64,000 nt of DNA from an uncultured Acidimicrobiales bacterium (GTDB lineage: Bacteria; Actinomycetota; Acidimicrobiia; Acidimicrobiales; SZUA-35): positions 6,528 to 70,527 of the forward strand of contig CALKTH010000080.1 in assembly GCA_937997485.1 (NCBI GenBank), given 5' to 3'. Below the pieces are notes generated by a model that searched no databases, was not told where the DNA came from, and worked only from the letters and a program-made list of their open reading frames with translations. The position numbers and the translations under genes were made by a program. Positions 1 to 64,000 of this stretch are shown here, piece after piece (positions within the stretch are counted from its first letter, which is position 1; every line of letters begins with the position of its first letter).

Positions 1-512
1 CGGTCATACGCATCGGTCTTTCCACTGGTGACCGCGATGACCATGCCGCCCTCGATCGCAGCTACCGCATCCATGGCCGCAATCTCGGCTTGGGCCTTCG
101 TCAACCCTGCATCAAGCGAGATGTGGGTCAACGCCTCCGCCCATGCCTCGAGGCAGGTACCTGCCGTCGCTCGATCGTCTTCCTCCGAAACACTCAAGGC
201 CACCATCAGACAGGAGCTGGTTCCGCCCTCGTAGTAGTCGTCGAGATGTCGGGCGACCTCTTGTGCTCGCTCGTAAGGCGGACCCTCGGCGAAGGCCGGG
301 GCAAGTGCCACCTCGTAGCGTGCCCGGGCCCGCTCCACGATGGCTTCCACCATTTCGTCCTTGCCCCCTGGAAATCGGTGATACAGACTGGCGCGCCCGA
401 GACCCGTCGCTTCGGACAAGAGATTGATGCTCGCGCCGGCGTAGCCGTATCGGCTGAACACGTCAGCAATGGCGTCGGCAAGGCTGTCATCATCGATGGT
501 GCGCGCAGGCAT
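1..512 (-). CDS. TetR/AcrR-family transcriptional regulator (3' end runs off the left window edge)
   Basis: Absent from the ORF track because it is open at the window edge. My own minus-strand translation from ATG (512-510) gives MPARTIDDDSLADAIADVFSRYGYAGASINLLSEATGLGRASLYHRFPGGKDEMVEAIVERA..., a typical TetR N-terminal HTH. The frame stays open to position 3. Divergent from an acyl-CoA dehydrogenase gene. Confidence 0.85.
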   Translation of the reverse strand, partial: MPARTIDDDSLADAIADVFSRYGYAGASINLLSEATGLGRASLYHRFPGGKDEMVEAIVERARARYEVALAPAFAEGPPYERAQEVARHLDDYYEGGTSSCLMVALSVSEEDDRATAGTCLEAWAEALTHISLDAGLTKAQAEIAAMDAVAAIEGGMVIAVTSGKTDAYD

Positions 513-524
513 GGGCCGGAATGT

Positions 525-538
525 ACCGAACGTTCGTT
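525..538. promoter_or_regulatory. Palindromic candidate TetR operator (core CGAACGTTCG, 527-536)
   Basis: Perfect 10-bp palindrome cgaacgttcg, extended to accgaacgttcgtt with one mismatch. It lies 13 bp from the TetR start, in the 104-bp divergent intergenic region. Confidence 0.45.
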
Positions 539-616
539 TTCGGGCCAACGCAGCGCCACCGGCGCCGGCGCCGATGGGAGTTGGCAACAGGAAGCGAAAA
601 CACCGATCATGTCCGC

Positions 617-1726
617 ATGTTGGACTTTCGCCTAGACGCCGAACTCGAGACCCTTCGCAAGCGGGCTCGCGCCGTTGCCGAGGACGGCGTTGCCCGGTTC
701 GGGCGTCACAACGACAGCTGGATCAATGGCTTCTCCAAGGAGTTTGCCCAGGTCATGGCCGAAGAGGGCTGGATTGGCATGGGCTGGCCCAAGGAGTTCG
801 GCGGGCAGGAGCGCCCGCCGATCGAACGGGTCATCGTCGCCGAAGAGATGATCGGCAAGGGCGCTCCCATCGCCGCAATGTGGTTCGCCGACCGCCAGAT
901 GGGACCAACCATCATCCAGTACGGCACGGCCGACCAGCAGGCCGAATACCTCCCCAAGATGCTCAGCGGTGAGAGCACCTGGTGCATCGGGATGAGTGAA
1001 CCGGATGCCGGTAGCGACCTGGCTTCGCTCAAGACCAGTGCCGTGAGAGACGGCGACACGTTCGTCATCAACGGCCAGAAGATCTGGACGAGCTTCGGCG
1101 CCGTCGCCGACTACTGCTACCTCATTTGTCGAACCGACTCCTCGGGCCCTCCCCATCGCGGCATCTCTGAGGTCGTGGTTCCGATGGACACCCCAGGCAT
1201 CGAAGTCCGACCTATCACCGACATGACCACAAACAAGCACTTCTGCGAGGTCTACTTCACGGATGTGCGGGTGCCGGTCGAGAATCTCGTCGGAGTCGAG
1301 GGTGCGGCGTTCAAACAGACGATGAAGCAGCTCGAACACGGGCGAGGTGGCATCGACCGGCTCGTCTCCAATCGAGCCTTGTACGACCTCGCCGTCGAAC
1401 GAGCAGACACAAGCGACCCGGTTGTTCGTCAAGACATTGCGAGGCTGGAGACGGGCTATCGACTCGGTCGCTTGCTCGTGTATCGCGAGGTGCTCCGCCA
1501 GGCACCGGCCGGATTCTCCGCCGCCACGAAATGCTTCTGCACCGAACACGAGATCGAGGTCGCGAACTTCGTAGCCAAGACGCTGGGGCCAGACGCCATG
1601 CTGTTCGATGAGGTGGGCAAGGGCCTGGCCTACGCCCCCGGCTACACGATCATGGGTGGCACGTCCGACGTGATGCGAAACATCCTCGGTGAGCGAGTCC
1701 TCGGCCTTCCTCGCGAACCACGCTAA
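617..1726 (+). CDS. Acyl-CoA dehydrogenase
   Basis: Part of ORF 521..1726. The ACAD-like sequence begins at MLDFRLDAELETLRKRARAV (ATG 617, GGAAG upstream). Motifs: WCIGMSEPDAGSDLASLKT and GGTSDVMRNILGERVLGLP. Confidence 0.9.
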   Translation: MLDFRLDAELETLRKRARAVAEDGVARFGRHNDSWINGFSKEFAQVMAEEGWIGMGWPKEFGGQERPPIERVIVAEEMIGKGAPIAAMWFADRQMGPTIIQYGTADQQAEYLPKMLSGESTWCIGMSEPDAGSDLASLKTSAVRDGDTFVINGQKIWTSFGAVADYCYLICRTDSSGPPHRGISEVVVPMDTPGIEVRPITDMTTNKHFCEVYFTDVRVPVENLVGVEGAAFKQTMKQLEHGRGGIDRLVSNRALYDLAVERADTSDPVVRQDIARLETGYRLGRLLVYREVLRQAPAGFSAATKCFCTEHEIEVANFVAKTLGPDAMLFDEVGKGLAYAPGYTIMGGTSDVMRNILGERVLGLPREPR

Positions 1727-1736
1727 ACCTGCGTCC

Positions 1737-2642
1737 ATGACCAGACCTCCGGCCAAGATCGTCGTGCTTGGATCGTTCAACATGGACATCACGGTCGTCG
1801 CTCCTACGTTGCCCAAGGCAGGGGAGACAGTGCTCGGCACCGACCGCATCCAAAGTCCTGGTGGCAAAGGATCGAACCAGGCCATCGCCGCGGCCCGACT
1901 GGGTGCACACGTCAACTTCATTGGTGCCGTCGGTGCAGATGGTTTCGGCCAGGAAGCTCGGCAGACGCAGGCCGATGAAGGCATCGACACCACGTATCTC
2001 GCCAAATCGACCCTGCCGACAGGCACCGCGCTGATCATCGTGGACGCGGCAGGAGAGAACCAGATCGCCGTGGCTCCCGGCGCAAACGGCACGGTGTCGG
2101 TGGCACAAGTCCAACGCGCTGAGCGCATCATCGCCGAGGCCGACGTTCTGCTGTGCCAATTGGAGACACCCGTTGCCTCTTTCATCGCTGCAGCTCAGAT
2201 CGCTCGTGACGCCGGGACGCTCGTGCTGCTCAACCCCGCACCGTTTGCCCCGCTGCCCGACGAGGTGTGGAGTCTCATCGATGTCATCACACCGAACGAA
2301 CACGAGCTCAGCCAACTCGAGCGCAGCCTCGCCGCCGACGCCAACAACCGCCAGGCCATGTTCGAGCAAGGACTGACGGCGATCGTGGTGACAAAGGGCG
2401 GTGCCGGCGTCACCGTCGTGACCGAAGCAGGCAACGTGGACATTGCCTCCGTGCCCGTCGAGGTTGTCGACACCACCGGAGCGGGCGACGCGTTCAATGC
2501 CGGCCTCGCAGTCGCCTTGGCCGAAGGCGCCTCGGTCGAGAACGCTGCGGCGTTCGCCGTCCGAGTCGGCGCCTGCGCCGTCCGGACCCTCGGCGTCTTT
2601 AACAGCCTGCCGACACGCGCTGAGGTCGAGGCGCTCGTCTAG
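1737..2642 (+). CDS. rbsK: Ribokinase (PfkB family)
   Basis: Part of ORF 1689..2642. Motifs GSFNMD, SPGGKGSNQAIAAARLG and DTTGAGDAFNAGLAVAL. ATG 1737 chosen to avoid overlap with the upstream gene. Confidence 0.88.
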   Translation: MTRPPAKIVVLGSFNMDITVVAPTLPKAGETVLGTDRIQSPGGKGSNQAIAAARLGAHVNFIGAVGADGFGQEARQTQADEGIDTTYLAKSTLPTGTALIIVDAAGENQIAVAPGANGTVSVAQVQRAERIIAEADVLLCQLETPVASFIAAAQIARDAGTLVLLNPAPFAPLPDEVWSLIDVITPNEHELSQLERSLAADANNRQAMFEQGLTAIVVTKGGAGVTVVTEAGNVDIASVPVEVVDTTGAGDAFNAGLAVALAEGASVENAAAFAVRVGACAVRTLGVFNSLPTRAEVEALV

Positions 2643-2654
2643 CGCGCTCAGCGC

Positions 2655-3686
2655 TCACGGGCCGCTTGGGCGCCCGTCGATCATCTGGTCCAGATACTCC
2701 GACATCCCCATGCCCACCTGCGTGCTGCCATCTTCGGCATGGTGCGTGTACTCGGTCATTCCCTCGGCGATGCGGGTGAAGAGCTCCTCACCTTCCGGGG
2801 TTGTCCGTCGATTGCGAAGCGGAATGAGGGAGAGCACGTTGCCGGTGATGGTGTACTCCTTGCCGGTCTCCGACTTCGCCCAACATCGCATACCGGTCTG
2901 GTGAAAACGGTCGTCGATGTCGGACTCGATCCGACAGTCCACGATCTTGTGATACTCGTCGCCCTCCAGCACCATCCCGCCCTTGCGCTCGCCGATGACG
3001 GAGAGCATGAGCGCGAACTGATCGCTGAACACCATGGGCAGCCAGCGGTACCAATTGATCGCTTGCCAGAAGCGCGGACCCCAGGACTTGTCTCGCAGGC
3101 CGAGTCCGTCGATCGCGAACTCTTCGTCGCCGATCCGCATCGAGCCAGCCACGCGCGTGTGCTGTTCGTAGTGGGCCTTGGCGAAGGACTGCTCAGCCTT
3201 CTGTTCGATCTCCGTGCCATCTTCGTACACGGGTCGGCCGCCATACATGGGCGACACCCCATGGAAGTCCAGCTCGACAACACAGGTCTCGTGCGGATTC
3301 TCCTTGAACGCCTTCCGTGGGTTCTCCATCTGTTCCGGCTCCGCGAGGACGACGACGTCACCTTGGTAGGTCACCCGGAGATGCTCGAACGGCTTCACCA
3401 CCTCGATGTGGAGTCCGCCGGCCCGCATCTCAGAATTGTCAGCAATGTGTGGCCGCCCGAACATGAACGCCACGCGTCCGCCCGGTAGATAGAGGCATAC
3501 CGACATTTCGGCGTAACCCTCGTGCACTCGGTTGCCAAGCCGGAACCAGCCACCGATCTGCTGCTCGAGATCGAAGGCATTCAGGTACATGCTCTCGTTG
3601 TAGTTGGAAGCAGCGTCGGGTTCGTGGGTGTACTCGTCCTCCGGCTCGAGGACCGTCACGATCGTGCGGCCCTCCGATGAGCTCAT
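2655..3686 (-). CDS. Conserved hypothetical protein, beta-rich (possibly AttH/CrtC-like fold; tentative)
   Basis: 343-aa ORF with normal composition and GC3 bias. ATGA overlap with the upstream gene at 3683-3686. I recognise no catalytic motif. Confidence 0.75.
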   Translation of the reverse strand: MSSSEGRTIVTVLEPEDEYTHEPDAASNYNESMYLNAFDLEQQIGGWFRLGNRVHEGYAEMSVCLYLPGGRVAFMFGRPHIADNSEMRAGGLHIEVVKPFEHLRVTYQGDVVVLAEPEQMENPRKAFKENPHETCVVELDFHGVSPMYGGRPVYEDGTEIEQKAEQSFAKAHYEQHTRVAGSMRIGDEEFAIDGLGLRDKSWGPRFWQAINWYRWLPMVFSDQFALMLSVIGERKGGMVLEGDEYHKIVDCRIESDIDDRFHQTGMRCWAKSETGKEYTITGNVLSLIPLRNRRTTPEGEELFTRIAEGMTEYTHHAEDGSTQVGMGMSEYLDQMIDGRPSGP

Positions 3687-4201
3687 GCTGCCTTCTTCTG
3701 CTTCGCGCCCTTCTTGCCCGACTTCTGCTTGGCCGCCAACTTCGCCGCCTTCTTGATGCGTCGATGCTGAGCGGCAAGCAGGCGAGTGGAATCACGTTCC
3801 TCTGCGATATAGCGACCCAACAACCCGCCGGTCACCGGGTCAATGGTCTTGTCCTGGAACATTCCGTCGAAGACATCAACCTTCTGTGGGCCCTTGCCGA
3901 AACCGAGTGCGGCGAACTTCTCCAGGTCGCTCAGCTTCTTCGACCCTGCCACCTTGACCGCCGAGGCGTTGCGTTTGGCCGCCATGTCCGCGCCTCGCAC
4001 CTCGTAGCCGAGTTCGAGCATCCGCTTGGCAAACGCCTTGCCGTGCTCGCCCTCTCGCATCCCGACGAAGCGCAGCGCAGCGGCCAACTCAGCATCCTTC
4101 GTTTGATCGGCCCAGGCATCGAAGATGGGTTCCGCTGCGGTTTCAGCAATCGCCAGGGCATTGAGCAGTCCGAGATACGACGGTTTCTGAGTTGCAGCCA
4201 T
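3683..4201 (-). CDS. Hypothetical helical protein with possible ferritin-like ExxH motif and Lys-rich C-terminal tail
   Basis: ORF 3683..4207 starts at TTG; ATG at 4201. Contains MREGEHGKAF (ExxH) and the tail RRIKKAAKLAAKQKSGKKGAKQKKAA. 4-bp overlap with the downstream gene. Confidence 0.7.
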   Translation of the reverse strand: MAATQKPSYLGLLNALAIAETAAEPIFDAWADQTKDAELAAALRFVGMREGEHGKAFAKRMLELGYEVRGADMAAKRNASAVKVAGSKKLSDLEKFAALGFGKGPQKVDVFDGMFQDKTIDPVTGGLLGRYIAEERDSTRLLAAQHRRIKKAAKLAAKQKSGKKGAKQKKAA

Positions 4202-4275
4202 CCGCAAACGCTATGCGACGACGCCAAGCCTGTCAGTTCCGGTCGAAGCATCAGCGAGTCGCTCGACACGGCTGG

Positions 4276-4305
4276 GACGGTCGTGACGGTCGTGACGGTT
4301 GACGG
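4276..4305. repeat. Direct-repeat array (G/T)GACGG x4 (spacing 9, 9, 7 bp) in a divergent promoter region
   Basis: Sequence gacggtcgt gacggtcgt gacggttga cgg, followed by the inverted repeat ttgac-ggga-gtcaa (4299-4312). It lies 26-55 bp upstream of the ATG at 4331. Confidence 0.5.
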
Positions 4306-4330
4306 GAGTCAACAGAAGTACGCTCCGCCG

Positions 4331-5902
4331 ATGGCTGACGACATCACCTTCTACGACGAGATTGAGGCGTACCCCGGCTTCCTGAGCTATGCGCCAGGTG
4401 ACATGGTCGACCTCCACGTGTCGTGTCGAAGCGATGCCTTTGATGTCCGAATCGAGCGATGGGGCGGCGATCGCCAGGTTGTTTGGGAAGCAGACAGCAT
4501 CCCCGGCCAGTTTCACCCCGCTCCGGACAACGCCGACAGCCAGGGTTGTCGTTGGCCAGCCACGCTCTCGCTGGCGGTGCCGGAGGAGTGGCGCTCAGGC
4601 TTCTACCTGGTGACGCTCACGGCTATCGGCGCTCCCGAGGGGCGCAACGTCGCTCACGCTGGCTTTGCCGTGCGATCCGCCACTCCGACAGCATCGACCT
4701 TGCTGGTTCTCAGTACGAATACCTGGAACGCGTACAACACGTGGGGCGGAGCGAGCCTCTACACCGGCGGCAAACAGGTCTCGTTCCGGCGCCCCTTCGG
4801 TCGAGGATTTCTCAGCCGCGTGCCAACCGAACGGGACGACCGCAAGGCACGGCCGACCCGTTGGGGTGAGGAAGCGGATCCCAGCGGCGCCATCTACCAG
4901 GGCTACCGCAACGTGCACGGATACGCCGGATTCGTCGGCTCGAGCGGCTGGTACACCTTCGAACGGCGCTTCGTCGAGTGGGCTGAGCGCGAGGGTCGAT
5001 CCTTCGATTTCGCTGTCTCCGCCGACCTCGAGGACGGGAACGTGGACCTTTCCGCCTACAAACTCGTCCTGTCAGTCGGCCATGACGAGTACTGGTCGGC
5101 CCCACAGCGGCGAGCGGTGGAGACGTACGTTGAAAGCGGCGGACATCTGGCCAGCTTCTCGGGGAACACGATGTTCTGGCAGGTTCGTTTGGAAGATGGC
5201 GACGGACGGCCGGGCAACGACGTCATGGTCTGTCACAAGTACTCCGCACACGAGACGGATCCCGTCATGTCAACCGCTCGAGAGCGAGAGATGTCCGGCA
5301 TGTGGGCCGATCCCGTCGTCGGCCAACCGGAAACAGCGCTGCTCGGCGGCGGCTCGGCGTGGGGCTTGTACCACCGGTTTGGACAGGCGACGCCTCGAGG
5401 CGCCGGTGGCTTCACCGTGTACCGCAACACGCATTGGCTCTTCGAGGGAACGGGCCTTCGCTACGGGGACGTCTTCGGTTCCGACTACGGCGTCGTCGGC
5501 TACGAAACGTTGGGCTGTCGATTGCAGTTCGACGAGTACCAGCTGCCGATCTCTGCGGGCGGTGACGGCACGCCGGAGGACATGGAGATCGTGGCTTTCA
5601 CACCCTCGTCCAACCTCGGCGTGGGCGAGTACCCGGCTTCGATCTCCGCTCTGTCCGACCAGGGGGATCTCGAGTTCGTGGCCAGCCGGCTGTTCGGCGA
5701 GGTCAACGAAGACTCGCTCGCTCGAGTCCGCCATGGCAACGCCATCATGGCTGTGGTCCGGCCGTTCGGTACCAGCGGCGGTGAGGTTGTGACGATCGGG
5801 ACGACGGATTGGACCTTCGGCCTCGACGTCGCCCACCGGGGCGCCGATCCCGACGTGGCGCAGATCACCGCCAACGTCCTCGATCGGTACGCCCCTGCGT
5901 GA
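4331..5902 (+). CDS. N,N-dimethylformamidase large-subunit-like protein (DUF6605-type)
   Basis: In-frame ATG 4331 inside ORF 3677..5902; the upstream 218 codons are antisense to the 3683-4201 gene. Recognisable stretch: LLVLSTNTWNAYNTWGGASLY, LVLSVGHDEYWS, FSGNTMFWQVR. Confidence 0.75.
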   Translation: MADDITFYDEIEAYPGFLSYAPGDMVDLHVSCRSDAFDVRIERWGGDRQVVWEADSIPGQFHPAPDNADSQGCRWPATLSLAVPEEWRSGFYLVTLTAIGAPEGRNVAHAGFAVRSATPTASTLLVLSTNTWNAYNTWGGASLYTGGKQVSFRRPFGRGFLSRVPTERDDRKARPTRWGEEADPSGAIYQGYRNVHGYAGFVGSSGWYTFERRFVEWAEREGRSFDFAVSADLEDGNVDLSAYKLVLSVGHDEYWSAPQRRAVETYVESGGHLASFSGNTMFWQVRLEDGDGRPGNDVMVCHKYSAHETDPVMSTAREREMSGMWADPVVGQPETALLGGGSAWGLYHRFGQATPRGAGGFTVYRNTHWLFEGTGLRYGDVFGSDYGVVGYETLGCRLQFDEYQLPISAGGDGTPEDMEIVAFTPSSNLGVGEYPASISALSDQGDLEFVASRLFGEVNEDSLARVRHGNAIMAVVRPFGTSGGEVVTIGTTDWTFGLDVAHRGADPDVAQITANVLDRYAPA

Positions 5903-5915
5903 GACACTGCCAGGC

Positions 5916-6467
5916 ATGAGTTCTGAGTTGTTGTTGGCCGCCAGGAAGATCCTCAACGACAAGGCCGTTCGTCGTTTCGAAGAGCCGATCCAACTGGCGT
6001 CAGGAAAGATGTCAACCACCTTCATCGATGGCAAGGCGGGCTTGGCCGAGGCTGGAGACCTTCGGATCGCCTGTCAGGCCATGGTGGAGCAAGTCACCGC
6101 TGCCGGCATCACCTTCGCAGCCGCCGGCGGACTGACCCTGGGCGCCGATCATCTTGCCGTGGGCGTGGCCATGGTCAGTGACCGGCAGTGGTTCATCGTT
6201 CGCAAGGAGCCAAAGAACCGGGGAACCGGACAACAGGTCGAGGGGGCCAGCATCGAAGGCGTCGATGTCTTCGTGGTGGAAGATGTTGTCAGCACCGGCG
6301 GCTCCCTCTTCAAGGCCATCGACATCATTCAGGCGGCAGGAGCCAACGTCGTTGCCGCCTCCACGCTCATCGATCGGGGTGAGTACGCCAGGGCAGAGAT
6401 GGAAACCCGTGGCGTTCCCTACTTCCCGCTGGCGACCTACGCCGACCTCGGTCTCGACTCCGTTTGA
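5916..6467 (+). CDS. pyrE: Orotate phosphoribosyltransferase (type I PRTase)
   Basis: 183 aa with PRPP-binding loop VFVVEDVVSTGGSLFKAI; the size is typical of actinobacterial PyrE. Confidence 0.8.
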   Translation: MSSELLLAARKILNDKAVRRFEEPIQLASGKMSTTFIDGKAGLAEAGDLRIACQAMVEQVTAAGITFAAAGGLTLGADHLAVGVAMVSDRQWFIVRKEPKNRGTGQQVEGASIEGVDVFVVEDVVSTGGSLFKAIDIIQAAGANVVAASTLIDRGEYARAEMETRGVPYFPLATYADLGLDSV

Positions 6468-7831
6468 TGGCGGATCTCCTCATTCACAACGCTCGGCTGG
6501 TTGCCACCGTCGACGCTGAGCGCCGAGAGCTCGCCGGCGGATGGGTTGCCATCACCGACGGTCTTGTCAGCGGCGTTGGTTCCTCCCTTGACCCGCCACC
6601 AACCGCCGAACGAGTCATTGATGCCACCGATTGCCTGGTCACGCCGGGGCTCGTCAACACGCACCACCACCTCTTCCAGAATCTGACCCGGGCGTACACG
6701 CCGATGACCAGCGCACCGTTGTTCGGTTGGCTGCAGACCCTCTACCCACTCTGGGTGGCGAATATCGACGAGGAGTCGCAGTACCTTGCGGCGTGGATTG
6801 GCCTGGCCGAGCTCGCCCTCTCCGGATGCACCACATCGACTGACCACCACTACCTGCATCCGTTGCGTGCGGGGGATCTCCTAGGAGCGGAGATCCGAGC
6901 TGCTCAGGACCTTGGGATGCGGTTCCATCCAACCTACGGATCCATGTCTCTGTCGGAGAAGGACGGAGGGCTTCCCCCTGACGCTGCCGTGCGGGACGAA
7001 GAAGACATCTTGGCCGAGTCCGAACGGCATGTAGCGCGCTGGCATGATCCGGCCCATGGATCCATGGTGCAGATCGCGCTCGCCCCATGCTCACCCTTCA
7101 CCGTGACACCGGATCTCATGCGCCAGTCAGCGGAGCTCGCTGAGCGGCTGGACGTCCGGCTGCACACTCATCTGGCAGAGAACGCAGAGGACGATGAGTT
7201 CGCCGTTGCCACGTTCGGTATGCGTCCCGTTGATCTCTACGAATCGGTCGGTTGGATGAGCGAACGAACGTGGGGGGCCCACGTTGTCCGGCCCGACCCA
7301 GATGAAGTGGTCCGCCTTGGCGCAGCCGGTGTCGGAATCGCTCATTGCCCGAGTTCGAACATGATCCTCTCGTCCGGCATCGCGCCTGTCGTCGATCTCC
7401 GGGCCGCAGGCTGTCATGTTGGCTTGGGGTGTGATGGTTCCTCATCGGCTGATAGTGCGTCGCTGTGGCAGGAGGCCCGCCTCTCCATGCTCCAGGGCAA
7501 GCTCATCTCCGGAGCGGGGGCGATGACCGCTCGGGACAGCCTGGAGATCGCGACACGAGGTGGTGCCGGCTGCTTGGGCCGGGTCGGTGAACTCGGTGAG
7601 CTCACCGTCGGAGCGGTCGGAGACGTCGCTGTCTGGAAGCTCGATGGTCCCGTCTTCGCCGGTGTCCTTGATGACCCCATCGAGGGATGGCTGCGATGCG
7701 GCCCCACCAGTGCGTGGCACACCATCGTTCGGGGCGAAGCCGTCGTTGCCAATGGAACGCTGCTGCACTCGTCTCTCGAGACCAACCTGCATGCGCATCG
7801 CCAGGCGGCACGCCGCTTTCAGCCGGTGTGA
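6467..7831 (+). CDS. Amidohydrolase, 8-oxoguanine/guanine deaminase-like
   Basis: ORF 6464..7831 starts at TTG; ATG 6467 overlaps the pyrE TGA by 1 nt. Metal motif GLVNTHHHLFQNLTR; also HLAEN and HCPSSN. Confidence 0.85.
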   Translation: MADLLIHNARLVATVDAERRELAGGWVAITDGLVSGVGSSLDPPPTAERVIDATDCLVTPGLVNTHHHLFQNLTRAYTPMTSAPLFGWLQTLYPLWVANIDEESQYLAAWIGLAELALSGCTTSTDHHYLHPLRAGDLLGAEIRAAQDLGMRFHPTYGSMSLSEKDGGLPPDAAVRDEEDILAESERHVARWHDPAHGSMVQIALAPCSPFTVTPDLMRQSAELAERLDVRLHTHLAENAEDDEFAVATFGMRPVDLYESVGWMSERTWGAHVVRPDPDEVVRLGAAGVGIAHCPSSNMILSSGIAPVVDLRAAGCHVGLGCDGSSSADSASLWQEARLSMLQGKLISGAGAMTARDSLEIATRGGAGCLGRVGELGELTVGAVGDVAVWKLDGPVFAGVLDDPIEGWLRCGPTSAWHTIVRGEAVVANGTLLHSSLETNLHAHRQAARRFQPV

Positions 7832-7939
7832 CACCGTTCACCCCTTTGTTTGCTGGGGTATCCGCGCCCTCGTGCGCGAAACCTGCTGTATTTGCGCCTT
7901 CACATCAACCAAGCAAGTTCATCGGGAGGAGTTGTCACC

Positions 7940-8233
7940 ATGGCAACCAAGGCAGAAATGATCTCGGCAGTCGCAGACCGCGCTGAGGCAGACAAGAAGA
8001 CGACCGAAGCAGTTCTGGGTGCGTTCTTCGATCACGCAGCCGAGCAGGTCAAGGCTGGAGAAAAGGTCGCATGGCCGGGCTTCGGCACGTTCTCCATGGG
8101 CGAGCGTGGCGCTCGCACCGGTCGCAACCCGCAGACCGGCGAGTCCATCAAGATCAAGAAGAGCCGCTCCATCAAACTCTCGACTTCCGCTCCGATGAAG
8201 GAGTGGTTGATCGGTGGCAAGAAGAAGCGCTGA
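7940..8233 (+). CDS. hup: HU-family nucleoid-associated DNA-binding protein
   Basis: ATG 7940 preceded by GGGAGGA. Sequence MATKAEMISAVADRAEADKKTTEAVLGAFFDH...GFGTFSMGERGARTGRNPQTGESIKI. Confidence 0.92.
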   Translation: MATKAEMISAVADRAEADKKTTEAVLGAFFDHAAEQVKAGEKVAWPGFGTFSMGERGARTGRNPQTGESIKIKKSRSIKLSTSAPMKEWLIGGKKKR

Positions 8234-8273
8234 GACTCTCGTCTCACTTCTACTCGTCTGAAGTAGTGATCGG

Positions 8274-8307
8274 ACCTCGGAGCTTCGGCTCCGAGGTTCG
8301 TTCGTTT
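8274..8307 (+). terminator. Intrinsic terminator after hup (10-bp stem, UUCG loop, T-rich tail)
   Basis: acctcggagc-ttcg-gctccgaggt (8274-8297) followed by tcgttcgtttt. It sits between convergent genes. Confidence 0.8.
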
Positions 8308-8321
8308 TCCGAGGCCGGTCG

Positions 8322-8996
8322 TCAGCTCTGGGCCCGCTCGCGGACGGCGTCCGGGCGAAGAAGTGTGATCTGCCGGCCATCGTTTTCCAGCCAGCCGAGC
8401 GTTCGCATCGCCCGCATCGATTTCACGATCGCCTCCCGCGAGAGTCCCGACCAGGAACCGAGCTCCGACTGATTCACCGGTGATGCGAACGAGAGAGAGC
8501 CTCCGGGTCCAGCCTGCCCGTGACGATCAGCAAGCTCGATCATGCGACGGCAGAGGCGAGCCAGCGAGTCACCAGTACCGAACTCCAACTGCCGTCGGTC
8601 GCTGTCTCGCAGACGTGTCGCCATCACCACGGCAAGGTCGCGCAGGACCGTCGGGTGGTCGAGGAGAAACTGTTCGAAGGTCGCCGTCGCAATGCAGAGC
8701 ACTTCGACATCCTCGATTGCGCGCACGGTGGCGGATCGCTCGCCTCCGTCCACCGCGGCCATCTCACCCAACATCGCTCCCGGCGGGAGGACATTCAGGA
8801 TGATCTCGCGACCGTCTTTGGCTGGCACCAAGGCCTTGACGTGGCCCTCGAGGAGCACCATCGCTTCGTGGGCTTCGTCTCCCACGACGAACAACGAGGC
8901 ACCTCCCGGGTAGCGCCGGCGGGTCCCGAGCGCCATCAACTCCGCTCGCTCGGGCTCACCGAGCCGGTCGAGGAAGGTGCCGGGCGTCGAGGACAT
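8322..8996 (-). CDS. Crp/Fnr-family transcriptional regulator (cNMP-binding domain + C-terminal HTH)
   Basis: In-frame ATG 8996 (residue 187 of ORF 8322..9554). Phosphate-binding cassette GAMLGEMAAVDGGERSATVRA. HTH: QSELGSWSGLSREAIVKSMRAMRTLGW. Confidence 0.88.
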   Translation of the reverse strand: MSSTPGTFLDRLGEPERAELMALGTRRRYPGGASLFVVGDEAHEAMVLLEGHVKALVPAKDGREIILNVLPPGAMLGEMAAVDGGERSATVRAIEDVEVLCIATATFEQFLLDHPTVLRDLAVVMATRLRDSDRRQLEFGTGDSLARLCRRMIELADRHGQAGPGGSLSFASPVNQSELGSWSGLSREAIVKSMRAMRTLGWLENDGRQITLLRPDAVRERAQS

Positions 8997-9016
8997 TCGT
9001 GCAGTATGGACCAGGT

Positions 9017-9036
9017 GGTGAGTACACGTACTCACC
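9017..9036. promoter_or_regulatory. 20-bp palindrome GGTGAGTAC-AC-GTACTCACC, candidate Crp-family operator
   Basis: Perfect 9-bp inverted arms. It is 21 bp from the Crp-family start codon and 54 bp from the divergent cNMP-binding gene start. Confidence 0.55.
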
Positions 9037-9089
9037 GTCTTGGGTACCGCACCGCTGCACGCCGTCGCCAGACAGCGGATACTGAGGGA

Positions 9090-9521
9090 ATGAAGAACCC
9101 CAAGACCAGTCACTCCATCGCCAGCGCCACGTGCTTCGAGAGCTGTAACAAGAAGCAGCGAGCCCGTTTGGAGGAGCTCAGCTCGGTGATCGAGATCCGA
9201 ACCGGCGTCACGTTGGCTCGACAGGGAGAGACCGGCAAGGAATTCGGCGTCATCATCGAGGGCTCCGCATCCGTCTCGATCGACGGCGAACAAGTTGCTT
9301 CGCTTGGGCCTGGCGATCTCTACGGCGAGATGGCGCTCTTTGCCCAGGTCGGGCACACCGACAACCAGCGCACCGCCACGGTGACCGCCACATCCGACAT
9401 GTGGGTTGCGCTCATGACCCGCCAGGAGTTCTCGACCTTCAAGAGCGAGTTCCCGCAGGTCGCCACCTCGATTCGGGCAATTGCCACGGGCCGGGCGGCG
9501 GCCAACGATCTCTTCGTCTAG
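9090..9521 (+). CDS. Stand-alone cyclic-nucleotide-binding domain protein (143 aa, no output domain)
   Basis: In-frame ATG 9090 in ORF 8520..9521. cNMP cassette GDLYGEMALFAQVGHTDNQRTATVTA. No HTH or other domain follows. Confidence 0.8.
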   Translation: MKNPKTSHSIASATCFESCNKKQRARLEELSSVIEIRTGVTLARQGETGKEFGVIIEGSASVSIDGEQVASLGPGDLYGEMALFAQVGHTDNQRTATVTATSDMWVALMTRQEFSTFKSEFPQVATSIRAIATGRAAANDLFV

Positions 9522-9536
9522 CAAGCGAGGCGCATG

Positions 9537-9581
9537 ACGCTGGCGCCGCTCCAACCGGGAGGGAAGGAGCGGCGCCAGCGT
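9537..9581. terminator. GC-rich 16-bp perfect hairpin between convergent genes (no U-tract)
   Basis: acgctggcgccgctcc (9537-9552) / ggagcggcgccagcgt (9566-9581) with a 13-nt loop. Confidence 0.55.
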
Positions 9582-9605
9582 GAATGCGTCGGCGAGATTC
9601 GTGAC

Positions 9606-11840
<2,235 letters not shown>

Positions 11841-11913
11841 TTACTGGATCGACCTGTTGAGGTTAGCGAACCAGAGTGAATACGAAGAGCTCCCAGCGGG
11901 TTGAGAAGAGGAG

Positions 11914-13395
11914 ATGTCATCTCGCCGATTCCTCACGCTCCTGACCATGCTCGTCGTACTCGGATCGGCTTGTTCGGCGACGGACGAGACATCCTCGATC
12001 GACGGCCCCCTTGAAGCACCCGTCGGTTTGGATGCTTCATCCATCGAAGGCAGCGCCGGAGCGGCGGCGAACGATGCCGACGCAGAGGCCACCACGCAGA
12101 CCGACGGTGGTTCAGACTTCCTCTCCTCACTCGATCGCACCCCGCTGTGGGATCCCTTCGAAGGTGCCGGACCCTTCTCGACCGCTGGGGGCGCGGAGTC
12201 TGCGACGGCTCCGATCACGACCGGGGCCGCGGGTGGCACGGATCTGCCTGAGTCCGTGCAGCGCGTGATCGGCGCGTTCGCCACCGACTGGACCCGACGG
12301 AGCGCCGACCTCTCATCACTCAGGGTCGGCCTGGAGGCGGACGATCCCCGCGATCTGATTCCCCCCGTTGATGAGCCCAAATTCGAGACCGTCGTCCAGG
12401 GTGGTTACTGGCTTCTGCCCGACGAACCAGGAGCGCTCGTCGAAATCGACGGCGATGCCCGCTTCTACCCGCTCGCCATTCTGACCCGCCACGAGATCGT
12501 CAATGACCGATTCGGCGACATCCCGGTTGCCGTCACCTACTGCCCGCTGTGCAACACGGCGCTCGCCTTCGATCGCCGAGTCGACGGCGAGGTGCTCCGT
12601 CTCGGCGTCAGTGGCCTGCTCCGAAACAGCGACCTCGTCATGTGGGACGACCATTCCGAAACGCTGTGGCAGCAGATCACCGGCGAGGCCTTGGTTGGGG
12701 AGCTGGCTGGGACCGAGCTCTCGCTCGTTCCGACCTCCATCGTCTCGTACCAGCAGTTCGCGGCGGATCACCCGAACGGACGCTCGCTGGCGCCCAAGAC
12801 CGGCCACGCCATCAAATACGGTGCCAATCCCTACCGCTTCTATTCGAGCAACGACGCCCCCATTGCCCGCTTCTACGACGGCGACATCGACGAACGGGTG
12901 CCCGCCCTCGAGCGAGTGATCGGAGTGACCGGGTTCCCATCCGCTACTGAGGACAATGAGACCACCACCATTGCCGGAGAGAGCAACGGGACCCAAGCGA
13001 TCGCCTTCCCCTTCTCGACGGTCCGGCTCGCCGGTGCGGTGAACACCGATCTTGCTGGCCGACCGATCGTGGTGTGGGTGGGAGGAGCCACCGCAGATGG
13101 TCTCGACGCTGAAAGCGTGGCCGCGGGGAGAGCGCTCGGCACCGGTGTTGCGTTCTCGTCCCAGGTGGGCGATCAAGTGCTGACCTTCGATCGGTTCGAA
13201 CCCAAGCTTGGCGCGCAGCAAGAGCCGCCCGTCGAGGAGTTCTTCACCGATCGCCAAACCGGCACCCGCTGGTCGGTCCTTGGCACGGCTGTCGAGGGCC
13301 CACTGGCCGGAACTCGACTCGAGCCGGTACTGCACCGGAACGACTTCTGGTTTGCCTGGACGGCGTTCTTCCCCGATGCGGAGCTGTACCAGTAG
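11914..13395 (+). CDS. DUF3179-domain lipoprotein
   Basis: Signal peptide/lipobox LVVLGSAC. DUF3179 signature VAVTYCPLCNTALAFDR. GAGGAG RBS before ATG 11914. Confidence 0.8.
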   Translation: MSSRRFLTLLTMLVVLGSACSATDETSSIDGPLEAPVGLDASSIEGSAGAAANDADAEATTQTDGGSDFLSSLDRTPLWDPFEGAGPFSTAGGAESATAPITTGAAGGTDLPESVQRVIGAFATDWTRRSADLSSLRVGLEADDPRDLIPPVDEPKFETVVQGGYWLLPDEPGALVEIDGDARFYPLAILTRHEIVNDRFGDIPVAVTYCPLCNTALAFDRRVDGEVLRLGVSGLLRNSDLVMWDDHSETLWQQITGEALVGELAGTELSLVPTSIVSYQQFAADHPNGRSLAPKTGHAIKYGANPYRFYSSNDAPIARFYDGDIDERVPALERVIGVTGFPSATEDNETTTIAGESNGTQAIAFPFSTVRLAGAVNTDLAGRPIVVWVGGATADGLDAESVAAGRALGTGVAFSSQVGDQVLTFDRFEPKLGAQQEPPVEEFFTDRQTGTRWSVLGTAVEGPLAGTRLEPVLHRNDFWFAWTAFFPDAELYQ

Positions 13396-13420
13396 GTGGG
13401 AGGCGGCGGGACGCTTGGAG

Positions 13421-14857
13421 TTAGCCCTCGCGGCGGGTATGGGCGTCGAGGACCGACGCCAAGCAGTTGGTCAGGCGTTCGGCATAGTCCAGGTGAAGGA
13501 ACTCATTCGGTCCGTGCGCGTTGGACGCCGGACCGAGCACGCCCGTGATCACGAACTGGGCGGCGGGGAACTTCTCGCCGAGCATGCCCATGAACGGAAT
13601 CGTGCCGCCCTCGCCGTACAACCGCATCGGCTTGTCGAACGCCACCTGACTTGCCGCGTTCAGCGCATCGGAAAGCCACGGCACCAGGGGAGGAGCTTCC
13701 CACCCATCTGCCGAGTCTGCGTGTTCAATGCTGACGCGTGCGCCGTAGGGAACACTGGTCTCCAGTGTGCGCTGCAGTTCCTCCAGCACGACCGCTGCCG
13801 ACGCTGTCGGAGGCACCCGGATCGAAAGCTTGAGACGAGTGAATGGCCGTAGCACGTTGCCAGCCTTGGCGGTGGGTGGCATGCCGTCGGCCCCAACGAC
13901 GGAGAGCGACGGACGCCACGTCTTTGCGATGAGCGCCTCGGTCACATCGTCCTCGGCGAGGCGAGCGCCCTCCACCATGGGCGGATTCTCCAATGCGGCC
14001 CAGCCGAGATCGCCAGCGACCTCGGCTGCCTCTTGTACTCGGCCTTCGGGGATGTCAACGATCGCCGAGTCGAGCAAGAACCGCCCAGTCGAGCTGTCCT
14101 CGATGCGGTCCAGCAGCTGGCGCATGATGCGGAAGCTCGATGGCACGACGCCCCCGACCGCGCCGGAGTGCAAGCCTTCGGTGACGATGTCGACCTGCAC
14201 GTCGGCCATGACCATGCCCCGAAGCGACGTGGTGAGCCAGAGGGTTTCGTAGGTCATGCAGCCCGAGTCGAGACACATCACGAGCTCGACGTCGCCAAGG
14301 CGATCGGCGAGCGCGTCGATGTGGGCAGGCAGGTCGGGAGAACCAGATTCTTCGCTGGCCTCGACGAGCAACACACAGCGAGCGTGCCGGCCGCCATTGC
14401 GCTGCACAGCTTCGATCGCCGTGAGGCTGGCGAACGCTGCATAGCCGTCGTCGGCCCCGCCTCGACCGTAGAGCTTGCCGTCTTCGAGGACCGGCTTCCA
14501 GGGACCGAGATCTTCTCGCCAACCTTCCATCTCGGGTTGCTTGTCGAGATGCCCGTACAGCACGACCGTCTTGTCCGATGCGCCGTCGGGCATGTTGAAC
14601 GCATCAACTTCGACCACGATCAGCGGTGTGAGACCGGGCAGACGTTGTACCTCCACCTGCATGCCGGCGACGTTTCGGCTGGCAATCCAACCTTCGATCT
14701 GCTGTACCGCACGCTCGATCTCGCCGGTGGCCTCCCAGTTCGGATCGAAGGCGGGGGAGAGGGCCGGAATCGCCACGTACTCCACGAGCTGAGGAATCAG
14801 CTCATCCTTCCAGGTCTCGGCGATCTGGGAACGGACAGCATCCAGTTGCAGCGACAT
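13421..14857 (-). CDS. M20-family metallopeptidase/dipeptidase
   Basis: 478 aa. Motifs LYGHLDKQPEM, RGGADDGYA and LVEASEESGS. Confidence 0.85.
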   Translation of the reverse strand: MSLQLDAVRSQIAETWKDELIPQLVEYVAIPALSPAFDPNWEATGEIERAVQQIEGWIASRNVAGMQVEVQRLPGLTPLIVVEVDAFNMPDGASDKTVVLYGHLDKQPEMEGWREDLGPWKPVLEDGKLYGRGGADDGYAAFASLTAIEAVQRNGGRHARCVLLVEASEESGSPDLPAHIDALADRLGDVELVMCLDSGCMTYETLWLTTSLRGMVMADVQVDIVTEGLHSGAVGGVVPSSFRIMRQLLDRIEDSSTGRFLLDSAIVDIPEGRVQEAAEVAGDLGWAALENPPMVEGARLAEDDVTEALIAKTWRPSLSVVGADGMPPTAKAGNVLRPFTRLKLSIRVPPTASAAVVLEELQRTLETSVPYGARVSIEHADSADGWEAPPLVPWLSDALNAASQVAFDKPMRLYGEGGTIPFMGMLGEKFPAAQFVITGVLGPASNAHGPNEFLHLDYAERLTNCLASVLDAHTRREG

Positions 14858-14882
14858 CCCCGGACCTTACCCCTCACCACCG

Positions 14883-14909
14883 CTGTGGGTGCCTGACCCC
14901 CACCATCAC
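14883..14909 (+). repeat. REP-like element copy 1 (CTGTGGGTGCCTGACCCCCACCATCAC)
   Basis: 27/27 identical to the other four copies. Intergenic, 26 bp upstream of the M20 peptidase start codon. Confidence 0.9.
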
Positions 14910-14924
14910 TCCGCTTCCCTCCTG

Positions 14925-14951
14925 CTGTGGGTGCCTGACCCCCACCATCAC
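14925..14951 (+). repeat. REP-like element copy 2
   Basis: 27/27 identical, in direct orientation 42 bp after copy 1. Contains the aminotransferase stop codon (14948-14950). Confidence 0.9.
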
Positions 14952-16129
14952 TCCATTGTGGGCGCCTGAGTCGCACAGAACGAGGCGATGCGTCGACAGC
15001 CCTCGGCGAGGTCCGCATCGCTCAGTGTGAAGGAGATGCGCACCCAACCGTCCGCCGATGGACCGAATGCGGCGGCGTCGAGCACCGAGACCCCGGTGGA
15101 CCGAAACAGGTCCCAGGCGAAGTCGTGGCTCGACGAGTTCACTGCTCGGACGTCGGCCAACACGAACATGCCCGCCTGGGGAGCAAGAACCTCGATGGGG
15201 GTGTCTGCGAGGAGCGACGTGGCCAAGTCCCTCCTTCGGATGTAGTCCTGACGCATTCGTTCCACATCTTCCTGGTGTTCCCGTAGGGCCACGGCCGTGG
15301 CTTGCTGGATGAATCCAGGCAAGCCGTAGGTGGCAGCAAGACTCAGCCGGTCCATGTGCTCGATGAACTCGCGGGGGCCCGCCGCCCATCCGGATCTCCA
15401 CCCGGTCATGGCGTGTGATTTGGACACTGAGCCGAGGGTGACGGTCCGCTCCTTCATGCCCTCGACTGAGGCCATTGGTGTGTGCAATCCGCTGAACACC
15501 AGATCGGCGTACACCTCGTCGGAGAGGACCCAAAGATCGTGCTCAATCGCCACGGCGGCAACGGCTCGCGTTTCTTGCTCGGTGGCGACAACACCGGACG
15601 GATTCGCCGGCGAGTTGAACAGGATCGCCTTGGTCTTTGGAGTGATCGCCGCAGCGAGACCTTCGGTGTTGGCTCGAAAGCCAGCGAGCGGAGGAACAGC
15701 GACCACGACACCACCGGGGGCCTGAATGCTGGCTTCGTAGGTGAGGTAGGCCGGGTCGAAGACGATGACCTCGTCACCCGGATCAAGCAGGCAAAGACAG
15801 GCCGAAAACAGGGCTCCCTGGGTACCCACCGCAGCGATGACCTCGTCGGGGGCATAGTCGACGCCTGCCCTGCGATTCAGATGCTCGACGATCGAGTCTC
15901 GCAGGCCGTACTTGCCAGCAATCGGGGCGTAGTGTGTGTCACCAGCCCGCATGGCAGCGGCCGCCGCATCGATGATGCCTGTGGGTGTGTCATGGTCCGG
16001 ATCACCGACGCTGAGAATGACAACGTCTTCCCCACGAGCCTCTGCTTGGCGAGCGGCAAAATGGACGGCCCATCCGGCCGCGCCTTTGCCGGCGATCCGA
16101 TCGACCAGCGCGGCGTATGGGCGGGTCAC
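14948..16129 (-). CDS. Class I/II pyridoxal-phosphate aminotransferase
   Basis: Part of ORF 14948..16555. GTG 16129 overlaps the upstream TGA (GTGA). PLP-lysine motif SVSKSHAMTGWRSGW; also NSPANPSG. Confidence 0.85.
   Translation of the reverse strand: MTRPYAALVDRIAGKGAAGWAVHFAARQAEARGEDVVILSVGDPDHDTPTGIIDAAAAAMRAGDTHYAPIAGKYGLRDSIVEHLNRRAGVDYAPDEVIAAVGTQGALFSACLCLLDPGDEVIVFDPAYLTYEASIQAPGGVVVAVPPLAGFRANTEGLAAAITPKTKAILFNSPANPSGVVATEQETRAVAAVAIEHDLWVLSDEVYADLVFSGLHTPMASVEGMKERTVTLGSVSKSHAMTGWRSGWAAGPREFIEHMDRLSLAATYGLPGFIQQATAVALREHQEDVERMRQDYIRRRDLATSLLADTPIEVLAPQAGMFVLADVRAVNSSSHDFAWDLFRSTGVSVLDAAAFGPSADGWVRISFTLSDADLAEGCRRIASFCATQAPTME
14956..14970 (+). repeat. Degenerate left-half REP copy (ttgtgggcgcctgag)
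   Basis: 13/15 match to ctgtgggtgcctgac. It lies inside the last codons of the aminotransferase CDS. Confidence 0.5.
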
Positions 16130-16908
16130 TGGAAGTCGGGGGTCCGCTTCTCGGCGAACGCCTTGATGCCCTCTTGACCATCGGCCATGCCCATGGCCGC
16201 GGTGATCATGTGGGACTCGCGCTCGCCCGACTCCTCGAGGCTTGAATCGAATCCTTCGTAGATCATGCGCTTCGCATTCCCGTTGGCGAAGTTTGAACCG
16301 GCAGCGAGCATCTCGGCCAGCTCCGTCGCCGCCGCGTCCGCTTCGCCCTTCGGCACCACGCGGTTGACGAGGCCCCATTGCTCTGCTTCGCCAGCGGTGA
16401 GCAACCGGTTCGTCAGTGTGAGGTCCAGCGCTCGGCGAAGGCCGACGTGGCGGGCCAGGAAGTACGTGGACGTGCCATCGGGGGTCATACCGACTCGCGT
16501 GTACCCCATGGTGAACTTTGCGTTCTCGGCCGCGACGACCATGTCGAACGCGCACATGATGGACATGCCAGCGCCCCCGGCTGCCCCACCGACGGCGGCT
16601 ACGACTGGCTTCGACATGCGGTGCATTTGGTAGATCGCTGCGTGAAAGTCAACGAGCATGTCAGCTGCGAGATGGGGCAGCGTGTCACCTGCCTCAGCGA
16701 AGATCTTGAGATCACCGCCAGCGCAGAACACCTTGCCCTCTGCCGTGATCAGTACGACTCGAACGTCGTCGTCGTAGTGCGCAGCCAGCGTGGCCGCTCG
16801 GAGGTCCTTTGCAAACTGGGGAGAAACAGCGTTGGCCCGATCGGGCTCGCTGAATCGGATGTGGGCGATGCGCCCGCTGACGCTGTAGTCGATGGTCTCA
16901 AGATCCAT
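16126..16908 (-). CDS. Enoyl-CoA hydratase/isomerase (crotonase) family protein
   Basis: ATG 16908 with GGGAAGGA RBS. Motifs FCAGGDLK and AVGGAAGGAGMS. Confidence 0.88.
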   Translation of the reverse strand: MDLETIDYSVSGRIAHIRFSEPDRANAVSPQFAKDLRAATLAAHYDDDVRVVLITAEGKVFCAGGDLKIFAEAGDTLPHLAADMLVDFHAAIYQMHRMSKPVVAAVGGAAGGAGMSIMCAFDMVVAAENAKFTMGYTRVGMTPDGTSTYFLARHVGLRRALDLTLTNRLLTAGEAEQWGLVNRVVPKGEADAAATELAEMLAAGSNFANGNAKRMIYEGFDSSLEESGERESHMITAAMGMADGQEGIKAFAEKRTPDFQ

Positions 16909-16972
16909 CGCCAGATCCTTCCCGCCCCACCCCTTTGTGTCCACTCCGATCCACCTCCGCGCCTTCACCGCC

Positions 16973-16999
16973 CTGTGGGTGCCTGACCCCCACCATCAC
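16973..16999 (+). repeat. REP-like element copy 3
   Basis: 27/27 identical. Intergenic, between the RAYT 3' end and the crotonase start. Confidence 0.9.
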
Positions 17000-17079
17000 T
17001 GCAGTGCGGGTCCGTTCCGGGAGGTGGGAGCGCAGCGAGCAACTCGGTGAGTGACCGAGGCCCCAGCCGAGGACACGGC

Positions 17080-17097
17080 CCTGACCCTCACCATCAC
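17080..17097 (+). repeat. Degenerate right-half REP copy (cctgaccctcaccatcac)
   Basis: 17/18 match to the right half of the REP. Overlaps the RAYT stop codon (17094-17096). Confidence 0.5.
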
Positions 17098-18062
17098 ATC
17101 GCTGGCCGATCAGGTCTGCTCGCGACGATGCCGCGGACCTCGGCCACCGAGGCTGTCAACGAAGCATCGCCTTCCATCCGCTCGGCGGTCCTTCGCACGG
17201 CCATGCTCACTCCAGTCGGCGAGATGCCGAAGACCGAGGCAATCTCCGCCAGTGTGGTTCGACACAACGTCCGGGAGAGGTAGATGGCGACAGCACGGCA
17301 GGGAGCGGTCGCTCCGAACCCTCGTTGCAGAATCTCCTCCCGGCTTCCCGGCATGCATGCCATGGTTCCAGCGACCACATCCTCGATCGATGGCGGATCG
17401 TCGTGGCGTTCGGCAAGGCGACTCGACGTCAACGCCGCGTGCTTGGCTCGCCGGACCACGTCCTCCTGGAACTCCTTCGTGCCGAGGATCTCACCACCTC
17501 GCTCGATGGCAGCAACGATTTTCGGATGCTTCGTGCGCGCTCTGGTGAAGTCTCGAATGGCGTCGAGCGAGTCGAACTGACCGAGGTAGTAGGAGGTGTC
17601 CAGCCACTCTGGCGTCGGCGCGAGACCGAGGTAGGACCGGTACGAGGACAAGAGGTGGTCTTCGGCCCGAACGACCATGCCAGCCTCCACCGGATTGTTG
17701 TGCACATAACGAAAGAGCTCGAGCGAGTAGACGCCGTCCTGAACGACAACGTTGCCGTATCGCCCCTCGAACAGGGAGCCGCGGCGCCCGTGGCGTCGAT
17801 TAAACCTCTTCACGTAGGCATTCGTCAGCCAGTGCATCGCCTGGCTCAACCGCCCCTCAGTCGACACGACGATGAAGTGGAAGTGCGTTCGCATCAAGCA
17901 GAACCCGAGCACGACCACACCGAAGCGTTCCTCGAGTTCGGACGCAAGATCGAGAAGCGTCTGCTCGTCAAAGCGATCCAAGAAGATCGGCTGCTTGTTC
18001 GGCGCACGGTTGTACACGTGATGCTTCGCACCGGGATAGTCGAATCGTAGAGGTCGAGCCAT
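17094..18062 (-). CDS. REP-associated tyrosine transposase (RAYT, IS200-like Y1 HUH transposase) with C-terminal DnaA domain-IV-like HTH
   Basis: 322 aa. HUH motif in LMRTHFHFIVV; catalytic Tyr context LFRYVHNNPVEAG. C-terminus RAVAIYLSRTLCRTTLAEIASVFGISPTGVSMAVRR resembles the DnaA C-terminal DNA-binding domain. Flanked by inverted REP copies. Confidence 0.85.
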   Translation of the reverse strand: MARPLRFDYPGAKHHVYNRAPNKQPIFLDRFDEQTLLDLASELEERFGVVVLGFCLMRTHFHFIVVSTEGRLSQAMHWLTNAYVKRFNRRHGRRGSLFEGRYGNVVVQDGVYSLELFRYVHNNPVEAGMVVRAEDHLLSSYRSYLGLAPTPEWLDTSYYLGQFDSLDAIRDFTRARTKHPKIVAAIERGGEILGTKEFQEDVVRRAKHAALTSSRLAERHDDPPSIEDVVAGTMACMPGSREEILQRGFGATAPCRAVAIYLSRTLCRTTLAEIASVFGISPTGVSMAVRRTAERMEGDASLTASVAEVRGIVASRPDRPAM

Positions 18063-18068
18063 CCTCGC

Positions 18069-18098
18069 ATGATATCAAATGCTGTTATTTACGTCTAA
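18069..18098 (-). promoter_or_regulatory. Putative RAYT promoter in an AT-rich island (-35 TTAGAC, -10 TATCAT, 18-nt spacer; near-leaderless)
   Basis: On the minus strand: ttagac(18098-18093)-N18-tatcat(18074-18069)-gcgagg-ATG. The surrounding 44 bp look much more AT-rich than the window. Hexamer match only. Confidence 0.3.
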
Positions 18099-18109
18099 CT
18101 ACGTTCGTG

Positions 18110-18136
18110 GTGATGGTGGGGGTCAGGCACCCACAG
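18110..18136 (-). repeat. REP-like element copy 4 (inverted orientation)
   Basis: The plus strand reads GTGATGGTGGGGGTCAGGCACCCACAG, the exact reverse complement of copies 1-3. Confidence 0.9.
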
Positions 18137-18143
18137 GGGCACG

Positions 18144-18170
18144 GTGATGGTGGGGGTCAGGCACCCACAG
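18144..18170 (-). repeat. REP-like element copy 5 (inverted orientation)
   Basis: 27/27 identical, 34 bp after copy 4. Contains the glcF stop codon (18157-18159). Confidence 0.9.
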
Positions 18171-19419
18171 GCTGGGGCTGGGGCTGGGAGAGGGCCTGGT
18201 CGATCAATTGCATGGGATGGACCGTGGCCACCCCGGCACCGGCAAGATGCATGGAACAGCCGGGATTCGCACTGGCGACCACATCGGGCTCCACCTGATC
18301 GATGACGCCGACCTTCCGCTCCCGAATCGCCCCGGCAAGCTCCGGTTCGAGCACCGAGTACGCACCACCTGCGCCACAACACAATCCGTCATCATCGAGC
18401 TCGACGATCTCTCGGACGAATGGCCGGAGTACGACTCGGGTCCCGGCATGCGCTCGCTGCACATGCCGAAGGTGGCAAGGATCCTGAATCGCGACCCGGA
18501 GATCCAGCGGAGCAGCAACCGACGGCAACCGATCCACGTGCTCAGCCAGCCACTCCTGGATGTCGAACACCCTCGCTGAGAATGCTGCGGCCCCGGCAGT
18601 CCCGAGAAGATGTCCGTAGTCCTTCATCGCCGCCCCACATCCGGCCGAATCGACCAAAATCGGCCGATCATCGTCGGACAGCGTGCGCATCATCCTCTCC
18701 GCCAACGCCCGCGTTTCGCCCGCCAATCCGGCGTGAGCTTGGAGGGCGCCACAGCACGGCGCCAGCTCGTTCGTTGGCGTCACGCCGAATCCGGCAGCCT
18801 CGATCACTCGTTTTCCGGCGGCATGCACCTCTCGTTGCCAGGCATCCATCACACAGCCGGTGAACAGATACACGTCGTCGCCAGAGGCACGTAGCGGCTC
18901 CTGGCGGACGGGCAGGTCATCGGGGAGTCCGAGGCGCCTTGGCACCAGGCCCGTCTTGTTGGCGAGCGCCAGCGCCGACGAGCCCAGCTGCAGCACCTTG
19001 GGTTGCGAAAGCGGCTTGAACGCCAGGCGCTGCCAACGGGGTGTGATCAGATGCTCCTCGGCCAAGGATTCGCGGGCTTGCTCCATCAGATGCCCATACG
19101 GCACTCCACTGGGGCACGCTGGCTCACATCCTCGACATTGCACGCAGCTCTCGAATGAGCGAAGCACATCCTGCGTGACCGGAGCGCCCTCGTCCTGCAC
19201 CTCACGCATCAACTTGATCCGGCCGCGGGGAGACATGCTCTCGTCGCCTGTTACCCGAAACGTTGGGCAATGCGGGAGGCAGAGACCGCACTGCACGCAC
19301 ATGTTGAGATCGTCCGCGTCCAACTTGAGATCCACGCCGGCAGGTACTCCAGCGCCCGCAACACCCGTCTTCCCAACGGCGTCAGGACCTCGTTGGCGGC
19401 GCAGCCATCCAGGGATCAT
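18157..19419 (-). CDS. glcF: Glycolate oxidase iron-sulfur subunit
   Basis: Two 4Fe-4S motifs, CVQCGLCLPHCP and CVQCRGCEPACP, followed by CCG-type Cys-rich repeats. ATGA overlap with glcE. Confidence 0.88.
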   Translation of the reverse strand: MIPGWLRRQRGPDAVGKTGVAGAGVPAGVDLKLDADDLNMCVQCGLCLPHCPTFRVTGDESMSPRGRIKLMREVQDEGAPVTQDVLRSFESCVQCRGCEPACPSGVPYGHLMEQARESLAEEHLITPRWQRLAFKPLSQPKVLQLGSSALALANKTGLVPRRLGLPDDLPVRQEPLRASGDDVYLFTGCVMDAWQREVHAAGKRVIEAAGFGVTPTNELAPCCGALQAHAGLAGETRALAERMMRTLSDDDRPILVDSAGCGAAMKDYGHLLGTAGAAAFSARVFDIQEWLAEHVDRLPSVAAPLDLRVAIQDPCHLRHVQRAHAGTRVVLRPFVREIVELDDDGLCCGAGGAYSVLEPELAGAIRERKVGVIDQVEPDVVASANPGCSMHLAGAGVATVHPMQLIDQALSQPQPQPVGA

Positions 19420-20336
19420 GGCGTCCTTCCTGGATTCAGACGGGAGGCTGGGTCAAAGAGTTGCTTCGTGCGCTGGCCGATCAGCTCTGCGACGGGATCG
19501 ACCGGGAGCGCAGGTTGTGGCGCCGAGGCCCACACACGGCCAACCCCGATGGAGGCAAGGAAGGGCTCGGAAGCACTGAACGCTGCCGCCTGAGCTGGCG
19601 AGAGTGTCCACCGGTGCGCCGGGATCGGGGGAGGACCGCCGACCTCCTGACAGGAGCCCAACGTCATCAGCTGCTTCTGTTCAGCCCGCACATCCACGGC
19701 GTGTCCTTCGAGATGCACCCACGTCGCGCCGCCATCCCACAACACTGCGCTCGGAGTGAGGACAGCATCTCGGGCCCGTGCGGGGGAGAGGCCCTCGCAG
19801 CGCAGCCAGACCGACGCTGGCGGCATCGGGTTCGTGCGGATGATGATTTCGGCGAGAAGGCCGAGCGTTCCAAGAGAGCCCGTGAGCAGCTTCGGAAGAT
19901 TGAAGCCGCTGACGTTCTTCACCACGGGACCCCCGCCAGTTACCAACTTTCCTTCTGCGGAGACGTAGCGAACCTGGAGCACGGAGTCCCTCACGGCACC
20001 TCGCCCCAGCTGATCGACGCTGCTTTCCCCAACCGCAACAGCGCCGCCGACAGTCCCGCCGCGATCCGCCAACGCAGAGCGCTGGCCCTTTTCGGCCAGT
20101 GCGGCGTCGAGCTCGGCAACGGTGGTGCCGGCCCGAACCTGCATCGTCATCTCTTCTGGCCTGTAGCTCACGATGCCGGTTGGCGCCTCAACCACCTGCG
20201 CTTCGGGAGACAGCGTTCCACCGGCCTCCCACCGAGTTCGGCCTCCCGCCACGGACACGGCCCCCTCGGCACCAACCAGCTCCGCAAACTCATGCAGGAC
20301 CGGGTCGTCGATAGCCAGGACGCTGGCACCCATCAT
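19416..20336 (-). CDS. glcE: Glycolate oxidase FAD-binding subunit
   Basis: In-frame ATG 20336 overlaps the glcD TGA. FAD-binding PCMH-type sequence. Positioned between glcD and glcF. Confidence 0.8.
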   Translation of the reverse strand: MMGASVLAIDDPVLHEFAELVGAEGAVSVAGGRTRWEAGGTLSPEAQVVEAPTGIVSYRPEEMTMQVRAGTTVAELDAALAEKGQRSALADRGGTVGGAVAVGESSVDQLGRGAVRDSVLQVRYVSAEGKLVTGGGPVVKNVSGFNLPKLLTGSLGTLGLLAEIIIRTNPMPPASVWLRCEGLSPARARDAVLTPSAVLWDGGATWVHLEGHAVDVRAEQKQLMTLGSCQEVGGPPPIPAHRWTLSPAQAAAFSASEPFLASIGVGRVWASAPQPALPVDPVAELIGQRTKQLFDPASRLNPGRTP

Positions 20337-21868
20337 CCCCACACTCCCGTGGGCACGGCTCGAAGCGCCTGAATGTCTGCGCAACTGTGACCCATCGGGA
20401 GGACCTTGCCCGGGTTGGCCCGGCACGCCGGATCGAAGGCCTTGCGCAGGCGGTTCTGGTGGTCGAGGTCATCTGCGCTGAACAGCTCCTCCATGTATCC
20501 CTGCTTCTCAACGCCAATCCCATGTTCGCCAGACAGAACGCCGCCGACGGCAAGGCAGGCTCGGAGAATGTCGGCACCAGCGGCGTGCACCCGCTCGAGC
20601 TCACCCTCGATCCGTGCATCGAACAGCAGCAACGGATGGAGATTCCCGTCGCCCGCATGGAAGACGTTCATGACAATCAAATCATGACGTTTGGCGATGT
20701 CGTAGATCGTCTCGAGCACATCAGCGAGGGCTGATCGCGGCACCACCGTGTCGTGCAGGTAATAGTCGGGCTTGATCTGCGCGATCGCTCCGAAGGCGGT
20801 CTTGCGGCCCTTCCAGAGGAGCGCCCGTTCTTCATCGCTCTCGGCCTGCCGCACGTTGGTGGCACCGTTGGCTCGACCGAGATCGGAGATGCGCTCCGCA
20901 TCGATGTCGGCGCCACCCTCGAGACCCTCAACCTCGGCGAGGAGCACAGCGGCGGCATCGAGTGGATAACCAGCCCCCACGAAGTTCTCCACGGCGATCG
21001 TGATCTTCTGATCCATCACTTCCATTGCTGCCGGCACGATGCCGTTCGCAATCACGTCGCTGACCGTGTTGGCCGCGTCTCGCACCGAGGCAAACGACAG
21101 CAGAAGCGTCCGGACGGCAGGAGGATTCTTTGTGAGCCGCACCGCAACCTTCGTGGCGATCCCCAGCGTGCCCTCGCTGCCAACGAACGCACCCCGCAGA
21201 TCGAGACCGTGATCGTCAGGCCCGAGGGTTCCCAGCGTCCCAACCTCGCCCGATGGCAGCACGATCTCCAAGGAGACCACGTGCGCATCCGTCACGCCAT
21301 ACGCAAGACAGTGGGGCCCACCCGAGTTGTTTGCCACATTGCCGCCGATGGTGCAGACCTGCTGACTGGAGGGGTCGGGAGCAAAATGAAACCCCATCGG
21401 TCGGAGATGGCGTGACAAGTCGAGGTTGATCACGCCTGGCTCGACCCACGCCACCCGATTGTCGAGGTCGACGTCCAGAATCGCATTCATCTTCGTCATC
21501 GCGATGACCACAGGCGCCCCAAGCGGGATGGCGCCTCCGGCCAGCCCAGTCCCGGCGCCACGAGGAACGACGGCGCGACCGTGCGTCAAGGCGATGCGCA
21601 TGATGGCCTGTACCTCCGACGTGTCGACCGGATAGCAGACTGGCCCGGAGACACCTCCGTCGAACACGGAGGCGTCGTGAGCGATCAGGGATCGTTGAGC
21701 AGCGTCGTAACGTACGCGATCGTCGCTCAAGGCCGAGCGCAGATCGGCCAACAGCGCGTCCATCGCCTCATCACCAGTTGATGCTGGCGCAGATCGGGCG
21801 GCGAGCCGAGAACGCACCTTCTGCTGCAGGTTCATGTGGCTGAGACTAGGTGAACCGGAGCGAGGCAT
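20333..21868 (-). CDS. glcD: Glycolate oxidase subunit GlcD (FAD-linked oxidase)
   Basis: Motifs VVPRGAGTGLAGGAIP and GTLGIATKVAVRL, plus the C-terminal FAD-oxidase domain. Start uncertain: GTG 21874, ATG 21868 or ATG 21835. Confidence 0.88.
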   Translation of the reverse strand: MPRSGSPSLSHMNLQQKVRSRLAARSAPASTGDEAMDALLADLRSALSDDRVRYDAAQRSLIAHDASVFDGGVSGPVCYPVDTSEVQAIMRIALTHGRAVVPRGAGTGLAGGAIPLGAPVVIAMTKMNAILDVDLDNRVAWVEPGVINLDLSRHLRPMGFHFAPDPSSQQVCTIGGNVANNSGGPHCLAYGVTDAHVVSLEIVLPSGEVGTLGTLGPDDHGLDLRGAFVGSEGTLGIATKVAVRLTKNPPAVRTLLLSFASVRDAANTVSDVIANGIVPAAMEVMDQKITIAVENFVGAGYPLDAAAVLLAEVEGLEGGADIDAERISDLGRANGATNVRQAESDEERALLWKGRKTAFGAIAQIKPDYYLHDTVVPRSALADVLETIYDIAKRHDLIVMNVFHAGDGNLHPLLLFDARIEGELERVHAAGADILRACLAVGGVLSGEHGIGVEKQGYMEELFSADDLDHQNRLRKAFDPACRANPGKVLPMGHSCADIQALRAVPTGVWG

Positions 21869-21883
21869 CCCCACCCACCCCGG

Positions 21884-22639
21884 TCATGGTTCGCCGACCC
21901 GGAGTCGCTCGGACTGATCGGGGTCGCACACAAAGGTGCCCTCCACCGCAGAGTTGTCCAGAAACGTCCGGATCTCCGAGCTCGCGGTGGCCCAGGTGCG
22001 ACTGGCATCGTCGGTGGAGGTAGCGAAGATCACGCCCCCGAGGTCGCCGTCCCGCGTGTAAACACCGGCGCCGCTGTCGCCGCGAGCGGTGAGTCCCGCC
22101 AATCGATAGCCATCCCGTCTGGACCGCCGCTGGCCCCGCACCTCATCGATGTCAATCATTGCTCGCTGCTCGACCCTCACCTCCACATCCCCGGAGGTTG
22201 CGCCGCCAACCATCACCACGTCCTCGCCAACTTCCAACGCGGCAAGGGATGGCTCGTCAATCTCGAGCAGGTCTTCGGGGGAGCGGAGCAAGCTCAAGTC
22301 GCGCAACGTGTCGTGGCGAACGACCTCGAGCACCACACCCTCGGCCAGAGAAACTGATGTCGAGCCCGCGATCACGTGGGCCGACACGAGAACGTGACGC
22401 GAGTCGACGATGATGCCCGACCCCGTGGTTGCTCCGGCATCCCCGCAGGCCGTCGTGGTCACCACAACCGCACGAAGGTGCGCTTCCTCGAGCTCGCCTT
22501 TCGCGACGTCGGGACCACCGGCGCACCCAGCGAGAAGCACCGCGCCGAGCAGGAGCCCAGCGTGGGCGGCGAGGGTCATCACCACGCCAGGACGCGAGCG
22601 ATCTACGCTCAGTCGGTGCGCCGCCGTGTCCTCCTGCAT
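21884..22639 (-). CDS. Trypsin-like (S1) serine protease, probable lipoprotein
   Basis: Catalytic triad contexts VLVSAHV, LRDLSLL and RGDSGAGV; lipobox LLAGCAGG. Start uncertain (22705, 22681, 22639 or 22579). I chose 22639 to avoid overlap with the divergent gene. Confidence 0.65.
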   Translation of the reverse strand: MQEDTAAHRLSVDRSRPGVVMTLAAHAGLLLGAVLLAGCAGGPDVAKGELEEAHLRAVVVTTTACGDAGATTGSGIIVDSRHVLVSAHVIAGSTSVSLAEGVVLEVVRHDTLRDLSLLRSPEDLLEIDEPSLAALEVGEDVVMVGGATSGDVEVRVEQRAMIDIDEVRGQRRSRRDGYRLAGLTARGDSGAGVYTRDGDLGGVIFATSTDDASRTWATASSEIRTFLDNSAVEGTFVCDPDQSERLRVGEP

Positions 22640-22690
22640 TCTGTCTCGAAGCTCCTTCGGGATGATGAGCATGTTCTCCATGCGGCGTAC

Positions 22691-23062
22691 ATGTGGCAAA
22701 GGCACCGGTGGATGATCGCTTACAGCGTCGCTGCGTTCGTGACGCTCGTCGTCGTTGCAACCGTCGCCGGCTTTGATACATGGTTCGCCCGAATCGGGCT
22801 CGGCACCGCTGCCTCTGCGCTGGCCGCCACCGCCACTACCGAGTATCGAATCCTCGCTCGCACAAATCGTGGCGTTGTGCTGTTGAGATCCAGCCGCATT
22901 CGTGTGGCAGCCGTCGAGACCATGGAGCGCTTTTCGGGCGAACCTGCGATCGAGCGGGCGGGCACGACCCTGCTAGCGAACGATTGGCGAGTCAACGGCA
23001 CTCGCTACACGGTTGCCAAGAGCAGCGAAGCCGACATGCAGTCCATCGCTGGTCGGCTCTGA
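22691..23062 (+). CDS. Hypothetical small membrane protein (two N-terminal TM segments)
   Basis: In-frame ATG 22691 (or 22712) in ORF 22376..23062. Sequence MIAYSVAAFVTLVVVATVAGF...IGLGTAASALAATA. No recognisable family. Confidence 0.5.
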   Translation: MWQRHRWMIAYSVAAFVTLVVVATVAGFDTWFARIGLGTAASALAATATTEYRILARTNRGVVLLRSSRIRVAAVETMERFSGEPAIERAGTTLLANDWRVNGTRYTVAKSSEADMQSIAGRL

Positions 23063-23092
23063 TCTCGTGTGCACGACGATCTCTACGCGAGA

Positions 23093-23134
23093 ACACCCCA
23101 CTCCGCCCGGCGAATCGCCGGTGAAGCGGGGTGT
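23093..23134. terminator. Imperfect GC-rich hairpin between convergent genes
   Basis: Outer stem acacccc/ggggtgt and inner stem ccggcg-aat-cgccgg. No U-tract. Confidence 0.35.
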
Positions 23135-23157
23135 CGCTCAGGCAGCAACAACCAGCG

Positions 23158-24417
23158 TCAGACGGCGGTCTGCTGCGTGAGATAGGAGCGCTCGGCAAGA
23201 CCGTGCCACTCCGAAATGCCGTCGCGGAACTCACGCCACGGACCAAGAATGGCGGCGAAGCGAGGATCCTCGCCGGCGATCGTGTCGAGCACGTTCTCCG
23301 TCTCAGCCTTGAACGCTGCCATGAGCTCCGGCGAGAACTCACGAATCTCGGCGAAGCCCTTCACCACCTGAAGATCACGCTGGTTGAGGACGTCGTACAA
23401 CGCCATCATGCGCATATTCGCGTGGGCGGCCGCATTCTGCACCGCCGCTTGGTACTGGGCGGGAAGCGTGTCCCACAGGTCGAGAGGGATCTGCACCTCG
23501 AGCGCCGTTCCCGGCTCCCACCATCCAGGGTGGTAGTAGAAGAGGTCCGAACCGAGCTGGTCGAGACCGAGGATGAGGTCGTCCGTGGGACCCACGAACT
23601 CGGCCGCATCGATGGCACCAGTCTCGATGGAGGTCAGAATCTCACCACCGGCAACCGAGACCTGTTCGCCGCCGAGGTTGGCCAGCACCTGCCCGGCGAT
23701 TCCGGGGATACGCATTTTCAGTCCCTGAAGATCATCGACCGTGTTGATTTCCTTCGTGAACCACCCGCCCATCTGGCAGCCGGTGCCACCGGCAGGGAAG
23801 GCGATGATGCCGTACTCCTCGGCGTAGAACTCGTTGAGGAGGTCGATTCCGCCGCCCTCGTACAGCCAGGCGTTCTGTTGCCGCTGGGTGAGGCCGAAGG
23901 GCACAGCGGTACCGAATTGCTGCACCGGGCTGAGGCCGGTGTAGTAGTACGACGCGGTGTGGCCCATCTGGGCACCGCCGTCTCGCACGGCGGGCAGGAC
24001 CTCGAGGCCACCAACGATCTCACCAGCCGGCCGTGCGTTGATCTTGAACTGGCCATTCGTGAGGGCGGAGACCTGGTCGGCGAAGGTCTGGGCCCCACCG
24101 AAGATGGTCACCAGGGCCGTCGGCCATGACGTCGCCATGTCCCACTCGATCTCGGGCGAGTCCTGCGAAACGGTGACCGATTCGCTGTCGGTGTCGCCGG
24201 TGTCGCCACCGCCACCGTCAGCGCCGCCATCGCCCTCCTCGCTGTCGCCGTCGCTACTACAGGCGGCGAGAATCGAGGCTGAGGCCGCGAAGCCAGCGAC
24301 GCCGAGACCAGCTTTGCCAAGGAAGTTGCGCCGACTCACCCCGCTCTCTTCTGCCGCGTCAGCGGTATCGAGACCGGTTGTTTCACGGTCGTTGCCCTGA
24401 TGGCTTTCGGTCGTCAT
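23158..24417 (-). CDS. TRAP transporter substrate-binding protein (COG4663-type)
   Basis: Tat motif SRRNFLGKAG, lipobox LAACS, and a DctP-like body (QMGHTASYYYTG). Confidence 0.82.
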   Translation of the reverse strand: MTTESHQGNDRETTGLDTADAAEESGVSRRNFLGKAGLGVAGFAASASILAACSSDGDSEEGDGGADGGGGDTGDTDSESVTVSQDSPEIEWDMATSWPTALVTIFGGAQTFADQVSALTNGQFKINARPAGEIVGGLEVLPAVRDGGAQMGHTASYYYTGLSPVQQFGTAVPFGLTQRQQNAWLYEGGGIDLLNEFYAEEYGIIAFPAGGTGCQMGGWFTKEINTVDDLQGLKMRIPGIAGQVLANLGGEQVSVAGGEILTSIETGAIDAAEFVGPTDDLILGLDQLGSDLFYYHPGWWEPGTALEVQIPLDLWDTLPAQYQAAVQNAAAHANMRMMALYDVLNQRDLQVVKGFAEIREFSPELMAAFKAETENVLDTIAGEDPRFAAILGPWREFRDGISEWHGLAERSYLTQQTAV

Positions 24418-24487
24418 ACGTTCTTCCCCTTCATCGGTGTTCTGTGCTTTGGTACTTGCTGTTGTGGTGGTAGTGGATGGTCGACGA

Positions 24488-26035
24488 TCAGTTCGGGCTG
24501 AAGAGCTCGAAGGAGAACTCTGTGATGCCGGGGAAGACCCCGAGAATCACCAGCGCCACGCCCTGGAGCACCATGAACGGAATGGCGCCCTTGTGGATGT
24601 CCGCGGTCTTCACTTCGGGCGGCGCCACGCTTTGCAGGTAGAAGAGCGAGAAGCCCACGGGTGGCGAAATGAAGGCCATGTTGAGGTTCACCGCCATCAA
24701 GACGGCGAACCAGACCTTGTCGACGGTGGAGAACTCAAGCAGTTCCATCGCCGGGACGAAGATCGGGACCACGATGAAGGTGATCTCGAGGAACTCGAGG
24801 TTGATGCCGAGAATGAACACCGCAATCATCGCGATCAACACGAAGCCGGTCTTCCCGCCGCCGATGCCCTGCAGCCACTCTGCGGTCTGGTCGGAACCAC
24901 CGAGTTGGAAGAACATCACGCTGAAGAACGTCGAGCTGAAGAGCAGCGTCATCACCAGGATCGTGATGTTCGCGGTGGAGATGCCAGCTTCTCGGAGTGC
25001 GCTCGGTGTGAGTGACCACTTCGGTTGGATGTGCTGCGCGCCCTCGTGAAGCAACACCTTGTCGAAGAGATGATTCAGGCCAGACAGGATCAGCGCTCCG
25101 AACACACCGACGGCGCCGGACTCCGACGGTGTTGCCACGCCCTGGAAGATGGAGATGAGGACCCCCATGATGAGGACGACGACGGGCACGATCGAGACGA
25201 GCACCTCGGTCGCCAGCATCTTTCCGAAGTACACAACCAGGAAAGAGAAGACGAAGGTGATCGCCATCGCGATCGGGACGATGCTCACCGAAATGATGAG
25301 CATGACAAGGCCAACGATGATCGACAGCGCGATGCCGATGACAACGGCCGCTCGGGTGCCTGGATTGCCGTGGAGTTGGCGCTCCTCCAGTGGCATGACG
25401 GGGCCGAGATCTGGCTTCAGGAACGACACGCCGAGGGCATACGCGATGTACAGACCGGAGAGCAGCAAGCCCGGGATGAGCGCTCCGGCGAAAAGGCCGA
25501 GAATGCCCACGCCAAGCTCGGAGGCCAAGAGAATGAGCACGATGCTCGGTGGCAGCATTTGAGCCAGTGTTCCCGACGCCGTGATCGCCCCAGTTGCCAG
25601 CTTGTGGTCGTACCCCAACCGGATCATCGCGGGAAGTGAGAGCAAGCCCATCACGATCACTGTTGCTGCCACCACACCAGTCGCAGCAGCGAGCAGGGTG
25701 CCGACCACGATCACCGCGGCGGCGACACCGCCTCGGAGCGGCCCCATCAAAAGCCCGAAGGCGTTCAGTAACCGTTCGGCGAGTCCCGATCGCTCGAGAA
25801 TGGCGCCCATGAGCACGAAGAGCGGCACCGCAAGCAGATCGGGGCTCTCCAGGGCGCCAGCCCAGCGGCTGGGCAACACACCGAGCGTGCTGACGTTGAA
25901 GTCGCCAGTCAGGTCGCCGACGAAGGCGAAGAGCAGCGCCGTCGACGAGAACGAGAAGGCCACGTTGTAGCCGGTGAGGATCATGGCCATGAAGACCACG
26001 AACATCACAAGGGAGAGGAAGACACCAAGATCCAT
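24488..26035 (-). CDS. TRAP transporter large permease (DctM-like, COG4664-type)
   Basis: In-frame ATG 26035 (residue 185 of ORF 24488..26587). The protein is polytopic and hydrophobic from MDLGVFLSLVMFVVFMAMIL onwards; the upstream 184 codons are Arg-rich readthrough of the dctQ-like gene region. Confidence 0.85.
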   Translation of the reverse strand: MDLGVFLSLVMFVVFMAMILTGYNVAFSFSSTALLFAFVGDLTGDFNVSTLGVLPSRWAGALESPDLLAVPLFVLMGAILERSGLAERLLNAFGLLMGPLRGGVAAAVIVVGTLLAAATGVVAATVIVMGLLSLPAMIRLGYDHKLATGAITASGTLAQMLPPSIVLILLASELGVGILGLFAGALIPGLLLSGLYIAYALGVSFLKPDLGPVMPLEERQLHGNPGTRAAVVIGIALSIIVGLVMLIISVSIVPIAMAITFVFSFLVVYFGKMLATEVLVSIVPVVVLIMGVLISIFQGVATPSESGAVGVFGALILSGLNHLFDKVLLHEGAQHIQPKWSLTPSALREAGISTANITILVMTLLFSSTFFSVMFFQLGGSDQTAEWLQGIGGGKTGFVLIAMIAVFILGINLEFLEITFIVVPIFVPAMELLEFSTVDKVWFAVLMAVNLNMAFISPPVGFSLFYLQSVAPPEVKTADIHKGAIPFMVLQGVALVILGVFPGITEFSFELFSPN

Positions 26036-26040
26036 GGTGG

Positions 26041-26826
26041 CTACTCGACCCGCAGGGGAGCGTCGGCGACTTCGATCTCTCCGAGATCGTTCCGTCCCAT
26101 CATCACGAAGCCGGTCTTGATGACCTCGGCAATGATCTGCAATCCCCAAAGGCAGAATCCCACCAAGATGAACGCCTTGATCGGGCCGACTGGCAACTGA
26201 TCGGCGTCGCCGGACTGCTCCCACGTGTTCCACACCGCCCAGCCCTCGGGCCACGATCCGTCTCGCTTGCGGCCGAGAGAGATGCCCGCATAGCCGATCA
26301 GCAGACGAATACCCATCAGAATGAAGGGGAGGAGCAGCACGACGTGGAACACGTAGTCGATCCACGCCTTCTTCTTGTCGCTGAACTCCGCCCACCAGAA
26401 GTCGATCCGGGGGTTCACGCCTGCTTGGACGCCATAGTTGACCCCCAAGAGGAACAGCATCCCGAAGCTCATCCAGGCCAGCGAGGTGGTCTGACCAAAC
26501 AGAATGTCTCGCTCGAACCAGTTGTTCGTGTACCGGGTCACCACGTTGAACAGCTGGACGAAAAACACCAGCCAGGCCAGTTTCCACGCCACCGAACCGG
26601 TGAACTTCGTGATGGCCTCAATCGCCACGCGAATGCCGTGGAGGATTGGAGGTTGGGTTGCGACCGCAATCCCGGCCACCATCAGCGCCCAGTGCCACCA
26701 CGAGAGATTGCCCAGCAAGAAGCGAGAGCCGGTAACAGTCAACCCGACGGACAGCAGCAGGAGGAGTCCGAGGGTCCAACCAATGGGATGCACGCCTCGA
26801 AAACCGTTGGTCGGCGGTGTGTCCAT
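26041..26826 (-). CDS. TRAP transporter small permease (DctQ-like, COG4665-type)
   Basis: In-frame ATG 26826. Four or more TM segments. 5-bp gap to the large permease gene. Confidence 0.75.
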   Translation of the reverse strand: MDTPPTNGFRGVHPIGWTLGLLLLLSVGLTVTGSRFLLGNLSWWHWALMVAGIAVATQPPILHGIRVAIEAITKFTGSVAWKLAWLVFFVQLFNVVTRYTNNWFERDILFGQTTSLAWMSFGMLFLLGVNYGVQAGVNPRIDFWWAEFSDKKKAWIDYVFHVVLLLPFILMGIRLLIGYAGISLGRKRDGSWPEGWAVWNTWEQSGDADQLPVGPIKAFILVGFCLWGLQIIAEVIKTGFVMMGRNDLGEIEVADAPLRVE

Positions 26827-27043
26827 CGCCGACTCTGCTTCTTTTTCGAGAGCAGATGCGCTCGACGTCACAAGTTTCTCCCCAATCGTCTTGCGTCCCC
26901 AGCAATGACAATCGTCACAGTTGTAGCCCATGAACAGGCAGCGTCAAGTACCGAGCGCGAATACGGCCCGTTTCACCACCGATAGAGACCGTGCGCTTGA
27001 CATCAGGGCGGTCACCAACCATGAGGGCCGGTACGGTTCTGCC

Positions 27044-27673
27044 ATGGTCAAGAGTTTCGATCGCTTCCGAGCACACCCCTGGCACGGCCTTCCACACGGG
27101 CCCAAGGCACCAGAAGAAGTGGAGGCCTACATCGAGATCACGCCCTTCGATGCCGTCAAGTACGAGATCGACAAGCAGACCGGCTACCTCCGGGTCGACC
27201 GACCCCAGGGCAGTTCGGCCCTCCCACCGTCTCTCTACGGCTTCATTCCGCAGACGTATTGCGGGGATCGCGTTGCCGCACTCACCCCGAGCGCTGACAT
27301 CGGTGACCAGGACCCGCTCGACATCTGTGTCCTGAGTCAGCAGCGAATCGATCGCGCGGATGTGGTCGTCTCCGCCCGGGTCGTCGGCGGCATACAGCTT
27401 CTCGATGATGGCGAGGCCGATGACAAGATCGTGGCCGTACTCGCCTCCGACACGGTCTTTCACTATGCCAAAGACCTCAAGCAGCTCCCAGAGGCCGTGA
27501 TCAACCGTCTCACGCACTACTTCGCCACCTACAAGCTGCAGATGACGGGGGAGCAGGCCAACGGGATCGAGGTGATCGGCACCTACGGAGCCCAGCACGC
27601 TCGAGACGTGATTTCGGCATCAATGGCAGACTACGTCGACGAGTTCTCGGTTGCCGATCGCCGCATGACCTGA
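27044..27673 (+). CDS. ppa: Inorganic pyrophosphatase (family I)
   Basis: In-frame ATG 27044. Motifs EITPFDAVKYEID, DPLDICVL and DDGEADDKIVAV. Confidence 0.9.
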   Translation: MVKSFDRFRAHPWHGLPHGPKAPEEVEAYIEITPFDAVKYEIDKQTGYLRVDRPQGSSALPPSLYGFIPQTYCGDRVAALTPSADIGDQDPLDICVLSQQRIDRADVVVSARVVGGIQLLDDGEADDKIVAVLASDTVFHYAKDLKQLPEAVINRLTHYFATYKLQMTGEQANGIEVIGTYGAQHARDVISASMADYVDEFSVADRRMT

Positions 27674-27748
27674 CAACTGCTCTTCCACATCGACGCACGA
27701 GGAGCGCGGCGCCTCGGTGCCGGCTCGAAGACCGGCAAGAACGCGAAA

Positions 27749-27773
27749 GAGCCGGGGCCAATGGCCCCGGCTC
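27749..27773. terminator. Bidirectional intrinsic terminator (11-bp stem, 3-nt loop)
   Basis: gagccggggcc-aat-ggccccggctc, followed by cttcatttcaacgtttc on the + strand and by tttcgcgttctt on the - strand. It sits between convergent ppa and proX. Confidence 0.8.
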
Positions 27774-27807
27774 CTTCATTTCAACGTTTCAGTTGATCAA
27801 GAGATGA

Positions 27808-28998
27808 TCAGGCTGCGGCCCGAGCGACCTCGAGCCAGCTGTCGACCAGATCGCGGTTCTCCGCAATCCACTCAGCAGCGTGACGCTTGACGTCGTCCTC
27901 AGAGTTCTCGCCGTTGTTGTACTTCACGTTCTGAAGAGCAACGTCGATCACGTTGAGCTGCACGACCTCGAACAAGGCACGAGCTGCTGGGTTGTTGTCA
28001 GCGAACTCCTTGTTGGCCGTGATCTGGATGTCAGCGGACTCCCAGCCGAGGTAGCAGGGGTCAGCGGTGCAGGCGTCGCCGAGTGCGGCGGGCGGTGCTT
28101 CGCTGAAGTTCCAGCCACCTTCGGTGCTGCCATCGAGCACGTTGGAAGCGTCACCCATCGAGAGCCACAGGACGTTGTCACCCGGAATGAGCTGGGTGAG
28201 GTAGCCGGAGGGGCTCCAGGTGTACTGCAGGGTAGGCGTTCCGGCGTTCACGCGGTTGACCGACTCAGCGATCATGGCGTCATAGCCAGCCTTGGTCTGC
28301 TGAATGTTGTCCCAGCCGTTGAAGGCGAGGATGTCGTTCATGATGTCGTCGCAGGTCCAGTCTTCGGGGCAACCGAAGAGATCTGCAATGCCATCGCCGT
28401 CCTGATCGAACAGAGCGGTGAGCTCGGGATCATCGTTGATTTGACCCATGGTCTCGATGCCGTATTCGTCGGCAACGCTCTTGGTGATCATGATGCCCTC
28501 GAGACCAGCGGCGGGGAGTTCCTCGCCGAGGATCACGACCTTGTCGCCAACGGTGGATCCGTCGGTGAGCTCATTCTCGTGCCAGCTGAGGTGGCCGGAG
28601 TACCAGCTGTTTGCCCAGAAGTCGATCACGCCTTCCGCCATGGCGGTGTAGCCATTGGACGGCGGGAACTCGTTGTCTGCGGGGTCAGAGACCTCGTAGC
28701 CGAGCTCCGTCAGCATGGCCGCGTAGAGCGCACCCTGGAAGTAGCCGGTGGACCAGTTGGCCCGAGCAGCGGTGACCTGAACGCCAGCACCGGGAAGAGC
28801 ATCAGCAGAGTGATCCTCGTCCTCCATGGCGTCGTCCTCCATGGCGTCTTCTTCCATGGCGTCTTCTTCAGCTGCTGCTGGAGCCTCGGTGGTCGCGGCT
28901 GCGCCGCTGTCACCGTCGTCGTCGCCGCTGCCGCAGGCTGCGGCGATCAGCGAGAAGGCCATCATCAGTGCGAAGAGCAGTTTGCTTTTTTGCTTCAT
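27808..28998 (-). CDS. proX: Glycine betaine/proline betaine ABC transporter substrate-binding lipoprotein (OpuAC/ProX)
   Basis: ATG 28998 with GGGGAGA RBS. Signal/lipobox MKQKSKLLFALMMAFSLIAAACGS. The OpuAC-like body contains the Trp-rich stretch FWANSWYSGH. Operon with proW/proV. Confidence 0.85.
   Translation of the reverse strand: MKQKSKLLFALMMAFSLIAAACGSGDDDGDSGAAATTEAPAAAEEDAMEEDAMEDDAMEDEDHSADALPGAGVQVTAARANWSTGYFQGALYAAMLTELGYEVSDPADNEFPPSNGYTAMAEGVIDFWANSWYSGHLSWHENELTDGSTVGDKVVILGEELPAAGLEGIMITKSVADEYGIETMGQINDDPELTALFDQDGDGIADLFGCPEDWTCDDIMNDILAFNGWDNIQQTKAGYDAMIAESVNRVNAGTPTLQYTWSPSGYLTQLIPGDNVLWLSMGDASNVLDGSTEGGWNFSEAPPAALGDACTADPCYLGWESADIQITANKEFADNNPAARALFEVVQLNVIDVALQNVKYNNGENSEDDVKRHAAEWIAENRDLVDSWLEVARAAA
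28820..28864 (-). repeat. In-frame 15-bp tandem repeat x3 encoding the acidic linker (E/D)DAME x3
   Basis: ccatggcgtc recurs at 28824, 28839 and 28854. The protein reads EEDAMEEDAMEDDAMEDEDH just after the lipobox. Confidence 0.85.
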
Positions 28999-29087
28999 AT
29001 TTCTCCCCAATTGTTTGGATTGTTTCACCAGGCGGAGATTCCCACCCACGCGTGAAACCGGAAACACCGTAGACGAAGCGTGACTCG

Positions 29088-31289
29088 TTATTGAGTCACC
29101 ACCATTTCGTCGCCCAATGTGGCCGGATTTTCGTTGCCACTGGCGGCGAGCGCCGCGTCGGTGGCATCGATCAAGATGTCGTCTCCTGGGTCGTCTGCGT
29201 AGACCTTCTTACGCCGGAACTCGTTCAGTACGCCTCGGTTGCTGGCGAACAGGAAGAAGCCGGCAACCAGCACCAGGAACGACCCGGCGCCGCTGACGAA
29301 CTTGGCATCAGCAACTCGCAGGATGGAGATCACCCAGCCGCCTGCGACGGCCATCGCGGCCCAGCCCGCAGCGGCGCTGAACGTACTCCAGCCCCACTGT
29401 TTGCGATCGTTGATGCCCATCACACCTGCAGCAGGCAAGAGCAATCCGAGACCAACAGCAGACAGGGCGAGGGACAGCCAACCGAGACGGGAGCCATCCT
29501 CGCTGATGCCATCGATGATGATCAGCTCGCTGGCCTGAGCACGGTTCTGGATGTTCTGGATGTTTTGGGCACCGATCGCTGCAGCGAGTTCGCCCTCGTC
29601 CACCTGGCGGCGGACTTCGTCGAGTTCGGCTTGCAATTCGGGCGTCAGCACCGTGTCAGCGCGACGATCGAAGCTCCATCCGGAGAAGAGGGCAATCACC
29701 ACCAACAGGAAGGCGACAACGCCACCGAAGAGTCGGCCGTAGCCAATCACCGGCTTCATCGGACGAAGCGGCGAGAACGGAGCGATGCGAACCCACAGAG
29801 CGCAGGCGACGAGCATGCCCAAGGCCGCAATGAGGCCGAGGTAGGCGCCGATGCCGGTGGAGAACCCGCTGAGCTCCCCATTGGAGGCCTCGGCGGCGGC
29901 TGCGACGGTGGGCTTGACCTGCATCCAGTGGAAACCGATGGCACCACCGAACGCCAGCCCGGCAGACATCATCGCTCCATCAGGCGAGAACCAACGAGGG
30001 CCCTCGCCGGGCTTGTACATGCTGTAACCAACCGACGCGAGCACCATGAGTGCGCCGACGAGCACGAAGACACCGAACCACGAGCCGCCGGAGGCAGCAA
30101 GGCCATCGGAGCCCACGCCTTGGAGGGTGTCCAAGACTTCGTCGTCACGACGGGCATAGGAGCTGGCGTGACCCGCATTGGAGCCCCAGGTGAGGAAGGT
30201 GGAGAGCGCAGCGATCACGGCGGCACCGGCGGCAGCGAACATGATCTGCTGCTCCTGCGGGCGAACCGAAGCGTAGGCGCCGGATTCCTTCTTCTTCTCT
30301 TCCTCGGCGTCGGCCGCGGCCTTGTTGGCCTCCGCAGTCGCGAGCAGGACCTCGGGATCCTTACGGTGAGCCCACGCCATCTTGATGCGGGTGAACATGT
30401 TGAGACCGTCATCGGCTTCAGGCTGTGAGATGCGGTCGAGGACGACCGCCACGAGGAACAGCGCCAGGCCAGCAGAGGCGGCGAGAGCGATGTCCAGGTT
30501 GGACACAGCGCGGAAGACCAGGAGTCCGAGTCCACCGGCGCCCATGATGGCGGCGATGCCGATCATCGAGATGGCGAGAAGCAGCGTCTGGTTGAGGCCG
30601 GTCATGATCGCCGGTCGAGCCAGGGGCAACTGCACATCCATCAGCACGCGTAGTTCCGGAGCGCCATAGGCGCGACTGGCTTCGACCACGTCTTCTGGCA
30701 CCTGTCTGATGCCCAGATTTGTCAGCCGGATCAGTGGTGGGAGGGCGAAGATCATGGTGACCATGGTTCCCGGCACCACGCCGAAGCTGAAGAAGAAGAT
30801 GATGGGCAGCATGTACACGAAGGCGTGCACCACCTGCATGGCGTCGAGCGTGGGACGCACGACTTGCCACACACCATCGAAGCGGCCGCACAGGACTCCC
30901 AGCGGGATTCCCACAAGGGCACAGAGCATCACCGCCACCAAGATCATGCCGATGGTTCGAGCGGTTTCTTCCCAGTAGTTCGTGCCGAGGAGTCCGCACA
31001 TCGCGAGCGCCACGGCGGCAAAGGCGCCGATCTTGACGTTGCGGACCAGGGAACCGATCACGAAGAAGGCGAGGCACACCCAGACCCAGGAGATCGAGGC
31101 GATGAAGTTGTCGACGACGTTGTCCAGAAGGAAGGCAAACGGCCACCGAATGATGTCGAGGAGCCAACCCATGTTGAGGTCGATCCAGTCGACCATCTGG
31201 TCAACCCAGCCGCCGATGGGAATCTCGAACTGGTCGAGAATCTTGTTGTCGAAAAGTCCGACGTTTTCTTCCTGCGCAAGAATAGTCAT
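29088..31289 (-). CDS. proW: Glycine betaine ABC transporter permease (ProW/OpuAB) fused to a ~440-aa polytopic C-terminal extension
   Basis: The N-terminal ~290 aa form a BPD-type permease core (EASRAYGAPELRVLMDVQLPLARPAIMTGLNQT). Residues ~291-734 add a charged linker (AEEEKKKE) and about 8 further hydrophobic segments. ATG 31289 overlaps the proV TGA by 1 nt (GTG 31292 also possible). Confidence 0.85.
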   Translation of the reverse strand: MTILAQEENVGLFDNKILDQFEIPIGGWVDQMVDWIDLNMGWLLDIIRWPFAFLLDNVVDNFIASISWVWVCLAFFVIGSLVRNVKIGAFAAVALAMCGLLGTNYWEETARTIGMILVAVMLCALVGIPLGVLCGRFDGVWQVVRPTLDAMQVVHAFVYMLPIIFFFSFGVVPGTMVTMIFALPPLIRLTNLGIRQVPEDVVEASRAYGAPELRVLMDVQLPLARPAIMTGLNQTLLLAISMIGIAAIMGAGGLGLLVFRAVSNLDIALAASAGLALFLVAVVLDRISQPEADDGLNMFTRIKMAWAHRKDPEVLLATAEANKAAADAEEEKKKESGAYASVRPQEQQIMFAAAGAAVIAALSTFLTWGSNAGHASSYARRDDEVLDTLQGVGSDGLAASGGSWFGVFVLVGALMVLASVGYSMYKPGEGPRWFSPDGAMMSAGLAFGGAIGFHWMQVKPTVAAAAEASNGELSGFSTGIGAYLGLIAALGMLVACALWVRIAPFSPLRPMKPVIGYGRLFGGVVAFLLVVIALFSGWSFDRRADTVLTPELQAELDEVRRQVDEGELAAAIGAQNIQNIQNRAQASELIIIDGISEDGSRLGWLSLALSAVGLGLLLPAAGVMGINDRKQWGWSTFSAAAGWAAMAVAGGWVISILRVADAKFVSGAGSFLVLVAGFFLFASNRGVLNEFRRKKVYADDPGDDILIDATDAALAASGNENPATLGDEMVVTQ

Positions 31290-32512
31290 CACATGAACAC
31301 CTCTCGTTCGAAACCGTCGATCAGTTGCTCGACCCGACCGAGTTCTTCCATCATTCCCTTGGGGTCGAGCAAGCCGACCAACACTCCGCCGTCGTCCACC
31401 ACTGCGATTGGCAACCCTCGGCCAGCCGCTGCGTAGTTCTCGTTCAGCGTCACTGTTGGGCGGGTCGACTCGAAGTCGATCCGCAACGCACTGGCGAGAT
31501 CCGTGGTGCCCATCGCCGAGGCGCGAGCCGCATCTTCCGATGTCAGCAAGCCGGTCGGCCGACCGACATCATCCACAACGAAGCCCCCTGTCGAATCATC
31601 GATCAGCTCCATCGCTTCAGCGAGGCTCATCGTGTCTCGCAGCGCCTGGGTTTCGACCATGACGTCGGAGGTGGCGATGACTCGACCCTGATCGACGTCT
31701 TGCACGAACTCGGCCACGTAGCCGGTTGCCGGTTGGGTGAGAATCTCTTCCGGCGTGCCGATCTGCACGACCACGCCGTCCTTCATGATGCAGACACGGT
31801 CGCCGATGCGCAGTGCCTCGTTCAGGTCGTGGGTGATGAACAGGATCGTTTTGTGGAGCTCGTTCTGAATCTCCATCATCTCGTCCTGCATCTGACGACG
31901 GATCAACGGATCGAGGGCGCTGAACGCCTCGTCCATGAGGAGGATTTCGGGGTCGGATGCCAAGGCTCGGGCCAGACCGACTCGCTGCTGCATACCGCCG
32001 GACAGCTCGCTCGTGGCGTTCAGTGCGTAGGACTCCAGACCAACGAGGCTGAGTGCCTGCATCGACGCTTTGTCACGATCGGCCTTCGGTACACCCTGGA
32101 CCTTGAGCCCGTATCCGGTGTTGTCGATCACATTTCGGTGAGGGAAGAGCGCGAAGTGCTGGAACACCATGCCCATCTTCTGGCGACGGAACTCCTGGAG
32201 GGCAGGTCCGCTCAGCTTCTGCACATCGACCCCGTCGACGATGACTTCGCCGTGCGTCGTGTCGTGCAGCTTGTTCACCGTGCGGATCGCCGTGGACTTT
32301 CCGGAGCCGGAAAGACCCATCACCACGAAGATCTCACCCTTGCGGATGGAGAAGTTCACGTCGTTCAGACCGACCACGTGGCCAGACAACCGCTGGACCT
32401 CGTTTTTGCCGAGTCCGGCCCTACAGAGATCGAAAGCACGTCCTCTCGGCTGGGGTCCGAACAGTTTGTAGACGTGCTTCAGCTCGATCAGATTCTCGCC
32501 CTCGGCGACCAT
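31289..32512 (-). CDS. proV: Glycine betaine ABC transporter ATP-binding protein with C-terminal CBS pair
   Basis: In-frame ATG 32512 with GGGGAGAGA RBS. Walker A GLSGSGKST, signature LSGGMQQRVGLARAL, Walker B LLMDEAFSALD. Confidence 0.9.
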   Translation of the reverse strand: MVAEGENLIELKHVYKLFGPQPRGRAFDLCRAGLGKNEVQRLSGHVVGLNDVNFSIRKGEIFVVMGLSGSGKSTAIRTVNKLHDTTHGEVIVDGVDVQKLSGPALQEFRRQKMGMVFQHFALFPHRNVIDNTGYGLKVQGVPKADRDKASMQALSLVGLESYALNATSELSGGMQQRVGLARALASDPEILLMDEAFSALDPLIRRQMQDEMMEIQNELHKTILFITHDLNEALRIGDRVCIMKDGVVVQIGTPEEILTQPATGYVAEFVQDVDQGRVIATSDVMVETQALRDTMSLAEAMELIDDSTGGFVVDDVGRPTGLLTSEDAARASAMGTTDLASALRIDFESTRPTVTLNENYAAAGRGLPIAVVDDGGVLVGLLDPKGMMEELGRVEQLIDGFEREVFM

Positions 32513-32664
32513 TACTCTCTCCCCTGGAAGCCATCTGCCCCCGACTCGCGTGTGACGAGAGTAACACTTGTTTCGCCATCGGATGCAAGACCCTCTAACA
32601 AGATCCCTGCTCGCGCCCCGTTCCGCTGATGACGGAACGCCGCTCGAGGGGCTAGGTTTCCGGC

Positions 32665-33888
32665 GTGGCTCCAGACCAGGACGATGGGCAAAAAGCGGCT
32701 GAAACAGCCACACTTTTGCGGTCGCCGCGATGGCTGCCACTCCTGGGAATCGCCGCCGTCGCCGTCCTTGGATTTCTCGCGCTGTCAACAACGGCACCAC
32801 CGCCGCCTGACCCGCTGGTTGCGGCACCAACCACCGCGATCGGTGGCGAAACAACCACCTCAACCCCTACGGCATCGAGCTCGACCACTGCCGACGCGGC
32901 GCCGACGGGGAGCAACGAGGACTCCGTTTCGGAAGAGGCCGCCGATGGTCTCCCTCTGCTGGAGCCGATGGCGCGGGTTTGGCCAATTTCGACCTGGCCA
33001 GACGAGGTCGTGGTCAGCGACTATCTCGTCGCTGCGACGGAGCGCGCGTACGTGATCGTCGATCCTCTCCAAGGTGAAGTGACGGAGATTCCCCTTTCGA
33101 TGCAGTTGTCCGACCTCGGTGTCGGCCTCGACTCGAACACGTTCTATGGCCGCAACGATCTCGATGAAGCGGTGTACATCGTGGCCGGTGAATCCCGACA
33201 CGGCCTTCTCGCCAATCGCGTCGACTATTTCGCCATCTCCGCGCGCCCGGGAAGAGTGTGGATCGGCGTGCCCGCAGTGCCCGACCTGCTGCTCGAGACT
33301 GATCAGTACGGGATCTACTACGACACTCGACCACGGACCTCGGTGCCGAGCACCGATCCTCGCTATGTGTTCGAGCCCGGCGGCGGGTTGTACCGAATGG
33401 GGGGAGTGGCGACGGCGCTGGTTGATGTCGAGCTCGGCGATACCGAATACCTCGGGCCGCACGAACCGCTGGCCACGAGCGAAGACAGCGTCGTGGGACG
33501 AACCTGCGACGCCGAGCTCTCCTGTTGGATCGAACATCGCCGGGACGGCGGGAACTGGGAGCGAGTGGTGGCCGTGCCATCAACCCAGCGCCCCAACGTG
33601 ACGATCTCCAACGACGGACGTTGGATCGTGACCGATGTCCAAGGCGTTGCGCTCCACGCTCGCTCCGACGACGGCTTTCTTCCCGCAGGTCAATCCATCG
33701 TCCGGCCAAACGCCGAGTTCCTGAGCTTCTCGAACGACGGCCGACGCGCCTACTTCACCGAGGCGTCCGAGCTCGTGCTGATTGACCTGGGCACAGGAGG
33801 AGAATGGCGCGTCGCTCTCCCGGACGCCGTGACCGAGCGAGCGCTGGACTGGGTTGCGCTGCCCGCATTGGCGGCGATCGAGCGGTGA
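32665..33888 (+). CDS. Membrane-anchored hypothetical protein with Pro/Thr/Ser linker and beta-rich (propeller-like) extracytoplasmic domain
   Basis: GTG 32665. Single TM segment WLPLLGIAAVAVLGFLAL, then a low-complexity linker TTSTPTASSSTT. Repeated beta-strand-like blocks such as YVIVDPLQGEVTEIPL and LVLIDLGTGGEWRV. 7-nt gap to the SARP gene. Confidence 0.65.
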   Translation: MAPDQDDGQKAAETATLLRSPRWLPLLGIAAVAVLGFLALSTTAPPPPDPLVAAPTTAIGGETTTSTPTASSSTTADAAPTGSNEDSVSEEAADGLPLLEPMARVWPISTWPDEVVVSDYLVAATERAYVIVDPLQGEVTEIPLSMQLSDLGVGLDSNTFYGRNDLDEAVYIVAGESRHGLLANRVDYFAISARPGRVWIGVPAVPDLLLETDQYGIYYDTRPRTSVPSTDPRYVFEPGGGLYRMGGVATALVDVELGDTEYLGPHEPLATSEDSVVGRTCDAELSCWIEHRRDGGNWERVVAVPSTQRPNVTISNDGRWIVTDVQGVALHARSDDGFLPAGQSIVRPNAEFLSFSNDGRRAYFTEASELVLIDLGTGGEWRVALPDAVTERALDWVALPALAAIER

Positions 33889-33895
33889 GCGCTGA

Positions 33896-36895
33896 ATGAG
33901 CGAACCGCAACCAAAACCGCCAGCGCCGATCATTCGGGTGCTCGGACCCGTTTCTCTCCAAGACCCCGACGGATCCGTGCGCATGGTGCGCGGTCAGCAG
34001 GGAGAGTTACTGAGCATGCTCGTCTGTGCCCATCCGAATCCGGTTCCTCGTGACGCGCTCATCGACGCACTCTGGGGCGAAGACGCTCCCAGGACCGCGG
34101 CGACAGGGCTCCGAGTCGCCATCACTCGCCTCCGGGAGAAGCTCGGCACGAACATCGTCGACGACCCCGTTCCTTCGGAAGGTCGCGGCTACCGACTCGC
34201 CCTTCCGTCGGAAACGCTCGATGTCTACCTCTTTGACACGAAGATTCAGCGAGCGCGGGTCGACGCCGAAACCACTGAGGGGGTGCGACTCGCTCACGCC
34301 GTCCACGAACTTCGCGACGCACTGACGTTGTGGCAGGGCGAACCTTTCGCCCCGTTCGATGGCGGTGGTCATCTCGACCCGACGATCCGGCGCCTCGAGG
34401 AGCAGCGAGAAGGCGCAGAGGAGTTGCTCGTCCGGGCACTGCTCGATCTCGGGCACGTCGACGAGGCTGTCGCCCGGGCGACGAAACTCACGAAAGCCGA
34501 CGGCTTGCGGGAGAACCGGTGGGCTCTGCTCATGTCGGCGCTGTACCGCGCCGGCCGACAGGCCGATGCCCTACGAGCGTTTCAAGATGCCGCCCGTTTG
34601 CTCGGGGAAGAGCTCGGCTTGACTCCAGGGCCGGCGCTGATCGAGATGGAACGACGGGTGCTGAGCCAGGATCCGACCCTGCTCGGCAACGAGCCTGCGG
34701 AGTCCAGCGAGCACTCGACGCCACTGACATCATCGGCCGCTCGGACTGCATCGCTCGACGATCTGATCCAGACGCTCCGCAGCGAAACGCCAACCGTCGA
34801 AGCACCGACGACATCGTTCTTCGGGCGCGACGACGAACTCGAACAACTCGACAGCCTTCTTCGTGATCAGTCGATGGTCACCCTCATCGGTCCGCCAGGC
34901 GTCGGGAAAACTCGGCTCGCGGCGCACATCGCCCGAGGAACTCGAGACCGTCGAGTCCTGTGGGTCGACCTCGTCCAACAGGTCGACAGTGTCGTCGAGG
35001 AGCTCGCCGATCAGCTCAGCATCATGGCGCCACCGGAAGGGCTGGCGAGCGCCGTCGCCGTTGCCCTTCGTTCGGCGCCGAGCCTCTTGGTGCTCGACAA
35101 CTGCGAACGTGATGCCGATACGGCCGGTCGAATCGCTGAGGCACTGGTCCGCTCGTGCCCGACGTTGGCAATCCTGGCAACGAGCCGGGTCGTGCTCGCA
35201 AACGACTCTGAGCAGCTCTTCGATGTCCGTCCCCTTGCGGCTGCGGATGGTCGTCGTCTGCTTCTCGAGCGAGCGTTCGGTACCGGCGAGCGACCCACGC
35301 TGGATCACTCATCTGTTTCGCACGTCGCGGAACGACTCGATCACCTCCCACTGGCCCTCGAGCTCGTTGCTGGCGTCGTGAGACATCAGGGTCTTCACGC
35401 CGTCACCGAGCATCTCGACGACCTCCTCAACGACCATGTTGCCGAGCAACGGTCCGACACTCGCCACTCGAATCTCAATTCGGCGATTGCGTGGTCGGCC
35501 GAACTCCTTGATACCGATACCCAACGGGCCCTCGACGGGCTCGGCGTCACCAACGGACCCTTTCGCAGCACCGAGTTTGCTGCCATGTTGGGCGTCTCCG
35601 ACGAAGAAGCCCACCGTCAGATCAGCACGCTGGTCGACCATTCGCTCCTCGCTCGCCGCCACGACGGCAGCGGCGTCGAGTTTCGGGCGTTACAAACGGT
35701 TCGCCAGCACGCTCGACAGCGTCTGCAGACCTCCGGTGCACTCCAGGACATGGCCCGCCGGCATGCGAAGGCGTACCTCGGTCTTGTCGAATGGGCGATT
35801 CCGCGCTGGCGCGACGATCGCGAGCTCACCGCCGTCACTCGCGTCGGCTCGGCTGGCGGCCAGCTTCGCGCCGCATTCGACTGGTCGATGCAATCGGAGG
35901 ACCTCGCCACCGCGTCAGCCCTGGCCGTGGGGATCTGGGACCATGCGTTTCTTCGCATGGAACGATCCCAACGGTCGCTCCCACTCCTCCTCGCCCAGTC
36001 GACAGTGGTCGACGACTTGCCCAACGCACCGGACGTACTGGGGACGATGGCCATGGCGGCATGGACGCAGGGCGATCTCAATCGGAGCGCGGCGTACGCG
36101 TCGAAGGCCTTCGATGCAGCCAGCCAACTCGGGTTGCCACCCCCGCTCCGAGCGCTCCAAGCCCGTTTCAATGAAGCGGGCTACAACCAGCGAAACCAGG
36201 TCGCAGAGGAGGCGCTCACCTCCATTCTCGACTCCGTCCGCCGGCCGGAACTCGAGTGGGACCACAGTGCGGCGCTGGTTTCAGTGGTGCTCGCCCTGGC
36301 CCATCTCGGTCAGCATGCCGAGGCCCGATCCGTTGCAACACGATCCGTCGAGAAAGCTGAGAACACCGGTAGCCCGTCGGCTCGGGCGTATGCCCAATAC
36401 GCGATCGGCCTCTGCACGATCCAGGACGATCCCCGTCGTTCTCTTTCCACACTGCGGGAGAGTGCTCGGCTGGCGTCGACGGTGCGAAGCCGCTGGGTGC
36501 AAGGCCTCGCAATTGACGGCATGGTCACTGCTCACCGGCGGCTGGGAGACACGGTCAGCGCCGCCGCGCTGCTTCGGGATCTCATTCCCCATTGGCAACT
36601 CGGGGCCCAGGATCCGAGCGTGGCCGCATCGTGCCGCGAGGCCGCTCTTGTGTGTGCCGAGGCAGATCAGCCTCATCTCGCCCAAGAGGTGGCGACCCTC
36701 GCCCGGTCGCTAGGTTCCCACCATCCGCTCCCACCGTCTGACGCCCAGGCATTCGACGGGCTGAGTGTCGCCGAAACCACCATGGCGTCATCAGACGGCG
36801 CCTCGCCGATACCGACAACTCCAGAGGACAGGGTCGGGCGTGTGCTCGAGCTTCTGGAACGCGTGGTCAGCGAGGGAGCCAACGACCTGCGTTGA
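33896..36895 (+). CDS. SARP/AfsR-family regulator: OmpR-type winged helix + BTAD + NB-ARC (STAND) ATPase + TPR-like C-terminus
   Basis: 999 aa. The wHTH segment ends LRVAITRLREKLG. BTAD: LTLWQGEPFAPF...LYRAGRQADALRAFQDAARLLGEELGLTPGP. Walker A GPPGVGKTRLA; Walker B LLVLDNCE. Confidence 0.88.
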   Translation: MSEPQPKPPAPIIRVLGPVSLQDPDGSVRMVRGQQGELLSMLVCAHPNPVPRDALIDALWGEDAPRTAATGLRVAITRLREKLGTNIVDDPVPSEGRGYRLALPSETLDVYLFDTKIQRARVDAETTEGVRLAHAVHELRDALTLWQGEPFAPFDGGGHLDPTIRRLEEQREGAEELLVRALLDLGHVDEAVARATKLTKADGLRENRWALLMSALYRAGRQADALRAFQDAARLLGEELGLTPGPALIEMERRVLSQDPTLLGNEPAESSEHSTPLTSSAARTASLDDLIQTLRSETPTVEAPTTSFFGRDDELEQLDSLLRDQSMVTLIGPPGVGKTRLAAHIARGTRDRRVLWVDLVQQVDSVVEELADQLSIMAPPEGLASAVAVALRSAPSLLVLDNCERDADTAGRIAEALVRSCPTLAILATSRVVLANDSEQLFDVRPLAAADGRRLLLERAFGTGERPTLDHSSVSHVAERLDHLPLALELVAGVVRHQGLHAVTEHLDDLLNDHVAEQRSDTRHSNLNSAIAWSAELLDTDTQRALDGLGVTNGPFRSTEFAAMLGVSDEEAHRQISTLVDHSLLARRHDGSGVEFRALQTVRQHARQRLQTSGALQDMARRHAKAYLGLVEWAIPRWRDDRELTAVTRVGSAGGQLRAAFDWSMQSEDLATASALAVGIWDHAFLRMERSQRSLPLLLAQSTVVDDLPNAPDVLGTMAMAAWTQGDLNRSAAYASKAFDAASQLGLPPPLRALQARFNEAGYNQRNQVAEEALTSILDSVRRPELEWDHSAALVSVVLALAHLGQHAEARSVATRSVEKAENTGSPSARAYAQYAIGLCTIQDDPRRSLSTLRESARLASTVRSRWVQGLAIDGMVTAHRRLGDTVSAAALLRDLIPHWQLGAQDPSVAASCREAALVCAEADQPHLAQEVATLARSLGSHHPLPPSDAQAFDGLSVAETTMASSDGASPIPTTPEDRVGRVLELLERVVSEGANDLR

Positions 36896-36898
36896 TGC

Positions 36899-39340
36899 TC
36901 ATCCGCATCCGCGAGGCCAATACTCATGGTGGGTGGCGAGTGGCGGCGGGGGCGCGGGCGTCTCAGAGATACGGGGGAGGCGGCGGAATGGCACCTCCAT
37001 GCCCTCATCGAGGAACGGTCGAAGCCAGAGCCGTCCGGCCAGTTGCGTGAGACGACGAGTAAGGCCGCGCGTCGCCGGGAAACGAAGGAGAAGCCGAAGG
37101 CCCGTCCCGAGAATCCGCGCTCGCCGCCAGCCGCGGCGCTCCGAGATGAGCAGGAGCCGGTTCACATGGCCATCGCCGAGCACGTGGAAGAAGCCAGCGG
37201 AGAGCCAACTCGTGGCGCGAGGAAATCCGTCGCTCACACCTTCGACGAGGGCTTCGGCGAGCCGCACACCGTCGAGCGAACGCTCGTGTTGCCTCGCCCG
37301 GATCTGGGCCGAGAGGCGCTCGGCGTCATCACTGTTGAGCGGGCGACGACCACCAGCCGGCACGGGCAGCGTGACGGCACGGAGGGGAAGGCCCATCACG
37401 TATCCGATACCGCACCAGAACCGGGTGTACACGTTTCGGTCCTCTTCGGAGATGTGTGCTCCCAACTCATCCATGAGTTCAAACGGAGGAACAAAGAAGC
37501 TCAGCATCGTGCCGAGAACGTCCTCGACGTTGATGGGGATTCCGAGGTCGTCTTCGTCCCATTGATCCGAGGTCATCAACTGGTCGCTCACGAGTGCATG
37601 AATCACCCGAACCCCGCGCAGCGAAGCAAACGCTGGCCCATCCGCAGCCAAGCCCTCGCTCGACCAACTCGTGGTCTGGACGAAAATGTCATTCAGGAAT
37701 TGCGCTGTCTCGCCCACGCGACGAACGGGGTTTGTCGCCAGATCCGACACCAGGCCGAGCACCCGCACCCCCTTCCGGGCCGCGTAGCCGTCTGGGAGCG
37801 ATCGGAAGAGCAAGCCCATGAAGAACAGAATCGACCACTCGTGGAAGAGCGTCCTCGCCTTCCGCACGGTCTCAGCGTCGAGCAGGCCATCGGGGCCGCA
37901 GGCCGTTGCCACGCGGTGCTCGAAATCATCCTCGAGACAGGAAAGCTCATGGGCGTGCTGATGGCGACAGGCCAGGTCTTCCATCGCAATGTTGCTGATC
38001 GGAAGGCGGCGGAACTCGTCGAGGTCCTGATCCGTGAGGAACGTACCGATCGTCGGCGGGTACGGCGGCATCGAGACGCCGACTCGCCGTTCGACCCGTT
38101 CGATACGGCGCCAGATCCGCCGACGGGGCTGGGGTCGAATCCACTCACCGCTCGAGTCGAGGAGCGTCGGACTTCGCTGCTCATTTGCGAACAACGCGAC
38201 GATGAACGCCATGCGGTCATTCAGATCCGCCCAACAAACGGCCGCTCGCCCATCGACACGCAGCGTTTGACAGAGCAGGGCGAGCACGAACGTGCTTGGC
38301 ATCTCATGGATGGATGCGGTGGGTGGCATGGTCGGCGGCAACGGCTCCACATCGATGCGGTGGGCCGACGGCGTCATCGCTGCGCCACAGTGAATCCGCC
38401 GACCGGGGAGCTCGACGCGAACGAAACGATGCGTCGCGGTTCGGATCCACCAGTTCTCGAGCGCCAGACGCCGAGGGCCGGGATCCGTGTTCCGCCAGCG
38501 GTACGAGGTGGTGCCGATCCTCCAGAACGTCGTGAGGTGCCGAATCCAGCTTCGAAAGCCAGCCGAGATCGCCGGGCCGAGCGTGATCTGTTCGTGGAGC
38601 CCAATCAATGCGTTGCCCAGCAAGATGAGCTGGGCCTTCGTCTCCGGATCGTCTTCTTCAATCGCTTCTCGGTACGCCTGGAAACCTCGAATGAGCAGAT
38701 CACGGCGCGGCCGGACCAATGGATTCTCTACGCCGTCCATCAGTAACTCGGCCAGGGTGTGCGTTTCGTCGGACGGGGCGATCGGCTGACTTGGTGGCGG
38801 GGCCAGGGACTGTTCGAGGCGGGTGCAGCACGCCTTCCATGCGTCGTCGAGATCTCCGCCCGACCGAGCGGCCGCGCCCACGGTTTCCAGGAAGTGGACG
38901 TGTGCTCGACCGACATCGGCAAAAACGTCTCGATTCCCGTCGCCGAACGCGCGAGAAATCAACCGGCCGAGTCCGGGGATCGGGAAACGCAGAAACTCGC
39001 CGATCGAGCTCGACGCCCATTGGCCGAAGGAGCACCAGGTGCCATTCTCGTGACCCAGAACCTCGGCCATTTCTTCCGCAAGATCACCGTACGCAAGCGT
39101 GATGAGCTCGTTCCGCAGCGGCGGCGCCATCGGGGTGAACGCAATCGACTCTGCCCGCTCCACGGTGACTCGTTGGCGTTCCTCATCGGGTCCAGAGCCC
39201 AGGTCCGGGTGCCACGTCGTCGCTCGCCGCGGAAGAGCCCGCCCCCGAATCGTGTCAACAAGGCTGCCGATACCCGTCTGCAGTCGATCCACCACACCCG
39301 ATGGGTTGGTGCTCGGTGTCGTGTCAACCGGTGTGTCCAT
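36899..39340 (-). CDS. Large hypothetical protein: unknown ~430-aa N-terminal domain fused to a DUF2236 (MpaB/Lcp-like oxygenase) C-terminal domain
   Basis: 813 aa, ATG 39340. The C-terminal part (LFRSLPDGYAARKGVRVL...RGVRVIHALV...YTRFWCGIGYVMGLP) resembles the MpaB/rubber-oxygenase family. I do not recognise the N-terminal part. Confidence 0.75.
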   Translation of the reverse strand: MDTPVDTTPSTNPSGVVDRLQTGIGSLVDTIRGRALPRRATTWHPDLGSGPDEERQRVTVERAESIAFTPMAPPLRNELITLAYGDLAEEMAEVLGHENGTWCSFGQWASSSIGEFLRFPIPGLGRLISRAFGDGNRDVFADVGRAHVHFLETVGAAARSGGDLDDAWKACCTRLEQSLAPPPSQPIAPSDETHTLAELLMDGVENPLVRPRRDLLIRGFQAYREAIEEDDPETKAQLILLGNALIGLHEQITLGPAISAGFRSWIRHLTTFWRIGTTSYRWRNTDPGPRRLALENWWIRTATHRFVRVELPGRRIHCGAAMTPSAHRIDVEPLPPTMPPTASIHEMPSTFVLALLCQTLRVDGRAAVCWADLNDRMAFIVALFANEQRSPTLLDSSGEWIRPQPRRRIWRRIERVERRVGVSMPPYPPTIGTFLTDQDLDEFRRLPISNIAMEDLACRHQHAHELSCLEDDFEHRVATACGPDGLLDAETVRKARTLFHEWSILFFMGLLFRSLPDGYAARKGVRVLGLVSDLATNPVRRVGETAQFLNDIFVQTTSWSSEGLAADGPAFASLRGVRVIHALVSDQLMTSDQWDEDDLGIPINVEDVLGTMLSFFVPPFELMDELGAHISEEDRNVYTRFWCGIGYVMGLPLRAVTLPVPAGGRRPLNSDDAERLSAQIRARQHERSLDGVRLAEALVEGVSDGFPRATSWLSAGFFHVLGDGHVNRLLLISERRGWRRARILGTGLRLLLRFPATRGLTRRLTQLAGRLWLRPFLDEGMEVPFRRLPRISETPAPPPPLATHHEYWPRGCG

Positions 39341-39370
39341 TGCTGGTCACCATGCCACAACCTGCCAGGT

Positions 39371-39402
39371 GCGTAACTGATGCGTTAACACATCGTTTAC
39401 GC
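39371..39402. promoter_or_regulatory. 32-bp imperfect palindrome centred on GTTAAC, candidate operator upstream of the 813-aa gene
   Basis: GCGTAACTGATGCGTTAACACATCGTTTACGC: 26 of 32 positions are self-complementary, and it looks AT-richer than its surroundings. It lies 31-62 bp upstream of ATG 39340. Confidence 0.5.
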
Positions 39403-39574
39403 CCCTCCCGTAAGGTCAGGTCCAGAAGCTCTCCCTGCTCGAAGCACAACTCGGGTGGCGGGGGAGAGCGACACCTGGAGATGTGGTCGACGTTCTGGAG
39501 GGACCGTCGGCCGCTTCTTCGTTTTCTGGCAGCCCTCGCCCGTTCCCGGGTCATCGAGCCGAGGCTGGCAGCGC

Positions 39575-40303
39575 CTACGAACTCTGGCTGAGCGTCGGCA
39601 GCAGCTTTGCCACAACGTCAGCGACGCGGTCGGCGGTATGGGCGAGATTTCGCTCGAACTGCGCTGCGGTTCCCTCCGGGGCATCCACCAAGTCGGTGAT
39701 TCCCTTCACCGCCAAGAATGGAACGCCGAGTTGTGCGGCCACACCGGCAACCGCCGCCGCTTCCATCTCTTTGGCATCCGTGCCGAGTTCGGCCATCGTC
39801 GCCAGATCGACTGGCGGCGCATCGAGTGAGTTACCGGTCGTTACGCGTCCCCAACGAGCCCCCACGTCGGAGGGATTCACGTCAACCTCGGCCACTGGAT
39901 ACGAACCGATCCCGTAGGCATCCCAGCCAGGAATACCAATGCGCCGGTCGTGATACGAGACCACATCTGCGCTGATGAACACGTCGCCCACTGCACCGCC
40001 CCGTTCGGCGAATCCGCCAGCCGTTCCGGCTGAAACGACGAGGGTCGGCCGGAAAACCTCCGTGGCGAGGAGCGTCGAGATCACTGCGGGCTGGGTCGCA
40101 ATCGCATCGAGGCCCGAGCGCTCATCGATGCCGTTGATCACCAACCCCAGTGCTGGCGTCGTCGTCGTTGGCGGGCGAGAGAAGAAGCGGGGCGGAAGCG
40201 CTCGATGCAGCGGCACAGACTGGTGCGAGATGCCGAGCTTGGTGCGGACGGCCGCCGCCTCTCGTTCCATGGCCATCACGAGCAGAATGCGGGCGTTCGG
40301 CAT
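39575..40303 (-). CDS. PNP/UDP-1 family nucleosidase (MTA/SAH nucleosidase- or futalosine hydrolase-like)
   Basis: 242 aa. Motifs ILLVMAMEREAAAV, VVSAGTAGG and EMEAAAVAGVAAQLGVPFLAVKGITDLV. It starts 13 nt after the hrpA stop. Confidence 0.75.
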   Translation of the reverse strand: MPNARILLVMAMEREAAAVRTKLGISHQSVPLHRALPPRFFSRPPTTTTPALGLVINGIDERSGLDAIATQPAVISTLLATEVFRPTLVVSAGTAGGFAERGGAVGDVFISADVVSYHDRRIGIPGWDAYGIGSYPVAEVDVNPSDVGARWGRVTTGNSLDAPPVDLATMAELGTDAKEMEAAAVAGVAAQLGVPFLAVKGITDLVDAPEGTAAQFERNLAHTADRVADVVAKLLPTLSQSS

Positions 40304-40315
40304 TGTTGCAGTCTT

Positions 40316-43932
<3,617 letters not shown>

Positions 43933-43933
<1 letters not shown>

Positions 43934-44520
43934 CAGCCTCCGACGACATCGACGCCGTGCGCCAACATTTCGTCGACCGCTCGAACGCCATCGCCCTCGT
44001 TCAGATCAACAGACCGGCAGGCTTCGAGAAGCACTCGGGTGTCGAACTCGTTCGCGATGGCATCGAGGGCCGTTGCCTTGACGCACACGTCAAGCGCCAG
44101 CCCCACAACCGTGACCTCCGTGACCTCGCTCGCCTGGAGAAGATCAACGAGTTCGGTCATCGAGGTCTCGCCCGACTCTGGGTCCCGCATCGTGAATCCG
44201 CTGTAGCCATCTTCCCCGCGGGTTCCCTTCCGAACCACGGGTCCATCCACGATGAGGTCGGGATGGAGTGCGGCGCCCCACGTGTCACGAACACAGTGCT
44301 CCGGCCACACGCCACCCGATGTCGCGAAGTGCGGCGTGACCGGCGGGTGCCAGTCCTGGGTGTAGATCACCGGCCCGTCCGCTTGCTCGATCAACGTATT
44401 GATCACTGGAACCGTGTCCTCGCCACCCGTGACGTACAGCGATCCCTTTGGGTCGGCGAAGTCGTTCTGCACATCCACCACGATGAGTGCTCGAACAGGG
44501 GTGTCCATGGTTTCGGCCAT
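43933..44520 (-). CDS. pncA: Nicotinamidase/pyrazinamidase (isochorismatase family)
   Basis: Motifs [17 protein letters not shown] and [12 protein letters not shown]. The stop overlaps the hrpA ATG (ATGA at 43933). The start is ATG 44520 or 44508. Confidence 0.85.
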
Positions 44521-44580
44521 CCGTGGAGTCTGTCGTGCCCAAATCAAATGTGCGACCGCCCGCGGTGCGGATCGTGTTCA

Positions 44581-46140
44581 ATGACAGTCGTGCCGACCTC
44601 CAGAAGCGTGACTGAGGGCATCCTCTTCACCGACCAATATCAGCTCACGATGGCTCAGGCGTATTTCCGCCAGGGCATTCATGAACGGACGGCGCTGTTC
44701 GAGCACTTCTTCCGCCGGTACCCGAACTACGGGAGCCATCAAGCCGGGTACTGCGTCGCGGCGGGTCTGGAATGGTTGCTCGACTGGATGGAGAGTGCGC
44801 ACTTCGGCGACACCGAGATCGAGGTCCTGCGGTCTCACCGAGACGGCGCCGGTCGCCCGCTCTTCGGGGAGGACTTTCTTTCGTGGCTGCGTGTCAACGG
44901 CACGTTCGAGGGCATCTCGCTGCGTGCGGTGCCGGAAGGTCGGGTGGTCCACGCGAATGCGTCGGTCGCCATGATCGAAGGACCGCTCGTGATGGCCCAA
45001 ATTCTGGAGACCTCGCTGCTGAACCACCTCAACTTCCAAACGCTGATCGCTACGAAGGCCTCCCGCCTCGTCGAGGCATCCCGAGGCCAACAAGTGTTGG
45101 AGTTCGGACTGCGGCGATCAGCTCACTTCGGTGCCAATGCGGCGGCACGGGCCGCCCTGATTGGGGGAGCACAGTTCACGTCAAACGTCGGGTTGAGTCA
45201 TGAGATGGGCATCCAGCCGAGGGGCACGCACGCCCATGCGCTCGTTCAGGCCTTCATGGCCCTGGGCGAGGGCGAGCTCGGTGCCTTTCGCGCCTACGCC
45301 GAGGCATACCCGGATGACTGCCTGCTGCTCGTCGACACGGTCGACACACTCGAGAGTGGCGTTCCCAACGCCATCACTGTCTTCGACGAGCTGCGGGCAG
45401 CTGGACACGAGCCGGTGGGTATTCGTCTCGACAGTGGCGACCTCGCGTACCTCGCCATCCAGTCCGCCCAGCAGCTCGACGCGGCGGGGTTCGGCAACAC
45501 ACGCATCGTGCTCTCCAGCGGTCTGGACGAACTCGCCGTGTTCCAAATTCTCGCCCAGATCGACCAAGAGGCCCCCCGCTACGGCATCGATCCAGATCAG
45601 TTGATCGCCCGCCTCGTGATGGGCGCCGGCTCCAAGCTCAGCGCATCCCAGGGGCAGGCCTACTTGGATGGCGTCTACAAGCTGGTGGCGCTCGAGAAGG
45701 ATGGCGTGCTGCAACCCGCGATCAAGGTCTCAGAGACCCCGGCGAAGACGGCAAATCCCGGAGACAAGGACGTGTTCCGGGTCTACGACCAGCGTGGCCG
45801 TTCCACCGCAGACGTCATGGCCCCAGCGGGGGAGGGTGTTGCCGATGACGGACTGACGCTGCGCCATCCGGTCGAAGCACACTCAATCCGCTCCCTGAGC
45901 GAAGACGAGATCTCACACATCGAACCGTTGCTCGTGCCCACACTGCGAGCGGGTAAGCGGCTCACTCAAGCTGCCGATCTCGAGGAGATGCGAGCTCGCC
46001 GGCAGGCAGACCTCGAACGGCTCGATCCGGGCGTCATGCGCCTCGTCAACCCTCACCGGTACCACGTCTCCCTCACGCCGTCGCTCTGGGACTTGAAGCA
46101 GAAGCTCGTCGGCGAGGCTCGGGAGTCTGTCCCGAGCTGA
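44581..46140 (+). CDS. pncB: Nicotinate phosphoribosyltransferase
   Basis: In-frame ATG 44581 in ORF 43957..46140. Motifs [16 protein letters not shown] and [11 protein letters not shown]. Divergent from pncA across a 60-bp spacer. Confidence 0.88.
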
Positions 46141-46209
46141 CGCGCTCGCTGTGCGAGAGGACCATCCGAGATGCTTCCGCCAGCTCAGTCGCTGCGCTAC
46201 AAATCGGCG

Positions 46210-47184
46210 ATGCATATCGGATTCATTGGTCTCGGCAACGTTGGCGGCAAGCTCGCCGGAAGTCTTCTTCGGAACAACCATGAGTTGACGGTGTTGGACC
46301 TCGACGCCGGGGCGATGCAGCCCTTTGTCGACAGGGGAGCGCACGCCGGAACGACACCCCGAGCCATGGGAGCATCGTGCGACATCGTCATCACCTGTCT
46401 ACCGAGCCCTGCCGCCAGCCGGGCAGTGGTCGAGGGCGACGAGGGCATCTTCGCCGGGTTCCAGGATGCGTTGGATGCCGGAGTTCCTGCCGGATCCCGG
46501 ATCTGGTCCGAGATGAGCACCACCGACGAGGCGGAGATCAAGCGACTCGCTCCACTGGCGGAAGCGGTCGGGGCAGGAGCGGTCGACTGTCCGGTCAGCG
46601 GCGGTTGTCATCGGGCCGCCACCGGCAACATCGCGATCTTCGCCGGCTGTGAGCGACACGTCTTCGATCAGATGCTGCCCGTGCTGACCTCGATGGGGCG
46701 TCAGATTCTGCACACCGGGCCCATTGGCTCAGCGTCGGTGCTCAAGGTGGTCACCAACTATCTGGCGTCGGCAAATCTGATCTCTCTGACCGAAGCGCTC
46801 ACAACCTCGGCCGCAGCAGGCATGGACCTTCGCACGACCTACGAGGCGATCCGGATCTCGTCGGGCAACTCGTTCGTCCACGAGACCGAGAGCCAGGTGA
46901 TCCTCAATGGCAGCCGAGACATCAACTTCACGATGGATCTTGTTCTGAAGGACATGGGCCTCTTCCAGGACGTCGCTGAGCGAGCGGGAGTGCCGCTCGA
47001 GGTCGCCCCGGTGCTCCGTTCGGTGTTCGAGGACGCGGCGGAGCGATACGGAATGCGCGAGTGGTCACCGAACGTGATCCGGCGGCTCGAAGACGCGACA
47101 GGACTCGAGGTGTTGGCTCCGGGTTTCCCGGCCGAGATGACCGACGACGAACCGGAGGAACCCGGGGCCGAAGTCATCGTGTGA
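46210..47184 (+). CDS. NAD(P)-dependent oxidoreductase, 3-hydroxyisobutyrate/6-phosphogluconate dehydrogenase-like
   Basis: In-frame ATG 46210. Rossmann motif MHIGFIGLGNVGGKLA; also GAVDCPVSGG and VLKVVTNYL. Confidence 0.82.
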   Translation: MHIGFIGLGNVGGKLAGSLLRNNHELTVLDLDAGAMQPFVDRGAHAGTTPRAMGASCDIVITCLPSPAASRAVVEGDEGIFAGFQDALDAGVPAGSRIWSEMSTTDEAEIKRLAPLAEAVGAGAVDCPVSGGCHRAATGNIAIFAGCERHVFDQMLPVLTSMGRQILHTGPIGSASVLKVVTNYLASANLISLTEALTTSAAAGMDLRTTYEAIRISSGNSFVHETESQVILNGSRDINFTMDLVLKDMGLFQDVAERAGVPLEVAPVLRSVFEDAAERYGMREWSPNVIRRLEDATGLEVLAPGFPAEMTDDEPEEPGAEVIV

Positions 47185-47304
47185 TCCCATCTGGAGCGTC
47201 TGAACGGTCTCCGGGATAGGTCGATCGAACCGAATCTCCCGTTTGTTGCATTTGTGTGACGGAATAGCTCAAGTTCTCCCGGGGAACGTGCCGACAGCAA
47301 AGGC

Positions 47305-48618
47305 ATGCCGCCGGTTTCCCAGGAGTTTCGTGACGCCCAATTGCTGTTGAGTCGAGCCGGATTCGGCGGACTCCGGTCCGAGATCGAGGCTCTCGCGGCC
47401 ATGCCGTGGGCCGACGCCGTGGAATCGGTGTTGGACACCTCGACCGCTCCCGACCCCTACGAGAGTGCCCCCGACTTCGCCGCCCACAATGGCTATCAGG
47501 GGTTCATTCGCATGGTCTGGTTTTGGCTGGACCGAGCGCGGGACAGCCGAGCTCCGATCGTCGAGAAGATGGTGCTGTTCTGGCACGACCACTTCGCATG
47601 TTCGCTGGCGAAGGTCGGCCGCGTGAGCATGTACGAACAGAACCAGATCTTTCGTGGTCATGCGCTCGGAAACTTCCCGACCATCGTGCGGGAAGTCTGC
47701 TTTCACGCCGCGATGATCGAGTACCTCGACAACCAGGACAACGTGGTCGGCGAGCCGAATGAGAACCTCGCGCGAGAGCTCATGGAGCTCTTCACACTGG
47801 GCGTGGGTAACTACACCGAGGAGGACGTCCGGGAATCAGCCCGGGCCTGGACCGGACACGCCATCACCAGAAACGTGAACGACGTCGACGACTTCGTCCC
47901 CCAGCACGTCTTCAATCCCGACGACCACGACCCGAATCCAAAGACGTTCTTCAATCGCCCGGCGCAGTCGGCCCAAGACATCATCGACCTCATCTTCAGC
48001 CAGAAGGGCGACATCGTTGCCCGCTTCATGGCCGAGAAACTCTGGTCCTTCTTTGCTCATCCGGATCCCTCGCCGGCCATCGTGACCGACATCGCCGCTG
48101 CGTTCGGCGCCGCCTTCGACATCAAGAGCGCTCTCCGAGCAATCTTCCTCCACCCCGAGTTCCGCTCCGAAGCGACTCGACAGGGTCTGATCAAGAGTCC
48201 CATCGAATGGATCGTCTCCGCCATGCGCCACACGGGCATGACGGCAGAACAGACGAACCCGCAGTGGTCGCTCGGCGACATGGGCCAGCAGCCCTTCTGG
48301 CCCCCGGACGTTTCCGGCTGGAAGCAGAATGCCTACTGGGTTTCGCCCTCTGCCGTCTGGGCCAAAGCGGGCTTCGCGAGTGGCATGCGCTGGTACCTGA
48401 ACGAGAACTCCACACTCCTCACGAACATCCACGAACGAACACCGGAGGAGTCCGTCGCCGCTGCGCTCGAAGTATTCGGGATCTACGAGCCCGCTCCTTC
48501 CACGGTGCAGGCGCTCGAAGCATTCGTCCGCTCTGAGCGAGCCACAAGCCGCTGGGCCGAACGCCCCGGGCTCTTGATGTTGCCCCTGCTCACCCCCGAC
48601 TTCCAGGTGTCTGCGTGA
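47305..48618 (+). CDS. DUF1800-domain protein
   Basis: 437 aa. The signature around MVLFWHDHFACS and its pairing with a downstream DUF1501 gene are characteristic. Confidence 0.8.
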   Translation: MPPVSQEFRDAQLLLSRAGFGGLRSEIEALAAMPWADAVESVLDTSTAPDPYESAPDFAAHNGYQGFIRMVWFWLDRARDSRAPIVEKMVLFWHDHFACSLAKVGRVSMYEQNQIFRGHALGNFPTIVREVCFHAAMIEYLDNQDNVVGEPNENLARELMELFTLGVGNYTEEDVRESARAWTGHAITRNVNDVDDFVPQHVFNPDDHDPNPKTFFNRPAQSAQDIIDLIFSQKGDIVARFMAEKLWSFFAHPDPSPAIVTDIAAAFGAAFDIKSALRAIFLHPEFRSEATRQGLIKSPIEWIVSAMRHTGMTAEQTNPQWSLGDMGQQPFWPPDVSGWKQNAYWVSPSAVWAKAGFASGMRWYLNENSTLLTNIHERTPEESVAAALEVFGIYEPAPSTVQALEAFVRSERATSRWAERPGLLMLPLLTPDFQVSA

Positions 48619-50609
48619 TGTCCCTCTCCGATCCCACCACCGCTGAAATCCATCATGCGCTTTCCGAGCCCGTGTTCGGTCAGCATCAGCTGAGCCGCCG
48701 CTACTTCCTCGCCGCAGCCGCCGCTGCTGGCGGCGCGGCGATGCTGCCGGTCGCTCTCGCCGAGCAGGCAGAAGCCGCCGTGCCTCTCGGGGCCACGGAC
48801 GGCGTCCTCGTGCTCATCACGATGAAGGGCGGCAACGACGGGCTGAACACTCTCGTTCCCGTCGACAACGGCAACTACTACGACCGCCGAGGTGGCACAG
48901 CACTCGAGCAGAGCCAGGTCCGCATGGTCACCGCAAACCGGGGACTCCACCCGAATCTCGGATACCTCGAGACTCTCTGGCAATCGGGACAGGTGGCCGC
49001 CATTGAAGGCGCGGGCGATCCTGGCGGCAACCTCAGCCACTTCGCGTCCACCGCTCGGTGGATGGCAGCCAAGACCTGGAACGGCATCGAGACCTCCGGT
49101 TGGATGGGTCGCTACATCGATGGCCTCTCTGGCGGACGCGATGCCTTCCACGGCGTCGTCGTGGCCAACAGTCTCCCGCTCCTCGCACGAGGCAACGATC
49201 GCGTCGCGACTGCGGTGCCGGCCCGAGCCGGCAACATGTTCGATGTCGGCGGAGCACCGGACTGGCAGGGTCGGCAGTACGCCGCGATCGACGCTCTTGC
49301 CAGCGGATCCACCGGCAAGGGCCCGTGGGCCGATCTCGTTGCCGAGAGCGGCCGCGAGGCGCTCTCCATCGCTTCGCAGCTTGCGCCGGTGTACAGCGCC
49401 GAGACCCCGGAGGGCGACATCGAGTCTCAGCTCTTCATGGCCGCTCGCCTCATCAACGCCAACCTCGGCATCCGCATCATCAACGTTTCCTACGGAGACT
49501 TCGACAGCCACGCCAACCATCTCGGTATGCACGGCGACCGCATGGCAGAACTCGATCGGGGATTGCGCGTCTTCTATGAAACGCTCGCCAGTCAATTTGC
49601 TGACCGCACGCTCCTCCTCACGACATCCGAGTTCGGTCGCCGGCTGACGGCCAACAACGGCGGGGGAACGGACCACGGCCGCGCCTCGACCCTTCTGGCC
49701 ATCGGTCCTGGCGTCGTTGGCGGCATCTTCGGCCAGCAACCGGACTTGAGCTCGGTCCCGCCGTGGGAGAGCCCCGAGCCCGTCATCGACTTCCGACAGA
49801 TCTACGGCAACGTGCTCGATCGCTGGCTCGGCGCTGACGCCGGTCAGGTTCTCGGTCAGGACTACAGCGATCTCGGCTTCCTCCGCACACCGGGAGCTGG
49901 CGGGGGTGGCGGCGGAAGCACTGCTCCGCCGACTGTTGCCAACAAGCGGGCACAAGTCGCCCGCCTCTATCTGGCCTTCTTCGGCCGCCTGCCCGACACG
50001 GGCGGGCTCGAGCACTGGCTGGGAGCCCGGAGAGCCGGACTCGAGTTGTCCCAGATCGCCCAGGCCTTCGCCGAGTCTCCGGAGTTCCGAGAGCTAGAGG
50101 GAGAACGAAGCGACGCAGAGTTTGTGGACGTCATCTATCGCAACGTGCTCGGGCGTGCTCCGGACAGCGACGGTCGCAACTACTGGGCAGGCGAGCTCGC
50201 CAATGGCATGAGCCGCGGCGCGATGATGATCGGCTTCTCCGAATCTGACGAGTACGTCGCCAGTACGCGAGCCGCCCTTTACGAGATGGACTCCAAGGGG
50301 CCCGTGGCTCGGCTGTACCGGGCCTACTTCCGCCGAGACGCCGATGCTGGTGGTTTGGCCTTCTGGCTGGATCAGGACATGCCGCTGTCCGGCATCTCCG
50401 ACGCATTCGCTGCCTCCGACGAATTCACCGGCACGTACGGTGCCCTCTCGAACCAGCAGTTCGTCGAGCGGGTCTACGAAAACGTGCTGGGCCGAGCGCC
50501 CGAGCAGGCGGGACTCGAGTTCTGGGTTGCGCAGATCTACGCCGGCATGACCCGAGGCCAAATGATGCTCAACTTCTCGGAGAGTCCCGAGTACATCGAG
50601 TCCTTCTAG
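48618..50609 (+). CDS. DUF1501 (sulfatase/alkaline-phosphatase-like) protein with Tat signal and four C-terminal DUF4214 repeats
   Basis: ATG 48618 overlaps the upstream TGA by 1 nt (GTG 48615 also possible). Tat signal SRRYFLAAAAAAGGAAML. DUF1501 motifs KGGNDGLNTLVP, YGDFDSHANH and GGGTDHGRAS. The four repeats resemble VIYRNVLGRAPDSDGRNYWAGEL. Confidence 0.85.
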   Translation: MSLSDPTTAEIHHALSEPVFGQHQLSRRYFLAAAAAAGGAAMLPVALAEQAEAAVPLGATDGVLVLITMKGGNDGLNTLVPVDNGNYYDRRGGTALEQSQVRMVTANRGLHPNLGYLETLWQSGQVAAIEGAGDPGGNLSHFASTARWMAAKTWNGIETSGWMGRYIDGLSGGRDAFHGVVVANSLPLLARGNDRVATAVPARAGNMFDVGGAPDWQGRQYAAIDALASGSTGKGPWADLVAESGREALSIASQLAPVYSAETPEGDIESQLFMAARLINANLGIRIINVSYGDFDSHANHLGMHGDRMAELDRGLRVFYETLASQFADRTLLLTTSEFGRRLTANNGGGTDHGRASTLLAIGPGVVGGIFGQQPDLSSVPPWESPEPVIDFRQIYGNVLDRWLGADAGQVLGQDYSDLGFLRTPGAGGGGGGSTAPPTVANKRAQVARLYLAFFGRLPDTGGLEHWLGARRAGLELSQIAQAFAESPEFRELEGERSDAEFVDVIYRNVLGRAPDSDGRNYWAGELANGMSRGAMMIGFSESDEYVASTRAALYEMDSKGPVARLYRAYFRRDADAGGLAFWLDQDMPLSGISDAFAASDEFTGTYGALSNQQFVERVYENVLGRAPEQAGLEFWVAQIYAGMTRGQMMLNFSESPEYIESF

Positions 50610-50714
50610 GCGGCACCACGTCGTTCTGAACAGCGTCGAGTCGTTCTCAGGCGCCGCCCACATCGCCGCACGGCCCGACGGAGACGGCGGGATCCGCCGT
50701 GCGAGGATCAAGGC

Positions 50715-51509
50715 ATGGCCGCTCAATTGCTCCCGGCACCCGTCACCGATCGACTCGAGGTTTGGCTCCGTCATCATGACGCCCTCGCACCGGGCCTGAT
50801 CACCGGCCTGTATGTCGTGGGCTCAGCCGTGCTCAACGACTGGCAGCCAACGAGCGACATCGACATCATCGCCTTCAGCGACGCGGTACCGACGAACGAA
50901 GACGGTGCGTTGCTTCGAGCTGCTCACCTCGCCGTTGGAGAAGCGCTATCCGGTATCGACATCGATGGCCCACGCCTTGCCTGGACCGACGTCACCCACC
51001 CGCCCGAGGCGCTCCGCCGGCCCTGGAGCCTGCAAGGCGAGTTCGAACACAACAATGAGTGCTTCGAGTTGAATCCTGTGATGTGGACCACGCTCGCCCG
51101 GTACGGCGTTCCGGTCCGCGGGCCAGCCGTGAAGAGCCTGGACGTCGCAAGTGACGATGACCGGCTGCGGTCCTTTGTGAAGGAAAACACCAACTCGTAT
51201 TGGCGATCAATCGCACACGCGGAGGAAGAAGCCGCCGCGGATCCCGACCGAACCGAGTTCGCCTCGGCAATGACTGCCTGGAGTGTGCTCGGCGTCGCCC
51301 GGATGCTCTACACGGCGCGGACGGGCAACATCGCGTCCAAGTCCGGAGCTGGGAGGTGGATCGCCCAGGAGCTGCCCCAGCATCAAGAGCTCATCGAGCA
51401 CGCACTCACGGTCCGCCGAGAAGCACACGGCATTCCGGACACCGCAGACACCGTCCGAGCATGCGCGGCTTTCGTCGCCGAGGTCGTCGACCTCGTGACA
51501 ACTGCCTGA
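50715..51509 (+). CDS. Nucleotidyltransferase-domain protein, ANT(3'')/aadA-like with DUF4111-like C-terminus
   Basis: Motif LYVVGSAVLNDWQPTSDIDIIAF (GS...DxD), with a helical C-terminal half. Confidence 0.7.
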   Translation: MAAQLLPAPVTDRLEVWLRHHDALAPGLITGLYVVGSAVLNDWQPTSDIDIIAFSDAVPTNEDGALLRAAHLAVGEALSGIDIDGPRLAWTDVTHPPEALRRPWSLQGEFEHNNECFELNPVMWTTLARYGVPVRGPAVKSLDVASDDDRLRSFVKENTNSYWRSIAHAEEEAAADPDRTEFASAMTAWSVLGVARMLYTARTGNIASKSGAGRWIAQELPQHQELIEHALTVRREAHGIPDTADTVRACAAFVAEVVDLVTTA

Positions 51510-51515
51510 CCTCGC

Positions 51516-52331
51516 TCAGGCCGCGAGGGGCGGTTCCGCCCGGTGGTCGCGCAGCCAGAGCTCGTAGAAACTTGGATCGACGAGCTTCGACGGGTGATGG
51601 CTCTTCGTACAACTCACCGCCATGGCGGGAAACAGATCGAAGGTGAACCCAAGGGTCCAGGTCAGCATCCGCCAATGGGCAACGGGACGGAACAGACGGC
51701 CATGGTCCCAGAACAATCGGAGCGTGCCGAGAATCGTGAACAGCGCCAAGAGCATCGCGCTGAGCATCATGGCAGCGGCGTAGGTTCGGCGCGAGCCTCG
51801 CTCGCCCTCATGCAGTGTCCGGTAGGCGTCGAACGCCACTGTCTTGTGCTCCACCTCTTCAGCCAAGTGCCAGAGAAAGAGGTCGGCTGCGTGCTGGTCG
51901 TAGTTTCCTCGGCGGGGGAACAACGTGCCCATTTTCTTGTCCACCCAGCGGGCGGCGTTGTAGGCCACGGTCTCGAAGCCCGCGGCGAACGCAAGATTGA
52001 AGCGTGCTGAGCGGCCTTCGAGCCATCCGTAGGTCCGACGCATGATGCGCTCGATCGGACGCAGGCCTGGGTGATGCTCACACAGCACATCATTGAATGC
52101 TCGATGCGAAACGTGATGGGCGAGCTCTTCTCGAACGAACTGCTTCGCCTGTTCGTGCAGCTCGGGATGCTCCTCCAAGTGAGGAACAGCGGCCCGCACC
52201 GACTTGGCGACGTAGGGCTCGGCGTACGGCATGATCAGCGACACCGCCGATGCGGCGCAGGCCAATTCAGGAAGCTCTCGGTGCCAGCGAGGATCGAAGT
52301 CGTTGGGAACGGAGAAGCTCACCCTCTCCAA
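51516..52331 (-). CDS. Predicted metal-dependent hydrolase (PF10118-like)
   Basis: 271 aa, TTG start (GTG 52322 is an alternative). Motifs REELAHHVSH and WHLAEEVEHKTVAFD. 6-nt gap after the molybdoenzyme gene. Confidence 0.7.
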   Translation of the reverse strand: MERVSFSVPNDFDPRWHRELPELACAASAVSLIMPYAEPYVAKSVRAAVPHLEEHPELHEQAKQFVREELAHHVSHRAFNDVLCEHHPGLRPIERIMRRTYGWLEGRSARFNLAFAAGFETVAYNAARWVDKKMGTLFPRRGNYDQHAADLFLWHLAEEVEHKTVAFDAYRTLHEGERGSRRTYAAAMMLSAMLLALFTILGTLRLFWDHGRLFRPVAHWRMLTWTLGFTFDLFPAMAVSCTKSHHPSKLVDPSFYELWLRDHRAEPPLAA

Positions 52332-52337
52332 TCGGCC

Positions 52338-54608
52338 TCAGACGGCGACTTCTGAAGGGGCAGGCGTCACCGACACGGGTACGCCGTTCAGCGCGATGTT
52401 GCCGCTCAATGCGTCAACGAAGGTCTCGTCGGTCAACACGTTGGTGTTGACGCCTTTGTACGCCGTGGCCACGCTCAGCTGCACACCCGGCATGTCTTGC
52501 CCGAATCCGTGCGGAATGCTGACCACACCGGGACGAATACCGTCAGTGATCTCCGCATCTACCCTCACCGTGCCGACTCTTGACGTGACTTCGGCGGCTC
52601 CGCCCTCGACCAGACCGATGCGCTTTGCGTCGTCGGGGTGGATCTGCAGCGTGCAACGGTTGCGGCCCTTGGTCAGGACGCGGATGTTGTGCATCCACGA
52701 GTTGTTGGAGCGCACATGGCGTCGACCGACCAGAACGAAATCGTCGTCCCACGCGCGCTCGAGAGACGCAGCGAGCCGGGGAAGATCGGCCCGAATGGGG
52801 TCGGGGAGCACTTCGATCTTTCCTGACGGGGTTCGCAGGTTTGCAGGAACGCGACCCTCTTCCAAGGCGCCAAGGTCGATCCCGTGAGGATTCGCAATCA
52901 GTTTGTCGAGCGTGAGCCCATCAGGATTGGCGCCGAACCCATCGCCATACGGGCCGGTCCGAAGCATGACGTCGAGCAGCCGGTCGGGCCCCTCGTGATC
53001 GCTCATCTGTGCCGTGAGTTCATCGATATCGCGCCCGGCCACGTTGCTGTTCGGATCCTTCGCCGCTGAAGCCAACATGGCATGGGTTCCAAGCTCATCG
53101 AGGGCGGCGGTGTCGACATGGTCGAACGATTCGCCAGACAGCAGCGCGGTGAGGCGAAGCATGATCTCACCCTCGCTCAGTTGTCCCTCGTCGAGCGGGA
53201 ACACCGGCTCGGAGTAGTTGGCCACGTTCCGCACGGCAAAATTCAACAACGCCAGGTCGTAGTGGCTCTTCTGCAACGGGGTGGGCGGAGGCAGGATCAC
53301 GTCGGCGTGCCGCGTGGTCTCGTTGATGTAGGGATCGATGCAAACGACGAACTCGAGGTCAGCAATCGCTGCGTCGAGTCGGGCTGAGTTGGGTGTCGAC
53401 GAAACGGGATTGCCAGCCACGGTGACCAAGGCGCGAACCTGTCCTTCGCCCGTGGTCTCCATCTCCTCAGCCATCACCGAGACGGAGAACTCCCCGAGAG
53501 ATTCAGGACTGCCGCTCACCCGAGACACCGCTCGGCCCATAGCAAAGCCGCGCCCACTTCCCGGCGTTCCCTTCGTCGAGGGCTGGCCCGTTGCGCCCTT
53601 GGCGAACATGGCACCGCCAATCCGGTCGAGATTTCCTGACAGCAGGTTCACGATGTCGACCAGCCAGGAGGCCAGCGTGCCGAATTCTTGCGTGCAGGTG
53701 CCGATACGCCCGTACACGGCGGCGGTCGGCGCAGCGGCAAGTTCGCGCGCCAACTCCCGAATGTCATCCGCCGGAATGCCACAGATCGGGGCAACGGCGT
53801 CGGGGGAGTAGGAAGCGAAGGTTTCCGGAAGGTCGTCGAGACCTGCGCAGTGCTCGGCCACGTTGGAGGGATCGGCCAGACCTTCCTCGAGCAGAACATG
53901 TGCGATGGCGGCCAGAAGGTGAGCATCAGTGCCGGGCCGGATGGCCACGTGCTGATCGGCCTTCGCCGCGGTCTCACTCACCCGAGGATCGACGCATACA
54001 ACCTTTCCGCCACGAGCCTGAATCGCTTCCAGTCGGCCTGGGAAGTCCGGCGCGGTACACAACGAGCCGTTTGAGGCGTACGGATTGGCGCCGAGCATCA
54101 GCAGGTGATCGGTTCGGTCGAGGTCGGGTACCGGCACGGTCACCGAACCGAACATGAGGGCCGACGAGATCTCCTTTGGCCGTTGATCAACCGTGGACGC
54201 CGAGAAGCGGTTGCGGGTGCCAAGTGCCTTGATGAGACCCCGGTTATAGATCATGGGCGCAATCGAATGAGCCCCGGGGTTGCCCAGATAGATGGCCGCG
54301 GCATCTCGGCCGTGCTCTTCCAGCACGGGCATCAGACCGGCCTCGATGACGGCAAACGCCTCGTCCCAGTCGACAGGGACGAACGTGCCATCACGCTTCA
54401 CGTGGGGTTGGCGTAGCCAGTCAGGATCGTCGTGGAGGTGGCCAAGTGTCGTGCCCTTCGGACAGACGAAGCCTCTCGAGAACACGTCGTCTTTGTCGCC
54501 TCGGATACGCACGACCTTCTCGTCCTTGATGGACAGTTCCAAACCGCACCCGGCCTCGCAGAGGGGACAGGTGCGGTGAGCGGTTCGTGTGCCAGGGTCG
54601 AGCTGCAT
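52338..54608 (-). CDS. Molybdopterin-dependent oxidoreductase (formate dehydrogenase/anaerobic dehydrogenase-like catalytic subunit)
   Basis: In-frame ATG 54608. N-terminal 4Fe-4S motif HRTCPLCEAGCG...FVCPKG, then molybdopterin and C-terminal dinucleotide-binding-like regions. Confidence 0.85.
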   Translation of the reverse strand: MQLDPGTRTAHRTCPLCEAGCGLELSIKDEKVVRIRGDKDDVFSRGFVCPKGTTLGHLHDDPDWLRQPHVKRDGTFVPVDWDEAFAVIEAGLMPVLEEHGRDAAAIYLGNPGAHSIAPMIYNRGLIKALGTRNRFSASTVDQRPKEISSALMFGSVTVPVPDLDRTDHLLMLGANPYASNGSLCTAPDFPGRLEAIQARGGKVVCVDPRVSETAAKADQHVAIRPGTDAHLLAAIAHVLLEEGLADPSNVAEHCAGLDDLPETFASYSPDAVAPICGIPADDIRELARELAAAPTAAVYGRIGTCTQEFGTLASWLVDIVNLLSGNLDRIGGAMFAKGATGQPSTKGTPGSGRGFAMGRAVSRVSGSPESLGEFSVSVMAEEMETTGEGQVRALVTVAGNPVSSTPNSARLDAAIADLEFVVCIDPYINETTRHADVILPPPTPLQKSHYDLALLNFAVRNVANYSEPVFPLDEGQLSEGEIMLRLTALLSGESFDHVDTAALDELGTHAMLASAAKDPNSNVAGRDIDELTAQMSDHEGPDRLLDVMLRTGPYGDGFGANPDGLTLDKLIANPHGIDLGALEEGRVPANLRTPSGKIEVLPDPIRADLPRLAASLERAWDDDFVLVGRRHVRSNNSWMHNIRVLTKGRNRCTLQIHPDDAKRIGLVEGGAAEVTSRVGTVRVDAEITDGIRPGVVSIPHGFGQDMPGVQLSVATAYKGVNTNVLTDETFVDALSGNIALNGVPVSVTPAPSEVAV

Positions 54609-54723
54609 CCGTCGATTCTCACACAGCCCTGCCGCACGTTCAGCATTCTCACGAGGCCCCTCGTGATCGGTGCCCAGGCGATGACTTCCATTGCCTGCCC
54701 GGTCTGGATTAGCGTCGGGTCCC

Positions 54724-55275
54724 ATGAGCACCGAGCGGCTGACCAGTTTCAAGAGTTTCGAGGAGAGCACGAAGGAGGACTGGGACAAGATCGCGCCACA
54801 GCTCGCACACACCCAGTCTCTCGTCGCAGACAAAGTCATCGAACAGCTCCGGTACCTCGAGCAGGATCATGGAGGGTTCCCGGTCGACCGTCTCGAGCAC
54901 AGCCTCCAGACCGCAACCCGGGCCGAGCGAGACGGCCGAGACGACGAGTACATCGTCTGCGCCCTGCTGCACGACATCGGCGACAACTTTGCGCCGTACA
55001 ACCATCCCGACATCGCTGCCGCCATGCTCAAGACTCATGTTTCGGAGGCCAACCACTGGATGGTCCAGCATCACGGCATCTTCCAGGGTGAGTACTTCTG
55101 GCACCACCTCGGTATGGATCGAGACACGCATCTCAAGTTCGTCGAGAGCCCCTACTACGACTACACCCGCGAGTTCTGCGCGAAGTACGACCAGACGGCC
55201 TTCGACAGCGACTACAAGAGCAACCCGCTCGAGCACTATGAGCCGCTCCTGAAGGAGTTCTTCGCTCCCAAGTGA
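54724..55275 (+). CDS. HD-domain protein, PhnZ/MIOX-like (possible diiron oxygenase or phosphohydrolase)
   Basis: In-frame ATG 54724. Motifs LEHSLQTATRAE, VCALLHDIGD and HWMVQHHGIFQGEYF. Confidence 0.65.
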   Translation: MSTERLTSFKSFEESTKEDWDKIAPQLAHTQSLVADKVIEQLRYLEQDHGGFPVDRLEHSLQTATRAERDGRDDEYIVCALLHDIGDNFAPYNHPDIAAAMLKTHVSEANHWMVQHHGIFQGEYFWHHLGMDRDTHLKFVESPYYDYTREFCAKYDQTAFDSDYKSNPLEHYEPLLKEFFAPK

Positions 55276-55443
55276 GGAGGCGGCGGTCCGCTCACAGGGC
55301 AAGTGACTGAGCGGCCCAATCGCCAGATAGAGTAGAGATGTACGTGCGGTCAGGGCTGATGCGACCACCCCTGCCTGGCGTATCGGAGGGATCACCACGA
55401 GCGGTGAACCCGCCCCCTCACTGTCCGGGTCTGGCCCGGAGTG

Positions 55444-58400
55444 ATGTGCGTGACCGCGGCCCGCGGTGCACCACTACCTCGCGATTGGACCGTTCCGATT
55501 TCCCGTCTCATCTCCATCCTTGGCGCCGATGCGCCCGAGGGCTTCCAAGATCTCGTTCAGGACCATCTCGACGAGATCAGCACGCCGGAAACTCTTGCGG
55601 TGCTCGAAGCGAACCGCGACTCATGGGTCCGGCTGCTCCTTCGCATGCTGGACGACGCCGATCTCCGCATCGACGGGGCCCAGCACCGTCTCCGTGGGCC
55701 GGAACGTTCCATGGTCGTCGCTGACTTCGAGCGGGAAGCAACGCGTATCGACGATGTGCTCACCTCGCTCATCGGTACACCGAAGGGCAAGCCGGCGGCG
55801 ACCGGCCCCGCTAGCGAGGAAGAAGCGGAGCCAGCTGACCCCGAGCTCCAACTGTCGTGGATTCCCGGGCGGATCATCGCCTGGCTGGGTGGTCCGGATT
55901 GTCAGCCCGGCTCAATCGACGAAGTCCGAGAGGCCCTGGCCGAGGCCGGTGTGTCCTCAGACAGCTGGGAAGCTCACCAGTCGGCCCGATTGCCCACCGG
56001 TGGAAAGGCTGAGTCGCTCTCGGTGCCTATCGCCGACGTGATCGGCTGGCTCGTCTCTCTCGGCTCGCCCGATGTCGCAGCCGACGCCGAGTTGGGGCCA
56101 AGCGCTCGATGGATCGGGCACGCTGCAGCGGTCGCCGTTTCCCTCGTCTCGCAGGGACGAATGATTCCGCAGGTGCGAAAGACGCGGCGTCCCAAGCACT
56201 TCACCGAGCCAATGGCCAAAGACGCGGCAACGTTCGTCGTCCACTGGGTCCCGGCGCTGCTCGAGAACGAGACGCTGCAGAAGCTCGCGACCGGGCTTCC
56301 TCCCGCTGTCAGCCTGTTCGGTCAGAAGCAGGACGCTCGAGTCACCAGCCATGCCGTCGTCGGCGATCTTCTCCACTCGATCTGCATGACGGCCGCTGAG
56401 CGCATGGACGTGCCCGCCGCGCCGCCTCACCCGAACAGCAAGGGCGAGCTCGCTGAAGCGATGCTGGCCCATCTCGGCGGGGGGCATTTCGAGGCGCCTG
56501 CTCGACTCGGTGCCGAGCTGATTCGCCGTCTCGATCAGTGGGGCAAACCCGTCACCACCACGTTGAAGACTCAGCTCGTCGTGACGCTCGAGGCCCCGGA
56601 CGATTCCAACGCTTGGTACCTCGCAGTAACGGCCGCAAACAACGACGGCTCGCTCGAGCCCGTCGAGTCAGCGATGGTCAACGCGTCGAACACGAGACGG
56701 AAGGAAGCGCGAGACCAGCTCGCCCGACTCGAGCGGCTGTTCCCACCGCTCCTGCGGCCAGGGGCAAAGCGCCGGGGCGAGGTCATCCTCAGCCAGGACG
56801 AGGCATGGCAGCTGATGACCGTGCAGGGGCGCGTGCTCGAGGGAGCGGGCTTCGAGGTTCGTGTGCCTGCACTTTCCCGTCGCAAGCCGACACCGTCGTT
56901 GCGACTCACCTCCGAAGCCTCAGAGTCGGTCGTCGGCGCCCAGCAGCTGGCAAACGTGCGCTGGTCGGTGCTCTTCGACGACCTCGAGCTCACAGCTGAG
57001 GAGATCCAGCGACTCGCGCTGCAAGCCCGCCCGCTGGTGCAAAGCCACGGACAGTGGGTTGAACTCGATCAGGCCGATCTCGCCAAGGCCGCCGAAGCTC
57101 TCGCAGAACGCGAGAAAGCAACCACGCTCTCCGGTGCAGACATGCTGCGGCATGCGTTGGGTCTGGAAGGTTCGCCCCTCGCTGGCGGCATCTCGATCTC
57201 CGGATCCGGTTGGGCCGCCGACCTGCTGCGCAGTGCCAAGGGCCTTCCGACCGATCTTCCGACGCAGCCAGAAGGATTCCGAGGCGAGCTCCGCTCGTAC
57301 CAAGCGGATGCTCTCGCCTGGCTCGGCTTCATCTCCGGTGCCGGACTCGGCGGATGTTTGGCTCTCGACATGGGCCTTGGCAAGACACCGACGATGTTGG
57401 CCCACCTCAACCTCACCAAGGGAGACGGACCATCGCTGGTCATCGCGCCTCCCGCCGTCGTGGGCAACTGGGCTGCAGAGGCCAAGAAGTTCATCCCTGG
57501 CTCCCGAGTGCGCGTGCATCACGGTGCGAACCGAGCAACCTTCACCGGCATCCCGGATCTGGCCAAGCGCGCCGACATCGTGATCACGACATACGGCACC
57601 GCCGTGCGAGATATGGCCGCTCTCCAGAAGATCTCGTGGAATCACGTTGTGCTCGATGAGGCGCAGGCGATCAAGAATCCGACGAGTGACACCGCCCAGC
57701 AGCTTCGCAAGCTCGAGGCCAACTCCCGCGTTGCCCTTACGGGCACTCCGATCGAGAACGGTCTCGGCGATCTCTGGGCCATTCTCGACTGGGCCAACCC
57801 GGGTCTCGTTGGCGGTCGCAACCAGTTCGTTGCCCAACTCTCGGCAACCAACGCCGGAAACGAGGCCGAGGGTGCGCTCCGAGCACTCAACGGCATCATG
57901 GTCTTCCGCCGGACGAAGGCAGAGCCCTCGATCGCTGCCGAGCTGCCGGATCGCATTGACGAACTCGACTACTGCGCGATGACACCGGAGCAAATCGGCC
58001 TCTACCAGGCCGTCCTCGACAGCCTCGTTGCGCAGCAGGCCGAAGTGGATGCCGGGGCACCTCGCAAGAAGGGAGCCGTGCTGGCTGCCATCACGGCCCT
58101 CAAGCAGATTTGCAACCACCCCGTGAACTACCGGGACGATGCCGAAGGCGAGGACCTGGGGCTCGACGATCGGTCCGGCAAGCTCGCCCGCCTCATCGAG
58201 ATCATGGACACCGTGTTCGCCGCCGGCGAGAAGATTCTCATCTTCACCCACTTCGCCAGCTGGGGTGAGGTTTTGGCCAAGCACCTGTCAAAACGGTTCG
58301 GCAAGCCCATCAGCTGCTACCACGGCGGTTTGGCCCGCGGTGCCCGAGACCGCATGGTCGACAACTTCCAGGAGCGAGAGGGAGCCGGAGCGCTGGTGCT

Positions 58401-58827
58401 TTCGCTGAAGGCCGGCGGCACCGGCCTCAACCTCACCGCCGCCAACCACGTCGTGCTCTACGACCGCTGGTGGAACCCGGCAGTTGAGGATCAGGCTCGA
58501 GACCGAGTGTGGCGTATTGGCCAGAAGAACACCGTGGTGTGTCACCGCCTGGTGTGTCCCGGCACGGTTGATGAACGTGTCGAAGAAGTGGTGGCTGGAA
58601 AACGCAAGATCGCCGACATGGTGCTTCCAAAGTCGAGTTCGATTGAAGACCTCGACGCGAACCAACTGCAGGCTGCGCTCGGCATCGATCCAGAGCAAAT
58701 GCTCAGCATGGACGACGTGACCGACAGCGTGGCGGACGCCGCGAACCATGCGGGATCTGAACGCGTCACCAACGATCAGGGAGGCGGTGCGCCTTCAGCC
58801 GGCGCGCCGGTGGAGGTACCAGCATGA
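55444..58827 (+). CDS. SNF2-family DEAD/DEAH helicase (HelZ/RapA-like) with long N-terminal SNF2-associated region
   Basis: Motifs LRSYQADALAWL, LALDMGLGKT, VLDEAQAIKNP and RWWNPAVEDQARDRVWRIGQ. Start uncertain: GTG 55441, ATG 55444 or GTG 55450. Confidence 0.9.
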   Translation: MCVTAARGAPLPRDWTVPISRLISILGADAPEGFQDLVQDHLDEISTPETLAVLEANRDSWVRLLLRMLDDADLRIDGAQHRLRGPERSMVVADFEREATRIDDVLTSLIGTPKGKPAATGPASEEEAEPADPELQLSWIPGRIIAWLGGPDCQPGSIDEVREALAEAGVSSDSWEAHQSARLPTGGKAESLSVPIADVIGWLVSLGSPDVAADAELGPSARWIGHAAAVAVSLVSQGRMIPQVRKTRRPKHFTEPMAKDAATFVVHWVPALLENETLQKLATGLPPAVSLFGQKQDARVTSHAVVGDLLHSICMTAAERMDVPAAPPHPNSKGELAEAMLAHLGGGHFEAPARLGAELIRRLDQWGKPVTTTLKTQLVVTLEAPDDSNAWYLAVTAANNDGSLEPVESAMVNASNTRRKEARDQLARLERLFPPLLRPGAKRRGEVILSQDEAWQLMTVQGRVLEGAGFEVRVPALSRRKPTPSLRLTSEASESVVGAQQLANVRWSVLFDDLELTAEEIQRLALQARPLVQSHGQWVELDQADLAKAAEALAEREKATTLSGADMLRHALGLEGSPLAGGISISGSGWAADLLRSAKGLPTDLPTQPEGFRGELRSYQADALAWLGFISGAGLGGCLALDMGLGKTPTMLAHLNLTKGDGPSLVIAPPAVVGNWAAEAKKFIPGSRVRVHHGANRATFTGIPDLAKRADIVITTYGTAVRDMAALQKISWNHVVLDEAQAIKNPTSDTAQQLRKLEANSRVALTGTPIENGLGDLWAILDWANPGLVGGRNQFVAQLSATNAGNEAEGALRALNGIMVFRRTKAEPSIAAELPDRIDELDYCAMTPEQIGLYQAVLDSLVAQQAEVDAGAPRKKGAVLAAITALKQICNHPVNYRDDAEGEDLGLDDRSGKLARLIEIMDTVFAAGEKILIFTHFASWGEVLAKHLSKRFGKPISCYHGGLARGARDRMVDNFQEREGAGALVLSLKAGGTGLNLTAANHVVLYDRWWNPAVEDQARDRVWRIGQKNTVVCHRLVCPGTVDERVEEVVAGKRKIADMVLPKSSSIEDLDANQLQAALGIDPEQMLSMDDVTDSVADAANHAGSERVTNDQGGGAPSAGAPVEVPA

Positions 58828-59123
58828 GCACCAACGGTTCACGCCGAGGACGCGGACGTCGGCGCAAGTCGGGAGCGAAGTCCAACGCCAAGCAGACGAA
58901 ACAGTTCTTCGGTGACGAAGAACTGGTCAGCTTCGAGCGACCCGTGATCAAAGTCTCGACGCAGCCGACCTCAGTGGTCGAATCGCTCGGTCGGCCCCCG
59001 CTTGCCGGTCAAGAGGCCATGGCGGAGCACTACTTTCAAGCGGTGTACCAGCGCGCCGCCATGCTCGGCAGCGCCCTGGCCATGGCGGGCGAGCTCGAAA
59101 CCGACGACGATCGTTTGAACTGA
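58824..59123 (+). CDS. Small hypothetical protein (99 aa, Arg/Lys-rich N-terminus), translationally coupled to the SNF2 helicase
   Basis: ATGA overlap with the helicase stop. Sequence MSTNGSRRGRGRRRKSGAKSNAKQTKQFFGDEELV...; no Cys residues. Confidence 0.55.
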   Translation: MSTNGSRRGRGRRRKSGAKSNAKQTKQFFGDEELVSFERPVIKVSTQPTSVVESLGRPPLAGQEAMAEHYFQAVYQRAAMLGSALAMAGELETDDDRLN

Positions 59124-59152
59124 ACACGGCCGCTGCAGGAGCGGGCAGCGAC

Positions 59153-60001
59153 TCAGCCGAGCCCGTCGCTCATGGGGTAGAGATCGGGGAAGTCGGCCGG
59201 CCGCTTCTCCATCTGGGCCGTGAAGGCCTCGGCCATGTCATCGGTGTCGAACATGGCGGCGTTCCAGTTCGCGATGTACTCCAGCGAGTCCGTCACGTTG
59301 TGGTCTCGGGTGTAGTGCATCGTCTGTTTCGTGCCCCAGACCGCCATGGGGCTCTTCGAGGCAATCTCCTTTGCCACGTCCATCACTCCGGCCAGAAGCG
59401 CGTCGTGATCCTCGAAGACAGCGTTGACGAAACCCATGGATTGGGCTTCGCCGGCAGTGAACCGGCGACCCGTGTATGCCAGCTCGCGTACGATGCCTTC
59501 CGGCACCAGCTTCGGCATTCGTTGCAGCGTCCCGACGTCTGCCGTCATGCCGATGTTGACCTCAGCAATTGAGAAGAACGCATCGGCAGTGGCGTATCGC
59601 ATGTCGCATGCCGACACCATGTCGATGCCACCGCCCACACACGCTCCCTGGATTGCCGCCAGCACGGGCATGCGAGCCCGCTCGAGAGCGGTGAATGAGT
59701 CCTGCAGTTTGAGTGCCGTTGATCGGAAGCGCTCGTTTCGCCGGCTTCGATGTCCCGACGAAGCGCTGGGCCCAACGTTGTCGTCTGTGGTGAAGACCTC
59801 GAGATCCATGCCCGAGCAGAAGTGACGACCCTCCCCGGAGAGCACCATGGCTCGTGCGGTTCCGCTCGCGGAGAGTTCGTCGACGATGGCCGGCAAGTCC
59901 CGCCAAAACGACGGGATCATCGAGTTGGCCTTGTCTGGCCGATTCATCCGCAGATGCGCCACCCGGTCGGTGACTTCCAGTTCGAAACACTCGTAGCCCA
60001 T
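59153..60001 (-). CDS. Enoyl-CoA hydratase/isomerase family protein (dienoyl-CoA isomerase-like)
   Basis: 282 aa. Motifs RMNRPDKANSM, GEGRHFCSGMDLE and IQGACVGGGIDM. Confidence 0.88.
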   Translation of the reverse strand: MGYECFELEVTDRVAHLRMNRPDKANSMIPSFWRDLPAIVDELSASGTARAMVLSGEGRHFCSGMDLEVFTTDDNVGPSASSGHRSRRNERFRSTALKLQDSFTALERARMPVLAAIQGACVGGGIDMVSACDMRYATADAFFSIAEVNIGMTADVGTLQRMPKLVPEGIVRELAYTGRRFTAGEAQSMGFVNAVFEDHDALLAGVMDVAKEIASKSPMAVWGTKQTMHYTRDHNVTDSLEYIANWNAAMFDTDDMAEAFTAQMEKRPADFPDLYPMSDGLG

Positions 60002-60058
60002 GTGATTCCTTGCGTCTGGCCTGCCCTCGGTTCCTACCGTGTCGCAGGGGATGTTCGG

Positions 60059-61060
60059 TCAGTCTCGTGGACGTCGCCGGCCTCGAGCGGTGCGCTTGGA
60101 AACTACCTGCCGTTGAACGGCCACCTCGAATTCGACCTCCGGCGGTTCGATCTCACCGTCAAGGACGGCTCGCATCATGGCCAGGTGATCCGGCTCGGAT
60201 CCGCAACACGCACCGATGATCTGAACACCTGCCTCGCGCTGTCGATGGGCGTGGGCCGCCATCACTTCGGGGGAGCCGCTGTAGTGAAGATCGGCGCCTC
60301 GCCATTCAGGCATCCCGGCGTTCGCCTTGGAAATGAGCACCAGGTCAGGACGAGCAGCCCGCATCTCGGCCAGCGCCGCCTCGGTGTCGGCCAAGTTGTT
60401 GCCGCAGTTGGCGCCAATGGCAGTGACCCCGGCGTCGGCCAGCGTCTGGGCAGCCATCGTGCCCGAGACTCCCATCATGGTGCGGCCTGCAGTATCGAAG
60501 CTGAGCGTTGCGGTGATCGGAAGATCGCTGACTGAGCGCGCGCCTTCCACCGCCGAGGCCACTTCGTCCAAGTGGCTCATGGTCTCCACCCAGAGAATGT
60601 CAGCGCCGCCGGCGGTGAGCCCTTCGGCTTGCTCGGCAAAAGCGGCACGGCAGGCGGCCATCGACATCGAACCCATCGGCTCGAGCAGCTCGCCCGTGGG
60701 GCCCATCGAGCCGGCAACCAACATTGGCCGCGAGGCAGCGTCGATCACGGCCCGGGCGACCTCGGCCGCGGCCCTGTTCAGCTCGACCACGCGGTCCTGC
60801 AACTTGTGCAGCGCCAACCGGTAGTGGGTTCCGCCGAAGGAGTTCGTCAGCACGATGTCGGATCCAGCGTCGGCGTAGGCCTGATGCACCGACTTCACTC
60901 GATCGGGCTCCTCGACATTCCACAACTCGGGTGGGTCGCCAGAGCCGAGGCCACGGCGAAAGAGTTCTGTGCCCATGGCGCCGTCCACGAGAAGGACGCC
61001 GCGCTCGGTGAGCAGGGAGCTGAGCGTGTGCCGTTGGGGGGAGGCCGTCGAATCAGACAT
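60059..61060 (-). CDS. Homocysteine S-methyltransferase-domain protein
   Basis: Motifs LLVDGAMGTEL, VLTNSFGG, IGANCGNN and IGACCGSEPDH. Confidence 0.85.
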   Translation of the reverse strand: MSDSTASPQRHTLSSLLTERGVLLVDGAMGTELFRRGLGSGDPPELWNVEEPDRVKSVHQAYADAGSDIVLTNSFGGTHYRLALHKLQDRVVELNRAAAEVARAVIDAASRPMLVAGSMGPTGELLEPMGSMSMAACRAAFAEQAEGLTAGGADILWVETMSHLDEVASAVEGARSVSDLPITATLSFDTAGRTMMGVSGTMAAQTLADAGVTAIGANCGNNLADTEAALAEMRAARPDLVLISKANAGMPEWRGADLHYSGSPEVMAAHAHRQREAGVQIIGACCGSEPDHLAMMRAVLDGEIEPPEVEFEVAVQRQVVSKRTARGRRRPRD

Positions 61061-61112
61061 CGGACCATTCTCTCAGGTCCGTCGAGTACTCACGCCTCAG
61101 CGACCGAACAGT

Positions 61113-62219
61113 TCAACTGGGGCGCGGTTCCCGCGGCAACCCGAGCACCCGCTCACCGAGAATGTTGCGCTGGACCTCACTTGATCCACCGGCGATGCGC
61201 ATGCCTGGCGCATACAGCATTCGGTCGGCCAACTCGCCTGCAAGCATCGCCTGGGCCCCCGCTACTCGTCCCTCGAGCGCCAGAGCGTCAGTCTCGAGTT
61301 CGGTCCGGAGCAGCTTCGCAGCCGAGGCCATCTCAACGCGTTGGAGCATTGCCCCCAGAGCGGATCCTCGACCCATGAGGGAGGCGAGGGCGTCTCGAGA
61401 TACCGGCCCGGCGCCTCGCCCAGCTTCGGCCAGTGCATCCATGCGTCGTCGCAGGCTGATCACACCCGCGGTGCCAAACGCACCCCGCTCATCACCCAGC
61501 ACCTCCATGGCCACTCGCCATCCATCGTTCAGGGGCCCGAGCAGGGTGTCGGCAGGCAGGAGGACGTCCGTCATGAACACCTCACAGAACTCTTCGTCTC
61601 CGGTCATCTGTTTGAGCGGGCGAATCTCGATGCCAGGCGAGCGCATGTCGATGCAAAAGAAGGAAATGCCACGGTGCTTCGGTTGGTCCTGGTCGGTCCG
61701 GGCGAGGAGGATGCCGAAGTCAGCGAACTGAGCGTTCGAGGACCAAACTTTTTGCCCGTTCACCACGAAGCCATCGCCGTCGGCCACCGCACTCGTCGAG
61801 AGACCAGCCAGGTCGCTTCCGGCGTTCGGTTCGCTGAACAGCTGACACCAAAGCGCAGATCCGTCGAGGATCGAGGGCAAGATTCGGCGCTTCTGCTCAT
61901 CCGTGCCGGATCGCAGCACCGCTTCGCCGGTCAGGATGTTGCCCTGCAAGTTGAGGTAGGGGGCAACACCTGCTCGAGCGCACTCCTCGAACCACACTGC
62001 GCTGTGGGCATGGCTCAAACCCTGGCCTCCGTACTCCACGGGCCAATGGAGTCCGGCCAACCCAAGTTCAAAGATGGTGGCCTGCCAGGCCCTGGCCTGG
62101 TCGTGAAGAGCAGGAATCAAGATGGCGCCAAAGTCCGGGCACGCCTTCGGATGCTGCATTGCCCCGCGCACTCGGGCCCGAAAGGCGGAGAGATCGGACT
62201 CGGAATCCAAGCTGGTCAC
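61113..62219 (-). CDS. Acyl-CoA dehydrogenase
   Basis: GTG start 62219. Motifs WCQLFSEPNAGSDLAGLST and GGSSEVQRNILGERVLGLPREP. Confidence 0.88.
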   Translation of the reverse strand: MTSLDSESDLSAFRARVRGAMQHPKACPDFGAILIPALHDQARAWQATIFELGLAGLHWPVEYGGQGLSHAHSAVWFEECARAGVAPYLNLQGNILTGEAVLRSGTDEQKRRILPSILDGSALWCQLFSEPNAGSDLAGLSTSAVADGDGFVVNGQKVWSSNAQFADFGILLARTDQDQPKHRGISFFCIDMRSPGIEIRPLKQMTGDEEFCEVFMTDVLLPADTLLGPLNDGWRVAMEVLGDERGAFGTAGVISLRRRMDALAEAGRGAGPVSRDALASLMGRGSALGAMLQRVEMASAAKLLRTELETDALALEGRVAGAQAMLAGELADRMLYAPGMRIAGGSSEVQRNILGERVLGLPREPRPS

Positions 62220-62270
62220 GGCACGTGTCTAGCATCGCGCTCTCGCTCGATCACGTTGCTGGCGGCAAAG

Positions 62271-63806
62271 CTATGAGCGCCTCAGCCTGCCGGGCCGGGG
62301 GAGGGCTGAGAGGGCGAGGAGGACCGGGTAGATCTCGAGTCGGCCGAGCAGCATCTCGGCGATCGCTACCCAGCGAGCGAATCGAGGGAGCACAAGGAAA
62401 TCGTTCGACGGTCCGAGTTCATTGATGCCGGGCCCCACGTTGCCGAAGGCCGTGGCTGAGGCCGACAGCGCCGTGAGCAGATCCACGCCACTCCACGCGA
62501 TGAGGAGGGCACCACTCCCGAAGGTCGCCAGCGCGAGCACCAGGAAGCCGAGAACCCGGCTGGTGACGTCGTCGTCGAGAATTGCCTTGCCGATCCGGAT
62601 CGGTCGGACCATGCGGGGATGGAGCTGGCGAAGCGTGGCTCGGTGGGCGTAGCTGGCCACAGCGAGCAGCCGGATCATCTTGACGCCACCGGAGGTTGAT
62701 CCAGCCATCGCTCCGAGAGGCATCAGCAGCAGCAGCACGGCGAGAGCGGCGTCGTTCCAGAGTCCGAAATCTGTTGTGGCATAGCCCGTGGTGCTCACCA
62801 CGGTGAGCACCGTGAAGAGACTGGTGCGGACTCCGTCGTGGCCGGCGAGATTGGCATCAGCCGTGACGAAGACGGCGGCCGTGGCGAAGGCGATCACAGC
62901 GAGGTAAAGCCGGAACTCGGCAGAGGCAAGCAGCGGGCCCGCCTTCCCCCTGATCAGGCGATACCAAAGCGTGAAGCTGCCGCCAGCCACGAACATGCCA
63001 AAGATGGCGATCCATTCGATCAGCGCCGACTCGTAGTGCCCCAGTGATGCGTTCTTCGTGGAGAAACCGCCGGTGGACGCCGTGGTCAGTGAGTGCGACA
63101 CCGCGTCGTAGACGCTCATGCCAGCGACGGCGTACCCGACCGCCAAGACCAGTGTGAGGCCGGCGTAGACCACCCAGAGGTTGCGAGCGGTGTGGCGAAC
63201 ACGAGGCGTGAGGCGTTCGCCGGTCGGACCCGGCGCCTCGGCCTGCAGCAGGTCCATGCCGCCGCTTCCGACGGCAGGGAGGACGGCGACCACGAGCACG
63301 ATCACGCCCATGCCCCCGATCCATTGGGTCAGCGAGCGCCAGAACAGCATGCCCTTCGATGCCTCTTCGATCGGGCGTAGGACGGTGGCACCGGTGGTCG
63401 TGAACCCGGACAACGACTCAAAGATTGCGTCGTCGACGGTGCCGATCGTGCCGGTCAAGAAGTAGGGAAACGCACCGGCGACGGCCAGCCCGAGCCACGC
63501 CAGGGTGACAGTGGTGAACACGTCGAGCAGTTCGATGCGAGTTGGCACCATCGTCGACCTCCACAGCGTGCCGCCGACCGTGGCAGTGACCACCCCGCAC
63601 ACGAGCATGACGAGCACGTGAGGCCCGCCGGAGACCGCCTCGACGATCGCCGAGAGGAGGATTCCCACGCCAGAAACGCCGAGGGTGATTCCGAGAACGT
63701 GGAGCACCAGGCTCGGGCGGCGACCGTCTTCGGTCCCGATCGAGCGCTCGTCACGCATCGGCCCGGTGCGGGCCACACGCAGATTGGGGGGAGTTCGGTC
63801 GACCAT
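62271..63806 (-). CDS. trkH: TrkH-family potassium uptake protein
   Basis: 511 aa, polytopic. Motifs SGFTTTGATV and STGGFST. Located immediately downstream of a TrkA C-terminal fragment. Confidence 0.88.
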   Translation of the reverse strand: MVDRTPPNLRVARTGPMRDERSIGTEDGRRPSLVLHVLGITLGVSGVGILLSAIVEAVSGGPHVLVMLVCGVVTATVGGTLWRSTMVPTRIELLDVFTTVTLAWLGLAVAGAFPYFLTGTIGTVDDAIFESLSGFTTTGATVLRPIEEASKGMLFWRSLTQWIGGMGVIVLVVAVLPAVGSGGMDLLQAEAPGPTGERLTPRVRHTARNLWVVYAGLTLVLAVGYAVAGMSVYDAVSHSLTTASTGGFSTKNASLGHYESALIEWIAIFGMFVAGGSFTLWYRLIRGKAGPLLASAEFRLYLAVIAFATAAVFVTADANLAGHDGVRTSLFTVLTVVSTTGYATTDFGLWNDAALAVLLLLMPLGAMAGSTSGGVKMIRLLAVASYAHRATLRQLHPRMVRPIRIGKAILDDDVTSRVLGFLVLALATFGSGALLIAWSGVDLLTALSASATAFGNVGPGINELGPSNDFLVLPRFARWVAIAEMLLGRLEIYPVLLALSALPRPGRLRRS

Positions 63807-63814
63807 GGAGATCT

Positions 63815-64000
63815 TCAGGCGGTGAAGAACCGCTTGGCCTCGGCGAGCGCATCCGGTCGGGCAAACACGACGACGTGATCCCCGGACTGGAGGACCGTGG
63901 TTCCGCGAACGATCTCAACGGGCTGTCCTGGCCGGTTGACAGCGCCGATCAACATCTCTTGGGGGAGTGACAGTTCGGACACAATGGCACCATCCGCCGG
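63815..64000 (-). CDS. trkA: TrkA potassium uptake protein, C-terminal (RCK_C) fragment; 5' part lies beyond the right window edge
   Basis: My own minus-strand translation gives PADGAIVSELSLPQEMLIGAVNRPGQPVEIVRGTTVLQSGDHVVVFARPDALAEAKRFFTA, with the stop at 63815-63817, 8 nt before the trkH start. Confidence 0.75.
   Translation of the reverse strand, partial: PADGAIVSELSLPQEMLIGAVNRPGQPVEIVRGTTVLQSGDHVVVFARPDALAEAKRFFTA

Follow-up and report, generated by a model that had tools for sequence, protein, structure and literature searches.

A probable TIRtron, an apparently single-copy TIRYT gene with its cognate repeat, in an Acidimicrobiia-like actinobacterium

The 64-kb stretch of DNA that we analysed (the window), from an uncultured actinobacterium of an Acidimicrobiia-like lineage, contains one copy of a gene for a Y1 transposase-like protein, set among metabolic genes and without an accompanying tnpB, together with a short repeat that occupies three adjacent intergenic spacers. 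An earlier note on this DNA had read the locus as a candidate REPtron, in which a RAYT-type transposase gene is accompanied by REP sequences. The features that bear on this reading and on the one that we propose are the following:

14883 to 14909, plus strand: 27-bp unit of the third cluster, 25 nt upstream of an M20 peptidase start
14925 to 14951, plus strand: 27-bp unit of the third cluster, a direct dimer with the unit at 14883 (15-nt spacer)
14954 to 14978, plus strand: degenerate unit; aligned by eye, it keeps some 16 of 23 positions
16973 to 16999, plus strand: 27-bp unit downstream of the putative TIRYT gene, 94 nt past its stop codon and inverted relative to the upstream units
17074 to 17097, plus strand: degenerate unit in which GTGATGGTGaGGGTCAGG is retained
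17094 to 18062, minus strand: putative TIRYT gene, 322 aa, with an N-terminal Y1 HuH nuclease domain and a C-terminal DnaA-domain-IV-like helix-turn-helix
18069 to 18097, minus strand: promoter-like site, TAGACG-17-TATCAT, the second hexamer of which is preceded by TG (consensus match only)
18110 to 18136, minus strand: 27-bp unit, proximal upstream, 47 nt before the ATG of the putative TIRYT gene
18144 to 18170, minus strand: 27-bp unit, distal upstream, a direct dimer with the proximal unit (7-nt spacer)

The repeat, CTGTGGGTGCCTGACCCCCACCATCAC, has the layout GTGATGGT-GGGGTCAGG-CACCCACAG and is present in five exact copies in the window (starting at 14883, 14925 and 16973 on the plus strand and at 18110 and 18144 on the minus strand), against an expectation of zero from 100 dinucleotide shuffles. 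Our recount agrees with the earlier note, which had reported five copies identical at 27 of 27 positions and two degenerate ones; exact and degenerate units alike lie within 3.3 kb (14883-18170). The same note had placed the copies in intergenic DNA or at gene 3' ends, and they do lie there. The distal upstream unit covers the last 14 nt of a GlcF-like ORF (18157-19419) and supplies its TGA, inside CCTGACCCC, while the TGA of an aminotransferase ORF is provided by the GTGATG tail of the unit at 14925-14951, and the degenerate unit at 14954-14978 now codes for C-terminal residues of the aminotransferase (…CATQAPTME*). The degenerate unit at 17074-17097 overlaps the last codon of the transposase gene and provides its stop codon, and the unit at 16973-16999 lies 28 nt upstream of an enoyl-CoA hydratase start. 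On the gene's sense strand the proximal upstream unit reads CTGTGGGTG-CCTGACCCC-CACCATCAC; the gene is, as had been claimed, flanked by inverted repeat copies, and these form perfect 29-nt arms (16971-16999 and 18110-18138). The promoter-like site, the sole such site in 14700-18400, sits between the proximal unit and the ATG.

Beyond this cluster the repeat is scarce in everything that we scanned. A search of the 64 kb with up to seven errors returned, besides the exact units, only the degenerate copy at 17074-17097, and about 4 kb beyond one window end carries no 27-mer unit. The earlier note had named confinement of the 27-mer to this 3.3-kb stretch as an observation that would count against its reading, and across the 64 kb and the additional ~4 kb the 27-mer is confined in just this way. 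A scan for the 19-nt core gave one match in GTDB representative genomes, two in JGI metagenomes and none in IMG/VR, collections outside which the source genome lies; these few matches are single copies on unrelated contigs, with neither a Y1 gene nor synteny. In Rfam, no family fits the repeats.

The 322-aa protein is a Y1 HuH protein, as the earlier note had recognised from its HUH motif and catalytic tyrosine: H60-F-H62 and Y119 align with the catalytic residues of E. coli TnpA_REP (PDB 4ER8) and ISDra2 TnpA, and the protein scores 35.7 bits against Pfam Y1_Tnp, above the cut-off of 23. Its AF2 model (pLDDT 90) has 4ER8 as its top Foldseek match (TM 0.74) and also resembles the IS608 and ISDra2 transposases. 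The C-terminal domain, at approximately residues 225-315, falls below the Pfam Bac_DnaA_C cut-off when searched as a single sequence (19.1 versus 31.5), and a family profile compared with the PDB finds DnaA domain IV with an E-value of 3e-11 and 4ER8 with an E-value of 4e-5. In Foldseek this domain superposes on the M. tuberculosis DnaA DNA-binding domain (3PVP; TM 0.89, rmsd 1.8 Å, 27% identity). The protein has no AAA+ module, and the only part of a DnaA box that the repeat contains is CCACA, an overlap without significance. The GC and GC3 of the gene equal those of its neighbours. Relative to the near-invariant residues of its family, the window protein deviates at 9 of 47 positions; we do not use these deviations as evidence of decay, because other members of the DnaA_C type do not clearly have fewer.

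Comparison with curated and published families places the protein nearer to TIRYTs than to RAYTs. The earlier note had suggested a comparison with RAYT profiles, and against the RAYT equivalog model NF047646 the protein scores 48.7 bits, short of the 80-bit cut-off. In BLASTP with TIRYT and RAYT sequences taken from the paper supplement, the protein matches 11 published TIRYTs with E-values from 1e-18 to 2e-31 (the best about 1e-31), at 28-39% identity along the full Y1 domain, and matches the RAYTs pfs3939, sml2816 and that of E. coli at 5e-10, 0.003 and 0.09, respectively. In a separate comparison it resembled IS200-type TnpA only weakly (E ~0.03). TIRtrons and their TIRYTs were described by Di Nocera, De Gregorio and Rocco in 2013 (PMC3733652), and TIRYT corresponds to TnpA_Y1 subclass 2.1, subgroup 2.1.2, of Quentin et al. 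2018 (PMC6006769), for which a DnaA-domain-IV-like C-terminal helix-turn-helix is the hallmark and with which TIRs, and no REPs, were found associated (PMC6006769). The C-terminal criterion for a TIRYT is a Bac_DnaA_C, HTH_23 or HTH_28 domain.

The 27-mer had been taken for an unrecognised REP with a tail and an imperfect palindrome, and here our results depart from the earlier note. The stability of its hairpin is no better than chance: the 5-bp stem GTGGG/CCCAC, the same in all of the identical copies, folds at -5.3 kcal/mol (z = -1.1), and 31 of 200 shuffles fold equally well. Neither the unit, nor the dimer, nor four of the five homologue TIRs surpass their shuffles, the exception being a short palindrome at one locus (L008, z -2.4). 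GTGG sits within the stem of the 27-mer, not 5' of it. What every unit does carry is GGGGTCAG, an exact fit to GGGGWSAS, the TIR motif published for TIRtrons (PMC3733652); the chance of finding GGGGWSAS in a random 27-mer is ~0.009, and that of GGGGTCARG ~4e-4. A reading of the repeat as a DnaA box was rejected, because the common part is only CCACA, at about chance level, and the homologues' TIRs have no conserved box; the published TIR consensus is likewise unlike DnaA boxes (PMC6006769).

Perfect TIRs of 18-28 bp that start GGGGTCA(G/A)GTC surround each of five homologues (P0002, P0006, P0016, P0029 and P0047), and the core GGGGTCAGG of the 27-mer is common to the homologues' TIRs, with GGGGTCA(G/A)G as the core in all five. 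Judged by sequence comparison, the core of the 27-bp unit corresponds to the conserved end of the inverted repeats around related genes, and the reading of the unit as an unrecognised REP is not supported. The five loci have the GGGG end pointing outward and the downstream copy lying on the stop codon (TGA inside CTGACCCC), an arrangement that we generalise from these loci and that is no published criterion. The units in the window are all reversed relative to the gene, giving '< < gene > >' where the homologues have '> gene <', and the window unit runs 8 nt past the GGGG end, which the homologues' TIRs do not. Extra local repeat copies are also found at the loci L010 and L014.

Taken as a whole, we consider it likely that the locus is a TIRtron: a resident chromosomal, apparently single-copy gene for a TIRYT (TnpA_Y1 subclass 2.1.2) with its cognate repeat. 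With TIRtrons it shares a long RAYT-like Y1 protein ending in a Bac_DnaA_C-type helix-turn-helix, a chromosome-resident gene, inverted flanking repeats with GGGGWSAS, and repeats of moderate or low copy number that at times form dimers and clusters. It differs from them in repeat orientation, which with respect to the gene is the reverse of that in our five homologues; in its short, 27-bp unit with an internal instead of a terminal core; in the spread of units over three adjacent intergenic spacers; and in its host, an Acidimicrobiia-like actinobacterium. On this reading the locus is a further example, in an Acidimicrobiia-like lineage, of a gene-plus-repeat arrangement known since 2013, and is no classical REP system.

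Strain comparison adds variation in both gene and repeat. Four strain-level contigs carry the TIRYT gene at the same locus, and three of these four have a nonsense allele, R268*, that removes the helix-turn-helix; the window allele is full length. Loss of this domain in three of four contigs suggests that the function may be dispensable. The other strain differences in the gene amount to eight synonymous sites and no missense change, and the gene is apparently under purifying selection. In sister strains, two abutting units stand where the window has one at 16973-16999, an indel of exactly one 27-bp unit, and the spacers between units and the number of units in local clusters vary among strains. 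A unit indel in a tandem array could also arise by slippage or recombination without any enzyme. For an empty-site comparison, the relative whose IDH is 80% identical (L025) proved not to be syntenic.

The canonical REPtron of the earlier note, with a RAYT, and with the 27-mer as a REP present in tens to hundreds of genomic copies and recognised as a single-stranded hairpin with a 5' tag, we now regard as quite unlikely. Part of that reading stands: the protein is a Y1 HuH protein of a RAYT-related class with a TnpA_REP-like catalytic core and fold, its gene lies, like that of E. coli TnpA_REP (RAYT, YafM; 4ER8), as a single copy between inverted copies of a short repeat, the inverted flanking copies, the dimers and the placement in spacers downstream of genes all recall REP/BIME sequences, and GTGG lies at the foot of a short imperfect palindrome. 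However, the score of the protein against the curated RAYT model stays under the cut-off, and TIRYTs are much nearer to it in sequence; the protein has only ~17% identity to E. coli TnpA_REP, and it possesses the helix-turn-helix of subclass 2.1.2, a domain that RAYTs lack and a subclass in which automatic and manual searches found no REPs (PMC6006769). REPs form stable hairpins that carry GT[AG]G as a 5' tag, and they are dispersed in hundreds of copies, whereas the hairpin here is weak and no better than its shuffles, and the spread is only local within the ~68 kb scanned, with no units in the other ~61 kb of the window or the ~4 kb beyond it; the GTDB representatives, JGI metagenomes and IMG/VR, among which the source genome is not included, yield only unrelated single matches. 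An autonomous IS200/IS605-type insertion sequence ending in 27-mers we reject as highly improbable. The Pfam Y1_Tnp match and the structural likeness to the transposases of IS608 and ISDra2 are what one would expect of such an element, with which the protein shares the Y1 HuH fold and presumably the chemistry of single-stranded DNA cleavage and ligation, but IS200/IS605 transposases move their own gene as a multi-copy IS, are ~130-155 aa long, and act on ends that are subterminal hairpins and not terminal inverted repeats. Here the ends are inverted repeats, the protein has 322 aa and an extra helix-turn-helix with only a weak match to IS200-type TnpA, tnpB is missing, composition equals that of host genes, and a single window copy occupies the same locus in all strains.

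A decaying relic is a somewhat less unlikely alternative than the REPtron, if still one that we doubt. It supposes a once-active TIRtron whose enzyme is now idle, with passive units that change in number only by slippage or by homologous recombination between direct repeats. This would fit the R268* allele, the restriction of units to 3.3 kb, the two units that have degenerated, what may be a degenerate canonical TIR at the 3' end of the gene, the position of the unit indel inside a tandem array, and a locally raised strain divergence in the region; against it, the remaining strain differences in the gene are all synonymous, the catalytic residues are intact, and the five units are 100% identical, which points to recent copying or homogenisation. 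At the opposite pole, and a little more plausible to us while still improbable, the 27-mer might be a REP-like unit derived from a TIR, and an actinobacterial TIRYT might still be copying and inserting it by itself. The reversal of the units, the presence of identical copies in three neighbouring spacers and the unit indels between strains would then reflect recent enzyme-driven insertion and not inherited gene termini. If so, the pair of full-length and R268* alleles would be a natural test of what the helix-turn-helix contributes, and the locus would offer a first way into the function of TnpA_Y1 proteins of subclass 2.1.

For the TIRtron that we favour, we infer by analogy that the TIRYT binds and cleaves the repeat and that units are mobile. 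We propose that the TIRYT acts as an IS200/TnpA_REP-type HuH/Tyr single-strand DNA nuclease-ligase joined to a DnaA-domain-IV-like helix-turn-helix: the latter would hold the enzyme on duplex repeat units, and the HuH/Tyr domain would cut and rejoin one strand at unit borders in single-stranded DNA, for example at a replication fork, a reaction that we model on those of IS608 and E. coli TnpA_REP. The TIRYT gene would stay put while units would now and then be gained, lost or re-inserted nearby, which would give rise to local dimers, clusters and copy-number differences between strains. Units adjacent to the promoter may also permit autoregulation.

The relabelling of this locus from REPtron to TIRtron leaves the picture of REP/RAYT biology unaltered. 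The value of the locus lies in what it brings together, namely an intact enzyme gene, a 27-bp candidate substrate, a natural allele without the helix-turn-helix, and variation in unit copy number. To our knowledge, no TIRYT or other member of subclass 2.1 has been studied biochemically. [quoted passage not shown] Relatives of the protein in IMG/VR are distant (26-34% identity) and mostly miss the motif; a 28-bp TIR lies on the stop codon of one of them (L030).

We propose that the Y1 locus is best read as a TIRtron, in which a resident gene for a TIR-associated tyrosine transposase (TIRYT) is accompanied by its cognate GGGGTCAGG-containing repeat. TIRtrons were described as RAYT-like genes with flanking terminal inverted repeats (TIRs), not GTAG REPs; GGGGWSAS is a motif common to many of these TIRs, many of them occur in dimers or clusters, and some belong to families of moderate abundance (Di Nocera et al. 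2013, PMC3733652). Quentin et al. (2018, PMC6006769) equate TIRYTs with subclass 2.1, the second largest of 12 subclasses in the TnpA_Y1 superfamily, where proteins of subgroup 2.1.2 end in a Bac_DnaA_C, HTH_23 or HTH_28 domain; neither automatic nor manual search found REPs beside subclass 2.1 genes in that survey.

The gene at 17094-18062 (-) encodes a 322-aa protein, as previously noted, which matches Pfam Y1_Tnp at 35.7 bits (cut-off 23). Its proposed assignment to the RAYTs is not supported by the NCBI curated RAYT model, which gives a score of 48.7 against a cut-off of 80. In BLASTP comparisons with sequences from the supplementary alignment of Di Nocera et al., 11 TIRYTs match the protein at E-values of 1e-18 to 2e-31, with 28-39% identity over the entire Y1 domain, and RAYTs match at 5e-10, 0.003 and, for E. 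coli, 0.09. A family profile built from 40 homologues and searched against the PDB matches E. coli TnpA_REP (4ER8, E 4e-5) and, over profile positions 218-316 in the C-terminal third, DnaA domain IV (E 3e-11). The HUH and tyrosine motifs recognized earlier are borne out in the N-terminal profile: the family nHyH pairs with EHMH of 4ER8 and rYv with DYI, which holds the catalytic tyrosine, both motifs align in the same way with ISDra2 TnpA, and H60, H62 and Y119 are invariant within the family. An AlphaFold model made with the family alignment as input (mean pLDDT 90) has 4ER8 as its top PDB match (target-normalized TM 0.74), followed by the IS608, ISDra2 and IS200 transposases, and its C-terminal domain superposes on the DNA-binding domain of M. 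tuberculosis DnaA (3PVP) with a TM of 0.89 and an rmsd of 1.8 Å. Together, the profile and structural matches identify the protein as a fusion of a TnpA_REP-like HuH/Tyr nuclease domain and a helix-turn-helix (HTH) similar to DnaA domain IV.

The 27-bp unit, CTGTGGGTGCCTGACCCCCACCATCAC, is present in five copies with 0 mismatches, as first reported (0 expected in dinucleotide shuffles), and the two degenerate copies were also recovered. These occupy three consecutive intergenic spacers among genes that are all on the minus strand:

18110 and 18144 (-): two direct unit copies between the GlcF-like gene and the Y1 gene; GlcF-like stop codon at 18157-18159
16973 (+) and degenerate copy 17074-17097: between the Y1 gene and the enoyl-CoA hydratase gene; Y1 stop codon at 17094-17096
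14883 and 14925 (+) and degenerate copy 14954-14978: two direct units and one degenerate copy between the aminotransferase and M20 peptidase genes; aminotransferase stop codon at 14948-14950

In every spacer, the TGA of the gene before it is provided by the first unit, which overlaps that gene's end, and the final ~9 codons of the aminotransferase gene are encoded by a degenerate unit. Since the stop codons of three consecutive genes lie inside units or degenerate copies, the units have inserted into gene 3' ends or taken their place. Read as GTGATGGT-GGGGTCAG-GCACCCACAG, the unit fits GGGGWSAS exactly (P ~0.009 for a random 27-mer of the same composition); the 9-mer GGGGTCARG (P ~4e-4 in a random 27-mer) is found in the window within the five units only. 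The longest inverted repeat of the window (995-1087 and 61743-61835, 93 nt, 72% complementary) was rejected as a mobile element; it is paralogous coding sequence in two opposed acyl-CoA dehydrogenase genes, at 521-1726 (+) and 61113-62219 (-).

Among eight homologues whose genomic contexts were compared, five have perfect inverted repeats on both sides, each beginning with the core that the unit contains:

P0002: ATAGGGGTCAAGTCTTGACTTAATA
P0016: AAGGGGTCAAGTCTCCACTTTACACCAG
P0006: GGGGTCAGGTCCCAGGAACCAGGAAG
P0029: TCCGGGGTCAGGTCCCCCCAAGCACA
P0047: GGGGTCAGGTCTTGAATT

At P0006 there are two copies on each side of the gene. For P0016 (L014 1402-1428, 2176-2203, 3221-3248), a third perfect copy lies directly oriented 800 bp upstream, past a DUF2203 gene, which resembles the third unit cluster of the window; additional local copies are thus not unique to the window. 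At P0008, whose contigs (L012/L013) begin ~150 nt upstream of the gene and show its downstream side, CTGACCCC lies on the stop codon. No TIR was found at the two remaining loci, those of P0005 and of P0012, a 280-aa HTH_23-type protein. Index entries for P0012 cover 269 blocks of the assembly collection, and in all four places listed (L019-L022) it adjoins rsmG(gidB)-parA-parB and the atp operon, an origin-proximal neighbourhood where neither a flanking TIR nor GGGGWSAS was found. A distant 257-aa relative (32% identity), on an IMG/VR contig labelled viral (L030), lies between the arms of a 28-bp inverted repeat, CATGACACGGGGACGTTTCGTTTGTCAT, at 2926-2953 and 3759-3786, with the downstream copy on the stop codon.

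The window differs from these relatives in repeat orientation. The TIRs of all five homologous TIRtrons have their GGGG end pointing away from the gene: the upstream copy gives GGGGTCA… when read on the sense strand, and downstream a copy sits on the stop codon, whose TGA falls within CTGACCCC. The units of the window all face the other way, the sense strand reading …CCTGACCCC… upstream and …GGGGTCAGG… downstream; the unit also has 8 nt past the GGGG end and a shorter inner part. Inversion of the gene segment would not yield this arrangement, so each unit must have been placed in that orientation. At 17106-17117 (+), 10-21 nt upstream of the Y1 stop, the sense strand reads AGACCTGATCGG, resembling the AGACCTGACCCC / GGGACCTGACCCC found over the stop codon in four homologues. 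This may be a degenerate TIR in canonical orientation; the comparison is post hoc, and strings like GCCGATCAG are also present elsewhere in coding sequence.

By analogy with IS608 and E. coli TnpA_REP, and from the DnaA-like domain, a likely mechanism is that the HTH would hold the enzyme on the duplex repeat while the HuH/Tyr domain would cut and rejoin single-stranded DNA at unit borders. Units would now and then be gained, lost or re-inserted nearby, with the gene remaining in place. One of the main rivals to this active TIRtron is a decaying relic whose units change by slippage or recombination only, and sister strains bear on both. In three contigs drawn from other samples, which match the window at 98.7-99.6% identity, one of the units has a single substitution. 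Downstream of the gene, sister strains have two abutting units (L004 7143-7196, L005 1310-1363) versus one in the window (16973-16999), an exact 27-bp indel; upstream, the spacer between units is 9 nt (L004 5997-6005) versus 7 nt (18137-18143). The Y1 gene differs at eight synonymous sites, six of them crowded in codons 215-283, with 0 missense changes, and codon 268 is CGA in the window, the intact allele, and TGA in all three sister contigs, which shortens the product to 267 aa and removes the HTH:

window 17259-17262: CGA
L004 6880-6883, L005 1047-1050, L006 860-863: TGA

The synonymous-only differences and shared stop argue for past purifying selection and recent truncation. Between the window and L004, 30 of 42 mismatches fall within 16400-20100, the ~4 kb around the element, at ~8x the flank density. 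This suggests that the stretch is a tract of recombination or that divergence is raised locally.

The REPtron proposed in the earlier note could stand only with many copies of the unit in the unseen part of the genome. As single-stranded DNA the unit forms a 5-bp stem (-5.3 kcal/mol, z = -1.1 versus shuffles); the opposite strand, the unit dimer and most homologue TIRs fold no better than shuffled sequence, no Rfam family matches the repeats, and the evidence that the 27-mer is a REP is weak. Nor did its expected dispersal appear: units are confined to 14883-18170 within the 64-kb window and ~4 kb past its right end, and a fuzzy search of the window (≤7 errors) returned no further unit except the degenerate copy 17074-17097. 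Over that sequence the 27-mer thus shows the confinement to one 3.3-kb stretch that the earlier note named as refuting its reading. A scan for the 19-nt core in GTDB representatives, JGI metagenomes and IMG/VR, a set that does not include the source genome, gave three single, unrelated hits. A low-copy dispersed family is possible. We reject an autonomous IS200/IS605 element: the Y1 gene is single-copy in the window, and its GC and GC3 match those of its neighbours, which fits long residence of the gene rather than recent arrival of an IS. The gap from the proximal unit to the Y1 ATG contains a promoter-like site.

TIRtrons are a kind already known and experimentally untouched, to which the window adds one more example; it stands out for the unusual orientation of its repeats and for a useful pair of natural alleles. 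Actinobacteridae in the survey of Quentin et al. had subclass 1.1 only (PMC6006769), and a subclass 2.1 member in the window widens the known taxonomic range; genes similar to the Y1 gene are, however, already in metagenome databases in apparently actinobacterial contexts (L010, L016). The monomeric IDH of the window is 76-81% identical to MAG proteins, those named being labelled Acidimicrobiales or Actinomycetota, plus Aquihabitans, and the aminotransferase points less clearly in the same direction. The contig of one relative carries genes for actinobacterial-type mycothiol-dependent (MDMPI_N) and F420-dependent (F420H2_quin_red) enzymes.
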